Shown here: in pieces, positions 1-12,449 of the stretch
How the letters are laid out: each line of letters begins with the position of its first letter
How positions within the stretch are numbered: the stretch's first letter is position 1
Source of the DNA: a virus
UHGV virus genome: UHGV-0116345
Direction: 5' to 3' (one strand)
DNA length: 12,449 nt
Notes under the pieces: model-generated
The model's input: the letters and a program-made list of their open reading frames with translations, nothing else
The model's database searches: none
Told to the model about the DNA's origin: nothing
Made by a program: the position numbers and the translations under genes

Positions 1-7
1 TTGCTCC

Positions 8-35
8 GTGTATTCACTCGTTGGAATGAATACAC
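8..35. repeat. Perfect 9-bp inverted repeat (gtgtattca ... tgaatacac) with 10-nt spacer; possible hairpin downstream of the minus-strand gene ending at 80
   Basis: Read directly: 8-16 gtgtattca is the exact reverse complement of 27-35 tgaatacac. No clear U-tract on either strand, so terminator function is uncertain. Confidence 0.3.
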
Positions 36-79
36 AGTGCAGTGTTTATTCTGTTGTTTATGCCAAAAATAAAGGACGA

Positions 80-703
80 TTATGCGACCTCGGAAGGAAG
101 TCCAATCATCTTATTCAAATCTTCTACCCGTAAAGCAGGAAGTGCTGTACTTGCTTTATCTGCTTCTTTTGGTAGCAACTCTTTGCTTTCAGGCCAAACT
201 TCAATAAGTCGCTTAACTGTTGTGACTGAGTTCAAAGCAGCCCATACATTTGATTCGATATCCTTTTTCTTGGCTTCAAGTTTTTGTTGCAATGCGCAGA
301 TTTCATCAAACCTTTTTGTTATTTCGTGTTCTGCGCTAAACATGCATTTATCTTTGGTCGGAGTAGGGAGCAATATATCTTCGCCGTTGCCGTCTTTCCC
401 ATATGAATACCAGCCAACCCTTCTGCCAGATACAGTCAGATAAATTGAAGTTGAACGGGCATCGCATGAGTAAAATGAACATCCCAGCTTTTCAAGTTCT
501 TCGCTTATAGCCATTAACTTGGATGATAACTGATCCACTTCCTCAGTTTTCTTTTTACCGCCAAACGCAACAACTCTGGCGTCAAGTGCAAGCTGGTTCT
601 TTAACTTTGTTACTTCTTCAAGCTCAGTGAAAACCCCAGATTTAATTAAAGCGTTACGAGCGATTTTCTCTTTCATTCTCGTAGTTAAGCGGATTGATGA
701 CAT
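80..703 (-). CDS. Hypothetical early-left (pL operon) protein, 207 aa, hydrophilic with predicted coiled-coil character; sits at the position lambda uses for ral/sieB-type accessory genes
   Basis: Long ORF in the track (80..763, TTG-initiated). I place the start at ATG 701-703, preceded by GAGAGGA with 6-nt spacing (MSSIRLTTRMKEKIARN...). Same strand and immediately downstream of the N-like gene. No family recognised. Confidence 0.6.
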   Translation of the reverse strand: MSSIRLTTRMKEKIARNALIKSGVFTELEEVTKLKNQLALDARVVAFGGKKKTEEVDQLSSKLMAISEELEKLGCSFYSCDARSTSIYLTVSGRRVGWYSYGKDGNGEDILLPTPTKDKCMFSAEHEITKRFDEICALQQKLEAKKKDIESNVWAALNSVTTVKRLIEVWPESKELLPKEADKASTALPALRVEDLNKMIGLPSEVA

Positions 704-764
704 ATTAATTCCTCTCAAATAAGTGGTTTGCTGCCTAATTTCATTTTCTGGCGACCAACACAAG

Positions 765-1037
765 TCATCTTGCTGTCAGTTGTTTGGATTTCCGGTAGCC
801 TGCCGCGTAAAGAGCTACGTTCGGAAGACAAGTTGAACCTTCATATTTTCTGGTCAACGTTGTCAGAGTTATCACTTCTGCTCTCATTGCTGGTTTGAGC
901 TTGCATTGCAAGACCACTCGTGAAGGGGTTGGCCTGTGTAGCTTGTCGGAGCTGATCGCCTCCTGACTTTGCAGATTTGCGCGACGAGCTCTACGGCGAG
1001 AAGCTGCGGTGCCTTTAAATTCTGTTTTTCTGGACAT
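765..1037 (-). CDS. N: N-like transcription antitermination protein (small basic protein with N-terminal arginine-rich motif), 90 aa
   Basis: ORF in track (765..1109); start refined to ATG 1035-1037 with GGGAGG RBS 5 nt upstream. N-terminus MSRKTEFKGTAASRRRARRANLQ is an arginine-rich motif typical of lambdoid N proteins. It is the first gene downstream of the nutL-like site on the leftward transcript. Call is by position and composition, not sequence identity to lambda N. Confidence 0.55.
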   Translation of the reverse strand: MSRKTEFKGTAASRRRARRANLQSQEAISSDKLHRPTPSRVVLQCKLKPAMRAEVITLTTLTRKYEGSTCLPNVALYAAGYRKSKQLTAR

Positions 1038-1136
1038 GGATTCCTCCCGAATAAACTTTGGCGATGCAATCTCGAAGCTCCTCCTGAGACGGTTGCTTCG
1101 GCATTGCATCCCACAGCTTATGTGGTTGGGTGATCT

Positions 1137-1181
1137 GGCTTTTCAGCCACGTAGTCGAGAGTCGACGTTGTTTAAAGAGCC
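1137..1181 (-). promoter_or_regulatory. nutL-like site: boxA (GGCTCTTTA), interbox hairpin (GTCGA-CTC-TCGAC), boxB (GGCTGAAAAGCC), read on the minus strand
   Basis: Minus-strand reading of 1137-1181 is GGCTCTTTAAACAACGTCGACTCTCGACTACGTGGCTGAAAAGCC. It is co-linear with the nutR-like site at 3817-3862 (shared GCTCTTT, AACAACG, TACGT, GCTGAAAAGC). The boxB loop GAAAA resembles lambda boxB. Confidence 0.6.
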
Positions 1182-1230
1182 TGCCAGTCTGTTCCATTTG
1201 GCTTCCAGCGTCCTGCTGACGGTTAAATAG

Positions 1231-1330
1231 TACGATATGTACTTTACAAGATCAATACAATTTGTTGTAAGTTGGCGTGGTTTTTTATAACGCTTTGTAT
1301 TTAATAGTGTTGTTTTTTAGCGTGGATGTA
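1231..1330 (-). promoter_or_regulatory. OL/pL region: leftward early promoter and operator(s); contains CTTGTAAAGTACATAT (minus-strand reading of 1235-1250), which shares motifs with OR
   Basis: Non-coding AT-rich interval between the terminator at 1441-1470 and nutL/N. One candidate minus-strand -35 TTACAA / 18-nt spacer / -10 TAAAGT. The motif CTTGTA...AAAGTACATAT recurs at OR (3534-3555). Exact promoter and operator boundaries not resolved. Confidence 0.45.
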
Positions 1331-1440
1331 TTGCCTCGGCGATGTAAGGAGAGATCAGAATTGCGTGGTTTAGTGGGTTGCATCTATTTATTTTTCAATA
1401 AATATAATTGGTTATGTGTTTTTAGGTGGGCGAACGTGAG

Positions 1441-1470
1441 GCAAAGAAAACCCGGCGCTGAGGCCGGGTT
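1441..1470 (-). terminator. Rho-independent terminator closing the cI / two-gene cassette transcript
   Basis: Stem cccggc (1451-1456) / gccggg (1463-1468), 6-nt loop, followed on the minus strand by UUUUCUUUG. Lies immediately 3' of the stop of the 250-aa gene (1474-1476). Confidence 0.7.
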
Positions 1471-1473
1471 GTA

Positions 1474-2226
1474 TTATGCTGCAAGTCTCTTAACCCAAGT
1501 CTCTCTTTTGGAGAATGGTAGAACTTGGCTTGATTCATGGAAGAGTAAGGAGAGTTGTTGCATTTGATCACCAATTGCTTCGCTGTCTATAACAACAAAT
1601 CTGTTGTTATACTCCTCACTTGAAGCTTTAAGATCAATTAGTTTCCCAAGCAATGAGTAAGCACTATTCCAGCTTCCTCCGTGTTTCACGCTTGATGTAA
1701 AAACGTATTTAGGTATGTCGGTTTTTATTGTTACAGGGACGGTAATTTGATGTCCACTCAAGCCATATACGTTTTCACGAAGAGAAAGTGCGTCTCTAAG
1801 CTCTGTGTGATATAGATAATCAATAACCATACTTTCAAACTTTTCAGCTTGAACTGGCTGATACCAGTCTAACGACAAAGTTGATGCGAGTATACCAGCT
1901 CTAATTATGTTCGATGTAATCGCACCGACATCCTTTTCTGTTGCCCAAGCAATGATTTCTCCTCGAGCATTGAGTTCTGCGCCTTCTTTAAGCAGTAATT
2001 GTCGTATCTCATCAAGTCGTTTTTTGGTAAGCGAGATCCCTCTTGCCTCCATATTCATTAAGGCATCGCATCTGTCACTAACTAAATACCTACCATTGAC
2101 TTCACGGATAAAGGCACCGACATGCTCTCCATCATCACAGTAAGTGAATGGACTGATAATTCTCAAGGTCTTGCCTATTGGATGGCATTCGAAACCTAGT
2201 TGTGAGATCACTGTTGAGCACATCAT
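1474..2226 (-). CDS. Unknown protein, 250 aa; downstream gene of the two-gene cassette at the rexAB-equivalent locus (candidate phage-exclusion/defence component)
   Basis: ORF in track. Start ATG overlaps the stop of the upstream gene (ATGATG / TGA overlap at 2223-2226), indicating translational coupling. No transmembrane segments and no catalytic motif I can assign. No resemblance to RexA/RexB by recollection. Confidence 0.7.
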   Translation of the reverse strand: MMCSTVISQLGFECHPIGKTLRIISPFTYCDDGEHVGAFIREVNGRYLVSDRCDALMNMEARGISLTKKRLDEIRQLLLKEGAELNARGEIIAWATEKDVGAITSNIIRAGILASTLSLDWYQPVQAEKFESMVIDYLYHTELRDALSLRENVYGLSGHQITVPVTIKTDIPKYVFTSSVKHGGSWNSAYSLLGKLIDLKASSEEYNNRFVVIDSEAIGDQMQQLSLLFHESSQVLPFSKRETWVKRLAA

Positions 2227-2780
2227 ATTCCAAACCCCATTTGCCCCGACTCATCTTCAAGCGGTAAAGGTATTCTCCCAGAGTAAGTTATGTTCAGATG
2301 TTTACAGAAGTAATTCCAATACCCTACCAGGTCATCTGGGTTTATGTCATCTTCGATTGGAAACGCTATTCTATCACTATAGTATCCAGCTTCTTCATAG
2401 TATACATGGTAGTGAGCACCGTAAATGATATCTTGGTACTTCGGATGATCGACCTTGTAACTATTCGTGTGTTTGTCAAAGTGATAGGTATCTACCGCGA
2501 AAACCCTCTTGTTATGATAGAAAGCAATAATATTTATTTTAGGGTAAGAAATCGGGTCATCAGGTTCTGAATCCTGATCTGGTTTCCATTTCAGTTCAAA
2601 CTTTAGCCCTTGTATAGGTATACAATCCTCATCCAAGGGGATGATATGGGCTTGTAGCCACATATCAGAGCGACTTGGTTTCTGTTTCCATTTAACGCCA
2701 GAAAAGTTAACTATTTTTTTACAATAAAGTACTTTATCAACTTCTACTTGGCTTGGCTGATAATCATCTATTTTTGCCAA
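2223..2780 (-). CDS. Unknown protein, 185 aa, acidic and His/Tyr-rich; upstream gene of the two-gene cassette at the rexAB-equivalent locus
   Basis: ORF in track; the first in-frame initiator after the upstream stop is TTG at 2778-2780 (next ATG is 39 codons in), so the start is uncertain. Codon usage is atypical for enterobacteria (about ten ATA Ile codons and several AGA/AGG) and the interval is visibly AT-rich versus flanking phage genes. Function unknown. Confidence 0.65.
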   Translation of the reverse strand: MAKIDDYQPSQVEVDKVLYCKKIVNFSGVKWKQKPSRSDMWLQAHIIPLDEDCIPIQGLKFELKWKPDQDSEPDDPISYPKINIIAFYHNKRVFAVDTYHFDKHTNSYKVDHPKYQDIIYGAHYHVYYEEAGYYSDRIAFPIEDDINPDDLVGYWNYFCKHLNITYSGRIPLPLEDESGQMGFGI

Positions 2781-2797
2781 TGTTTACCGCCCTGTAA

Positions 2798-2828
2798 ATT
2801 GTAGATAAAAGTGGTTTCATCACCCAAA
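2798..2828 (-). promoter_or_regulatory. Candidate sigma70 promoter for the cassette in the cI-cassette junction (-35 TTGGGT, 18-nt spacer, -10 TACAAT on the minus strand)
   Basis: Hexamers read directly on the minus strand overlapping the cI stop. Not validated; the cassette may also simply be read through from PRM. Confidence 0.3.
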
Positions 2829-3479
2829 CGTCTCTTCAGGCCATTGGCTGGCGATAACTTTCCCCACAACGGAACAACTCTCATTGCATGGGATCATTGG
2901 GTATTGTGGGTTTAGTGGCTGTAGAAACACCTGACCGCTATCCCTGATCAGTTTCTTGAAGGTAAATTCATCACCACCAAGTCTGGCTATGCAGAAATCG
3001 CCGGGCTCAACAGCTTGCTCAGGGTCAACCAGAATTAACATCCCGTCAGGAAAGCTGGGTTTGGAACCTGTTGGTGCGGTCATTGAGTTACCTTCAACCT
3101 CAAGCCAGAATGCAGAGTCACTGGCTTTTTTGGTTGTGCTTACCAATCTCTCCGCATCGCCTTTGGTAAAGGTTCTGAGTTCTGGAGAGAACATCCCAGC
3201 CTGAACATGAGAAAAAACAGGGTACTCATATTGTTTTTTAACTGGGGCCGATGAGTATTCGCCAACAGGTGAAAATGTCCCGTCGTGGTTGAATGATATG
3301 TTATCAATACCAAGGTATTTAAACACCACACCAATATCACTAAGAGATGGATGACGAGATCCGCGCAACCAGTGTCCAATCCCACCCTGCGTCATACCTA
3401 GCTCTTCGGCTAACTTCTCTTGAGTTATGCCGAGCTCTTTCATTCTGGATCTAGCCAGTTCATACCATTTCATTTTCAT
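2820..3479 (-). CDS. cI: CI-type prophage repressor: novel N-terminal HTH domain fused to a lambda-cI-like C-terminal oligomerisation/autocleavage domain
   Basis: C-terminal ~135 aa ([29 protein letters not shown]...[12 protein letters not shown]) match lambda cI as I recall it, including the Ala-Gly autocleavage site within VQAGMF. The N-terminal ~85 aa are unrelated to lambda cI but HTH-like. Start is either ATG 3479 (MKMKW, possibly leaderless from PRM) or ATG 3473 (AAGGA 7 nt upstream). Confidence 0.9.
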
Positions 3480-3590
3480 GTCCTTATTATTACGCTCTGT
3501 ACTGGAACCATCCATGCACAATGTGTATTTTTACTTGTATTCGCAAAGTACATATTGTATTTTTTTATTCGTGTTTACTATGGAGGGCAT
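3480..3590. promoter_or_regulatory. OR region: divergent PRM / PR promoters and operator sites between cI and cro
   Basis: 110-bp AT-rich divergent intergenic region. Repeated TGTA/TACA-containing elements (CTTGTATTCGCAAAGTACATAT at 3534-3555; ATGTGTATTTTTAC; ATTGTATTTTTTTAT). Candidate PR -35/-10 pairs are TTGTAT / TATTTT or TTTACT / TATTGT. Operators do not resemble lambda's, consistent with the non-lambda cI N-terminus. Confidence 0.6.
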
Positions 3591-3806
3591 ATGAGCAACC
3601 TACGAAAATATCGAGAGTCACTGAATATCTCTCAAACAACACTTGCTAAGGCAGTTGGATGCACACAGGGAGCTATCGGACATTGGGAATCTGGTCGTCG
3701 CTTCCCAGACCTTAAAACATGCCGTGCTCTTGTTGCGTGCCTAAACAAGTTAGGCGCAAAAGTCAGTCTTGATGACGTGTTCCCGCCGGAACACAAAGCC
3801 GCTTAA
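3591..3806 (+). CDS. cro: Cro-like HTH (XRE-family) repressor, 71 aa
   Basis: ATG 3591 preceded by GGAGGG. Translation MSNLRKYRESLNISQTTLAKAVGCTQGAIGHWESGRRFPDLK... has a clear HTH. Divergent from cI across the operator region. The longer ORF in the track (3420..) is an upstream extension lacking an RBS. Confidence 0.85.
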   Translation: MSNLRKYRESLNISQTTLAKAVGCTQGAIGHWESGRRFPDLKTCRALVACLNKLGAKVSLDDVFPPEHKAA

Positions 3807-3816
3807 TAAGCGGATC

Positions 3817-3862
3817 CGCTCTTTGTAACAACGGACATTCGTCCTACGTCGCTGAAAAGCGA
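3817..3862 (+). promoter_or_regulatory. nutR-like site: boxA (CGCTCTTTG), interbox hairpin (GGAC-ATTC-GTCC), boxB (TCGCTGAAAAGCGA)
   Basis: Read directly. Co-linear with the nutL-like element; the interbox hairpins differ in sequence but both remain self-complementary. Located just downstream of cro, as nutR is in lambda. Confidence 0.6.
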
Positions 3863-3947
3863 GTTCCAAGATATCTGACCAACTAAGGCCATATGCGTTT
3901 CCACGCATACCTTTCAACTAACTATTCACTATTGGAAATCTTAAGAA

Positions 3948-4244
3948 ATGGAAAGAACAAGTTACAGCAAACTATCACAGCGCGACGTTGATCGCGCAGA
4001 AACAGATTTACTCATCAACCTGTCAGCGATTACCCAGCGCGGTCTGGCAAAGATGATTGGCTGTCATGAATCGAAGATAAGCAGAACGGACTGGAGATTT
4101 ATTGCTTCGGTCTTGTGTGCTTTCGGAATGGCATCAGACATCAGTCCGATTAGCAGGGCTTTTAAGTATGCGCTTGATGGACTCACCAATAAAAAACGCC
4201 CGGCGGCAACCGAGCGTTCTGAACAAATCCAGATGGAATTCTGA
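3948..4244 (+). CDS. cII: CII-like transcriptional activator, 98 aa
   Basis: C-terminus LTNKKRPAATERSEQIQMEF matches the lambda CII C-terminus as recalled. The N-terminal part is diverged but contains an HTH-like segment. Position between cro/nutR and O. Confidence 0.85.
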   Translation: MERTSYSKLSQRDVDRAETDLLINLSAITQRGLAKMIGCHESKISRTDWRFIASVLCAFGMASDISPISRAFKYALDGLTNKKRPAATERSEQIQMEF

Positions 4245-4276
4245 GGTCATTACTGGATCAATCCACAGGAGTCATT

Positions 4277-5131
4277 ATGACAAATACAGCAAAAATACTC
4301 AACTTCTGCAGAGGTAACTTTGCCAAACAGGAGCGTAATGTGGCAGATCTCGATGATGGTTACGCCAGACTATCAAATATGCTGCTTGAGGCTTATTCAG
4401 GCGCAGATCTGACCAAGCGACAGTTTAAAGTGCTGCTTGCCATTCTGCGTAAAACCTATGGGTGGAATAAACCAATGGACAGAATCACCGATTCTCAACT
4501 TAGCGAGATTACAAAGTTACCCGTCAAACGGTGCAATGAAGCCAAGTTAGAACTCGTCAGAATGAATATTATCAAGCAGCAAGGCGGCATGTTTGGACCA
4601 AACAAAAACATCTCAGAATGGTGCATCCCTCAAAACGAGGGAAAATCCCCTAAAACGAGGGATAAAACATCCCTCAAATTGGGGGATTGCTATCCCTCAA
4701 AACAGGGGGACACAAAAGACACTATTACAAAAGAAAAAAGAAATAATAAAAACACTATGTCCGAAAGTGTCCGGACGGAGTGTGAAAAATCATCTGACCG
4801 TCACGAAGAAACCGACAAGGCATTCGAGGAAATATTCTGGTGTGCAGGCATGCGGAAAGCCGGGAAAAAAAACGCAGCTTCGGCATTCAGAACACAGTTC
4901 AGGGAATGGCGTAAAACTACCAGGGGTACGGCAAGCGAGTTTGCCACGATGCTGGCAGAAGACATCGCATGCAGGAATGGTAAGCAGTTCGGATTCGACA
5001 GGTTGTTACCATCGAGCTACCTGAACGGTCAGCGCTGGAACGACGAGAAGCCAGAAACTATTCAACCACAATCCAAACCATCATCCGCAATCACCGTATC
5101 GAAAACTGGCTACGTGTTTTTCGACAGGTGA
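4277..5131 (+). CDS. O: Replication initiator O (lambda-like N-terminal ori-binding domain, divergent C-terminal domain), 284 aa
   Basis: N-terminal ~170 aa (MTNTAKILNF.RGNFA.QERNVADLDDGYARLSNMLLEAYSGADLTKRQFKVLLAILRKTYGWNKPMDRITDSQLSEITKLPVKRCNEAKLELVRMNIIKQQGGMFGPNKNISEWCIPQNEGKSPKTRDKTSLKL...) match lambda O as recalled. The C-terminal third differs and the downstream partner is a primase-helicase, not lambda P. Confidence 0.9.
   Translation: MTNTAKILNFCRGNFAKQERNVADLDDGYARLSNMLLEAYSGADLTKRQFKVLLAILRKTYGWNKPMDRITDSQLSEITKLPVKRCNEAKLELVRMNIIKQQGGMFGPNKNISEWCIPQNEGKSPKTRDKTSLKLGDCYPSKQGDTKDTITKEKRNNKNTMSESVRTECEKSSDRHEETDKAFEEIFWCAGMRKAGKKNAASAFRTQFREWRKTTRGTASEFATMLAEDIACRNGKQFGFDRLLPSSYLNGQRWNDEKPETIQPQSKPSSAITVSKTGYVFFDR
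4624..4755. repeat. ori-lambda-type replication origin inside O: four ~19-21-bp iterons (ATCCCTCAAAACGAGGGA-like) followed by an AT-rich unwinding region
   Basis: Iterons read directly at about 4624-4644, 4645-4665, 4669-4688 and 4691-4710, each an imperfect palindrome TCCCTCAAA..GAGGGA. AT-rich tract 4711-4755 (acaaaagaaaaaagaaataataaaaacac). Confidence 0.85.
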
Positions 5132-5134
5132 ACC

Positions 5135-5242
5135 ATGAAATCAAAAATCAAATCGTTACTGGTCGCTGGTTATAACCACGGCTGGTTAAGTATTTCGTTT
5201 GTCGATTTCTGGTTTAAAAATCTCAATCTGAGGGAATCATGA
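5135..5242 (+). CDS. Possible micro-ORF (35 aa, MKSKIKSLLVAGYNHGWLSISFVDFWFKNLNLRES) bridging O and the primase-helicase
   Basis: ATG 5135 is 3 nt after the O stop, with AGGTGA 5 nt upstream; its stop TGA (5240-5242) overlaps the ATG of the next gene. Below the ORF-track length cut-off; coding status unproven. Confidence 0.2.
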   Translation: MKSKIKSLLVAGYNHGWLSISFVDFWFKNLNLRES

Positions 5243-7119
5243 CTCCAAGTGAACTTAGCTACCTGCTTTGGGCGCAGGTTGACAGGGTGGCTCCACACCT
5301 GTTGCCAAACGGCAAGAAAGAGGGGCATGAGTGGGTTGCCGGTAACGTCAACGGTGACAAGGGAAACAGCCTTAAGGTCAACCTTAGCGGCAAGAAAAAA
5401 TGGGCTGATTTCGCTGAGGGAGACGGCGGTGACATGCTTGATTTGTGGATGGCATGTCGTGGAATTAACCTGCATCAGGCTATGCAGGAAGCGAAAGCAT
5501 TTCTCGGTATCAAGGATGACGATCACCATTTCGATGCCAGACGTGAGAAGAAATTCTCCAGACCTGATCGCAAGAAAATCGCCCGCTACGTTACCAGAAC
5601 AGAATCCCATCTTGAGTACCTGCAATCGCGTGGCATATCGCCAGAAATCGTAAAGCGCTACGAGGTTGTCAGCGGCAAGGTGTGGAATGGAGAGCGGGAA
5701 CTGGATGCTCTGGTGATTCCGTACAAACGCGATGGTGAGTTGTTGCAGGTCAAGCGAATCAGCACTGAGCGCCCGGACGGGAAGAAAGTCATTATGGCAG
5801 AAGGTGATTGCGAACCTTGCCTGTTCGGATGGCAGGCTCTGGACGCTGGCGTGAGGGCGGTTGTGCTTTGCGAAGGCGAAATTGATTGTATGAGCTATGC
5901 GCAATACGGCATCTCGGCGTTATCCGTGCCGTTTGGTGGCGGGAAAGGCGCTAAGCAACAGTGGATTGAGTTTGAGTATCACAACCTCGACAGGTTTGAG
6001 GAAATATTCATCTCGATGGACGTTGATGATGTTGGTCGTGAAGCCGCAAGGGAAATCGCAAGCCGACTCGGTGAACATCGTTGCCGTCTTGTTACTCTGC
6101 CGTACAAAGACATCAACGAATGCCTGATGAACGGTGTTACCGAGGATGAAATCTGGCAGTACATCGGCACGGCATCCTACTTCGATCCTGAAGAACTCTA
6201 CAGCGCGCGAGAGTTTTACCAGGACACTATCAACGCTTTCTACGGCAAGCAGCAGTATCTGTTTAATCCACCGTGGGAATCTCTGGCAGATAAATTCCAG
6301 TTCCGTGAGGCAGAGTTGACGCTGGTCAATGGGGTGAACGGTCACGGAAAAACGGAGGTTGTCGGGCATATGGCACTTGAGGCAATGCGTCAGGGTGTGA
6401 AGACGTGCATCGCGTCACTTGAGCTGAAGCCTGGTATTCTCCTTAAGCGCCTTACCCGTCAGGCGACGTGCTGCAAGATGCCGCCAGTGCTGGAAATTGA
6501 CTCTGCATTTAAATTTTATGACGAAAGACTTTGGGTGTTTGGCCTGACCGGAACGGCGAAAGCCGACAGGCTGATCGAAATATTCGACTACGCTCGCCGC
6601 CGATACGGGATCCAGTTATTCATCATCGACAGCCTGATGAAATGTGGCATAGGCGACGATGACTATAACGGGCAGAAGGCGTTTGTTGACTCGATTTGCG
6701 ACTTCAAAAACAAAACAAACTCCCACGTCATTCTCGTTACTCACTCGCGAAAAGGAGACAGCGAAGAAAAACCAACCGGGAAAATGGACGTAAAAGGCTC
6801 TGGAGCGATAACAGACCTGACAGACAACCTTTTCATCATCTGGCGTAACAAGGCTCGCGAGAGAGCGTTACAGAGAGTTCAGAGTGGTGAAAAGATGTCA
6901 GAGAAGGACGAACAGCTACTGGCGTCTCCTGCATCTGTTTTGATGCTTGAAAAACAACGTAACGGCGAAGGTTGGGAAGGTGGTGTCCCGTTGTTCCTTG
7001 ACGAGCAATCGCACCAGTTCCTGCAACTTGAATCAGGATCGCCATATAGCTACATCGCCAATATGCCGAAATCGGAATATGACGAGGCGTGGCGACAGGA
7101 AAACGTGACGGAGTATTAA
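5239..7119 (+). CDS. Bifunctional DNA primase / replicative helicase (TOPRIM primase domain + DnaB/RecA-like ATPase with Walker A GVNGHGKT and Walker B FIIDS), 626 aa
   Basis: ATG 5239 with GAGGGA RBS. TOPRIM-like acidic motifs (VVLCEGEIDCMSYAQ ... ISMDVDDVGREAA). Walker A at LVNGVNGHGKTEV and Walker B at LFIIDSLMK in the C-terminal half. Occupies the position of lambda P. Confidence 0.85.
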   Translation: MTPSELSYLLWAQVDRVAPHLLPNGKKEGHEWVAGNVNGDKGNSLKVNLSGKKKWADFAEGDGGDMLDLWMACRGINLHQAMQEAKAFLGIKDDDHHFDARREKKFSRPDRKKIARYVTRTESHLEYLQSRGISPEIVKRYEVVSGKVWNGERELDALVIPYKRDGELLQVKRISTERPDGKKVIMAEGDCEPCLFGWQALDAGVRAVVLCEGEIDCMSYAQYGISALSVPFGGGKGAKQQWIEFEYHNLDRFEEIFISMDVDDVGREAAREIASRLGEHRCRLVTLPYKDINECLMNGVTEDEIWQYIGTASYFDPEELYSAREFYQDTINAFYGKQQYLFNPPWESLADKFQFREAELTLVNGVNGHGKTEVVGHMALEAMRQGVKTCIASLELKPGILLKRLTRQATCCKMPPVLEIDSAFKFYDERLWVFGLTGTAKADRLIEIFDYARRRYGIQLFIIDSLMKCGIGDDDYNGQKAFVDSICDFKNKTNSHVILVTHSRKGDSEEKPTGKMDVKGSGAITDLTDNLFIIWRNKARERALQRVQSGEKMSEKDEQLLASPASVLMLEKQRNGEGWEGGVPLFLDEQSHQFLQLESGSPYSYIANMPKSEYDEAWRQENVTEY

Positions 7120-7148
7120 ATGGCCATCTACATCACTGAGCTAATAAC

Positions 7149-7180
7149 AGGCCTGCTGGTAATCGCAGGCCTTTTTATTT
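7149..7180 (+). terminator. Rho-independent terminator (tR2-like) after the replication genes
   Basis: Stem aggcctgc (7149-7156) / gcaggcct (7165-7172), 8-nt loop, then ttttattt. Lies between the replication module and the nin region, as tR2 does in lambda. Confidence 0.7.
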
Positions 7181-7208
7181 GGGGGAGAGTAATTGGAGGA
7201 TTTAAGAA

Positions 7209-7424
7209 ATGAGTACGATAGCTGAGCTTGTCAGGGCTAATTTTCGTGAAGAGTTGGCGCGTTGGTATCGGTATCGTTCATCGTCCAGTTTGCCGCTTGA
7301 TGAGTTGTATGAGCATTCACCTGCCGCACGACGCTATCCGCGTGACCGTGTTCTTCGGCGGTTGTTCAGACTCAACAATGAGTTTCAGCGCAACAGAATA
7401 ATCCGGAGTCTGGATTTAAAGTGA
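7209..7424 (+). CDS. Hypothetical small basic protein, 71 aa (ren/nin-region position)
   Basis: ORF in track; ATG 7209 with GGAGGA RBS upstream. Arg-rich; no family recognised. Confidence 0.5.
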   Translation: MSTIAELVRANFREELARWYRYRSSSSLPLDELYEHSPAARRYPRDRVLRRLFRLNNEFQRNRIIRSLDLK

Positions 7425-7434
7425 AGGAGTGAGC

Positions 7435-7617
7435 ATGAGCGAGCAAATATTCAGAGAGATTAAGCCACGGTTTTATCGCAAGGTAAGGGTAGTTTATCAG
7501 GACGAAAACAAGACCTGTGCATACGCCATTCATAATGGTCGGTGGTCAGTGTTCGACACCAAAAACTTCGAGAAGAACTTCGAGAGGATTAAGGGTGATG
7601 AGGAAACTAACATTTGA
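7435..7617 (+). CDS. Hypothetical small protein, 60 aa
   Basis: ORF in track (GTG 7429); the preferred start is ATG 7435 with AAGGAG 5 nt upstream. Its 3' end overlaps the ninB start by 20 nt. No family recognised. Confidence 0.45.
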   Translation: MSEQIFREIKPRFYRKVRVVYQDENKTCAYAIHNGRWSVFDTKNFEKNFERIKGDEETNI

Positions 7618-8038
7618 ACTAAGAAGCCCCATCCATCAGCAGAACGCCATTCAAGCTATCCAGCAAATCCTTCCAGACCCAACCAAACCAATCGTAGTAA
7701 GCATTCAGGAACGCAACCGCAGCTTAGACCAAAACAGGAAGCTATGGGCCTGCTTAGGTGACGTCTCTCGTCAGGTTGAATGGCATGGTCGCTGGCTGGA
7801 TGCAGAAAGCTGGAAGTGTGTGTTTACCGCAGCATTAAAGCAGCAGGACGTTGTTCCTAACCTTGCCGGGAATGGCTTTGTGGTAATAGGCCAGTCAACC
7901 AGCAGGATGCGTGTAAGCGAATTTGCGGAGCTATTAGAGCTTATACAGGCATTCGGTACAGAGCGTGGCGTTAAGTGGTCAGACGAAGCGCGACTGGCTC
8001 TCGAATGGAAAGCGCGATGGGGAGATCGGGCTGCATGA
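7598..8038 (+). CDS. ninB: NinB (Orf-family recombination mediator), 146 aa
   Basis: [145 protein letters not shown] closely matches lambda NinB as recalled. The track ORF is extended upstream; ATG 7598 chosen. Confidence 0.85.
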   Translation: MRKLTFELRSPIHQQNAIQAIQQILPDPTKPIVVSIQERNRSLDQNRKLWACLGDVSRQVEWHGRWLDAESWKCVFTAALKQQDVVPNLAGNGFVVIGQSTSRMRVSEFAELLELIQAFGTERGVKWSDEARLALEWKARWGDRAA

Positions 8039-8562
8039 CTATCAAATCAAATACGCCAGCACACGACAAGGACTGCTGGCAAACGCCGCTTTGGCTTTTT
8101 GATGCACTGGATATTGAGTTTGGATTCTGGCTGGATTCGGCAGCGAGCGACAAAAATGCTCTGTGCGCTCACTGGCTAACTGAGGACGACGACGCGCTCA
8201 ATTCTGAGTGGGTAAGCCACGGTGCAATCTGGAATAACCCACCGTACAGCAATATCAGGCCGTGGGTGGAAAAAGCCGCTGAGCAGTGTATACAACAGCG
8301 ACAGACGGTAGTGATGCTTGTGCCAGAGGATATGTCTGTCGGATGGTTCAGCAAGGCTCTGGAGAGTGTTGACGAAGTTCGTATTATCACTGATGGACGG
8401 ATTAATTTTATCGAACCATCGACAGGGCTGGAGAAGAAGGGAAACAGCAAAGGCTCCATGCTGCTGATTTGGCGACCGTTCATCAGTCCTCGACGGATGT
8501 TTACTACCGTATCCAAAGCGGCATTGATGGCGATCGGGCAGGGCGTCAGGAGGGCTGCATGA
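8035..8562 (+). CDS. Phage DNA N6-adenine methyltransferase (Dam-like, NPPY motif), 175 aa
   Basis: Start ATG 8035 overlaps the ninB stop (ATGA). Motif [14 protein letters not shown] is the catalytic (D/N)PPY motif of N6-adenine MTases. No adjacent restriction endonuclease gene, so this is an orphan MTase. Confidence 0.8.
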
Positions 8563-8741
8563 GACGACAGCGACGAAGTTTCACCGACATAATCTGCGAA
8601 AACTGCAAATACCTTCCAACGAAACGCTCCAGAAATAAACCCAAGCCAATCCCAAAAGAATCTGACGTAAAAACCTTCAACTACACGGCTCACCTGTGGG
8701 ATATCCGGTGGCTAAGACATCGTGCGAGGAAAACAAGGTGA
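8559..8741 (+). CDS. ninE: NinE, 60 aa
   Basis: [60 protein letters not shown] matches lambda NinE as recalled. ATG 8559 overlaps the MTase stop. Confidence 0.8.
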
Positions 8742-8908
8742 TTGACCAAAATCGAAGTTACGAACAAGAAAGCGTCGAGCGGGCTTTAACGTGCGCTAAT
8801 TGCGGTCAGAAGCTGCATGTGCTGGAAGTTCACGTGTGTGAGCACTGCTGTGCAGAACTGATGAGCGATCCGAATAGCTCAATGTACGAGGAAGAAGACG
8901 ATGAATGA
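8738..8908 (+). CDS. ninF: NinF (Cys-rich small protein), 56 aa from GTG 8738
   Basis: [53 protein letters not shown] matches lambda NinF as recalled. GTG 8738 overlaps the ninE stop (GTGA) and has GAGGAA upstream. The alternative ATG at 8696 would overlap ninE by 46 nt. Confidence 0.7.
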
Positions 8909-9623
8909 GTTAATAAATGGCAATGCCATCAAAATGACAAGCATTGAAATCGCTGAGTTGGTGGGAAGTCGTCCAGATAACGTAAAAATATCAATAGAGC
9001 GCCTGGCTAAATCTGGAGTTATTCAACTTCCTGCATTGCAGGTTTTCGAAAGAATCAATAACTTAGGACTGCGCCGTAGTGTCGAGGCTTACGTCTTCGA
9101 AGGCGAACAAGGTAAGCGCGACAGCATTATTGTCGTCGCTCAGTTGTCGCCGGAATTCACCGCTCGTCTTGTTGACCGTTGGCGAGAGCTTGAAGACGCT
9201 GCGGTTAATATCCCCAAAACGCTACCAGAAGCGTTGCGCCTTGCTGCTGATCTTGCTGAGCAGAAAATGCAACTGGAAAACCAGCTCGCAATTGCCGCAC
9301 CTAAAGTTGAGTTTGCCGATCGCGTTGGCGAGGCCAGCGGAATTTTGATTGGAAACTTTGCAAAGGTTGTTGGAATTGGTCCAAACAAACTGTTTGCGTG
9401 GATGCGCGATCACAAAATCCTTATTGCTTCAGGTTCCCGGCGCAATGTGCCAATGCAGGAATATATGGATCGCGGCTATTTCACAGTGAAAGAAACAGCG
9501 GTCAACACAAATCACGGAATACAGATATCGTTCACCACAAAAATCACCGGGCGTGGTCAACAGTGGCTGACCAGAAAGCTGCTCGATAACGGAATGCTGA
9601 AAGTAACAGGGGAGGCTGCTTAA
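8901..9623 (+). CDS. Rha/Roi-like phage regulatory protein with C-terminal KilA-C-type domain (antirepressor-like), 240 aa
   Basis: ATG 8901 with GAGGAAG RBS, overlapping the ninF stop. The C-terminal half (FADRVGEASGILIGNFAKVVGIGPNKLFAWMRDHKILI...) looks like a KilA-C/antirepressor C-terminal domain. Domain assignment is from memory of family signatures, not a search. Confidence 0.55.
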   Translation: MNELINGNAIKMTSIEIAELVGSRPDNVKISIERLAKSGVIQLPALQVFERINNLGLRRSVEAYVFEGEQGKRDSIIVVAQLSPEFTARLVDRWRELEDAAVNIPKTLPEALRLAADLAEQKMQLENQLAIAAPKVEFADRVGEASGILIGNFAKVVGIGPNKLFAWMRDHKILIASGSRRNVPMQEYMDRGYFTVKETAVNTNHGIQISFTTKITGRGQQWLTRKLLDNGMLKVTGEAA

Positions 9624-9913
9624 TGGCTAACCTACGCAAAGAAGCGCGCGGCAGAGAATGTCAGGTACGTATTTACGGCGTATGCAATGGCAATCCTGAA
9701 ACTACAGTTCTGGCACATTACCGGATGGCTGGAATTTGCGGAACGGGAATGAAACCTGACGACCTGATCGGCGCATGGGCTTGTAGTGACTGCCACGCGG
9801 AGATCGACCGACGCACAAGGATTCTCGACAACAAAGACGCCAGACTTTACCACCTCGAAGGCGTGATCAGGACGCAGGCGATACTGCTGAAGGAGGGGAA
9901 GATTAAGTCATGA
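9623..9913 (+). CDS. YbcO-like (DUF1364-type) Cys/His-rich putative zinc-binding protein, 96 aa
   Basis: ATG 9623 with GGGGAGG upstream, overlapping the previous stop by 1 nt. Cys/His pattern C13, C21, C39, C54, C57, H58. Size and position immediately upstream of rusA resemble ybcO of E. coli DLP12 (recollection). Confidence 0.6.
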   Translation: MANLRKEARGRECQVRIYGVCNGNPETTVLAHYRMAGICGTGMKPDDLIGAWACSDCHAEIDRRTRILDNKDARLYHLEGVIRTQAILLKEGKIKS

Positions 9914-10272
9914 ACGAATATCAGTTTGTGCTTCCATACCCGCCGTCGGTGAACACCTACTGGCGAAGACGGGGAAGCCAATACTACATCAGCGATAAAG
10001 GCCAGAAATACCGAAAAGACGTTCAGCAAATAATCCGCCAACTCAAGTTAGACATTTTCACCAAATCAAGACTCCGCATCAAAGTCATCGCAGACGTTCC
10101 AGACTCCCGCCGCCGCGACCTCGACAACATCCTGAAAGGTTTCCTCGACTCCCTTATCCACGCCGGATTTGCGGAAGACGACGAGCAATTCGATGACATT
10201 CGCGTAATTCGTGGTGTGAAAGTACCAGGCGGACGGCTTGGAATAAAAATCACCGAACTGGAGAACGTATGA
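9910..10272 (+). CDS. rusA: RusA Holliday-junction resolvase, 120 aa
   Basis: MNEYQFVLPYPPSVNTYWRRRG...DSRRRDLDNILKGFLDSLIHAGFAEDDEQFDDIRVIRG...GGRLGIKITELENV has the RusA signature (catalytic Asp cluster RRRDLDN, C-terminal GGRL). AGGAGG RBS upstream. Confidence 0.9.
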   Translation: MNEYQFVLPYPPSVNTYWRRRGSQYYISDKGQKYRKDVQQIIRQLKLDIFTKSRLRIKVIADVPDSRRRDLDNILKGFLDSLIHAGFAEDDEQFDDIRVIRGVKVPGGRLGIKITELENV

Positions 10273-10412
10273 ACAAAGCATTCGAACGATATATGCGCCA
10301 GCGTTATGGCAATCGCTATGACCTGACGCGAGATGTTGAAGGTTTCTACTGTAGTGAAATTGTGAAACGAATGTTTGAAGTTTGGTGTCATTGCAAAGGA
10401 TGGGAGGTCTGA
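10269..10412 (+). CDS. ylcG-like micro-ORF, 47 aa (MNKAFERYMRQRYGNRYDLTRDVEGFYCSEIVKRMFEVWCHCKGWEV)
   Basis: ATG 10269 overlaps the rusA stop (ATGA) and its stop TGA 10410-10412 overlaps the ATG of the Q-like gene (TGATG). This is tight translational coupling in the same arrangement as rusA-ylcG-quuD in DLP12 (recollection). Below the ORF-track length cut-off. Confidence 0.5.
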   Translation: MNKAFERYMRQRYGNRYDLTRDVEGFYCSEIVKRMFEVWCHCKGWEV

Positions 10413-11026
10413 TGCGGCTAACTCCAGTATTCAGCATGGTTAACTTCATTAATGACGCGCACTTTCGCCGCGTATGGAGACACCCGAAGAAAACCATCAA
10501 CTCTAGCCAGAAAGCATGGGTTCATTACATGTTACAGGTATGGGGCAAGGTTAATACCGGAGATTGCTCTCCAGGTGGTGCAATTAACGTTATCGGTCGT
10601 CTGATGATTCGCAGTCAGTGGAGCGATGACAAGGCTAAGCAGATAGAGTCTGTCGTCATGCGCCTGTACGAAGAAGATGGGCTGCGCGGAGATGAGCTAT
10701 ACAAGAAAGCTCGCGAACTGGTCATTCCTCAATCATCGTTTAGCCACATCATCACTCTCGCCAAAGAATCAGATGATGCGGCTTTCGTTGAACGTGTGAT
10801 GGTTAAAACGTTTCACCGTGAAAGCCCTGTCCGCGATGTAGCTATTAAGCGATATTGCAATCGCAATTGCACGCAAGATATAGCCAGGATTATTTCTTAT
10901 ATAACAGGTGCTGATATTCAGTATTGTCGTAAGCGAGTGGTGTGGTGTGAGAAAGTGCTGGAGTCAGAAATGTTTTATGCAATGAAACGAGAATTGGAGA
11001 AAGAATTTCCATTAATAGCGGCCTGA
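10412..11026 (+). CDS. Putative late-gene antiterminator (Q-like), 204 aa
   Basis: Position between rusA/ylcG and the lysis cassette, followed by a promoter-like region and intrinsic terminator (PR'/tR' architecture). Cys-containing C-terminal region (CNRNC...C...C). Start ATG 10412 with GGGAGG upstream (track ORF begins at TTG 10382). Not similar to lambda Q as recalled, so the family is unassigned. Confidence 0.5.
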   Translation: MRLTPVFSMVNFINDAHFRRVWRHPKKTINSSQKAWVHYMLQVWGKVNTGDCSPGGAINVIGRLMIRSQWSDDKAKQIESVVMRLYEEDGLRGDELYKKARELVIPQSSFSHIITLAKESDDAAFVERVMVKTFHRESPVRDVAIKRYCNRNCTQDIARIISYITGADIQYCRKRVVWCEKVLESEMFYAMKRELEKEFPLIAA

Positions 11027-11100
11027 ACTGAAATAATTTTGTAAATGCGTTGCTTCCGAGAAATGAAAGTGGTATTTTTTGTATATGCTCGGAGCAAAAG
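11027..11100 (+). promoter_or_regulatory. Candidate late promoter PR' / Q-utilisation region
   Basis: Candidate -35 TTGCTT / 17-nt spacer / -10 TATTTT around 11051-11084, immediately downstream of the Q-like gene and about 100-130 nt upstream of the terminator at 11185-11212. Hexamer assignment is tentative. Confidence 0.3.
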
Positions 11101-11184
11101 CGAACTGAGCAGTGAAATTGAAATCCTGATTTCCCCGGTCGTCGATAATATTTAGGGTCGACATACTGGCTAGATTAGGTAAGA

Positions 11185-11212
11185 GCCTCGGCAGAAACGT
11201 CGGGGCTTTTTT
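11185..11212 (+). terminator. Rho-independent terminator (tR'-like) ending a short PR'-proximal transcript (6S-RNA-like)
   Basis: Stem GCCUCGGC (11185-11192) / GUCGGGGC (11199-11206), 8 bp including two G-U pairs, 6-nt loop, followed by TTTTTT (11207-11212). Confidence 0.65.
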
Positions 11213-11542
11213 GTTTGCATAACAGGTAAGAGCATTGAACCCGCAGACCTCGCGGAATTGGTGAAAGGTGCCGCGCAGTGCTCTTATCGTTGTGGTGAAT
11301 GCGCAGGCTGATGCGCGAAAGACATTGCAGCTATTGCGGAAAAGAGCTGTTCGGCGGGGCAATTAAACGCCCGTGAGAGTCTGAAATAACCGCAAGCCGG
11401 AGATCAGCACCGGTCGCCACAATCCAAACTGAGCCGTAGCCACTGGCTGTCCTGAATTCATCAGTGATAGTTACGCTGCGGCCTTCTTTTTTCCCTTCCC
11501 AATATAAGAACTACGCAATCCGTTACTGGCGGAGGCGTTGCT

Positions 11543-11758
11543 ATGAAATCAATGGACAAAATCTCAACTGGCATTGCCTACGGCACCTCCGCAGGCAGTG
11601 CTGGCTACTGGTTTTTACAATGGCTTGATCAGGTTAGTCCGTCTCAGTGGGCTGCGATTGGTGTACTGGGAAGTCTGGTTCTGGGCTTTCTGACTTATCT
11701 GACGAATCTGTACTTCAAAATCAGAGAAGACAGAAGAAAGGCTGCGAGAGGAGAGTAA
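11543..11758 (+). CDS. S: Phage-21-type pinholin S with dual-start motif (Met1 antiholin / Met4 holin), 71 aa
   Basis: [71 protein letters not shown] matches the phage 21 S / DLP12 EssD class as recalled. Two TM segments and a charged C-terminus; M1-K-S-M4 dual start. Confidence 0.85.
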
Positions 11759-11762
11759 TATA

Positions 11763-12107
11763 ATGGTCCAAAACTATGAAATGATTGTGAAAGGGATCCG
11801 CAATTTTGAGAATAAAGTTACGGTAACTTTAGCATTACAGGACAAAGAACGCTTTGACGGTGAAATTTTTGACCTGGACATCTCGCTGGACCGTGTTGAA
11901 GGTGCCGCGCTGGAGTTTTATGAGGCAGCAGCCAGAAGGAGCATCAGACAGGTCTTCCTGGATGTTGCTGCCGGGTTATGTGGAGGGGATGAGCAGTCGC
12001 CGGAAAAGCGCCCCATAATTTTAGAGGCGCAGAGTGTGTGGATAACCTACAAAGGAAAACTGCCGGGAAGAATTACTGGTTCACTGAAGACTCCGCCGAA
12101 ATGGTAA
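11763..12107 (+). CDS. Hypothetical protein, 114 aa, directly downstream of the pinholin (position occupied by ydfR-type small genes or the endolysin in related prophages)
   Basis: ATG 11763 is 4 nt after the S stop, with GGAGAG upstream. Not an endolysin: no SAR/signal segment and no lysozyme motifs. Family not recognised. Confidence 0.5.
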   Translation: MVQNYEMIVKGIRNFENKVTVTLALQDKERFDGEIFDLDISLDRVEGAALEFYEAAARRSIRQVFLDVAAGLCGGDEQSPEKRPIILEAQSVWITYKGKLPGRITGSLKTPPKW

Positions 12108-12345
12108 TTTCACCAGCATATTTTTCCTCCAGTAATACCGCCAGCCACTTGAAAGAATTTTGTTGTTGCTGGGACCATTTGGGATTGATTGATTCAAGCT
12201 GGAGCGATGCCAGTGTTGGTTGCATTTGTTCCTTGGGAATTGAGAATGCCAGATATGAAAATGCGACAGTAAGGGCATTTACATCATCCCGAAGCCTGGA
12301 AATGCAGTCGAGCAACTCCTGTAGAGAAATGGTGCTATTGTCCAT
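12073..12345 (-). CDS. Hypothetical protein, 90 aa, antisense to the late operon (moron-like); convergent with the 114-aa gene and overlapping it by 35 bp
   Basis: Minus-strand ORF in track (TTG 12351); preferred start ATG 12343-12345 with AGAGAGGA 6 nt upstream. Candidate own promoter upstream (-10 TACAAT at 12360-12365, -35 TTGAAT at 12385-12390, 19-nt spacer). Q/E/L-rich, no TM segment. Confidence 0.45.
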   Translation of the reverse strand: MDNSTISLQELLDCISRLRDDVNALTVAFSYLAFSIPKEQMQPTLASLQLESINPKWSQQQQNSFKWLAVLLEEKYAGEITISAESSVNQ

Positions 12346-12449
12346 AAACAATCCTCTCTATTGTATTTAACTATTCCTTGCCTGATTCAACAGGCCGGGA
12401 CAGATAAACATATCCAGGGATTCGGAACCGATAAATCCTGATAAATATC

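Follow-up and report, generated by a model that had tools for sequence, protein, structure and literature searches.

An Nmad5-family gene directly downstream of N in a lambdoid Escherichia coli prophage: a tentative case for a replication and recombination accessory

The gene after N and its prophage

The stretch of DNA analysed here (the window: 12,449 nucleotides of UHGV virus genome UHGV-0116345) holds near its left end a gene for a 207-residue protein of the Nmad5 family, the gene for an N antitermination protein upstream of it, and an imperfect inverted repeat beyond its 3' end (Table 1). The 624-nt reading frame runs from an ATG at 703..701 to a TAA at 82..80; both it and the strong ribosome-binding site GAGAGGA, read at 716..710, are as the initial annotation had given them. 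The frame also permits a longer reading from a TTG start (to 763, 227 aa). The ATG at 703 is preferred because it yields the family N-terminus, MSSIRLT, and because the identical RefSeq gene has the same start. A pseudogene or chance reading frame was rejected in view of full-length, purifying conservation over hundreds of clusters and of the strong ribosome-binding site.

Table 1. Features at the left end of the window
Feature	Position	Strand	Details and basis
Nmad5-family coding sequence	80..703	minus	207 aa plus stop; ORF list, Pfam PF18757, phrog_1965, identical RefSeq gene
Ribosome-binding site GAGAGGA	710..716	minus	6 nt before the ATG at 703; direct sequence reading
N antitermination protein gene (upstream neighbour)	768..1037	minus	90 aa, stop codon 765-767; Pfam N_peptide
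Codons 159-178, where family conservation is highest, SVTTVKRLIEVWPESKELLP	170..229	minus	134 distant representatives
Codons 188-203, conserved C-terminal tail, LPALRVEDLNKMIGLP	95..142	minus	N197 invariant; conservation and low pLDDT
Codons 5-49, N-terminal helices	568..691	minus	R5, K11, K21, R43, G48-G49 turn; conservation
Imperfect inverted repeat	2..41		18-nt arms, 83% complementary; repeat search

The upstream neighbour matches Pfam N_peptide (PF25694, E 1.5e-32), and 61 nt separate its stop codon from the start of the Nmad5 reading frame. The inverted repeat starts 39 nt downstream of the Nmad5 stop codon; it is followed by no T-run, and the terminator scan makes no call there. The protein itself is rich in lysine and glutamate (K 11%, E 10%), hydrophilic (GRAVY -0.34) and slightly basic (pI 8.2), in keeping with its first description. 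Its highest 19-residue Kyte-Doolittle mean is only 0.61, so a transmembrane segment is absent; with no Pfam match to SieB for the 207-residue protein, the earlier statement that it is not SieB-like holds as well.

Rightward of N lie genes for a LexA/S24-type cI repressor, cro, cII, an O-type replication protein, and a toprim/DnaB-like primase-helicase, and the window further contains ninB, a Dam methylase, a KilAC antirepressor, rusA, and a Q-like gene. The window thus covers the immunity and early genes of a lambdoid prophage. Other prophage cargo sits beside cI, and the Dam methyltransferase (8068..8559) is an ordinary nin-region gene that belongs to another operon, 7 kb from Nmad5. Across 76% of its length, the window is 98.6% identical to an E. 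coli chromosome.

The gene is not a new entity. Identical DNA is found in E. coli CE10 and other strains, and the CE10 copy (WP_000095087.1, 100% identical) is already catalogued in RefSeq as "Nmad5 family putative nucleotide modification protein". In the CE10 prophage, cI is followed by two cargo genes, N, Nmad5, cIII, kil, a hypothetical gene, a gene for an ATP-binding protein, another hypothetical gene, an anti-RecBCD gene and, farther on, xis and int. Overall, 211 of 5426 complete E. coli genomes (about 4%) carry the gene. A megablast search also finds it, at 90-99.6% DNA identity, in 337 phage records, including Stx1a- and Stx2a-converting phages, HK542, mEp235, the P22-like Kapi1, and PhiR12 hybrids. 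The copies in CE10, Kapi1 (Kapi1_018), HK542, and mEp235 are the same gene: they match the family HMM end to end, share 96-100% DNA identity, and have identical length and position after N, with no substantive difference. Those of HK542 and mEp235 are annotated as hypothetical proteins. (HK542 also appears in the OLD preprint, as a test phage only.)

N lies directly upstream of the gene in all 80 closely related IMG/VR loci, whether it is the N type of the window (33 loci) or another type (47 loci), so the first position after N is constant for the lambdoid gene, as the initial annotation had it for this one copy. Downstream, the same 80 loci vary: small reading frames are followed by Erf, RecT, SSB, or other recombination modules. 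Megablast alignments with other phages end at 767 or 830, which is the N/Nmad5 junction, and the GC content of the gene is 40.7%, against 46.4% for the window. In phage lambda, the slot after N carries ea10, ral, and sieB. The prophage gene is a mosaic accessory module in that slot, the ral/sieB-type position first assigned to it; its accessory, mosaic character is borne out by its low carriage, by the break in the matches, and by its GC content. Ral, Ea10, and SieB of lambda, and Ral and gene 17 of P22, share with Nmad5 the N-to-cIII map position and a mosaic, accessory character, but none of them resembles it in Pfam scans (E<=1), and SieB spans the membrane whereas Nmad5 does not.

The gene has the same orientation as N and follows it immediately; from this order, it is probably transcribed as part of the early-left operon and silent in the lysogen. 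The promoter scan detected no sigma-70-like promoter in 1..1600, so that pL itself was not located by this means.

Family, fold and conserved residues

The protein had been described as unknown; it is in fact a full-length member of a named family. Its residues 4-203 span positions 1-206 of the 206-position Pfam profile PF18757 (Nmad5, "Nucleotide modification associated domain 5") with E 4.2e-71 and 239.7 bits against a gathering threshold of 27, and it matches phrog_1965 ("unknown function") with E 1.1e-81. All of the family signatures are present: the N-terminal R-L-T, the G-G turn, T..L...WPE..EL.P, and LP......LN...GLP. The corresponding residues (R5, L6, G48, G49, G93, T162, L166, W170, P171, E172, E175, L176, P178, P189, L196, N197, G201, and P203) each occur in 84-100% of the 134 distant representatives compared.

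Nmad5 is a large family of simple architecture. An exhaustive HMMER search returned 867 clusters at 50% identity with E<=1e-3, and the best 150 of these are mostly full-length proteins of about 190-220 residues, together with some fragments. A profile search of 5.8 billion proteins gave 175 matches; among the 120 matches listed, each carries PF18757 alone, with no domain fusions, and all but two are about 200-230 residues long. With its 207 residues and its lambdoid prophage setting, the protein analysed here is likewise a stand-alone, single-domain phage protein of about 200 residues. Nmad5 proteins occur in lambdoid, N4-like, YuA-like, Dhillonvirus, Jilinvirus, and Vibrio phages; the N4-like, YuA-like, and Dhillonvirus members belong to strictly lytic phages.

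No second family accompanies Nmad5. When 41 diverse members were scanned permissively against Pfam, scattered coiled-coil matches and no recurrent domain came up, and at E<=1 neither these members nor the 207-residue protein matched Ral. For the protein itself, an NCBIfam scan gave no match and a PADLOC-DB scan gave no defence family at E<=1. Homology to a recombination protein of the early-left operon, the finding that the initial annotation named as decisive against an accessory factor, is absent: Pfam, profile searches against PDB sequences, and Foldseek reveal no sequence or fold similarity to Bet, Exo, Gam, Abc, RecT, or Erf.

A confident AlphaFold2 model was built on 23 homologues (mean pLDDT 85, pTM 0.69). 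It predicts helices at 8-22, 24-47, and 50-72, a long helix at 127-158, and short helices within 163-182, with a beta hairpin region (86-122) inserted in the helical bundle and a low-confidence tail; mean pLDDT is 47-60 in the last three 10-residue blocks. The coiled-coil first expected for this protein is therefore half right: the long helices are there, but the modelled protein is a bundle with a beta insert and not a plain coiled coil. The profile and structure searches that the initial annotation had proposed identify the family and no structural relative. Foldseek against the PDB has a best match at E 0.29, to a flagellin-like protein, a resemblance that in the model is at most an architectural analogy, with terminal helices bundled around a variable insert. 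Profile comparison with PDB sequences gives only coiled-coil noise, at E 0.08 or above, and Foldseek against viral structures (BFVD) returns only other uncharacterised Nmad5 proteins.

Conservation across the 134 representatives is strongest toward the carboxyl terminus, with maxima at residues 159-180 and 188-204; the mean frequency of the top residue is 0.69 in codons 159-178 and 0.29-0.50 elsewhere. Conservation is lowest in the central beta region. In addition to the signature residues, I14, A18, R43, V153, L188, and L202 are conserved. N197 is present in 100% of representatives; L196, G201, L202, and P203 in 89-98%; G48 in 97%; and G49 in 84%. The conserved set thus consists of Gly, Pro, Leu, and Trp residues plus R5, R43, T162, E172, E175, and N197, with no conserved His/Cys/Ser/Asp set across the 134 proteins. 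Judged from sequence, this pattern does not look catalytic.

Basic residues form a further conserved feature. Lysine or arginine occupies position 5 in 94% of representatives, position 11 in 94%, position 21 in 74%, and position 43 in 93%; the corresponding figures for positions 164 and 165 are 77% and 76%, and an acidic residue (D/E) stands at 165 in 1%. Sequence together with DSSP assignments suggests that these conserved basic residues cluster on one surface. The codon for R165 (209-211) lies inside the SVTTVKRLIEVWPESKELLP block, and the C-terminal motif of the family can be written as SVTTVKRLIEVWPE followed by LN..IGLP. The 14 residues of SVTTVKRLIEVWPE are letter-identical in this protein, in gp15 of Pseudomonas phage YuA, and in gp49 of the N4-like coliphage Pollock, proteins whose overall identity is just about 30%. 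The tail LPALRVEDLNKMIGLP is a candidate partner-binding peptide because it is conserved yet modelled with low confidence.

Neighbourhoods across phages and the link to Tmn

Gene neighbourhoods were surveyed in 55 distant IMG/VR loci, reduced to 30 lineages, by scanning 149 flanking genes. Among the Pfam families found, DNA_pol_A (4 genes) and the Sak4-like AAA_24 (3) are the most frequent. The 5-hmdU DNA kinase, thymidylate synthase, DnaB-like AAA_25, SNF2, DEAD, and Helicase_C families follow with two each, and RecT, DUF2800, DUF3799, DUF669, DUF5906, UvrD, Dam, C5-methylase, and YfbR with one each. Structural and lysis families account for 6 of the 25 Pfam families listed for the neighbours. 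PHROG assignments give a similar picture, topped by DNA polymerase, Sak4-like annealing protein, primase, helicase-primase, helicases, thymidylate synthase, and MazG. These neighbourhoods point to DNA replication and recombination, along with nucleotide metabolism, as judged from gene content.

Individual loci illustrate the pattern. One has a DEAD helicase directly upstream of Nmad5 (L142). In two others (L143, L146) a ResIII helicase lies upstream, and on the downstream side Nmad5 overlaps or abuts the gene for a PD-(D/E)XK exonuclease (DUF3799), with Sak4 next. A further locus (L144) combines an upstream ThyX with a downstream DnaQ-like exonuclease and has PolA in the vicinity. In Pollock, Nmad5 lies between thymidylate synthase and homologues of N4 gp42 and primase; in Vibrio phage Athena1 it is just upstream of the O replication gene; in eiAU-183 it comes after the helicase/primase; and in Jilinvirus ECO1230-10 it directly follows a helicase. 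The exception is Dhillonvirus, where Nmad5 is an opposite-strand insert between head genes.

A different setting gave the family its name, which is said to derive from a comparative-genomics prediction by Iyer et al. in 2013. In the maps of phages YuA and MW2, Nmad5 lies within the thymidine-hypermodification cluster. The YuA-type proteins (YuA gp15, M6, and SN1_019, from Pseudomonas phages with hypermodified thymidine) belong to the same family as the lambdoid protein, and their genes sit among those for a putative kinase, radical-SAM and PLP enzymes, a dU hydroxymethylase, and, by its name in the SN1 announcement, aGPT-Pplase. That announcement calls the corresponding neighbours of Nmad5 aGPT-Pplase1 and nucleotide kinase (PMC9476957). 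By contrast, neither the window nor the matching arm of the CE10 prophage contains any hypermodification gene, so the name-giving association with 5-hmdU DNA kinase, aGPT-Pplase, and dU hydroxymethylase is absent here.

The experiments on Nmad5 come from Dhillonvirus work only (PMC11846954). Dhillonvirus phages that escape the Tmn defence carry nmad5 substitutions, K296E in SMS22 or K216E in SMA8; reversion restores sensitivity, and the K-to-E change alone confers escape (PMC11846954). Deletion of nmad5 does not confer escape, and the deletion phage still plates in Tmn assays. The wild-type gene could not be cloned and is apparently toxic, and protection against Tmn is provided by a separate anti-Tmn gene, not by wild-type Nmad5 (PMC11846954).

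The Dhillonvirus protein (SM_S22 CDS0006, SMA8 CDS7) is 31% identical to the lambdoid protein across the C-terminal 100 residues, and has the same K-[KR]-L-I-x-x-W-P-E and LN..G.P motifs. K296 of SM_S22 aligns to R165, within the invariant motif. The two differ in that the real Dhillonvirus protein has about 254 residues, with a middle region unlike that of the 207-residue lambdoid copy, and in that the lambdoid gene belongs to an early operon and not to the opposite strand among head genes. (The 334-residue annotation of the SM_S22 protein is apparently 80 codons too long, the N-terminus MRLTKD... lying at residue 81; this over-extension accounts for the numbering of 296 versus 216, and once it is trimmed the gene no longer overlaps the scaffold gene in antisense.)

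The one proven Tmn trigger is RIIB of phage T2, described in a 2026 preprint as an early replisome-associated protein that triggers Tmn directly (PMC13001434). Mutation of RIIB in T2/T4 leads to Tmn escape (PMC13001434), and the likeness to Nmad5 is one of function only: there is no sequence or fold relationship. Moreover, unlike RIIB, Dhillonvirus nmad5 can be deleted with Tmn sensitivity left intact (PMC11846954). The experimental link between Nmad5 and defence is this Dhillonvirus/Tmn work alone, and it is indirect. Two other possible leads were set aside: Ksap1, the Dhillonvirus activator of KpAvs2, is an unrelated protein of 74 residues; and the "NMAD" domain mentioned in the DefensePredictor paper is unusable here, as the Nmad family is left unspecified.

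Candidate roles

Taken together, these observations lead us to favour, tentatively, a view of Nmad5 as a helper of phage replication or recombination that has no catalytic role and may be sensed by host defences. The lambdoid copy would be made as a stand-alone protein from the N-antiterminated early-left transcript of its E. coli prophage, as a dispensable add-on heading an operon with cIII, kil, and recombination genes. It would then act as a helical adaptor or accessory, and not as an enzyme, together with the replication and recombination machinery of the phage. A basic surface (R5, K11, R43, K164, and R165) and the WPE..EL.P / LN..IGLP motif would make contact with DNA or with a conserved partner protein. 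A protein that is early, abundant, and linked to replication could also be a target engaged by defences such as Tmn; such engagement is proposed because Nmad5, like RIIB, would be early and replication-linked, and for the lambdoid copy any link to Tmn is inferred.

Several observations limit how far this proposal can be taken. The neighbourhoods amount to guilt by association, and no single partner gene is constant. The lambdoid gene is far from the O and primase-helicase replication genes, and only about 4% of E. coli genomes carry it; a core factor of replication or recombination in lambdoid phages it cannot be. In Dhillonvirus, the opposite-strand placement among head genes looks more like that of a moron than that of a replication gene, and the plating of the deletion phage indicates that Nmad5 is dispensable there. 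A novel enzyme fold without structural matches is possible.

The principal rival is counter-defence or host takeover, in which Nmad5 would, at an early stage of infection, bind a host nuclease or immune sensor and neutralise it, or else act as its decoy, in the manner of Ral, Gam, or Abc, products of the same operon. This was the role put forward by the initial annotation. We consider it unlikely, although by no means negligible. It accords with the mosaic slot after N, with low prevalence, with a GC content below that of the surroundings, and with the scatter of Nmad5 over unrelated phage groups, which suggests horizontal spread. The moron-like Dhillonvirus insert and the toxicity of the wild-type clone fit as well (PMC11846954), as would a modelled helical bundle with a conserved flexible tail, which might suit a protein-binding inhibitor. 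Furthermore, the sufficiency of the K-to-E allele for Tmn escape and the insufficiency of deletion look like a gain of inhibitory function (PMC11846954).

Against this stand the absence of similarity to known anti-defence proteins or defence-related models; the failure of the wild-type Dhillonvirus protein to protect against Tmn (PMC11846954); and the neighbours in the 30 lineages, which are DNA-metabolism genes and not anti-defence islands. The identity of SVTTVKRLIEVWPE across phages of E. coli and Pseudomonas and N4-like phages favours a universal, slowly evolving target over fast-evolving, host-specific immune proteins. The accessory position of the gene, then, stood up; a link to anti-restriction or exclusion is unsupported, with no match to Ral, SieB, or PADLOC models. 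Given the replication and recombination neighbourhoods, counter-defence is a live rival and not the best-supported reading.

A second rival follows the family name, and would make the lambdoid protein a component of base modification, such as a subunit that confers targeting or specificity on post-replicative thymidine hypermodification or on another nucleotide modification. Recent papers label the family "DNA modification enzyme". The case for such a role comes from the YuA/M6-type loci, where Nmad5 lies beside a putative kinase (gp13), the unannotated gp14, and the dU hydroxymethylase gp17; from thymidylate synthase homologues, which are recurrent neighbours elsewhere; and from the prediction behind the name. 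Hypermodified bases are not known from lambdoid coliphage DNA. With no hypermodification gene in the window or in the CE10 arm, 5-hmdU DNA kinases (HMUDK) making up just 2 of the 149 neighbours from 30 lineages, no enzyme-like fold among the structural matches and no conserved catalytic set, and a Dam methyltransferase that belongs to the nin region, this role is quite improbable for the lambdoid copy; the enzyme label is unsupported, though an enzyme of novel fold is conceivable.

Finally, SieB-like superinfection exclusion, or some other protection expressed from the prophage, would find precedent in the sieB genes that lambda and P22 encode in this region and in the cargo beside cI, but it can be set aside as very improbable: Nmad5 has neither a transmembrane segment nor a SieB or PADLOC match, it lies co-directionally and directly downstream of N with no promoter-like site of its own in 1..1600, and it occurs in strictly lytic phages.

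The value of the accessory reading of Nmad5 lies, first, in a correction: for most members the name "nucleotide modification" is probably misleading, since only a minority lie near modification genes, the modelled fold has no match among known enzymes, and catalytic residues are not conserved. The reading can be broadened to hold that Nmad5 proteins are a widespread and unrecognised class of non-enzymatic replication and recombination accessories, misnamed, which dock to DNA or to a universal replisome or recombination partner through their conserved basic surface and C-terminal peptide and are engaged by KAP-type Tmn immunity as RIIB is. In that general form we find it doubtful. If it is true, the lambdoid copy would tune recombination-dependent replication as well as sensitivity to Tmn-like defences.

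The position of Tmn escape maps into a strikingly invariant C-terminal motif, and the lambdoid setting is genetically tractable; HK542, mEp235, and Kapi1 are workable E. coli phages for the Tmn question. If Nmad5 is indeed an accessory that Tmn senses, it would offer a second, genetically tractable handle on how Tmn recognises infection. A "hypothetical" gene that is common in Stx-converting and other lambdoid prophages would then be explained as well.

Boundaries of the Nmad5 gene

The Nmad5 gene lies directly downstream of the gene for the N antiterminator. Across 337 phage records, megablast matches stop sharply at one of two positions: 767, where the N gene ends, or 830, within its 3' end. 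In none of these records does this Nmad5 gene occur with this N/oL region. Positions 767/830 mark a recombination boundary, separating the immunity module from the early-left module.

On the other side, an imperfect inverted repeat starts 39 nt past the Nmad5 stop codon. A better terminator-like hairpin (GCCCTC..GAGGGC then TTTTTAT) is found in E. coli CE10, whose prophage carries an identical Nmad5 gene. It lies about 100 nt farther along than the window's repeat and precedes cIII, in a region beyond the window.

Features of the window and of related loci
Feature	Location	Strand	Remarks
Inverted repeat	2..41		imperfect; 18-nt arms, 83% complementary; no T-run
SVTTVKRLIEVWPE	188..229	-	14 residues, Nmad5 codons 159-172; from alignment with YuA (L004) and Pollock (L005)
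Intrinsic-terminator-like hairpin	1449..1470	-	strong; 8 pairs, 6 GC, then T-run
Cargo ORF	1474..2226	-	250 aa; between cI and N
Cargo ORF	2223..2780	-	185 aa; between cI and N
O-type initiator	4277..5131		
Toprim + DnaB-like primase-helicase	5239..7119	+	single 626-aa protein
ORF at expected place of Q	10382..11026	+	214 aa
Published nmad5 ORF	SM_S22 (L003, PP627283), 4296..5300		334 aa
Nmad5 + DUF3799 PD-(D/E)XK exonuclease genes	L143, 6001..7604		
Nmad5 + DUF3799 PD-(D/E)XK exonuclease genes	L146, 6001..7598		

Cargo and replication genes

The two co-directional cargo genes (together 1474..2780) are placed as rexA and rexB are in lambda. The CE10 prophage carries other genes at this place: one for a DUF6932 protein and one hypothetical. 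In PADLOC, the window's pair matches PDC-M24, a candidate defence system, with its B component hit along the entire length at E = 4.7e-10 and its A component at E = 4.8e-4. Pfam returned DUF1828 and weak DUF6978 matches. This is probably a candidate defence pair expressed from the prophage. The terminator-like hairpin immediately 3' of the 250-aa gene's stop could end a cI-cargo operon ahead of the pL/N region.

The replication module comprises the O-type initiator and the primase-helicase, where lambda has a P-type loader. The ORF at the expected place of the late antiterminator Q had no Pfam match at E<=1e-3.

Nmad5 in other phages

The motif SVTTVKRLIEVWPE is identical in YuA gp15 (from a YuA-like phage of Pseudomonas), Pollock gp49 (from an N4-like coliphage) and the Nmad5 protein of the lambdoid prophage of E. 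coli, although overall identity among these proteins is only about 30%. Its conservation across hosts is extreme.

In the Dhillonvirus SM_S22, the family N-terminus MRLTKDIKNQIL begins at residue 81 of the published nmad5 product. The annotated ORF appears to be 80 codons too long; without them the product is about 254 aa. A start at residue 81 accounts for the different numbering of the Tmn escape substitutions, at K296 (SMS22) and K216 (SMA8) (PMC11846954), and with it the ORF no longer appears to overlap the head scaffolding gene in antisense.

Stx1a phages contain the full Nmad5 gene by tblastn. In Stx2a-converting phages (e.g. LC616058, H39-H45), the match is limited to residues 34-207 and each record has two matching places, which together suggest a 5'-truncated or rearranged Nmad5 copy.

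Finally, in two distant metagenomic phage lineages (L143 and L146), the Nmad5 and DUF3799 exonuclease genes overlap by 4 nt or are separated by a 2-nt gap, and a Sak4-like AAA_24 gene soon follows the exonuclease gene. This suggests that in these lineages Nmad5 is translationally coupled to a recombination module.

Follow-up and report, generated by a model that had tools for sequence, protein, structure and literature searches.

Predicted nutL and nutR sites of a lambdoid coliphage carry an H-19B-type RNA hairpin between boxA and boxB

The early region and its two nut sites

The window, by which we mean the whole 12.4-kb stretch of DNA that was analysed (12,449 nt), represents the early control region of a lambdoid coliphage, in which the genes run N, two accessory genes, cI, cro, cII, O, primase-helicase and nin-region genes. 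Its segment 765-4300 is 99.8% identical to phages ev207, ev017 and PhiR57_1. Within this region, cI lies at 2820-3515, cro at 3591-3806 on the plus strand and cII at 3948-4244. The two genes that occupy the lambda rexAB position between N and cI (1474-2780, minus strand) encode a 250-aa DUF1828 protein and a 185-aa protein with a weak DUF6978 match, and the pair matches the PADLOC candidate defence system PDC-M24 (PDC-M24B, E = 4.7e-10; PDC-M24A, E = 4.8e-4); a strong terminator-like hairpin is found 3' of it at 1449-1470 on the minus strand. An oop-like intrinsic terminator, consisting of a 12-bp stem and then a T run, is located antisense in the cII 3' end (4193-4220, minus strand), a 626-aa Toprim + DnaB_C primase-helicase fusion (5239-7119, plus strand) stands in place of lambda P, and a gene for an Nmad5-domain protein (80-763, minus strand) lies downstream of N.

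The N antiterminator gene maps to 765-1037 on the minus strand and encodes a 90-aa protein with the ARM MSRKTEFKGTAASRRRARRANLQS. The product matches Pfam PF25694 (N_peptide) at E = 1.5e-32, is 98.9% identical to its counterparts in VT2-Sakai, Stx2-1717 and numerous further Stx phages, and shares ~41% identity with H-19B/933W N in tblastn. In the VT2-Sakai and Stx1 phage records, N is given as a 114-aa ORF from the ATG at 1109, 27 nt after nutL. On the other hand, the N homologues of many phages start with M[ST]R[RK]T, equivalent to the ATG at 1037, which has the Shine-Dalgarno sequence GGAGGAA upstream. The 90-aa form is probably the real one. The identification of the gene as N also draws on the alignment with H-19B N and on the PhiR57_1 annotation.

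Two elements with the order boxA, hairpin, boxB accompany these genes, one in the pL leader ~100 nt upstream of the N start and the other beginning 11 nt past the cro stop codon. Read on the minus strand from 1181 to 1136, the first is GGCTCTTTA-AACAAC-GTCGA-CTC-TCGAC-TACG-T-GGCT-GAAA-AGCC-A; the second, on the plus strand at 3817-3862, reads CGCTCTTTG-TAACAAC-GGAC-ATTC-GTCC-TACG-T-CGCT-GAAA-AGCG-A. In the pL leader, boxA (GGCUCUUUA, 1173-1181), which is of the rrn-consensus type (cf. UGCUCUUUA; consensus from PMC2724277), is followed by a single-stranded 5' flank AACAAC (1167-1172) whose AAY end is invariant in the family alignment described below, by a spacer hairpin (1154-1166) that pairs GUCGA (1166-1162) with UCGAC (1158-1154) around the loop CUC (1161-1159), by the linker UACG (1150-1153), and by boxB (1136-1149), a 5-bp UGGCU/AGCCA stem with a GAAA tetraloop (1144-1141). 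The counterpart after cro comprises boxA (CGCUCUUUG, 3817-3825), the flank UAACAAC (3826-3832), a spacer hairpin (3833-3844) in which GGAC (3833-3836) pairs with GUCC (3841-3844) across the loop AUUC, the linker UACG (3845-3848), and boxB (3849-3862), with a UCGCU/AGCGA stem and the tetraloop GAAA at 3854-3857. The linker is present in every family site seen, whether the site was chosen by boxB or by N homology.

The sequence-only reading of this DNA had described both three-part sequences, and both are found where it placed them; its partition of them needed some adjustment. One G of nutL had been counted twice, as the end of AACAACG and again as the start of GTCGAC, the actual sequence being AACAACGTCGAC. 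It had also likened boxB to that of lambda and had drawn it as a 4-bp stem with a GAAAA loop; because the last base assigned to the linker pairs with the base after boxB, the site is better described as a 5-bp stem with a GAAA tetraloop preceded by the linker UACG. Indeed, this outermost boxB pair covaries in relatives (T-A, A-T, G-C and C-G all occur), as does the next pair inwards (CG in 21 sites, GC in 12 and AU in 2). The boxA-boxB distance, said to lie far above that of lambda at ~23-27 nt, is exactly 23 nt at both sites, versus 9 nt at nutR and 8 nt at nutL of lambda (read from NC_001416).

The pattern GCTCTTT-N12-40-GCTGAAAAGC has two matches in the window as against 0.00 in 200 shuffles, and chance is therefore excluded as the source of these elements. 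They combine the position and strand of lambdoid nut sites with a boxA like CGCUCUU(U)A (consensus in PMC2724277), a covarying GNRA-like boxB and an ARM-type N gene nearby. Rfam covariance models yielded nothing covering 1136-1181 or 3817-3862 at E <= 1. As proposed from the letters alone, location in the pL leader upstream of N and directly after cro, together with the Pfam match of N, identifies the elements as the predicted antitermination sites, nutL and nutR, of this lambda-like coliphage. A further dyad lies next to nutR, within 3799-3819 of the plus strand: a 6-bp hairpin (CCGCUU-AAU-AAGCGG) covers the stop codons of cro and comes to within 3 nt of the nutR boxA, and the palindrome GCGGAUCCGC (3810-3819) overlaps the first boxA bases; both are specific to the cro allele of the window and absent in H-19B.

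Covariation of the spacer hairpin across related phages

IMG/VR was scanned with a pattern that fixed boxA and boxB only and left the spacer free, and further loci were gathered via N homologues; a scan of genome contigs returned 4 loci only. Every bona fide lambdoid match from the IMG/VR scan and the N-homologue loci has a hairpin between an AAY motif and TACG. One locus with boxA, hairpin, boxB and a different linker (L025) was discarded as a chance match within a Mu-like ner gene. We aligned 35 distinct nut sites from phages of E. coli, Salmonella and Enterobacter by padding with N, anchoring the 5' arm on AAY and the 3' arm on TACG, a procedure in which pairing played no part and which replaced raw MAFFT alignments that had misplaced the stem and loop registers. 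The 35 rows were chosen for the TACG linker, and the invariance of the linker was judged from sites found by boxB only or by N homology, where it also holds.

Among these 35 sites, 98.4% of the stem cells are paired, compared with 72.4 ± 1.9% when partners were shuffled (none of 500 shuffles reached the observed value), and sliding the 3' partner by 1-3 columns leaves at most 46% of the cells paired. The spacer hairpin scores 0.54 for covariation versus 0.11, and in five of its six pairs both partners vary. The stems include such unrelated types as GGAC/GUCC, GGCC/GGCC, GGGC/GUCC, GUCGA/UCGAC, GGUGA/UCACC, GGUGAA/UUUACC, GAAGAU/AUCUUC and GAUUCG(A)/UGAAUC. G·U wobbles occupy seven stem cells, whereas their mirror image A·C occurs in none, which indicates selection on the transcript strand only. 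RNAalifold, run on the relatives without an input structure, recovered no pairs other than those of the spacer hairpin and the inner four of boxB. Within the window, the nutL and nutR hairpins differ at stem pairs 2-4 and keep pairing in both, and ViennaRNA folds the hairpin at each isolated site (P = 0.66 for nutL and 0.99 for nutR). The compensatory change between the two sites that had been noted from the window alone is thus real, folding of both transcripts bears out the hairpin, and comparison with related phages extends the covariation to the family. Collectively, the covariation and the strand-specific wobbles identify the interbox hairpin as a selected RNA structure that has been maintained in evolution, as judged from these alignments.

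What is maintained is pairing rather than sequence. Loops are diverse and 3-6 nt long (CUC, ACAC, AUUC, AUGAA, CGGA, UGGAU, AAUA, AAGCAA and others), stems of 4-6 bp are free in sequence, and only the G-C closing pair and the AAY and UACG flanks are constant. This module of AAY, G-C-closed hairpin and UACG is kept in Salmonella P22-like phages and one Enterobacter phage whose N proteins are ~38% identical, at sites with no recognisable boxA.

Folding also returned a closed form that wraps the spacer hairpin inside a helix of boxA (GGCU.UUUA) with the boxB 3' half (UGAA.AGCC). For isolated nutL, this form is the minimum free energy structure (-14.3 kcal/mol versus -11.4 kcal/mol for the two-hairpin form), with P(boxB) at 0.006; for isolated nutR, closed and open forms are about equal. 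Blocking boxA in silico, as NusB/E would, gives the open two-hairpin fold at both sites, and the closed form is absent in lambda. The closed helix shows no covariation (its outer pair is possible in 12 of 21 sites versus 8.4 expected), does not appear in the RNAalifold consensus of the 35 relatives, is weaker in native context and is impossible at H-19B nutL, where boxA is unrecognisable. It was thus rejected as a functional fold, and we see it as a by-product that arises from two motifs under constraint.

What the hairpin may contribute

The reading we favour, and hold to be probable, is that these are H-19B-family nut sites in which a sequence-independent hairpin sequesters surplus spacer, and not a sequence-specific protein site. 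The pL and pR transcripts would each carry boxA, a self-contained hairpin, the linker UACG and a boxB of 5 bp capped by GAAA, a GNRA tetraloop; boxB would be bound by the N protein of the phage (gene 765-1037) through its arginine-rich N-terminus. By folding on itself, the hairpin would sequester 12-16 surplus spacer nucleotides and leave ~10 single-stranded ones between boxA and boxB, namely the AAY-ending flank and UACG, held side by side at the base of the G-C-closed stem. The effective spacing would thereby fall within the 8-17 nt found at nut sites that lack a hairpin and have their spacer engaged by NusA and N. The measured lengths are consistent with this arrangement. The hairpin insert spans 12-16 nt and flank plus UACG stay steady at 8-11 nt with a mode of 10, while hairpin-less spacers measure 8-9 nt in lambda, ~12 nt at the P22-like E. 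albertii site, 12-14 nt in the phi21 type and 15-17 nt in two further E. albertii loci (L294/L295). We infer that sequestration and geometry are what selection maintains.

Genetic work on H-19B attributed to Neely and Friedman in 2000, whose title reportedly names alternative structures of the NUT RNA and a lowered need for host factors, is said to have described dyad symmetries in the spacer, with changes in one arm inactivating the site and compensatory changes restoring it. Deletion of the whole dyad reportedly had little effect. Sequestration fits this genetics and is most likely the simplest reading. There is, however, a counterpoint: every member of the N clade examined keeps the hairpin, including the Salmonella and Enterobacter phages with N only ~38% identical, and since none of these has lost it, there is a hint of a positive function beyond sequestration. 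Moreover, as other N families tolerate a single-stranded spacer of 15-17 nt, length alone is a weak constraint. Retention across the clade suggests some positive role, for instance in offering a shape or platform to NusA or N, or in modulating Rho loading.

The sequence-only reading had raised the possibility that the hairpin is a second protein-binding element. A version of this idea, in which the central LHRPTPSRV segment of N or NusA recognises the shape of a hairpin that is obligatory in the antitermination complex, strikes us as doubtful. In its favour, even sites whose boxA cannot be recognised, namely H-19B nutL and Salmonella g341c, retain the hairpin with its invariant G-C closing pair and both flanks (AAY and UACG), the N proteins that accompany these sites all share the ARM and an HRPT.S[RK] module with C-termini that can differ, and N with NusA/NusG protects spacer G residues of H-19B nutR. 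However, loop (3-6 nt) and stem (4-6 bp) vary freely in length and sequence, and the reportedly mild effect of deleting the H-19B dyad is hard to reconcile with an obligatory element. The sole natural recombinant able to separate the ARM from the central module (L293) has no recognisable boxB, and NusA KH domains bind extended single strands (PMC2724277).

A related reading gives the invariant flanks the leading part. AAY, the G:C-closed clamp hairpin and UACG may form a composite recognition platform that replaces boxA-NusB/NusE in this N clade, the hairpin holding both flanks beside boxB for the HRPT.S[RK] segment of N and/or the KH domains of NusA. We give this only an outside chance; if true, it would explain both the presence of the module at boxA-less sites and the smaller host-factor need of H-19B N, which is active in vitro with NusA and NusG only.

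The hairpin might instead act as an insulator against misfolding, a reading we consider unlikely: with its nucleotides tied up, the spacer could not pair with boxB or with RNA farther downstream and thereby keep N from binding. At H-19B nutR, ViennaRNA does behave as this proposal predicts: P(boxB) is 0.95 in the wild type, drops to 0.45 once the 5' arm is disrupted, and reaches 0.95 again in the compensatory mutant and 0.98 upon deletion. When the 5' arm is disrupted, the released 3' arm and loop base-pair instead with the boxB 3' half and with nucleotides immediately downstream of it. These values match the arm-mutant genetics as reported, but those of the window sites and of the 35-site family do not. 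Window nutR keeps P(boxB) at 0.88-0.98 in every variant, boxB of window nutL is poorly formed with or without the hairpin, and the 35-site means in native context are indistinguishable among variants (wild type 0.735, hairpin deleted 0.747, arm mutants 0.757 and 0.734, shuffles 0.693). A general role of the hairpin in protecting boxB was accordingly rejected, as equilibrium folding of the 35 sites does not support it.

Still less probable, in our view, is a role of the hairpin in adjusting Rho loading or RNA decay in the nut/rut region, either by hiding C-rich single strand from Rho or by blocking nucleases. Rho leaves a footprint of ~22 nt on the H-19B nutR spacer, where it competes or co-occupies with NusA, and rutA and rutB are annotated flanking lambda nutR; this proposal nevertheless leaves unexplained the same module at nutL and the invariant flanks. 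Finally, that the dyad acts in DNA, as a protein operator or recombination site, or is a chance palindrome is hardly credible: GTCGAC in nutL is a perfect DNA palindrome and a weak terminator-like call falls on the opposite strand, but the seven G·U and zero A·C cells confine pairing to the transcribed strand, the arms are unconserved in sequence while their register between boxA and boxB is fixed and always on the sense strand, and zero chance matches are expected for the boxA-spacer-boxB pattern. Sequestration of surplus spacer by a hairpin of free sequence stays our preferred account.

Two N/boxB classes and the relation to known systems

Across the collected loci, the ARM of N goes with the loop of boxB. 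N proteins with RRR[E/A]RR..LQ always occur with a GAAA tetraloop (117 loci with 14 distinct ARM sequences, plus one RRRDRR variant), and those with RRRERLK always with a GACAA pentaloop (80 loci, H-19B among them). The association of ARM class with loop type is perfect over 198 loci, and the two cognate sites of one genome share their loop type in all 183 loci concerned, with none mixed. The spacer module and the flanking sequence are otherwise shared by the two classes, which thus look like a natural N-boxB specificity switch through a one-base loop indel, as far as sequence comparison can tell. By the same comparison, the window is assigned to the second specificity class, with a GAAA loop and a consensus boxA, within the H-19B-type nut family. 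Two classes on one scaffold offer clean material for studying how N-boxB specificity evolves.

Two further loci are of note. At L094 (1514-1789), three nut-like sites stand in tandem within ~280 nt of one viral contig and bring both loop classes side by side: a hairpin with TACGC and a GAAA boxB, a GACAA boxB without hairpin or linker, and an H-19B-nutL-like hairpin with TACGG and a GACAA boxB; no N ORF was present downstream within the stretch examined. The recombinant mentioned above (L293; Logan contig SRR21141593_713, N protein P0057) joins a P22-type ARM to H-19B central and C-terminal regions, and a boxB of either class was not found in this contig. Its cro-cII and post-cI leaders (787-907 and 1977-2310) have in common a GC-rich motif (CGAACGGC.C.G ... 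UCGGG), perhaps an antitermination RNA of another kind.

With lambda, the window shares sites after pL and after cro, made of boxA, a spacer and a boxB of 5 bp whose GNRA-like loop is rich in purines; in lambda, boxB is bound by the ARM of N and Nus factors engage boxA and the spacer (PMC2724277, PMC3177189). The lambda spacer is, however, 8-9 nt long, free of structure and marked by a conserved AUU on which NusA binding depends, whereas that of the window has 23 nt, contains a hairpin and lacks a conserved AUU. The lambda boxB loop is a pentaloop (GAAAA/GAAGA) instead of GAAA, and lambda boxB folds in isolation at P = 0.95-0.97, while the weaker boxB of the window competes with the boxA:boxB-3' helix. 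Sites of the P22 and phi21 types in E. albertii (L205, L296, L294/295) have in common with the window the N C-terminal module CLPNVALYAAGYRKSKQLTAR, boxA and the genomic position, but differ in their ARMs and boxB hairpins, and their spacers are single-stranded over ~12-17 nt, with no hairpin and no UACG. As for the E. coli rrn antiterminator, in which AACAA follows boxA, the window boxA and its following bases (GCUCUUUAAACAA) are close to the rrn boxA consensus UGCUCUUUA. The order of elements there is nonetheless reversed (boxB-boxA-boxC), N protein has no part in it, and boxB is dispensable (PMC8632103). Nut sites of another kind are treated in PMC11893012.

The closest known system is the Shiga-toxin phage H-19B, for which the same nut architecture has already been described, reportedly by Neely and Friedman in 1998 and 2000, so that any novelty implied by the sequence-only reading does not stand: the same spacer hairpin occurs there, and at nutR it is identical in sequence. 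The H-19B nutR, also used by the Sen laboratory, where two hairpins are reported in it (PMC3526286), reads CGCUAUUUUCACAAU-GGACAUUCGUCC-UACGU-CGCUGACAAAGCG in AF034975, with the same order of boxA region, spacer hairpin, UACG and boxB. Its hairpin and linker (GGACATTCGTCCTACGT) are identical to those of the window over 17 nt, and the entire nutR-tR1-cII leader is homologous. At nutL, H-19B has the hairpin GAUUCG-AAUA-UGAAUC, again followed by UACG, where the window has the stem GUCGA/UCGAC. The hairpin dyad thus lies in the spacer of both nutL and nutR, and homology extends over the nut regions and N. The N proteins have the same arginine-rich start and the same EAISS..LHRPT.SR segment, are 59% identical over aligned columns and identical in the last 21 aa, and residues R3, R15 and R18, which are mutationally essential in H-19B N, are conserved in window N.

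The two phages differ in the boxB loop, which in H-19B is a GACAA pentaloop and in the window a GAAA tetraloop with an ARM of the other class. The P22-like combination of a GACAA loop with an RSRRRERLK ARM is indeed not present in the window, which has GAAA and SRRRARRANLQ. They differ likewise in boxA, which is CGCUAUUUU at H-19B nutR and not recognisable at H-19B nutL, as opposed to the rrn-consensus GCUCUUUA in the window, and in the length of N (127 aa versus 90 aa in the window, via internal deletions). H-19B-type sites reportedly manage without boxA and without NusB/S10; as the window has a boxA of the consensus type, its dependence on NusB/NusE may be different.

These results reveal no new mechanism and their importance is modest. 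Nut sites are mostly unannotated in the public records of these phages, and the present assignments can be used to annotate early regulation in Stx phages. Together, the comparisons indicate that the "spacer dyad" of H-19B is not peculiar to one phage, but is, among the parts of the nut sites, the one best conserved throughout an entire N clade that includes Stx-converting phages such as VT2-Sakai as well as related Salmonella and Enterobacter phages.

Follow-up and report, generated by a model that had tools for sequence, protein, structure and literature searches.

A two-gene cassette in the cI operon of a prophage, related by sequence to the predicted defence candidate family PDC-M24, as a possible anti-phage module

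What might be the function of two genes that lie immediately downstream of the cI repressor gene of a lambdoid prophage, in the place where phage lambda carries rexA and rexB? The question is raised by a stretch of 12,449 nucleotides of the virus genome UHGV-0116345, denoted here in its full length as the window, in which two such genes, named A and B in this work, had been described in a previous sequence-only reading as a candidate for an undescribed anti-phage module expressed in the lysogen. The features required to address the question are the following:

765-1109, minus strand: N
1441-1470, minus strand: intrinsic terminator closing the cI-A-B operon, homologous to tM of phage 933W
1474-2226, minus strand: gene B, an open reading frame of 250 aa with an ATG start
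2223-2780, minus strand: gene A, an open reading frame of 185 aa with a TTG start
2820-3521, minus strand: cI-type repressor with HTH_3 and Peptidase_S24 domains (profile match, E 1e-28)
3486-3514, minus strand: probable PRM maintenance promoter (position carried over from the VT2-Sakai annotation)

The operon-like layout of cI, A, B and the terminator is established. The end of cI at position 2820 is followed by gene A after a gap of 39 nt, and the TGA stop codon of A and the ATG start codon of B share the tetranucleotide ATGA at 2223-2226, thus overlapping by 4 nt. The terminator is made of a GC-rich 8-bp stem (1449-1470) and a T-run extending to about position 1441; its RNA fold was calculated at -17 kcal/mol (z -3.1), a stability reached by none of 200 shuffled sequences, and its DNA matches, at 97% identity, a feature of 933W labelled 'tM, putative terminator for pM transcript'. 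The repressor is 98% identical to the annotated cI of VT2-Sakai, Stx2 II and PhiR11_1. Its coordinate 3521 denotes the start of the longest open reading frame, and the VT2-Sakai homolog is annotated from the MKMKW codon, at about 3473. The PRM promoter was placed by transferring the feature 'putative maintenance promoter for cI' of VT2-Sakai (L098, 3865-3893) with an offset of 379, from DNA that is 98.4% identical.

The position of the pair is clarified by the phages that carry the 98%-identical cI, in which similarity to the window stops exactly at the cI stop codon and other cargo follows. In PhiR11_1 and 2G7b this cargo is a pair of genes encoding proteins of 283 and 163 aa, and in VT2-Sakai it consists of H0093 and H0092, after which a 'rho-independent terminator for pRM transcript' is annotated. 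In 933W, four genes fill the slot up to tM (L0084, L0083, stk and L0081); L0084 matches PDC-S43 (4e-41), and Stk is a member of the PD-T4-6 family (1e-37). It has been reported that RexAB, 933W Stk and 434 Hex are cotranscribed with cI from PRM and mostly exclude other phages, Stk causing the abortive infection of HK97 (PMC3564112). The variability of the slot behind one and the same cI, taken together with the PRM-cotranscribed exclusion genes, makes the positional argument of the sequence-only reading a sound one: the window pair does occupy the slot of lambda rexAB, as variable cargo bounded by the cI stop codon on one side and the pRM terminator on the other. The 933W genes share with A and B this slot and the homologous terminator closing it, and Stk offers the case of a documented abortive infection protein cotranscribed with cI. 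However, the Stk and L0084 proteins are unrelated to A and B, and neither of the latter has a kinase domain.

The slot also holds other genes deserving mention. A DUF3024 gene (PDC-S43, E 1e-38 to 4e-41) is found at positions 5044-5385 of an Izhakiella locus (L002), between cI and A, as well as in 933W, where it is L0084 (L015, 5305-5646), and candidate defence genes appear to stack modularly in this cI-proximal slot. The PhiR11_1 pair (L097, 1723-3103) and the 173-aa H0093 of VT2-Sakai (L098, 2176-2697) had no PADLOC match and are further candidate slot cargo.

Lambda RexA and RexB resemble the window pair in their slot between cI and the PRM-operon terminator, in being two genes and, presumably, in their expression in the lysogen. 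No similarity between A or B and RexA or RexB was found at E<=1 in scans of PADLOC, which includes Rex models, or of Pfam, NCBIfam and PHROG, in agreement with the lack of resemblance noted previously. Furthermore, RexB is a polytopic membrane protein, whereas neither A nor B has a transmembrane segment by hydropathy (maximal 19-residue Kyte-Doolittle means of 0.45 for A and 1.19 for B), so that both are, as judged from their sequences, soluble proteins; the folds differ as well. Considering the layout, the terminator and this solubility, the description of the cassette made from the sequence alone was accurate: the coordinates, minus strand and co-orientation with cI agree with the open reading frames called, the ATGA overlap is present, the terminator has its stem, its T-run, its shuffle test and its 933W homolog, and the absence of transmembrane helices, in which the pair departs from RexB, is borne out.

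That description was wrong on a further point, namely that the two proteins belong to no recognisable defence family, since both are related to PDC-M24, a candidate family of PADLOC whose A component is DUF6978-like and whose B component is a DUF1828 protein. Protein B aligns from end to end with the PDC-M24B HMM (residues 2-249 on positions 4-254 of a 256-position profile, E 4.7e-10), and more distant B proteins match this HMM with values of up to 1.8e-15. The direct match of protein A to PDC-M24A is weak (E 4.8e-4, residues 104-163). However, an alignment by hhalign connected the family of the window A protein to a family of remote metagenomic A proteins (99.3% probability, E 1e-20, 165 columns), whose members match PDC-M24A at 2.5e-8. 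Integration of the B match, the hhalign bridge and the matches of the remote A proteins indicates that the pair is, at the level of sequence, a divergent, prophage-borne branch of PDC-M24, in which the gene order, A and then B, is also the same. PDC systems are a set of 145 predicted candidates, nominated by 'guilt-by-embedding', their genes being located inside BREX, DISARM or type I restriction-modification (R-M) loci (bioRxiv 10.1101/2024.01.29.577857). The window pair is like PDC-M24 in that the homology of B spans the whole protein, A is linked to the family by way of an intermediate branch and remote members adjoin R-M genes, but it differs in sitting in a prophage cI operon instead of inside a BREX, DISARM or type I R-M locus. 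The proposal of an undescribed anti-phage module consequently stands in part: the cI-operon cargo slot supports it, while the proteins are divergent members of PDC-M24 and not of an unrecognised family.

Among the remaining profile searches, protein B exceeds the gathering threshold of Pfam DUF1828 (PF08861; 33.5 bits versus 22, residues 26-110), whereas protein A stays below that of DUF6978 (PF22398; 22.0 bits versus 29.6), a domain matched by 6 of 18 members of the A family, at best with 1e-4. A profile search with A against 1.84 billion representatives yielded 20 matches only and did not reach true DUF6978 members, and a second, word-indexed search returned no protein annotated as DUF6978. 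In PADLOC-DB, no model besides PDC-M24 was matched by A or B at E<=1; NCBIfam gave no match, the PDB sequence search produced only designed-repeat artefacts, and both proteins fall in PHROGs families of unknown function. In the literature search, PDC-M24 appeared in no paper, DUF1828 and DUF6978 were mentioned only incidentally, and a study of the cassette was not found.

Both A and B are real genes. The N-terminus MAK.DDY of protein A is kept in all homologs, and homologs spread across Enterobacterales and Aeromonas (47-99% identity for gene B and 59-99% for gene A), and are further present in environmental metagenomes and a D3-like phage of Pseudomonas. Against homologs with 70-82% protein identity, Ka amounted to 0.11-0.25 for B and 0.22-0.43 for A, with synonymous sites being saturated, and these low Ka values next to saturated Ks denote strong purifying selection on both genes, with A changing at about 1.5-2 times the rate of B. 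The induced phages ev017, ev207, PhiR57_1 and PhiR63_2 carry the cassette with 100% identity, and 239 of the 5426 complete genomes of E. coli contain it, for instance those of Nissle 1917, ATCC 25922, NU14, UM146 and APEC O18. A search of plasmids recovered no homologs of gene B. As a separate observation, the start codon of gene A is TTG or GTG at almost every locus (window 2778-2780; L017-L096), while that of gene B is an ATG overlapping the stop codon of A, a conserved combination of weak start and overlap suggesting that the dose of A is kept low and tied to B. Another observation concerns a contig of 518 bp labelled Actinomadura rugatobispora (L009, NZ_JBHSON010000334.1), which contains an A/B junction 64-82% identical to the enterobacterial proteins; this actinomycete contig is most likely due to assembly contamination.

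The distribution of the cassette brings up the notion that the pair serves lysogenic conversion, acting on host physiology or virulence with no relation to phages. Indeed, the cassette is common in strains of the ExPEC, APEC and UPEC type and in Nissle 1917, and its GC content, 0.37-0.42 versus about 0.48 in cI, is as low as expected for a moron. Nevertheless, A and B are cytoplasmic, with neither signal peptide nor transmembrane segment, the family extends over Enterobacterales, Aeromonas, a Pseudomonas phage and environmental metagenomes, and it is related to a family nominated from inside R-M, BREX and DISARM loci, all of which renders this explanation most improbable.

Further evidence was derived from the genomic context of the homologs. 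The survey covered 96 loci with a B homolog, drawn from IMG/VR, from annotated phages and from a single genome for each species, together with the window itself, and 24 remote metagenomic loci were added, giving 120. Gene A lies immediately upstream of B and overlaps it in all of the 96 closer loci, and it is directly upstream of B in 23 of the 24 remote ones (119/120 overall). In 91 of the 96 closer loci, the gene of an S24 cI-type repressor precedes A on the same strand at a distance of 9-769 nt, so that the occurrence of the pair beside cI-like repressors, put forward as a check by the earlier reading, was confirmed. These upstream repressors fall into 26 clusters at 60% identity and 43 at 90%, and a repressor precedes the pair also in the Pseudomonas D3-like phage. 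Of the exceptions, one is the 518-bp contig and two are loci whose context is unclear; in another, a divergent Cro/YdaS-like gene is accompanied by a short putative repressor. Among the 24 remote loci, a cI-like gene is upstream in three, and the remote loci with such a repressor include L012, L121 and L122. In L100, L102 and L111, the pair is located on an island that bears an integrase and has an EcoP15I-Mod-like methylase (E 1e-22) as its neighbour, a type III-like neighbourhood to which the pair is adjacent, not embedded in it. The obligatory A-B pairing and its linkage to repressor operons and defence neighbourhoods are therefore established, and the pairing, the variety of the repressors and the R-M neighbours can be integrated by considering A and B as a single unit that passes from one immunity region to another and, in its remote forms, lies near R-M genes.

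In the Pseudomonas phage VB_PaD_phPA-G (L016, PP083311), positions 4420-5004 contain an unannotated A-like open reading frame of 194 aa that has a 4-nt overlap with the annotated B-like gene; it lies two genes downstream of a CI-like repressor, and the intervening gene weakly matches PDC-S48.

The linkage to self-cleaving S24 repressors in 91/96 loci would also be expected of a modulator of lysogeny or induction, tuning the RecA-dependent cleavage of the repressor or the DNA-damage response, and there is a precedent in 434 Hex, which is PRM-cotranscribed and also lowers induction (PMC3564112). However, at least 26 different repressor families accompany the pair, remote members stand beside an R-M methylase with no S24 repressor detected, and phages with the same cI do without the pair. 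The number of repressor families and the repressor-less remote members argue against a repressor-specific partner, and a role of this kind is regarded as very unlikely.

The structures predicted by AlphaFold2 were reasonably confident (pLDDT 82 and pTM 0.81 for A; pLDDT 85 for B). Protein B is predicted to have two domains, an N-terminal DUF1828 domain with a YbjN/T3SS-chaperone-like fold and a C-terminal domain with a restriction-endonuclease-like fold, in which the core alpha-beta-beta-beta-alpha-beta arrangement of the PD-(D/E)xK superfamily is predicted to be present. Nonetheless, the 64 unique sequences compared lack the canonical D..(D/E)xK signature and have no ExK; the residues conserved in this set are C3, G11, C14, S25, P26, D32 and D51 in the N-terminal part and G155, S157, G158, H159, P164, W186, G194, D198 and R209 in the C-terminal one. 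In this, B differs from PD-(D/E)xK effectors such as the NgoMIV/PspGI-type restriction enzymes or the nuclease domain of Can2/Card1, which have the catalytic signature, and it also lacks CARF or another known sensor, its N-terminal domain being YbjN/T3SS-chaperone-like. A TOPRIM reading of the acidic residues in the N-terminal domain was considered and dropped, the predicted sheet being an antiparallel meander. Protein A is predicted to be mostly beta, an orphan fold with no recognisable relative. It conserves W31, R92, D97, H104, N106, H123, H125 and P173 across 55 unique sequences, a set that looks like a catalytic or metal-binding site, and it ends in a disordered, acidic C-terminal tail (EDESGQ, finishing in S-G-Q).

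Two small, overlapping and strictly co-inherited genes, the first of them with a conserved weak start that suggests a limited dose and the second encoding a chaperone-like binding domain, could likewise form a toxin-antitoxin or addiction pair, in which one protein would be toxic and the other would neutralise it, mainly stabilising the prophage, with phage defence being secondary. Yet neither A nor B matches a toxin-antitoxin family in Pfam, NCBIfam or PADLOC, their 185 and 250 aa exceed the size of typical type II pairs, and a DNA-binding antitoxin domain was not detected. Such a pair is thus considered an unlikely explanation, bearing in mind that toxin-antitoxin and abortive-infection roles are not mutually exclusive.

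The operon layout, the strict pairing, the linkage to many unrelated repressors, the swappable slot shared with a known defence protein and the relatives near an R-M methylase lead to the reading preferred here, that A and B constitute a two-protein module, expressed in the lysogen together with cI, that shields the lysogen and with it the prophage from other phages. This defence role is drawn from context and is unproven; we consider it somewhat favoured by the evidence, and any specific mechanism has a much lower probability than the role itself.

A model for such a defence module may nonetheless be outlined. Transcription from PRM would proceed through A and B, and coupled translation and the weak TTG or GTG start would hold A at a low level tied to that of B. 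The chaperone-like DUF1828 domain of B would bind a partner, perhaps the conserved acidic C-terminal tail of A or else a phage trigger, and an A-B complex would be formed, possibly with the tail of A docked in that domain. The effector chemistry might reside in the Arg/Asp/His/Asn/His/His cluster of A, in the nuclease-fold domain of B or in both, the candidate non-canonical site of B being G-x-S-G-H, D198 and R209. Finally, it is conjectured that superinfection activates the module, leading to nucleic-acid damage or abortive infection. A stronger version, according to which the system is mechanistically new, with a new kind of effector enzyme (A, in its orphan fold with the invariant Arg/Asp/His/Asn/His/His cluster) controlled by a chaperone-like and degenerate-nuclease protein (B), and explains in part the lambdoid-phage resistance of Nissle 1917 and of about 4% of E. 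coli strains, is possible but doubtful.

Regarding Nissle 1917, Bury and coworkers (2018) held a prophage 3 gene, 'phage repressor pr' (EcN_1294), responsible for part of the resistance of this strain to Stx phages and lambda; it was reported to cut the plating of these phages about 200-fold, and the authors stated that another prophage 3 factor must exist (PMC5987069). The primers used in that work map to window positions 3902-3920, 4145-4162 and 4251-4271 (span 3902-4271), which identifies the gene as follows:

3948-4244, plus strand: 'pr' (EcN_1294), cII-position open reading frame of 98 aa (primer mapping)

Given these positions, 'pr' is the cII-position open reading frame and not the S24 cI at 2820-3521. 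The study was therefore rejected as a prior test of the A-B cassette, outside of which 'pr' maps.

Should the defence role prove true, it would provide the first functional evidence for the PDC-M24 candidate family, and one more system would join RexAB and Stk in the cI-operon cargo slot. Carriage of the cassette by Nissle 1917, a probiotic, and by the reference strain ATCC 25922 makes it relevant to phage therapy and strain engineering. Since A has no recognisable fold relative but a polar site that is sharply conserved, it could have a new chemistry, and the pair represents an attractive and easily testable target.

As for the rest of the window, the prophage is a mosaic. Its replication module (4277-7119, with open reading frames of 284 and 626 aa) is unlike the O/P genes of PhiR57_1, although the immunity region is identical, and an open reading frame of 227 aa lies beyond N, at 80-763 on the minus strand.

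Follow-up and report, generated by a model that had tools for sequence, protein, structure and literature searches.

A VT2-Sakai-type lambdoid prophage repressor gene that is a domain-level mosaic relative to lambda cI

Engineered hybrids have shown that the N- and C-terminal modules of phage repressors are separable and work when recombined in the linker, and natural hybrids are functionally plausible on this ground. Ptashne's laboratory reportedly described 434/P22 recognition-helix swaps as well as mixed dimers. A further construct fuses the lambda N-terminal domain to the C-terminal domain of phage 186 (PMC8053113). All of these are laboratory constructs, whereas the cI of the VT2-Sakai (Sp5) type is a natural and widespread allele. 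Its homology to lambda CI has been described as high in the C-terminal and low in the N-terminal part, and cross-immunity with lambda has been reported (Fattah et al., 2000, as cited in PMC10742460); PMC2629481 and PMC8951638 also count as support. The allele type corresponds to the "Clade I" CI of Llarena et al. (2022), and databases and literature have contained the gene, its operators and its half-lambda character since 1999–2000. Among lambdoid repressors, domain shuffling is mosaicism of the textbook kind, and one more example has little discovery value. The practical relevance lies elsewhere, as the repressor governs the induction of Sakai-type Stx2 and Stx1 prophages and the identical allele occurs in the probiotic strain Nissle 1917.

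The stretch analyzed here (the window) comprises 12,449 nt of the UHGV virus genome UHGV-0116345; its features are listed in Table 1. On the minus strand, an open frame spans positions 2820–3521 (ORF listing). The protein read from the ATG at 3479, which sets the residue numbers used below, matches Pfam HTH_3 over residues 11–58 (E = 1.9e-10, 41 bits against a cutoff of 23) and Peptidase_S24 over residues 87–209 (E = 1.1e-28), and by these matches it is a two-domain S24-type repressor. The start codon is uncertain. An alternative ATG at 3473, preceded by AAGGA 7 nt upstream, would yield 217 aa; homologues begin at the corresponding position (MKWY..) and VT2-Sakai cI is annotated from there with 217 aa, making this start better supported than the ATG at 3479. 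In the PGAP annotation, the protein begins at 3515 and has 231 aa. Across the entire window, positions 2820–3230 included, Rfam gave no family at the gathering score.

Table 1. Coordinates of the repressor gene, its parts and the surrounding control and cargo elements in the window.
Feature	Position	Strand	Details and evidence
cI repressor gene	2820–3479	-	219 aa from ATG at 3479; ORF, Pfam, DNA identity
HTH DNA-binding domain and first linker part, residues 1–83, VT2-Sakai/phage L class	3231–3479	-	identity to class members
Mosaic joint, Q83/Y84	3230–3231	-	BLASTN block edge and codon alignment
Cleavage-site region and C-terminal domain module, Y84–G219	2820–3230	-	common to lambda, HK97 and mEp332 cI
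A94–G95 codons, predicted autocleavage site (lambda A111–G112)	3195–3200	-	alignment to lambda cI
S132 codon, predicted catalytic serine (lambda S149)	3084–3086	-	alignment
K175 codon, predicted general base (lambda K192)	2955–2957	-	alignment
Putative OR3 (TATTACGCTCTGTACTG), overlaps putative PRM	3488–3504		identical to VT2-Sakai AP000422 operator; fits TACRNNNTGTAYT
Putative OR2 (ATGCACAATGTGTATTT)	3514–3530		identical to VT2-Sakai annotation; pattern scan
Putative OR1 (AAGTACATATTGTATTT), overlaps putative PR	3546–3562		identical to VT2-Sakai annotation; pattern scan
cro, 71 aa, all-HTH_3 type	3591–3806	+	Pfam HTH_3, E = 4e-12
Two cargo genes co-oriented downstream of cI	1474–2780	-	185 aa (2223–2780) and 250 aa (1474–2226); ORFs
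Conserved segment bordering the cargo slot on its far side	1349–1470	-	91% identical to lambda 35709–35827, beside the rexB end
Putative OL3 (TATAACGCTTTGTATTT)	1286–1302		one mismatch to VT2-Sakai operator
Putative OL2 (CAATACAATTTGTTGTA)	1253–1269		one mismatch to VT2-Sakai operator
Putative OL1 (TAGTACGATATGTACTT)	1228–1244		identical to VT2-Sakai annotated operator

The gene matches VT2-Sakai/Sp5 cI (AP000422, BAA94122) from end to end, with 98.5% DNA identity and 216 of 217 identical residues; the eight DNA changes in the gene leave a single residue difference (S vs G near the C-terminus). The 98.5% identity extends over positions 2822–3600. Homology to VT2-Sakai is continuous at 96.7% across 2822–4288, cro and cII included, and is found again at 714–1471, taking in cI, OR, cro, cII, N and OL; to the right of cII, the replication genes are unlike those of VT2-Sakai. 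Both cI and OR are 98.5–100% identical in VT2-Sakai, the Stx1-converting phage, Stx2 II, Nil2, 2851, ev207, ev017 and PhiR57_1, with a fully identical cI in ev207, ev017, PhiR57_1 and Escherichia coli Nissle 1917, and the same allele type is carried by phage 1717 and the PA series. Of the 5426 complete E. coli genomes, 776 (~14%, about one in seven) carry the full gene together with OR. Full-length near-identity of cI, the operator set and cro are the sequence characters of the VT2-Sakai/Sp5 immunity type, and all three are found here. Judged by these matches, the gene is an ordinary, already described prophage repressor of that type, and the new immunity specificity proposed in the preliminary description gives way to a known one; an end-to-end match to one known repressor was the outcome by which that description itself would have it judged.

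Compared with lambda, a single block of homology was recovered by BLASTN, running from position 3230 down to 2819 with 385 of 412 identities (93.4%), and no DNA homology was detected on either side of it, including the part of the gene upstream of nt 3230. In the codon alignment, DNA identity to lambda changes from 39% before the joint to 93.4% after it (Fisher p = 2e-52). The joint lies in the interdomain linker, which is four residues shorter than that of lambda, 10 residues before the Ala-Gly site; Y84, where identity begins, corresponds to Y101 of mature lambda CI. VT2-Sakai cI shows the same joint when compared with lambda. The 32 nt following it are identical across all seven E. coli-phage alleles, save one base in E212. 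Synonymous divergence is saturated in the N-terminal part and only 0.37 in the C-terminal part, a contrast that requires recombination and supports the reading of this gene as a domain-level mosaic relative to lambda cI with a sharp joint in the linker. The half-lambda repressor is thus real, as well as ordinary and already known. Of the joint predicted in the preliminary description, the interval nt 3210–3240 holds, while the break falls at codon 83/84, just before the codons 85–90 given there, and the motif reads QYEYPVF rather than EYEYPVF.

The lambda-like C-terminus and the Ala-Gly cleavage site described previously are both borne out. Residues 84–219 agree with lambda 101–236 at 135 of 136 positions (BLASTP against J02459), the sole change being lambda W129 to L. 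The autocleavage and oligomerization domain of lambda is present as a whole. The 26 synonymous changes against one non-synonymous change in this module (dS 0.37, dN 0.003, dN/dS ~0.01) indicate purifying selection. Solved structures are 99% identical to the C-terminal part, which matches the lambda cI 101–236 structure 8gmu at E = 3e-89 and 3bdn at E = 2.6e-96; lambda cI is also represented by structures 1F39 and 2HNF. The scissile bond A94–G95 sits in the same context, VQAGMF, as in lambda. An HTH_3 domain, a Peptidase_S24 domain with the Ser-Lys dyad and an Ala-Gly bond in the linker, the characters of LexA/cI-type autocleaving repressors, all occur in this protein, and the near-complete identity of the module suggests that self-cleavage would be stimulated by RecA*.

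The N-terminal part (residues 1–83) shares ~21% of its residues with lambda cI. VT2-Sakai-type phages carry it unchanged (100% identity), and the repressors of Salmonella Oslo/SPN9CC, ST64T (L-type c2) and Erwinia Midgardsormr38 are 44–53% identical to it. When searched with phmmer, this part recovered structures of the lambda repressor N-terminal domain (E = 4.5e-4 to 3e-3); the Pfam and PDB matches together settle its fold class, and by them it is a distant homologue of lambda cI within the same HTH_3 family. Its earlier characterization as unrelated to lambda was accordingly overstated. The domain is without the first ~16 residues of lambda, N-terminal arm included. Lambda Q33 and Q44 have their aligned counterparts in Q20 and Q31, the acidic residues E34 and D38 of lambda HTH helix 2 correspond to E21 and E25, and identity around the HTH amounts to 14 of 40 residues.

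A comparison of ten repressors revealed two N-terminal and two C-terminal classes. Each N-terminal class is found with each C-terminal class, joined at one and the same position, and on this pattern cI mosaicism is routine domain shuffling. HK97 cI, a candidate for a third N-terminal type, was rejected because HK97 and mEp332 cI are lambda-type throughout (98% in the N-terminal part). The C-terminal alleles are not grouped by N-terminal type: Louie differs by 37 nt from the window and by 24 from HK97, and E212 shows differences at 0 of 249 positions in the N-terminal part and at 13 of 408 in the C-terminal part. This lack of clustering points to continuing exchange. Among the closest known systems are the cI proteins of the Salmonella phages epsilon34, g341c, SPN9CC and vB_SosS_Oslo, homologues that are likewise 217 aa long, collinear over their full length and alike in N-terminal class (48%), linker motif and C-terminal class (80%), although a different operator specificity is predicted for them; Villafane et al. 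are cited for this likeness. Since dS is saturated in both halves, these genes are old relatives and not recent exchange partners.

The preliminary description had a lambda-type domain fused to a foreign DNA-binding domain, a direction that the comparison does not establish, as the C-terminal domain is 80% identical to Salmonella phages of the same N-terminal class and 65% identical to TL-2011c. Lambda cI could itself be the recombinant, a tentative reading with a minor share of the probability, in which the module is native to the VT2-Sakai/epsilon34-like lineage and was acquired by the lambda N-terminal lineage; the label "lambda-type C-terminal domain" would in that case reflect naming history and not origin. 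Oslo and SPN9CC, whose C-terminal domains are 80–81% identical, share the N-terminal class of the window and run collinear with it, linker PVK.Q(Y/F)EYP included, whereas identity is only 64–65% to TL-2011c, the closest lambda N-terminal relative (56–62%). Searches at the DNA level gave the same order, with Oslo aligning over the whole C-terminal part at 76% and TL-2011c-type phages over only 57% of it at 72%. However, these distances are unrooted and come from ten sequences, Oslo- or TL-2011c-type genes may have swapped C-terminal domains themselves, and a third donor is equally possible. Moreover, the C-terminal DNA of Oslo is 75.7% identical to the window and 74.8% to lambda, as expected whichever lineage received the module.

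The operators were located by transfer of the VT2-Sakai annotation combined with a consensus scan. Four of the six putative sites are identical to those of VT2-Sakai and two differ by 1 nt, and the pattern TACRNNNTGTAYT matched nine times against 2.0 expected, eight of the nine matches falling on the six sites. Operators and promoters are labeled "putative" in the VT2-Sakai record itself. The promoter layout follows from that annotation and from reading of the sequence; a generic sigma-70 scan did not recover PR and PRM, and an inverted-repeat finder with a 6-nt seed returned none in OR or OL.

Gene order (OL, cargo, cI, OR, cro, cII) and the cooperativity surface are the same as in lambda; the operators, their spacing and Cro differ, and rexAB is replaced. 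Lambda-type operators (TATCACCGC..GTGATA) were absent from OR and OL at up to three mismatches, the single match, at position 10900, being at chance level. The half-site is AAGTACA here and TATCACC in lambda. Measured centre to centre, the OR sites lie 26 and 32 bp apart and the OL sites 25 and 33 bp, unlike the 23–24 bp of lambda, and pairwise cooperativity of the lambda kind is thus an assumption. Lambda Cro gave no alignment with the cro product at E <= 100, and cro is paralogous to the N-terminal domain of cI (35% identity, E = 9e-13), in line with the earlier view that cro and the operators are non-lambda. When set beside the imm-lambda phages (lambda, HK97, HK542, HK544, mEp332), the locus shares the C-terminal domain and differs in N-terminal domain, operators and Cro; known members are at least ~98% identical in the N-terminal domain, as against 21% here.

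The gene very probably encodes the maintenance repressor of a VT2-Sakai/Sp5-type lambdoid prophage, mosaic relative to lambda through an old exchange. In the proposed mechanism, the HTH_3 domain (residues about 1–70) would bind 17-bp dyad operators (AAGTACA-N3-TGTACTT). OR, between cI and cro, and OL, upstream of N, hold three such sites each, and their occupancy would switch off PR and PL. Residues 84–219 would contribute the Ala94–Gly95 site, the Ser132/Lys175 dyad and the contacts for dimers, tetramers and octamers; as the module is the same as that of lambda cI, the protein should dimerize, bind cooperatively and cleave itself with RecA stimulation. The shorter linker and the replacement of W129 by Leu may alter the rate of cleavage or the cooperativity. 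DNA binding, cooperativity, RecA-dependent cleavage and promoter layout are here predicted from likeness to described systems. On this account, the old exchange (dS about 0.37) joined the C-terminal module to a different N-terminal class, its crossover falling within the flexible linker immediately ahead of the conserved cleavage-site region, and the conserved C-terminal DNA still recombines among cI alleles.

Functionally, the repressor could be cross-immune with lambda and not heteroimmune, through residual similarity of the recognition helices or through mixed oligomers formed by the identical C-terminal domains. Such cross-immunity is unlikely, notwithstanding the report of Fattah et al. 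(2000), as cited in PMC10742460. Lambda CI shifts VT2-SA operators in EMSA with an apparent KD of 3.7–6.4 uM, and both the aligned glutamines with the partial identity around the HTH and the almost identical C-terminal domains would favor cross-immunity. On the other hand, these affinities are 10–25 times weaker than for lambda OR1 and OL1 and alike for every heterologous site tested, Stx2 I included, which makes the binding look near-nonspecific. The unlike half-sites, the lack of any lambda-like operator in OR or OL and the 21% identity of the N-terminal parts also speak against it. Cross-talk with lambda-type repressors by way of the shared C-terminal domain, if any, would touch many strains given the frequency of the allele among E. 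coli genomes.

A related and similarly improbable idea is that co-resident prophages form mixed dimers or oligomers through the shared module, coupling their switches, and that the conserved DNA serves as a recombination anchor. Mixed oligomers could form because the module is 135/136 identical and pooled across at least two common E. coli immunity types. Heterodimers would then titrate repressor, hetero-cooperative binding or looping between unlike operators would be possible, and SOS induction would be synchronized between co-resident prophages, the coupling passing through the C-terminal module rather than through N-terminal cross-recognition. The conserved DNA would anchor the swapping of immunity modules and of defence cargo downstream of cI.

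It is very improbable that the gene has no current function and is decaying within a cryptic prophage. The identical Nissle 1917 allele does reside in a prophage whose integrase is truncated and which contains an IS element; this prophage is described as defective and non-inducible (PMC5987069), so that induction behavior may not be observable in every host. Yet the open frame is intact, dN/dS relative to lambda is ~0.01 in the C-terminal part, the protein is 0–1 residue changes away from alleles of viable phages (ev207, PhiR57_1, VT2-Sakai), and the operators, cro and cII are all intact. Bury et al. (2018; PMC5987069) described a Nissle 1917 "phage repressor (pr)" gene as protective against lambda as well as Stx phages. 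Its equation with the present cI was rejected: the qPCR and cloning primers of that study map to 3903–4271, which is cII, and the paper is therefore silent on this repressor.

Vertical descent without recombination, the C-terminal part frozen by purifying selection and the N-terminal part evolving fast under selection for new operator specificity, is hardly credible and effectively refuted by the dS contrast already: C-terminal domains of the family are generally better conserved than N-terminal ones, as between window and Oslo (80% vs 48% residue identity, dS saturated in both), but protein-level selection cannot hold synonymous sites at 93% DNA identity, synonymous divergence drops from saturated to 0.37 within one codon, on its other side the homology ends precisely with the stop codon, and the two domain classes occur in every combination.

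The window offers a clean teaching example of in-gene joints in interdomain linkers, in both cI and O. A second teaching point is the conserved gene end as the border of a variable cargo slot. The cI stop codon marks the end of homology to both lambda and VT2-Sakai, and the conserved C-terminal DNA forms one edge of the slot downstream of cI. Here, a gene pair matching Pfam DUF6978 (weakly) and DUF1828 occupies the position of lambda rexA–rexB, whereas VT2-Sakai carries H0093/H0092; PADLOC assigns the pair to the candidate system PDC-M24A (E = 5e-4) and PDC-M24B (E = 5e-10). At the far end of the slot, the segment conserved with lambda contains a terminator-like hairpin at 1470–1449.

The cI product, 219 residues long when read from the ATG at 3479, carries an HTH_3 domain (residues 11-58, E = 1.9e-10) followed by Peptidase_S24 (residues 87-209, E = 1.1e-28), and with cro, cII and N the gene makes up a standard lambdoid immunity region. 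The ATG at 3473 is the likeliest conserved start, since Salmonella and Erwinia phage homologues begin with MNWY or MKWY at this position, AAGGA lies 7 nt upstream and VT2-Sakai cI is annotated from the equivalent site. The ATG at 3479 lies about where transcription from the putative PRM (-10 at 3491-3486) would be expected to start, so that the VT2-Sakai annotation and the sequence together make a lambda-like leaderless start possible there. The 231-aa form given by PGAP would start within OR2.

Features of the early region surrounding cI
Feature	Position	Strand	Remarks
Nmad5 gene	80-763	minus	227 aa; full-length Nmad5 (nucleotide modification associated domain 5), E = 6e-71
N-peptide gene	765-1109		left of cI
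OL	1228-1302		three putative operators
Terminator-like hairpin	1470-1449	minus	after the cargo pair
250-aa cargo gene	1474-2226	minus	co-oriented with cI; DUF1828; PDC-M24B, E = 5e-10
185-aa cargo gene	2223-2780	minus	co-oriented with cI; weak DUF6978; PADLOC PDC-M24A, E = 5e-4
cI ORF	2820..3521	minus	ATGs at 3479 and 3473
OR	3488-3562		three putative operators
OR2	3514-3530		adjoins putative PRM -35
cro	3591-3806		divergent from cI; 71 aa; HTH_3
cII	3948-4244		Phage_CII; beyond cro
Terminator-like hairpin	4193-4220	minus	strong; inside the cII 3' end
O	4277-5131	plus	replication protein
Primase-helicase gene	5239-7119		626 aa; Toprim + DnaB-like

Direct comparison with lambda (J02459) reveals a gene of two parts. 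Of the 136 residues at 84-219, 135 are those of lambda cI, the sole difference being Leu in place of lambda W129, and the DNA shares a single block of homology (window 3230 down to 2819; 385/412 identities, 93.4%), on either side of which similarity to J02459 is not detectable. Before the joint, 21% of residues and 39% of nucleotides are identical and synonymous divergence is saturated; after it, the codon alignment gives dS = 0.37 and dN = 0.003 (26 synonymous changes and one non-synonymous change). The contrast is significant for DNA identity (Fisher p = 2e-52) and for synonymous sites (p = 1e-7). On these alignments an origin of the gene by recombination is required, because selection at the protein level would be unable to keep synonymous sites so similar. 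The event was not a recent acquisition from lambda itself.

The joint falls between Q83 and Y84 (nt 3231|3230; Y84 corresponds to Y101 of mature lambda repressor), within the interdomain linker and 10 residues ahead of the Ala-Gly bond A94-G95 (nt 3200-3195), while S132 and K175 align with the lambda dyad S149 and K192. The preliminary description had recognized correctly both the lambda-like C-terminal domain with its Ala-Gly site and the mosaic nature of the gene relative to lambda. Its nucleotide range for the joint (3210-3240) holds, whereas its codons (85-90) lie slightly too far downstream, and the motif it read as EYEYPVF is QYEYPVF. It also considered the N-terminal part unrelated to lambda cI. 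Although roughly the first 16 residues of lambda cI, with the N-terminal arm, are missing and the linker is shorter by 4 residues, this part matches lambda repressor headpiece structures (phmmer E = 4.5e-4 to 3e-3) and shares 14 of 40 residues with lambda around the HTH, which marks it by sequence as distantly homologous to the N-terminal domain of lambda cI.

The hybrid is already known and very common. In a megablast search of the phage collection, 102 records match 2780-3600, with 100% identity to ev207, ev017, PhiR57_1 and PhiR63_2. The whole gene and OR are 98.5-98.6% identical in VT2-Sakai, Stx1-converting phage, Stx2 II, Nil2, 2851, Stx2a_WGPS8 and the PA series, and occur in full in 776 of 5426 complete E. 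coli genomes, including at 100% identity Nissle 1917 and the type strain ATCC 11775. The VT2-Sakai record labels the product "CI protein; similar to bacteriophage lambda CI" and lists three putative operators per side. The protein belongs to "Clade I" of Stx-phage CI, with 61% overall identity to lambda CI (Llarena et al., 2022; PMC8951638), and its high C-terminal and low N-terminal homology to lambda CI, together with cross-immunity with lambda (Fattah et al., 2000), is recounted by Sedhom and Solomon (2023; PMC10742460). The same split characterizes the epsilon34 repressor, among whose N-terminal relatives VT2-Sa and Nil2 were named (Villafane et al., 2008; PMC2629481). Given these matches and this literature, the observation is prior art, and the specificity proposed as new is that of VT2-Sakai.

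Ten repressors, their N- and C-terminal parts classed separately, place the gene in a wider pattern. N-terminal class A comprises lambda, TL-2011c, HK630 and Erwinia Eho49 (42-64% mutual identity), and class B the window, Louie, Oslo, SPN9CC, ST64T (L-type c2) and Erwinia Midgardsormr38 (42-53% between distinct members, 94-98% in near-identical allele pairs), with 17-32% between classes. C-terminal class 1 unites lambda, the window, Louie, Oslo, SPN9CC and TL-2011c (60-99%), and class 2 HK630, ST64T, Midgardsormr38 and Eho49 (54-83%), with 37-45% between them. All four combinations occur, and in each, similarity restarts shortly ahead of the (Y/F)P..S.VQAG cleavage-site region; the window cI exemplifies a routine shuffling of domains in which the joint stays within the linker. 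The C-terminal domain shared by lambda and the window is 80% identical to those of Oslo and SPN9CC, which carry the window's N-terminal class, and 65% to that of TL-2011c, which carries lambda's; lambda may have been its recipient.

In a set of seven alleles from E. coli phages, the C-terminal sequences cluster independently of the N-terminal type: that of Louie, whose N-terminal part is of VT2-Sakai type, differs by 37 nt from the window and by 24 from HK97. In E212 cI (L006, 701-1396) the 249-nt N-terminal part is identical to the window, while 13 of 408 C-terminal sites differ (chance of all 13 being C-terminal about 0.002, by our own estimate), in patches matching lambda. This patchwork of window-like and lambda-like variable sites suggests gene conversion in the shared domain between immunity types, and exchange among cI alleles is continuing.

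Identity to the lambda module and the VT2-Sakai annotation point to a mechanism in which cI dimers would occupy the six operators by means of their class-B HTH domain and shut off PR and PL. OR2 adjoins the putative PRM -35, and the acidic E21 and E25 occupy the positions of E34 and D38 in lambda, which makes positive autoregulation plausible. With its unchanged C-terminal domain the repressor should dimerize, bind cooperatively, perhaps with looping between OL and OR, and undergo RecA-stimulated cleavage by S132/K175 at A94-G95.

The three OR operators of VT2-Sakai and its OL1, each putative in that record, recur unchanged in the window, and OL2 and OL3 each differ from their VT2-Sakai counterparts by one base. 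The core pattern TACRNNNTGTAYT has nine matches in the window against 2.0 expected, eight of them on the six sites. Cro and the operators are indeed non-lambda, as had been proposed: Cro does not align with lambda Cro and is instead 35% identical to the N-terminal domain of the window's own cI, and a pattern scan found no lambda-type operator in OR or OL. Centre-to-centre spacings are 26 and 32 bp in OR and 25 and 33 bp in OL, the short one separating OR2-OR3 on the right and OL1-OL2 on the left; lambda, despite an identical cooperativity domain, has 23-24 bp. In EMSA, lambda CI showed apparent KDs of 3.7-6.4 uM on VT2-SA operators versus 0.21-3.1 uM on its own (PMC10742460). Since these values are weak and alike across all heterologous sites, cross-recognition is not regarded as established.

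Homology to lambda and to VT2-Sakai stops at the cI stop codon. At the position of lambda rexA-rexB follow two genes, the 250-aa one with PHROGs 2017 and 1960 (function unknown); together they resemble a candidate anti-phage system of two genes that the prophage would express along with cI. In Nissle 1917, ev207 and ev017 the pair likewise comes after cI, whereas the cargo of VT2-Sakai and lambda is different. Beyond it, a 122-nt island (1349-1470) enclosing a terminator-like hairpin is 91% identical to lambda DNA adjoining the rexB end, so that the conserved cI 3' end and the terminator segment bracket a variable cargo slot. Just past N, the leftward early operon contains the Nmad5 gene.

The Nissle 1917 "phage repressor (pr)", which according to Bury et al. 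(2018; PMC5987069) protects K-12 from lambda and Stx phages, is not cI: its primers map to 3903-4271, covering cII and its flanks, and the published effect therefore belongs to a CII-family activator and an oop-like terminator region. The hairpin within cII, placed like the oop RNA terminator of lambda, lies in a region 98% identical to lambda, for which Rfam returned no family. The O gene is a second in-gene mosaic at a domain boundary, with a joint near 4743. Its origin-binding part (residues 1-155) is identical to lambda O at 153 positions, and the DNA is 98.4% identical over 4182-4743; homology to the Nissle 1917 prophage also ends at 4743. The last 129 residues have no relationship to lambda O, and a primase-helicase gene follows in place of lambda P.

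Follow-up and report, generated by a model that had tools for sequence, protein, structure and literature searches.

The segment at positions 4277-7119 raises the question of how a phage with an initiator and an origin like those of lambda initiates replication when a primase-helicase gene stands in the place of P. The segment was analysed within a window of 12,449 nt, which is the whole stretch of DNA available from this virus genome (UHGV-0116345). It contains an intact three-gene replication unit of the ES18 type, carried by a lambdoid E. coli prophage and composed, in this order, of a chimeric O gene, a gene of 35 codons and a gene encoding a primase-helicase of 626 residues (Table 1). The three ORFs are full length, and the flanking early and late genes are intact. 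Neither P nor a homologue of the lambda O C-domain was detected by a six-frame search of the entire window, and no DnaC-like or DnaB-like gene was found there in the ORF list or by six-frame search. This module is already known from ES18 (gp59-gp60-gp61), epsilon34, phi24B ("O2/P2") and the Stx-phage type "Eru5", and the arrangement has reportedly been described since 2005 for ES18 and its relatives. The segment by itself reveals no new biology, and its main value is as a clear illustration of the mosaicism of lambdoid phages.

Table 1. Features of the replication module and of its borders (positions in the window)
Feature	Position	Strand	Evidence
Lambda-derived left arm (cII end, oop region, O N-domain, four iterons, most of the A+T-rich tract)	4182..4743	+	98.4% nt identity to lambda, 562 bp
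Chimeric initiator O, 284 aa	4277..5131	+	ORF list; Phage_rep_O / TIGR01610; 95% identical to ES18 gp59
Four lambda-type iterons	4625-4644, 4645-4664, 4669-4688, 4692-4711	.	Repeat family D1; identical to annotated lambda iterons 1-4
Crossover zone (right half of iteron 4 and A+T-rich tract)	4698..4743	.	46-bp overlap of BLAST segments 4182-4743 and 4698-7189
A+T-rich tract of ori	4712..4760	.	Composition; aligned with lambda, ES18, Sf101 and phi24B origins
O C-terminal domain, aa 156-284, non-lambda	4742..5128	+	phrog_33384, phrog_270; no lambda O similarity
Conserved 35-aa gene (MKSKIKSLLVAGYNHGWLSISFVDFWFKNLNLRES), ES18 gp60 equivalent	5135..5242	+	phrog_21848, E 4e-26
Bifunctional primase-helicase of T7 gp4/Twinkle type, 626 aa	5239..7119	+	Pfam; phrog_239, E 2.7e-171; T7 gp4; Twinkle; Foldseek
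Terminator-like element (G+C hairpin, then T run)	7149..7172	+	Consensus scan only

The first-pass annotation had described the N-terminal domain of O and the four iterons as lambda-like, and both descriptions are borne out. Residues 1 to 155 of O are identical to those of lambda O at 153 of 155 positions (99%), and the likeness stops at residue 155 instead of running throughout the protein. Within this part, residues 22-115 correspond to the Pfam family Phage_rep_O (PF04492, E 3e-36; 124.3 bits for a cut-off of 28.7) and to TIGR01610 (E 5e-39; 132.6 bits for a cut-off of 45.5). The iteron 17-mer TCCCTCAAAACGAGGGA, searched with up to three mismatches, occurs four times for 0.04 expected occurrences, and none of 200 shuffled sequences reached four. 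The DNA identity to the lambda ori is unbroken through all four iterons and continues into the A+T-rich tract, which contains 80% A+T and 63% A on the + strand. The iterons are the predicted O-binding sites of the origin and the tract is presumed to be the unwinding element. The typical features of a lambda O, an origin-binding N-domain and iterons located within its own gene and followed by an A+T-rich tract, are therefore present, whereas the P-interacting C-domain of lambda type and the downstream P gene are absent.

The remaining part of O had been noted as a C-terminal third different from that of lambda; the difference stands, but the part concerned represents 129 of the 284 residues (45%) and not a third. 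A profile comparison of this domain family with that of the lambda O C-domain revealed no homology (hhalign probability 0.3%). The domain has no match in Pfam or NCBIfam and is recognized by the profiles phrog_33384 (E 8e-89) and phrog_270. Its helical core contains the motif FExIFWxAGMRK...QFGFDxLxPxxYLNxxRWxDE and is followed by the C-terminal tail ITVSKTGYVFFDR. The AF2 model is a helical bundle of modest quality (mean pLDDT 65), owing to a shallow alignment, since two large protein searches returned mainly near-identical or truncated proteins.

The gene located between O and the primase-helicase had been overlooked in the first reading of the sequence. In each of 10 lineages it has exactly 35 codons, with 52-100% identity, and it invariably touches or overlaps the start of its downstream neighbour. 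Here its stop codon overlaps the ATG of the primase-helicase gene (ATGA), and the two genes are translationally coupled. An iteron-like 15-mer at 5222-5236, together with its inverted-repeat pairings with the iterons, was considered as a fifth O site and rejected, because it coincides with the Shine-Dalgarno sequence and the stop-start junction of these two genes and varies among relatives as coding and ribosome-binding sequences do.

The 626-aa protein had been proposed to be a TOPRIM primase fused to a DnaB-like helicase, and the fusion itself is confirmed. The N-terminal half comprises a cysteine-less zinc-ribbon-like domain (residues 1 to about 95) and a primase with a TOPRIM domain (about 105-310), and the C-terminal half comprises an SF4 helicase (about 355-594) followed by an acidic, aromatic-rich tail. 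In profile searches, Toprim_2 is matched at residues 209-296 with 47.1 bits (cut-off 22.1) and AAA_25 with 28.0 (cut-off 27), but DnaB_C reaches only 23.8 and stays under its cut-off of 27. T7 gp4 is matched over residues 192-539, that is over both domains (E 2.7e-23), and Twinkle is matched with an E-value of 6.5e-14. With Foldseek, the best matches of the structural model are Twinkle and gp4 (E about 1e-19 each) and the Aquifex DnaG. The TOPRIM residues E212, D261, D263 and D291 and the helicase residues K371, E395, D464, H502 and R536 are invariant in 35 homologues (69-99% identity) and align with the motifs of T7 gp4. The protein thus displays the conserved Glu and the DxD of TOPRIM together with the Walker A and B motifs, the phosphate-sensor His and the Arg finger of the helicase.

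Several known systems share parts of this organization. With phage lambda, the prophage has in common, in nearly identical form, residues 1-155 of O, all four iterons and the greater part of the A+T-rich tract, as well as the order cII-O and the location of the origin inside O; the 129 C-terminal residues of O are unrelated, and the 35-aa gene and the primase-helicase take the place of P. Phage ES18 (GenBank AY736146), as well as epsilon34, g341c and vB_SosS_Oslo, has these three genes, arranged alike. In ES18 (genes 59-60-61), the N-domain of O resembles that of lambda, the four lambda-type iterons bear the annotation "similar to lambda ori", and the C-domain is the non-lambda one found here; the 35-aa gp60 follows, and then a protein of 626 residues annotated as "putative primase/helicase similar to T7 gene 4". 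The identity to ES18 is 89.6% at the nucleotide level and 95%, 97% and 94% for the O, 35-aa and primase-helicase proteins, and the sequence of the A+T tract at the joint differs slightly in the prophage. All four phages and others are viable and display the same architecture at about 90% nucleotide identity. A published description of epsilon34 gp50 limits its likeness to lambda gpO to the N-terminal region (PMC2629481).

The phi24B "O2/P2" or "Eru5" type (reference Stx2a_F403, to which 83% of the query matched at 97.3%) has the same O C-domain (95% identity), a 35-aa gene that is 71% identical and, with its intein excluded, the same primase-helicase at 96-99% identity. It differs by its initiator N-domain, which is of the HTH_36 family and associated with three 21-bp GC-rich repeats, where the prophage has Phage_rep_O and lambda iterons. 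The phi24B "P" protein was described as a TOPRIM primase plus GP4d helicase, and an intein is located after residue 372 in this protein (PMC3430580). T7 gp4 and Twinkle, the top structural matches, have in common with the 626-aa protein a TOPRIM primase located N-terminal to an SF4 RecA-type helicase with aligned catalytic residues. The 626-aa protein differs from them by the lack of a Cys4 zinc site, by about 90 additional C-terminal residues and by its position behind an origin-binding initiator in a module without a polymerase gene. The pair of P22 genes 18 and 12 is similar in that a lambdoid initiator with internal iterons precedes a phage-encoded replicative helicase and not a loader (PMC8022706, PMC10307801); gp12 is, however, a DnaB-type helicase without primase that uses the host DnaG, whereas the helicase is here of the gp4 type and fused to a primase.

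The association of the C-domain with its neighbours was followed among relatives. In 80 of 80 IMG/VR loci, as far as the contigs extend, the 35-aa gene and the primase-helicase directly follow the C-domain, and the three elements diverge in parallel in six more distant lineages, namely prophages of Citrobacter, Erwinia, Xenorhabdus and Proteus and the phages Fraca and LMessi. Between genera, the identity is 61-79% for the primase-helicase, 49-59% for the C-domain and 52-67% for the 35-aa gene. In protein databases, the C-domain is represented by about 466 clusters and the primase-helicase family by at least 2,392. The three elements are preceded by no fewer than four unrelated cassettes of N-domain and iterons, which include the lambda iterons (ATCCCTCAAAACGAGGGA, four copies), the Sf101 iterons (TGTCACCAAAACGGTGACA, four copies) and the phi24B repeats (GGGGTGGGGCAGGAGCTGCCC, three copies, together with an N-domain of the HTH_36 family); the diverged elements of Fraca and LMessi follow an N-domain unrelated to lambda O. 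This joint travel and co-divergence lend indirect support to a functional coupling of the three elements. Among the eight lineages compared in which the initiator is partnered with a primase-helicase, six have in common an initiator tail of the form (I/V)TVSKxG(Y/L)V(F/Y). The initiators of Fraca and LMessi have other endings, and the tail is also missing from relatives partnered with loaders, a distribution which suggests that it may be a partner-specific contact.

The earlier proposal that the new C-domain recruits the phage helicase-primase agrees with this linkage, with the co-divergence and with the variety of cassettes. It agrees less well with two other observations. In phages of Vibrio and Pseudomonas, the gene after C-domain relatives of 37-44% identity encodes no primase-helicase but a loader, either DnaC-like or of the P-like type (phrog_109, E 2e-8 and 3e-4), so that the helical core of the domain is not specific to a primase-helicase partner. 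Moreover, a primase-helicase with 73% identity occurs in another E. coli element where neither such an initiator nor the 35-aa gene is found upstream.

With these points considered, the account to which we give moderate credence is that of a recombinant module that delivers its own helicase to a lambda-type origin. As in lambda, the N-domain, identical to that of lambda, would bind the four iterons, form an O-some and open the neighbouring A+T-rich tract. By itself or together with the 35-aa peptide, the non-lambda C-domain would then bring in the phage gp4-like hexameric helicase in replacement of P and of the host DnaB. The 626-aa protein would unwind the DNA and probably also prime it by means of its TOPRIM primase, the primers being passed to the host DNA polymerase III. 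Since the helicase would be the phage's own, the host DnaB and its DnaC- or P-type loading would be dispensable, and probably DnaG too; this independence from the host is judged only by the domain content of the module. No experiments on this module, and none on its dependence on DnaB or DnaG, were found in the literature searched, in which ES18 was represented by its GenBank annotation and by later papers. A more speculative version, which we consider rather doubtful, is that the 35-aa peptide and the O tail compose a minimal adaptor for loading a ring helicase of gp4/Twinkle type whose primase carries a zinc-less ribbon domain. Such an adaptor would make the loading of gp4-like SF4 helicases depend on an initiator, a route documented for no system in this analysis.

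The C-domain could also make no contact with the helicase. T7 gp4 assembles on single-stranded DNA without a dedicated loader, and the gp4-like helicase might likewise load itself on the strand exposed by the O-some; alternatively, the 35-aa peptide, which is encoded by a conserved gene in translational coupling with that of the helicase, might be the real adaptor. The C-domain would then have a general role (oligomerisation or single-strand binding) similar to that of DnaD-type replisome organisers, in line with the loaders of its distant relatives and with the names of related PHROG families, which include "primosomal protein" and "DnaD-like helicase loader". The co-divergence of the three elements, left unseparated in all the close loci and in the six diverged lineages, and the distribution of the tail between initiators partnered with a primase-helicase and those partnered with loaders argue against this alternative, and we regard it as fairly unlikely.

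A single cysteine (C73) is found in the first 100 residues of the fused primase, which excludes a gp4-like Cys4 zinc site, and no conserved Cys quartet occurs there in the 35 homologues nor in Fraca; the primase competence of the protein is consequently not certain. Searches with residues 1-200 against Pfam (E up to 10) and against the PDB sequences detected nothing, and only the structural model and NCBIfam dnaG/PRK07078 matches link this region to primase zinc-binding domains. In metazoan Twinkle, the loss of the zinc ligands accompanies the loss of primase activity. With a degenerate zinc-binding domain, the 626-aa protein could be a replicative helicase only, with an inactive or accessory primase, and the host DnaG would prime as it does with the P22 gene 12 helicase. 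Several observations make this improbable. The metal-binding residues of TOPRIM and the basic residues R164, K172, R173, R178, K182 and K183 of the primase N-subdomain are invariant across 69-99% identity, which argues for selection on catalysis. The N-terminal domain shows good conservation and its model, a ribbon with helices, is of high confidence (pLDDT 82-90), and the zinc-binding and polymerase domains of the Aquifex DnaG are a structural match.

Concerning the origin of the chimera, the exchange of the C-domain that the first-pass annotation had postulated is visible in the DNA. Positions 4600-4743 are 100% identical to several lambda isolates, and the right arm (4698-7189) displays 98.2% nucleotide identity to phage Sf101 and is also carried by mEp043 at 98%. 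O is therefore a recombinant, with a crossover located in a 46-bp stretch of ori common to lambda-like and Sf101/mEp043-like parents, and many database matches start at 4698 or 4747. The left arm is 98-100% lambda and the right arm is an E. coli Sf101/mEp043 allele, which suggests a separate recent crossover and not that the module descends directly from that of ES18. The right arm is common: in a set of 5,426 complete genomes of E. coli, about 1,500 match some part of it. The exact lambda/Sf101 junction is rare (2 of these 5,426 genomes), as would be expected of a non-functional accident in a decaying prophage where the lambda N-domain and a foreign C-domain are incompatible, but this explanation is very improbable given the lambda-N/ES18-C architecture of at least six isolated Salmonella phages, the three full-length reading frames and the intact early and late genes nearby.

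The module illustrates two exchangeable cassettes, one for origin recognition (N-domain and iterons) and the other for helicase delivery (C-domain, 35-aa gene and primase-helicase), which are exchanged by recombination within the A+T-rich tract of the origin. The right arm also drives the replication of some Stx2a phages, those of the "Eru5" type found in severe EHEC outbreaks (PMC8951638). Because the right arm is common and drives such phages, a real bypass of DnaB and DnaG could bear on how the induction of toxin phages is understood. No match was obtained in the window by Rfam or tRNA scans, and a promoter scan of the window gave a number of sites not above that of shuffled sequence. The terminator-like hairpin starts 30 nt past the stop codon of the primase-helicase gene and is a possible end of the replication transcription unit.

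The replication module of the window is a recombinant, which pairwise BLAST resolves into a lambda-like left arm and a right arm close to Shigella phage Sf101 and coliphage mEp043 (Table). A stretch of 46 bp, made up of the right half of iteron 4 together with the A+T-rich tract, belongs to both segments; this sequence is common to the two parents, which places the crossover inside it. Database matches start at 4698 for hundreds of E. coli prophages and several phages, and at 4747 for Stx2 phages. Residues 1-155 of the initiator O display 153/155 identities with lambda O (BLASTP), residues 22-115 being covered by Phage_rep_O (E 3e-36) and TIGR01610 (E 5e-39); beyond residue 155, BLASTP against lambda O gave nothing significant. 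The iterons are 20 bp each (4 occurrences of the 17-mer core with <=3 mismatches, 0.04 expected), and the DNA identity with ori-lambda spans all four and runs into the A+T-rich tract (80% A+T). The first-pass annotation, which had described a lambda-like O N-terminal domain and iterons, a swapped O C-terminal domain and a TOPRIM primase fused to a helicase in place of P, was accurately read and every described element is present; it had missed a conserved small gene between O and the primase-helicase. The C-terminal portion that it took as different from lambda does differ, but represents 129 of the 284 residues (45%) and not a third.

Features of the window and segments shared with other phages
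Feature	Position	Strand	Remark
Nmad5-family gene	80-763	-	early-left operon
N	765-1109	-	gene order in window
Two-gene insert	1474-2780	-	between N and cI (gene order)
cI	2820-3521	-	gene order in window
cro, cII			after cI, before O (gene order)
phi24B-like cII sequence	3816-4240		94.6% identity
Second mosaic joint	~4182-4240		phi24B-like cII sequence meets lambda-like sequence
Lambda-like segment	4182-4743		98.4% identity
Strong terminator-like hairpin	4220-4193	-	in lambda-derived segment
Promoter-like site	4302-4274	-	in lambda-derived segment
O	4277-5131	+	after cII (gene order)
Four iterons	4625-4711		
Sf101-like segment	4698-7189		98.2% identity
mEp043 match	4698-7119		98.1% identity
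35-codon gene	5135-5242	+	between O and 626-aa gene
626-aa gene	5239-7119	+	after 35-codon gene
Hairpin	7149-7172	+	30 nt past primase-helicase stop
DUF7301 gene	7209-7424		next after hairpin
NinB, Dam, antirepressor, RusA, Q-like gene, lysis genes			after DUF7301, in this order

An alignment of four origins revealed three unrelated left cassettes joined to one right arm: the lambda iterons ATCCCTCAAAACGAGGGA (x4), the Sf101 iterons TGTCACCAAAACGGTGACA (x4) accompanied by an O N-domain that shares 49% identity with that of lambda, and the phi24B repeats GGGGTGGGGCAGGAGCTGCCC (x3) with an HTH_36 N-domain. In phages Fraca and LMessi, a diverged right arm carries an N-domain of a fourth type (phrog_1701). 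The origin is thus the boundary between an origin-recognition cassette and a helicase-delivery cassette. The module itself is already known. In Salmonella phage ES18 (AY736146), gp59 is annotated as 'similar to phage lambda gpO' with an origin 'similar to lambda ori', followed by gp60 and by gp61, a 'putative primase/helicase; similar to phage T7 gene 4'. In epsilon34, the initiator shares 94% identity with lambda gpO residues 17-148 in its N-terminal region and is neighboured by the genes of the ES18 replication region (PMC2629481). The 'P' of phi24B is described as combining a TOPRIM primase with a GP4d helicase and carrying an intein, the pair being named O2/P2 (PMC3430580); the same block is called Eru5 in the classification of Stx phages (PMC8951638), and an O-like initiator with an ES18-like 'nonhomologous primase-helicase' is reported among Anderson typing phages (PMC10307801). 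Only the junction between a near-lambda left arm and an E. coli Sf101-type right arm is specific to the window; it was detected in 2 of 5,426 complete E. coli genomes.

The C-domain (O residues 156-284) matched neither a Pfam nor an NCBIfam family and belongs to phrog_33384 and phrog_270. The PHROGs matched by the lambda C-domain form a disjoint set and the profile-profile comparison of the two domains gives a probability of 0.3%, so the replacement appears non-homologous within the reach of these methods. Relatives of the lambda C-domain have either P or an SPP1-type loader plus helicase downstream. Relatives of the window C-domain form two groups according to the downstream gene: in enterobacteria, the 35-aa gene and the primase-helicase follow, whereas the initiators of Vibrio phages PVA1 and D65 (41-44% C-domain identity) precede overlapping genes for 213-aa proteins with weak similarity to P-like loaders (phrog_109, E 3e-4 and 2e-8) and that of Pseudomonas phage Skulduggery (37%) has a DnaC-like loader downstream. 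In PVA1 and D65 (L086 3096-4395 and L087 3129-4365), the initiators are HTH_36 proteins bearing a diverged copy of the C-domain core; the gene for the 213-aa protein of PVA1 carries no annotation. The C-terminal tail (I/V)TVSKxG(Y/L)V(F/Y) is found in the initiators of 6 of the 8 lineages compared, those of Fraca and LMessi ending differently, and is absent from the loader-partnered relatives. It may distinguish most primase-helicase-partnered initiators, which is a lead only, from few sequences.

The small gene encodes MKSKIKSLLVAGYNHGWLSISFVDFWFKNLNLRES, matches phrog_21848 (E 4e-26) and is the counterpart of ES18 gp60. In 10/10 lineages its length is exactly 35 codons, with a stop codon overlapping or abutting the start of the primase-helicase, and the pattern MK..(I/L)K.(L/M)L..GY..G.L...(F/V)V...F...(L/F).L(R/K).. 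is kept down to 52% identity. The C-domain, the 35-aa gene and the primase-helicase are adjacent in this order in all 80 IMG/VR loci coding for the C-domain, wherever the contig extends. Parallel divergence of the three products is seen in prophages of Citrobacter, Erwinia, Xenorhabdus and Proteus as well as in phages Fraca and LMessi (identities of 61-79% for the primase-helicase, 49-59% for the C-domain and 52-67% for the small protein). The right arm is a three-gene unit. An insert of ~491 bp separates the 35-aa gene from the primase-helicase in loci L037, L049, L052, L065, L072 and L078 (~5498-5989) and in E. coli TUM1880, where it is annotated as a NUMOD4 HNH endonuclease and is probably a homing endonuclease.

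In the 626-aa protein, Toprim_2 (residues 209-296) and AAA_25 exceed the Pfam cut-offs and DnaB_C is slightly under. The protein belongs to phrog_239 'DNA primase/helicase' (E 2.7e-171) and, among solved structures, matches T7 gp4 (E 2.7e-23, residues 192-539 against 138-507) and Twinkle. Neither lambda P nor the lambda O C-domain was found by a six-frame search of the window. The TOPRIM residues E212, D261, D263 and D291 and the helicase residues K371 (Walker A), E395, D464 (Walker B), H502 and R536 are invariant across 35 aligned homologues (69-99% identity) and align with the catalytic motifs of T7 gp4, to whose specific catalytic residues we presume they correspond. The AlphaFold2 model (mean pLDDT 69.5, 82-90 over the N-terminal 190 residues) has as best Foldseek matches Twinkle, T7 gp4 and the zinc-binding plus polymerase domains of Aquifex DnaG. 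In phi24B (L089 3111-4099) and Stx2 phages, an in-frame insertion of ~330 residues, an intein according to the phi24B genome paper and missing from the window copy, interrupts the protein after residue 372. A 73%-identical primase-helicase occurs in a different element of E. coli GCA_014904275.2 (L095 2845-5884), with an integrase nearby and a 372-aa phrog_704 'exonuclease'-like protein upstream, without O-type initiator or 35-aa gene.

The recombinant structure, domain identities, linkage and conservation are established; the mechanism is inferred. Since it is nearly identical to lambda O, of which the N-terminal 162 residues are cited in PMC2629481 as binding the origin, the N-domain would bind the iterons and open the A+T-rich tract as in lambda. 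Recruitment of the phage helicase would fall to the C-domain, perhaps aided by the 35-aa peptide, and the helicase-primase would substitute for DnaB, for its loading by P or DnaC, and probably for DnaG too. We favour this whole scheme with some reserve; the similar interpretation of the first-pass annotation is reasonable and only partly supported. It is rather unlikely that the helicase loads itself or that the peptide is the adaptor, the C-domain having a general role. The N-terminal ~95 residues of the primase-helicase, modelled as a small sheet with helices resembling a primase zinc ribbon, contain a single cysteine, and a Cys4 site is absent from every family member checked, so that primase activity is likely but not assured; a helicase-only protein still requiring DnaG, which overlaps the favoured scheme, is a little less probable than self-loading or a peptide adaptor. 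A dead chimera is very improbable and is contradicted by isolated phages that share this architecture.

The window represents the early region of a lambdoid prophage. Over 4277-7119, E. coli strain E10 carries a 100% identical chromosomal sequence; there, the RefSeq genes 'replication protein' and 'toprim domain-containing protein' are flanked by a CII-family gene and nin-region genes. The G+C-rich hairpin with a T run downstream of the primase-helicase is terminator-like by consensus only, and the minus-strand promoter-like and terminator-like pair (4193-4302) agrees in position only with the lambda oop antisense RNA unit. The Nmad5-family protein is of the 'nucleotide modification associated' type (Pfam E 5.9e-71). 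The two-gene cassette occupies the position of rexAB in lambda, encodes a 250-aa DUF1828 protein and a 185-aa protein with a weak DUF6978 match, and matches the PADLOC candidate defence system PDC-M24 (B: E 4.7e-10; A: E 4.8e-4).

Follow-up and report, generated by a model that had tools for sequence, protein, structure and literature searches.

The window, by which we mean the whole stretch of 12,449 nucleotides of UHGV virus genome UHGV-0116345 that was analysed, ends in the front part of a lambdoid late region. A late-gene antiterminator gene and a terminator-like hairpin are followed by a pinholin gene of the phage 21 type, a YdfR-family gene and a small convergent gene. The features are listed below in order along the window.

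10412-11026, plus strand: Q-like late-gene antiterminator gene, 204 aa (PHROG 753, 'anti-termination protein Q-like', E 2.3e-67)
11181-11210, plus strand: intrinsic-terminator-like hairpin with T run, from a consensus scan, at the tR' position between Q and S
11543-11758, plus strand: S21-type antipinholin/pinholin gene, 71 aa (Pfam PF04971; identical to phage 21 S)
11763-12107, plus strand: YdfR-family (DUF1327) gene, 114 aa (Pfam PF07041, PHROG 406)
12076-12345, minus strand: convergent gene of 90 aa (PHROG 2411), its 3' end overlapping the 3' end of ydfR
12407-12449, plus strand: conserved 5' leader of an endolysin gene, the window stopping 1 nt before the R start codon of its relatives

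Late control region and pinholin gene

A Q-like gene is annotated at the equivalent position upstream of the holin gene in the relatives of this region. The hairpin lies about 155 nt past the Q-like gene of the window and has a 12-bp stem with six G-C pairs, followed by TTTTTTGTTT; it would act as tR', by analogy with phage 21, for which pR' and a terminator are annotated at the equivalent place. Unlike in phage 21, no tRNA genes were found between Q and S (from the hairpin to S), and an Rfam scan of positions 10000-12449 returned nothing credible.

The 71-aa product of the holin gene matches the Pfam family 'Bacteriophage P21 holin S' (PF04971, E 8.6e-36, profile positions 1-63 of 64) and is 100% identical over 71 aa to S of Escherichia phage 21 (OL657228), whose annotation names the two products S21-71 antiholin (antipinholin) and S21-68 pinholin. 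The sequence GGAGG is found 7 nt upstream of the start, and the reading frame opens with ATG AAA TCA ATG (M1 K2 S3 M4, the protein starting MKSMDK), a dual start that gives S71 from the ATG at 11543 and S68 from the ATG at 11552; M1 and M4 are invariant in an alignment of seven homologues. Both transmembrane segments predicted for such a protein are present in the sequence. The first (residues 8-27) is only weakly hydrophobic (mean Kyte-Doolittle value 0.16), rich in Gly, Ala and Ser (60% G/A/S/T) and SAR-like, while the second (residues 36-57, mean 1.44) is an ordinary transmembrane segment and the putative pinhole-forming one. The assignment of S to the phage 21 pinholin class with an M1/M4 dual start, made in a preliminary description of the window, is borne out by the PF04971 match and the identity to phage 21 S.

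The window as a whole is a mosaic. Its early, replication and Q regions are close (98-99% identity) to the E. coli E10/CE10 prophages, the immunity region matches another group, and a switch at the holin start (about 11548) leads into a late region of the phage 21-like/O157 type. The whole mosaic was found in no single record by megablast against complete E. coli genomes and phages, by exact look-ups of the toprim, Cro and Q proteins, by a junction pattern run against viral contigs, or by comparing the final 49 nt with collections of genomes, viruses and metagenomes. Where lambda has rexAB, with N on one side and cI on the other, the window carries two minus-strand genes (1474-2226 and 2223-2780) that resemble the PADLOC candidate defence system PDC-M24, with a full-length match to component B at E 4.7e-10 and a weak one to component A at E 4.8e-4. 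The first of the two genes shows a weak DUF1828 match in relatives.

The window edge and the endolysin of relatives

The preliminary description was headed by the statement that the pinholin gene is followed not by a SAR endolysin gene but by a gene for an unknown 114-aa protein. As an account of the letters this was accurate, given the identity of the holin, the featureless 114-aa protein and the null search of the window for lysozymes. The 114-aa protein has no hydrophobic, transmembrane or signal segment (the best 19-aa Kyte-Doolittle mean is 0.69), and a sequence scan of it found no E-x8-D-x5-T motif. Searches of the window in all six frames by tblastn with lysozymes of the 177-aa and the 165-aa type returned only noise (best E 0.16), so the endolysin gene is absent from within the window, on its plus strand as elsewhere.

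The picture changes when the relatives are read past the last base of the window. Nine loci that encode an identical YdfR align with window positions 11548-12449 over the full length at 98.9-99.2% identity, and a tenth (L011) aligns in two pieces with an IS21 element between them. In all ten a 177-aa Phage_lysozyme gene starts 344 nt past the ydfR stop codon, equivalent to window position 12451, a start on which gene calls and BLAST coordinates agree in every locus. In the coordinates of the relatives the window ends at 10687 and the lysozyme ATG lies at 10689, 2 nt past the window end; the aligned continuation in four of them (L001, L002, L003 and L005) reads 'C ATG AAC GCA AAA ATC', encoding MNAKI and onward. 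Between ydfR and the lysozyme gene the relatives have a spacer, which the last 342 nt of the window match at 98-99% identity; in 16 of 17 loci with this spacer an intact 177-aa lysozyme gene comes next. The final 43 nt also occur without the spacer, in front of lysozyme genes in many E. coli genomes. This alignment of the relatives past the window end would put the start codon of the endolysin gene at window position 12451, and the appearance of a pinholin without an endolysin is thus most probably due to the edge of the window and not to biology.

The source genome would be expected to continue beyond 12449 as its relatives do. It very probably carries an intact endolysin gene of the RrrQ type from about position 12451, for which the relatives predict a reading frame beginning ATGAACGCAAAAATC and running for some 177 aa, with Rz/Rz1 behind it. 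The preliminary heading is misleading, since in the relatives an endolysin gene with SAR-type features stands immediately beyond the position equivalent to 12449 and the 114-aa gene is a normal member of the cassette, an arrangement the description had itself named as the one that would overturn its reading; for the source genome the same arrangement is predicted by extension.

The other course considered in that description was an interrupted or decaying lysis cassette, in which a cryptic prophage had lost or displaced its endolysin gene and left the pinholin orphaned. The missing lysozyme homologue in the window fits such a history, as do related prophages that have themselves decayed: rrrQ is frameshifted in L146, IS21 lies in the holin gene of L011, IS3 lies in ydfR of L147, and an inversion breaks the holin gene of L018. 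Against this, no damage is seen in the S, ydfR and convergent genes of the window, each of which has a good ribosome-binding site. Over 1000 complete E. coli genomes, and sequenced phages as well, share the arrangement, the spacer matched by the last 342 nt leads into an intact 177-aa lysozyme gene in the loci counted above, and a window that stops 1 nt before the expected ATG would produce just such an absence. We therefore regard decay of the cassette as very improbable.

The 177-aa lysozyme of the relatives has a glycoside hydrolase 24 lysozyme domain (PF00959 in the gene calls) and matches the endolysin family PHROG 7 (E 2.2e-63). It aligns with R21 (PDB 3HDE, E 1.6e-16; also 3HDF) and with RrrD (4ZPU), and residue 12, the first in the R21 alignment, lies within the N-terminal SAR segment. 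That N-terminus reads MNAKIRYGLSAAVLALI(G/A)AGASAPQIL. In all five sequences inspected, K4 and R6 precede 19 residues with a Kyte-Doolittle mean of 1.65-1.87 and 42-53% G/A/S/T, and all five have the triad E35-x8-D44-x5-T50 at positions equal to those of the R21-type enzyme. Work on phage 21 and P1 has established N-terminal and triad features of this kind as hallmarks of SAR endolysins. The 177-aa lysozyme of the relatives is accordingly a predicted SAR endolysin, on its sequence features and its homology to R21.

Cassette order among relatives and known phages

All ten loci with the identical YdfR present the same succession of YdfR (114 aa), a 90-aa protein encoded on the opposite strand, Phage_lysozyme (177 aa), Phage_lysis (Rz) and Bor. 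A called S21-type holin gene precedes ydfR in nine of them, and L011 has IS21 in its place. E. ruysiae has exactly the layout of the window, including Rz with an embedded Rz1 lipoprotein gene. Of 5426 complete E. coli genomes, 1053 contain the spacer at a coverage of at least 80%, and conservation of the cassette arrangement likewise extends to over 1000 complete genomes of this species. The spacer is found in some cassettes and missing from others that are otherwise nearly identical. Among the loci that were fetched the following orders were seen, in counts that are biased because many of the loci were fetched via YdfR itself.

Holin, 165-aa lysozyme: 27 loci
Holin, ydfR, convergent gene, 177-aa lysozyme: 16 loci
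Holin, ydfR, 177-aa lysozyme: 9 loci
Holin, ydfR, convergent gene, different lysis module: 1 locus

One locus (L019) has the identical holin gene directly before a 165-aa R21-type lysozyme gene, without ydfR. The single locus with a different module is the phiSTEC1575-Stx2k prophage of E. coli STEC1575 (L143, 1-3342), in which the S21-type holin, YdfR and convergent genes are followed by two further holin-family genes and an M15 metallopeptidase gene, without a lysozyme gene; judged by its gene content it is a hybrid lysis cassette that combines a pinholin with a putative endolysin not of the SAR type. In one relative (L018, 17012-18405; L154, 5132-6525) an inversion splits the gene for the S21 holin and abuts a gene for a pertussis-toxin-S1-like (Scabin-like) ADP-ribosyltransferase that comes from a second prophage late region.

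The placing of ydfR between a class II holin gene and a lysozyme gene is seen in Qin, mEp460, Stx2 phage 86, Chlobot, E. ruysiae and 25 fetched loci. The K-12 example is the cryptic prophage Qin (b1556-b1553), where essQ, ydfR, rrrQ and rzpQ/rzoQ stand in the same order as in the cassette type of the window, with ydfR 4 nt past the stop codon of the class II holin gene and then a 177-aa lysozyme and the spanins. The holin and YdfR of the window are 83% and 70% identical to their Qin counterparts, and the lysozyme DNA of the relatives is 92% identical to rrrQ. Qin differs in that its ydfR encodes 103 aa and has a stop codon overlapping the rrrQ start, whereas the window has a 114-aa YdfR with another C-terminal tail, a spacer of about 340 nt with the convergent 90-aa gene before R, and the phage 21 allele of the holin gene in place of essQ. 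The preliminary description had offered, besides decay, an accessory insertion like that of ydfR in Qin with the endolysin gene further downstream, and this second suggestion agrees with the DUF1327 match, the Qin gene order and all ten identical-YdfR loci.

Phage 21 itself has the order S21, R21, Rz/Rz1, bor. Its S protein and dual start are identical to those of the window, and the Rz/Rz1, bor and downstream TonB_C genes of the relatives of the window cassette are 98% identical to those of phage 21. In phage 21, however, the gene for R21 (165 aa) overlaps the S stop codon, and ydfR and the convergent gene are absent. By BLAST of the relatives against phage 21, the block of ydfR, convergent gene and 177-aa lysozyme gene replaces R21 exactly from the S stop to the Rz start; on sequence comparison this is the neat exchange of a module, gene edge to gene edge, that lambdoid mosaics typically show. 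Phage 933W (S, R of 177 aa, ant, Rz) has an S21-family holin, the same 4-nt gap after S as the window and an R that is 89% identical to the lysozyme of the relatives, but lacks ydfR, so that S is followed directly by the 177-aa R. A YdfR-family gene, in some cases of 268 aa, with an antisense reading frame before R, is present in Stx2 phage 86 and in Stx1a and Stx2c phages. In mEp460 the order is holin, YdfR family, 177-aa lysozyme and Rz, with a 104-aa YdfR and without the antisense spacer, while Escherichia phage Chlobot has the layout of the window (holin, a 114-aa YdfR that is 94% identical, a 90-aa antisense gene and lysozyme). In all three sequenced phages (mEp460, Stx2 phage 86 and Chlobot) R is followed by Rz.

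The YdfR-family protein and the convergent gene

The ydfR reading frame begins 4 nt past the S stop codon, with the Shine-Dalgarno sequence GAGGAGAG upstream. The 114-aa protein that had been called unknown is matched by Pfam DUF1327 (PF07041) at E 1.9e-42 and 143.9 bits (cut-off 25) over profile positions 1-92 of 93, and by PHROG 406 at E 6.5e-66, and RefSeq gives near-identical copies of it the product name 'YdfR family protein'; the guess in the preliminary description that it might be DUF1327/YdfR-like is thereby upheld by all three sources. Taken together, the observation made there is confirmed and its interpretation partly supported. The assembly collection has 4603 indexed blocks with an identical 114-aa YdfR, and the family comprises 315 clusters whose names are almost all Escherichia and Shigella, a single entry labelled Enterococcus being probably contamination.

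Similarity between the 114-aa protein and K-12 YdfR (70% identity) is confined to residues 1-75. The family as a whole is conserved over residues 1-75 only, and its C-termini vary to give forms of 103/104, 114/116, 176/183 and 268 aa. An AF2 model of the 114-aa protein has three beta strands and one helix (residues 5-73) followed by a disordered tail. Forms of 268 aa with a long extra C-terminal region are encoded in Stx2 phage 86 (L141, 2501-3307) and from position 21812 onward in L017. The 114-aa YdfR of the window looks like a long form cut off where the convergent gene begins.

The K-12 protein interacts with residues 1-597 of RNase E in a bacterial two-hybrid assay, for which YdfR residues 1-72 are enough, and co-purifies Rne1-598 together with DNase-resistant nucleic acid; its overproduction changes few transcripts and causes neither a growth defect nor lysis (PMC13232886, RNA Biol 2026). 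These interaction data come from overexpression and two-hybrid work on a protein 70% identical to that of the window, and no phenotype accompanies them (PMC13232886). The YdfR of the window retains the conserved residues 1-75, which span the part sufficient for the K-12 interaction, and the folded, conserved core of the protein (residues 1-73) coincides with residues 1-72 of the interacting fragment. Because of the K-12 interaction data and this overlap, we rank a cytoplasmic accessory protein that may act on RNase E or RNA above a lysis protein. By analogy with its K-12 homologue, the likeliest role for YdfR is that of a cytoplasmic binder of RNase E and perhaps of RNA.

A functional part in lysis, in which YdfR is no passenger but, for example, times the pinholin from the cytoplasm or serves RrrQ-type SAR endolysins specifically, has several points in its favour. 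The gene occupies the exact S/R junction with the 4-nt spacing that separates S from R in 933W, and the overlap of the Qin ydfR stop with the rrrQ start suggests translational coupling. A genetic screen cited in PMC13232886 tied ydfR to envelope integrity. Among the fetched loci ydfR accompanies the 177-aa lysozyme in 25 and the 165-aa R21 type in none of 27, an association whose counts are biased since many loci were fetched through YdfR. The protein, however, has no transmembrane or signal segment, and in phage 21 the identical pinholin operates together with R21, as does the 177-aa R in 933W with its own holin, in both cases without YdfR. Only about 101 phage records carry YdfR, compared with about 440-460 that have this holin or lysozyme type, and overexpression of the K-12 protein brings about neither a growth defect nor lysis. 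A lysis component is an unlikely identity for YdfR on this balance; cassettes may have or lack the gene at the S/R junction, and lysis does not require it.

The product of the convergent gene matches PHROG 2411 (E 3.8e-59) and is labelled 'hypothetical protein' in RefSeq. Its reading frame is open in 11 of 11 variants at nucleotide identities as low as 74%, with dN/dS values of 0.22-0.53 that indicate purifying selection, and three variants carry breaks in the overlapping sense frame; GAGAGGA lies 7 nt upstream of its ATG. It is probably a real small gene. Its family numbers 64 clusters, again named almost entirely for Escherichia and Shigella, and one partial entry labelled Pseudomonas is probably contamination. 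A plus-strand reading frame of 110 aa at 12038-12370 was considered as a gene and rejected: it mirrors the convergent gene, and its frame is broken in three of eight variants.

The block of ydfR and convergent gene might instead be a moron-type insertion expressed from the prophage, the 90-aa gene serving the lysogen as an accessory unrelated to lysis (for example in host fitness or against other phages), with transcription that could dampen read-through into R. The selection on the convergent reading frame across 74-99% nucleotide identity and its own ribosome-binding site are consistent with this, as are a solitary homologue in E. coli EC15 (L145), which neighbours an autotransporter gene and belongs to no lysis cassette, and the coming and going of the spacer among near-identical cassettes. 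On the other side, a consensus scan for a promoter of the convergent gene gave nothing above shuffled expectation, the 90-aa protein has no Pfam family and no PADLOC match, the fold of its AF2 model (four helices) matches only generic helical proteins and is uninformative, and no expression data were found. We consider this a minority possibility.

With high probability, then, a standard lambdoid lysis cassette of the Qin/RrrQ type begins in the window and is cut off by its end. Late transcription would start downstream of the Q-like antiterminator gene and read through the tR'-like terminator to reach the S21 gene first, whose dual start would give the S71 antipinholin and the S68 pinholin. 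The transcript would continue into the YdfR-family accessory gene and the spacer of about 340 nt with its convergent gene, then into the gene for the 177-aa SAR endolysin (ATG at 12451) and on to the Rz/Rz1 spanins. Lysis would be expected to proceed as in phage 21, with the pinholin depolarizing the inner membrane, the membrane-tethered SAR endolysin being released and activated, and the spanins finishing the outer membrane. The parts that YdfR and the convergent gene would play in this scheme we infer from the comparisons above.

A more far-reaching proposal, to which we give little credence, is that YdfR-family proteins are late phage proteins acting on host RNase E or on RNA, for example to tune or protect the long late transcript, including expression of the endolysin, and that they are genetically locked to RrrQ-type SAR endolysins. 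The convergent PHROG 2411 gene, inserted in the 3' end of ydfR and expressed in the lysogen, would throttle leaky read-through into R by antisense transcription, and the two together would form an unrecognized regulatory layer of pinholin/SAR cassettes. The order S, ydfR, R, Rz is in any case already known and annotated, for example in K-12 Qin, and its genes are routinely named by PGAP. The apparent anomaly of a pinholin without a SAR endolysin most probably vanishes once the edge of the window is taken into account.

Follow-up and report, generated by a model that had tools for sequence, protein, structure and literature searches.

The minus-strand interval 12073-12439 of the UHGV virus genome UHGV-0116345 is probably a self-contained moron cassette, placed backwards in a lambdoid lysis operon and driven by a TAnnnT promoter in the lysogen. 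The window described here is the whole 12,449-nt stretch of this genome, and the features of the region are collected in Table 1. According to this model, which is built on sequence comparison, host RNA polymerase would start at the TAnnnT box (TATGTT) in a lysogen in which the Q-dependent late operon is silent. The mRNA would have a 5' UTR of about 55 nt, with a small hairpin first and the Shine-Dalgarno (SD) sequence GAGAGGA after it, and the 90-aa protein would be translated from this message. Because no terminator is found, the transcript probably extends in antisense into ydfR and the holin gene. Once the prophage is induced, heavy opposing antiterminated late transcription should silence the cassette by collision.

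Table 1. Features of the cassette and its flanks (window positions)
Feature	Position	Strand	Basis
S21-type class II holin of the pinholin family, which opens the lysis cassette	11543..11758	+	Pfam Phage_holin_2_1, E 8.6e-36; annotation of homologous loci
YdfR/DUF1327 protein, 114 aa, convergent late-strand neighbour	11763..12107	+	Pfam DUF1327, E 1.9e-42
ORF90 CDS (PHROG 2411 / 'Ybl58')	12073..12345	-	translation, PHROG match, codon statistics
Module-specific DNA, missing from Stx2 phage 86	12099..12406	-	pairwise BLAST, Stx2-86 annotation
Shine-Dalgarno GAGAGGA	12352..12358	-	6 nt 5' of the ORF90 ATG
Probable degenerate copy of the cassette promoter/leader module	12359..12439	-	covariance model R1
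TACAAT, remnant of the degenerated leader hairpin HP3	12360..12365	-	aligned to the 3' part of HP3 in canonical leaders
Small 5'-UTR hairpin GCCUG-UUGAAU-CAGGC, shortened HP2 counterpart	12380..12395	-	RNA fold, covariance-model alignment
Candidate -10 TATGTT (TAnnnT)	12407..12412	-	invariant in all ORF90 loci
43 bp before the endolysin (R) start codon; on the minus strand, promoter-proximal part of the module	12407..12449	+	
Weak candidate -35 TTTATC, 17 nt upstream of TATGTT	12430..12435	-	sequence

A 90-aa accessory gene in the lysis region

The 90-aa ORF (ORF90) begins with an ATG at 12345-12343 and ends with a TAA at 12075-12073 on the minus strand. A program-made ORF list begins it at a TTG at 12351, which gives 92 aa. 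An earlier note on this DNA had described a minus-strand ORF with a strong ribosome-binding site. Both are read directly in the sequence, and the GAGGAT core of the SD is unchanged across 20 distinct upstream variants of ORF90 loci. The lower-GC patch of that note is also present as a small dip, with a modest difference between ORF90 (0.435-0.45) and both ydfR and the DNA just upstream (0.50-0.54). Since the window contains 93 ORFs of at least 40 aa, the length of ORF90 alone is not beyond chance. The reality of ORF90 rests on conservation.

The ORF90 cassette opposes both of its flanks, ydfR and R. The last 35 bp of the 114-aa ydfR gene (12073-12107) overlap the 3' end of ORF90, as had been noted before. 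On the other side, the endolysin gene R starts at 12451, and the window stops 1 nt short of its ATG. A plus-strand endolysin gene across the ORF90 interval had been feared and a look beyond the window end proposed; no such gene is present, and it is the homologous loci that place the start of R. In two of them (L001 and L002), the lysozyme gene begins 2 nt beyond the end of the match. Many Stx phages have the stretch 12407-12449 in front of R with 100% identity. In pairwise BLAST, homology to Stx2 phage 86 stops at 12098 and returns at 12407, and the same flanks in that phage enclose an unrelated 104-aa antisense gene. In the K-12 prophage Qin, essQ, ydfR and rrrQ abut with no such antisense gene. 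The C-terminal variants of YdfR (103, 114 and 268 aa) part ways at the junctions, and ORF90 is kept in three loci (L168-170) though 220 bp of ydfR is lost. The slot is thus polymorphic, being empty in some phages and filled with other cargo in others. Presence and absence, the swapping of cargo, and purifying selection strongly support the proposal of a moron-like gene oriented against the late operon, and ORF90 appears to behave as a moron between ydfR and the endolysin gene. The window type, Stx2-86, ES18 and one further locus (L274) combine the cassette with a DUF1327 gene. DUF1327 was considered as an obligate partner of the cassette and rejected; the pairing is not general, since just one of 10 further convergent neighbours belongs to DUF1327.

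Comparison of homologues indicates that ORF90 is a real gene under purifying selection. Lack of conservation had been named beforehand as grounds for refutation; the ORF is in fact conserved, with distant relatives and a full-length match to PHROG 2411 (E 3.5e-59; all 90 residues aligned to the 90 profile positions). The window protein is a full-length member of the family catalogued as PHROG 2411, UniRef 'Ybl58' and by PGAP (e.g. WP_000369848.1), and its exact sequence is already public. PGAP names the product 'hypothetical protein' in homologous loci. The exact protein is encoded on at least 999 contigs. Of the 5426 complete E. coli genomes, 1221 (22%) have the ORF90 module, which also occurs in E. 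albertii. E. coli BL21 carries a 98.7% identical copy.

The dN/dS of ORF90 is 0.35, compared with 0.8-1.3 for out-of-frame controls, and indicates only moderate constraint. It is 0.24 in the N-terminal half and 0.49 in the C-terminal half. Variable sites are in excess at the third codon position (34/30/61 for the three positions). Alleles diverge by up to about 28% in protein, and the ORF is full length in 166 of 172 loci and has premature stops in four. Some complete genomes hold frameshifted 94-aa and nonsense variants. Relatives of 81-97 aa, with 30-50% identity, are present in other prophage and chromosomal contexts and have the motif ELLDxIxxLRxxVNxLxxAFSYLAFS in common. Their antisense positions include the gpM-gpL junction and sites upstream of the terminase and of the holin. 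The family is also found at chromosomal, non-phage sites without a lysis gene downstream. A search of viral_contigs with divergent homologues returned no loci.

The ORF90 product is acidic. The AF2 model is a three-helix bundle (pLDDT 81) with residues 81-90 disordered. Pfam, NCBIfam and PADLOC gave no family for ORF90 (PADLOC was searched with ORF90 and YdfR to E 0.1), and fold and family searches gave no lead on function. A literature search on ydfR, DUF1327, DUF1883, Ybl58 and the leader sequence gave nothing relevant. Our best guess, by analogy with other small moron products, is a cytoplasmic binder or inhibitor that would serve the lysogen through superinfection exclusion, anti-defence or host modulation.

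A leader module upstream of prophage accessory genes

The cassettes are headed by a module of about 125 nt, for which we built a covariance model (R1). The module consists of the TAnnnT box, UCAGCC, two covarying hairpins (HP2 and HP3) and a GGAUGGCUGAUUA loop. All 45 of the diverse cassettes compared have TAnnnT, UCAGCC and GGAUGGCUGAUUA without change, and TAnnnT is located 6-7 nt upstream of UCAGCC. Compensatory changes occur in 6-7 of the 8 pairs of HP2 and in 2-5 of the 6 pairs of HP3. The observed covariation score was reached by none of 500 shuffles, and slid controls scored 3-8 times lower. Frequent G.U pairs are compatible with the cargo strand only. Covariation of the UCAGCC/GGCUGA pairing (P1) could not show in the sampled cassettes because both of its strands are invariant there.

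In Enterobacterales prophages, small genes of at least 21 unrelated families have the module in front of them, gene 25 of ES18 among them. The cargo families are treated as unrelated because hhalign of the ORF90 family against the other cargo clusters gave a single weak link (42% probability). Of 75 cassettes, 67 run against the genes on both sides. Matches to R1 at E < 1e-3 in GTDB genomes are confined to Enterobacterales, and the module spans Enterobacteriaceae, Erwiniaceae, Yersiniaceae and Morganellaceae. At least 10% of complete E. coli genomes carry it, and it is annotated in none of them. Neither the window nor the canonical leader loci matched any Rfam 15 family at the gathering threshold, and permissive thresholds gave chance-level sub-threshold matches only. 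A scan of the K-12 prophages DLP12, e14, Rac and Qin found no leader.

We tentatively suggest that the module may be an undescribed cis-regulatory class, in which a portable promoter and a pseudoknotted 5' leader would place prophage accessory genes under common control. On this cis-regulatory reading, the invariant GGAUGGCUGAUUA loop of the second covarying hairpin could pair with the 5' end, and the first covarying hairpin would be optional. Dozens of small 'dark-matter' genes that evolve fast, the ORF90 family among them, would be controlled together. Control could come from a shared host or phage factor or from an RNA switch. If this is true, an obligatory antisense placement would couple cargo expression to lysogeny.

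The leader in the window and competing readings

Alignment to R1 suggests that the DNA upstream of ORF90 is a worn-down member of this promoter/leader module. The window match scores 20 bits in cmsearch (E 0.039 in a 103-kb search), and R1 matches the same position in every ORF90 locus with 17.5-27 bits. For comparison, R1 gives 57 bits for the leader of Stx2-86 gp06 and 103-123 bits for canonical copies. In the window leader, UGUCCC and GGAAUAGUUAAAUAC stand where UCAGCC and GGAUGGCUGAUUA align, and they are not complementary. The P1 pairing is missing and the arms of HP3 are lost. The degenerate form is itself conserved across ORF90 alleles. TTTATC is weak as a -35 element because only 3 of its 6 positions match TTGACA. 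The conserved motif TATCAGGAT adjoins it at 12435-12443 and is kept in cassette alignments A4 and A5. The family-wide TAnnnT box appears to be a better promoter candidate than the TTGAAT/TACAAT pair proposed earlier, and it predicts a transcription start near 12400 and the 5' UTR length given above.

With P1 and HP3 lost and a score of 20 bits, the window copy may be poorly expressed or decaying. The cassette could then be a relic in mostly cryptic prophages, with an intact ORF, a degenerated leader, weak or no expression, and drift toward a pseudogene. The gap between 20 bits and the canonical 103-123 bits, the 94-aa and nonsense alleles in complete genomes, and the dN/dS of the C-terminal half are consistent with decay. 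However, the degenerate leader is kept across alleles about 28% apart, in which TATGTT and the SD are invariant. The low dN/dS of the N-terminal half, the predominance of full-length loci (166 of 172), and the spread of the module, which 22% of complete E. coli genomes carry and which extends to E. albertii, also argue against decay, and we consider a relic unlikely.

The 35-bp overlap most plausibly arose as a side effect of a recombination junction located at about 12098/12099. At this junction both ORFs run on to the first stop, and the final eight or so codons of ORF90 (12076-12098) are the antisense of ydfR-derived DNA. The earlier note had suggested that the overlap could allow antisense interference with late genes. 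The overlap does not seem to be built for that purpose; antisense transcription into ydfR and the holin gene may nevertheless occur. No terminator-like hairpin was found within 130 nt past the ORF90 stop or up to the holin gene. Among cassettes in general, a terminator directly follows the cargo in 19 of 89 (21%), compared with 10 of 445 shuffles. It is conceivable that the functional product is an unterminated antisense RNA, or a transcriptional roadblock, which acts on ydfR and the pinholin gene to dampen leaky lysis genes, with the ORF being secondary. The open path from the ORF90 stop to the holin start, the antisense orientation of 67 of 75 cassettes and the convergent overlap with ydfR agree with such a role. 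However, the codon-position pattern and the conservation of ORF length point to selection on the protein, and the protein family is also present at other junctions and at chromosomal sites that have no downstream lysis gene. Together with the 21% of cassettes that have a terminator right behind the cargo, this makes an RNA product quite improbable.

The sigma-70 promoter proposed in the earlier note is not supported. Both hexamers are present on the minus strand (TTGAAT at 12385-12390 and TACAAT at 12360-12365). They lie immediately 5' of the gene, TTGAAT agreeing with the consensus at 4 of 6 positions and TACAAT at 5 of 6, and they could be read as a real promoter for a very short-leader or leaderless mRNA. 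Their spacer, however, is 19 nt. A sigma-70-like consensus scan, which took spacers of 16-18 nt, found no site on the minus strand, either at this place in the window or in two homologous loci of greater length. TACAAT is separated from the SD by 1 nt, and a start about 7 nt (6-8 nt) downstream would therefore remove the conserved SD, leaving a leader of about 8 nt that is neither leaderless nor SD-led. In 38 loci the hexamer reads GACAAT instead of TACAAT, and divergent alleles differ in TTGAAT. TTGAAT forms the loop of the hairpin at 12380-12395, and in alignments the region falls on the transcribed leader of canonical cassettes. TACAAT is probably not a promoter element, and a promoter made of this pair is very unlikely. 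Other regulatory sites were compared by eye and rejected. The upstream partial palindrome CTG-N9-CAG is one base off in spacing for a LexA box, CRP or FNR; TGG...GC elements do not fit the spacing for sigma-54, and TAAAGT...GCCCGTCA does not fit that for sigma-28.

The plus strand also carries an ORF across this interval (12038-12370, 110 aa, GTG start) with a dN/dS of 0.30. Because the third codon positions of the two ORFs coincide, neither the dN/dS ratio alone nor a wobble-position test can choose the strand, and ORF integrity and distant homologues were therefore used instead. That ORF90 is a chance or shadow frame, with the plus-strand ORF or non-coding DNA as the real feature, is highly improbable: of the 40 distinct sequences, 14 interrupt the plus-strand ORF compared with 6 for ORF90, two of which only stop one codon early, distant relatives stay ORFs of 81-97 aa in unrelated DNA contexts, and ORF90 has a conserved SD, a confident helical fold and PHROG membership.

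Relation to known systems and significance

The moron concept comes from HK97 and HK022 (Juhala et al. 2000, cited through PMC4104026), and lambda bor and lom are among its examples. Like lambdoid morons, ORF90 is an extra gene between conserved late neighbours that is absent or replaced elsewhere, has a slightly different base composition, and is presumably expressed from the prophage. Like lambda bor, it is oriented against the late operon. Unlike classical morons, it lacks its own terminator and its promoter is only a predicted one, and its probable leader is of a conserved structured type common to many unrelated cargo genes.

A close parallel in a model phage concerns gene 25 of Salmonella phage ES18, which the GenBank record labels 'possible moron; function unknown'. 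Here too, a late-strand DUF1327 gene (24) converges on an antisense small gene behind the leader module, and the leader scores 112 bits with R1. Unlike the window cassette, that of ES18 lies between the tail genes M and L and not among lysis genes, and its cargo is unrelated to ORF90 by BLAST or hhalign. ES18 has a full leader and annotated terminators, whereas the window has a degenerate leader and is unterminated.

Prophage sRNAs are also known at moron sites, namely the AgvB/AsxR anti-sRNAs and PasA-D (PMC4104026; bioRxiv 10.64898/2026.05.13.724894). Like these, the module is a conserved, structured and unannotated RNA at fixed places in lambdoid late regions, and some sRNAs of the Pas/AgvB/AsxR type are convergent with late transcription. 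They are, however, free-standing sRNAs of 50-100 nt that lie between pR' and the holin gene, whereas the module is a 5' leader fused to protein-coding cargo. Their identity with the leader was rejected on position, and the AgvB and AsxR Rfam models had no match.

By itself, the 90-aa gene would be just another hypothetical gene of a prophage. The novelty lies in its context, in that one conserved promoter/leader module is common to at least 21 unrelated small prophage gene families. Copies in the model phages ES18, mEp043 and mEp213 and in strain BL21 make the module experimentally tractable, and it lets annotators recognise real small genes. The module provides a handle on how morons are expressed and silenced, on their backwards placement in late operons, and on how the cargo may benefit the lysogen through exclusion, anti-defence or host modulation.

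Coding evidence for ORF90

The window covers part of a lambdoid (pro)phage, with genes for an S24-type cI repressor, cII, the O replication protein, a primase-helicase, a KilAC antirepressor and RusA ahead of the late/lysis region. ORF90, the minus-strand gene between ydfR and the endolysin gene R, has the start, stop, Shine-Dalgarno (SD) sequence and 35-bp overlap with ydfR that the earlier note described, and the lower-GC patch is also present as a modest drop (about 0.44 over ORF90 versus 0.50-0.54). The note had also raised the question of what lies beyond the window end. Homologous E. coli prophages carry the lysozyme gene R next on the late strand, and the window ends 1 nt short of it.

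Coordinates of the features (window positions unless a locus is named)
Feature	Position	Strand	Remark
Nmad5-domain protein	80-763	-	cI strand, near immunity region
DUF1828 protein	1474-2226	-	cI strand, near immunity region
214-aa ORF	10382-11026
116-aa ORF	11012-11362	-	TTG start; between 214-aa ORF and holin
S21-type class II holin	11543-11758		start of late/lysis region
DUF1327/YdfR protein	11763-12107		start of late/lysis region
Shadow ORF, 110 aa	12038-12370	+	GTG start; GAGG 6 nt upstream
ORF90, 90 aa	ATG 12345, TAA 12073-12075	-
SD GAGAGGA	12352-12358	-
Leader-model match	12359-12439	-	20 bits, E 0.039
TACAAT, earlier '-10'	12360-12365	-
Shortened HP2, GCCUG-UUGAAU-CAGGC	12380-12395	-
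TTGAAT, earlier '-35'	12385-12390	-
TATGTT, candidate -10	12407-12412	-
TTTATC, weak, 17 nt upstream of TATGTT	12430-12435	-
GATAAAT-N4-GATAAAT	12430-12449	+	direct repeat immediately upstream of endolysin start
R ATG	12451		from homologous prophages
Other DUF1327/YdfR genes	L310 2888-3148; L003 1286-2092; L005 4555-4866
Leader examples	L310 (ES18) 2446-2607; L174 3856-4011; L305 5080-5205		alignments A4-A6
ES18 late-strand terminator hairpin	L310 2445-2516		cassette 5' edge
Chromosomal ORF90 relatives	L183 4001-4279; L178 4001-4294

The ORF90 protein matches PHROG 2411, a family of unknown function, end to end (E 3.5e-59), and has no match in Pfam, NCBIfam or PADLOC. PGAP labels it a hypothetical protein and UniRef names it Ybl58. 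The exact protein sequence occurs on at least 999 contigs, and of 5426 complete E. coli genomes, 1221 carry the module-specific 308 bp, BL21 and ST131 among them. Selection was examined in 40 distinct alleles from 172 loci (lowest protein identity 70-72%). The dN/dS is 0.35 overall and 0.24 for residues 1-47, and variable sites at codon positions 1, 2 and 3 number 34, 30 and 61; four out-of-frame controls gave 0.81-1.26. The opposite-strand shadow ORF has a dN/dS of 0.30, a value that mimics ORF90 because third codon positions coincide. Stops interrupt it in 14 of the 40 alleles versus 6 for ORF90, of which four are single nonsense alleles and two are merely one codon short. We conclude that ORF90 is a real gene, already catalogued and uncharacterised.

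Searching 1.8 billion representatives with a profile yielded relatives of 81-97 aa with about 30-50% identity and the common motif ELLDxIxxLRxxVNxLxxAFSYLAFS...ESxN. The AlphaFold2 model is a three-helix bundle (pLDDT 81) with residues 81-90 disordered, and the protein is acidic, with 11 D/E versus 6 K/R counted from the sequence. Structure searches were uninformative as to activity. In some lineages the gene is disrupted by frameshifts or nonsense mutations, as would be expected of cryptic prophages. Recurrent 94-aa variants have frameshifted C-terminal halves (P0046, P0050, P0051, P0059, P0064); some come from complete 3-5-Mb genomes and represent several member sequences. These variants indicate pseudogenisation in some lineages.

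Other minus-strand ORFs are present in the window. The 116-aa ORF matches neither Pfam nor the leader model, and may be a chance ORF or another accessory gene. The DUF1828 protein and the one carrying a complete Nmad5 domain (nucleotide modification associated domain 5; E 6e-71) could each serve an accessory or defence function expressed from the prophage.

A polymorphic antisense slot

The earlier note took ORF90 for a moron-like gene, and three comparisons support this reading as right in kind. The K-12 prophage Qin has the order essQ-ydfR-rrrQ with a 4-bp ydfR/rrrQ overlap and no antisense gene, and its homology to the window stops at 11968. In Stx2 phage 86 (Stx2-86) the holin is followed by a YdfR of 268 aa, then by an unrelated antisense gene of 104 aa and finally by R; homology stops at 12098 and restarts at 12407. 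Loci L168-170 keep ORF90 despite the loss of 220 bp of ydfR. The left junction (12098/12099) falls within both ORFs, so the 35-bp overlap is best read as a by-product of the junction. The 114-aa YdfR is a truncated form ending two codons (K-W) into the module, and ydfR-derived DNA supplies the last ~8 ORF90 codons, which encode a disordered and variable tail. ORF90 is a small gene under selection, and the antisense slot that it occupies is polymorphic.

At the other edge, the window has TTCGGAA at 12420-12426, in contrast to a GTTCAGA-type sequence in nearly all 171 other ORF90 loci, and its final 43 bp (12407-12449) match the R-upstream region of several Stx1a/Stx2a phages and of Stx2-86 at 100% identity. 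This combination suggests a recombination junction right at the module edge. R has no obvious SD sequence; its translation-initiation region and the putative cassette promoter overlap, since 12430-12449 also forms the promoter-proximal part of the antisense module.

DUF1327/YdfR genes share a conserved N-terminal ~70-110 aa and have wildly different C-termini (total protein lengths 103, 114 and 268 aa). They are recurrent late-strand partners convergent with an antisense cassette, in lysis operons and also between M and L (ES18 gene 24, L274). DUF1327 was found in only one of ten other convergent neighbours tested; the pairing is recurrent, not obligatory. Distant ORF90 relatives lie antisense at other late-operon junctions, among them one between tail genes M and L (P0069) and one upstream of terminase genes (P0067). 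Two are chromosomal, outside recognisable prophages: one lies in an enterobacterial chromosome with dinI and bssS on either side, the other adjoining an oxidoreductase gene in a 6.4-Mb genome.

The structured leader and its cargo

Alignment of the upstream regions of ORF90 relatives and the Stx2-86 antisense gene revealed a conserved element that is independent of the cargo. A 17-nt pattern from it, AGGRATGGCTGATTAMC, matches at least 120 stretches in IMG/VR, of which, by our own estimate, some tens could be chance. Genuine copies have about 125 nt in common. A late-strand terminator-like hairpin is followed by CTG-N9-CAGGAT, an invariant T-A-n-n-n-T and, 6-7 nt later, an invariant UCAGCC. Downstream are hairpin HP2 (CGUCAGUG-GUGGGA-CACUGGCG and variants), hairpin HP3 with a 12-nt invariant loop GAUGGCUGAUUA, the SD and the cargo ATG.

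Covariation supports the hairpins. In an alignment of 54 sequences, six of the eight HP2 pairs show compensatory double changes, with 95% of cells paired; the covariation score of 0.20 was reached by none of 500 shuffles, and slid controls gave 0.03-0.06. A wider model-fitted set of 38 sequences, biased towards the structure to which it was fitted, shows covariation in 7/8 HP2 and 5/6 HP3 pairs. G.U is the commonest state at two pair positions, which is consistent with an RNA transcribed only from the cargo strand. UCAGCC can pair without mismatch with GGCUGA within the HP3 loop (invariant loop GGAUGGCUGAUUA), and both RNAalifold and single-sequence folding choose this long-range pairing. Both strands are invariant and therefore offer no covariation test; the pairing could represent either a pseudoknot or an alternative conformer. 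In Xenorhabdus, Photorhabdus and Providencia there are short-form leaders that have no HP2 at all and keep UCAGCC and HP3.

The cargo comprises 82 distinct proteins, which BLAST groups into at least 21 clusters; they are 63-210 aa long and mostly 63-99 aa. Almost none has a Pfam family, the exceptions being DUF1883 and a weak Lar-like zinc ribbon, and hhalign gave a single weak link between one cluster and the ORF90 family. Where both flanks could be evaluated, 67 of 75 cassettes are antisense to both and one is co-oriented. Neighbours include tape-measure, gpM, gpL, gpJ, holin, endolysin and terminase genes. A terminator-like hairpin follows the cargo in 19/89 cassettes versus 10/445 shuffles.

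Significant covariance-model matches in GTDB representative genomes are confined to Enterobacterales (Enterobacter, Pseudocitrobacter, Dryocola, Pantoea, Serratia, Yersinia, Xenorhabdus, Photorhabdus, Providencia). Pattern matches in other phyla have no significant model match and are probably chance. By BLAST, the leader is present in at least 521 of 5426 E. coli genomes, and none of the matches listed overlaps an annotated feature. Cultured phages carry canonical leaders at ES18 gene 25 (112 bits) and mEp043 gp70 (105 bits); ES18 gene 25, annotated as a 'possible moron', lies between gpM and gpL, convergent with the DUF1327 gene 24. The ES18 terminator hairpin has a sub-threshold Rfam match to isrD, a Salmonella island sRNA (21 bits versus a gathering score of 37, E 0.045), which is probably terminator resemblance only. 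No Rfam family matches the leader, and literature searches with leader sequence strings found nothing. The conserved structured leader, through which ORF90 is linked with many further antisense cassettes of prophages, seems not to have been described before.

Candidate promoter and predicted expression of ORF90

The leader model matches the equivalent site in every ORF90 locus at 17.5-27 bits, compared with 57 bits for the Stx2-86 leader and 103-123 bits for canonical copies. The window keeps the promoter-proximal part (TATCAGGAT, CCCTGG, TATGTT) and a shortened HP2, and lacks HP3 and the UCAGCC/GGCUGA pair. The ORF90 cassette probably descends from the leader-plus-cargo family, whose members are almost always antisense. 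The promoter proposed in the earlier note consists of hexamers that do exist. As a promoter it is poor in spacing, SD position and variability, and probably wrong. The hexamers are 19 nt apart, and a single nucleotide separates TACAAT from the SD, so that transcription starting at the usual distance would leave the SD out. Across 172 homologous loci both hexamers vary, versus an invariant SD and upstream block GATATGTTT. Aligned to the module, the proposed -35 coincides with the residual hairpin's loop and the -10 falls where HP3 has degenerated. A consensus promoter scan found nothing on the minus strand of the window or longer homologous loci. The best candidate is TATGTT with the weak TTTATC, and conservation predicts a transcription start near 12400.

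In the lysogen, ORF90 would be expressed from the TAnnnT promoter, and after induction convergent antiterminated late transcription would silence the cassette. Because the window has no terminator after ORF90, antisense read-through into ydfR and the holin gene is possible. Other small moron products have established roles for the lysogen, and by analogy we guess at one for ORF90 in exclusion, anti-defence or host modulation. The conserved structured leader is the part worth following up.
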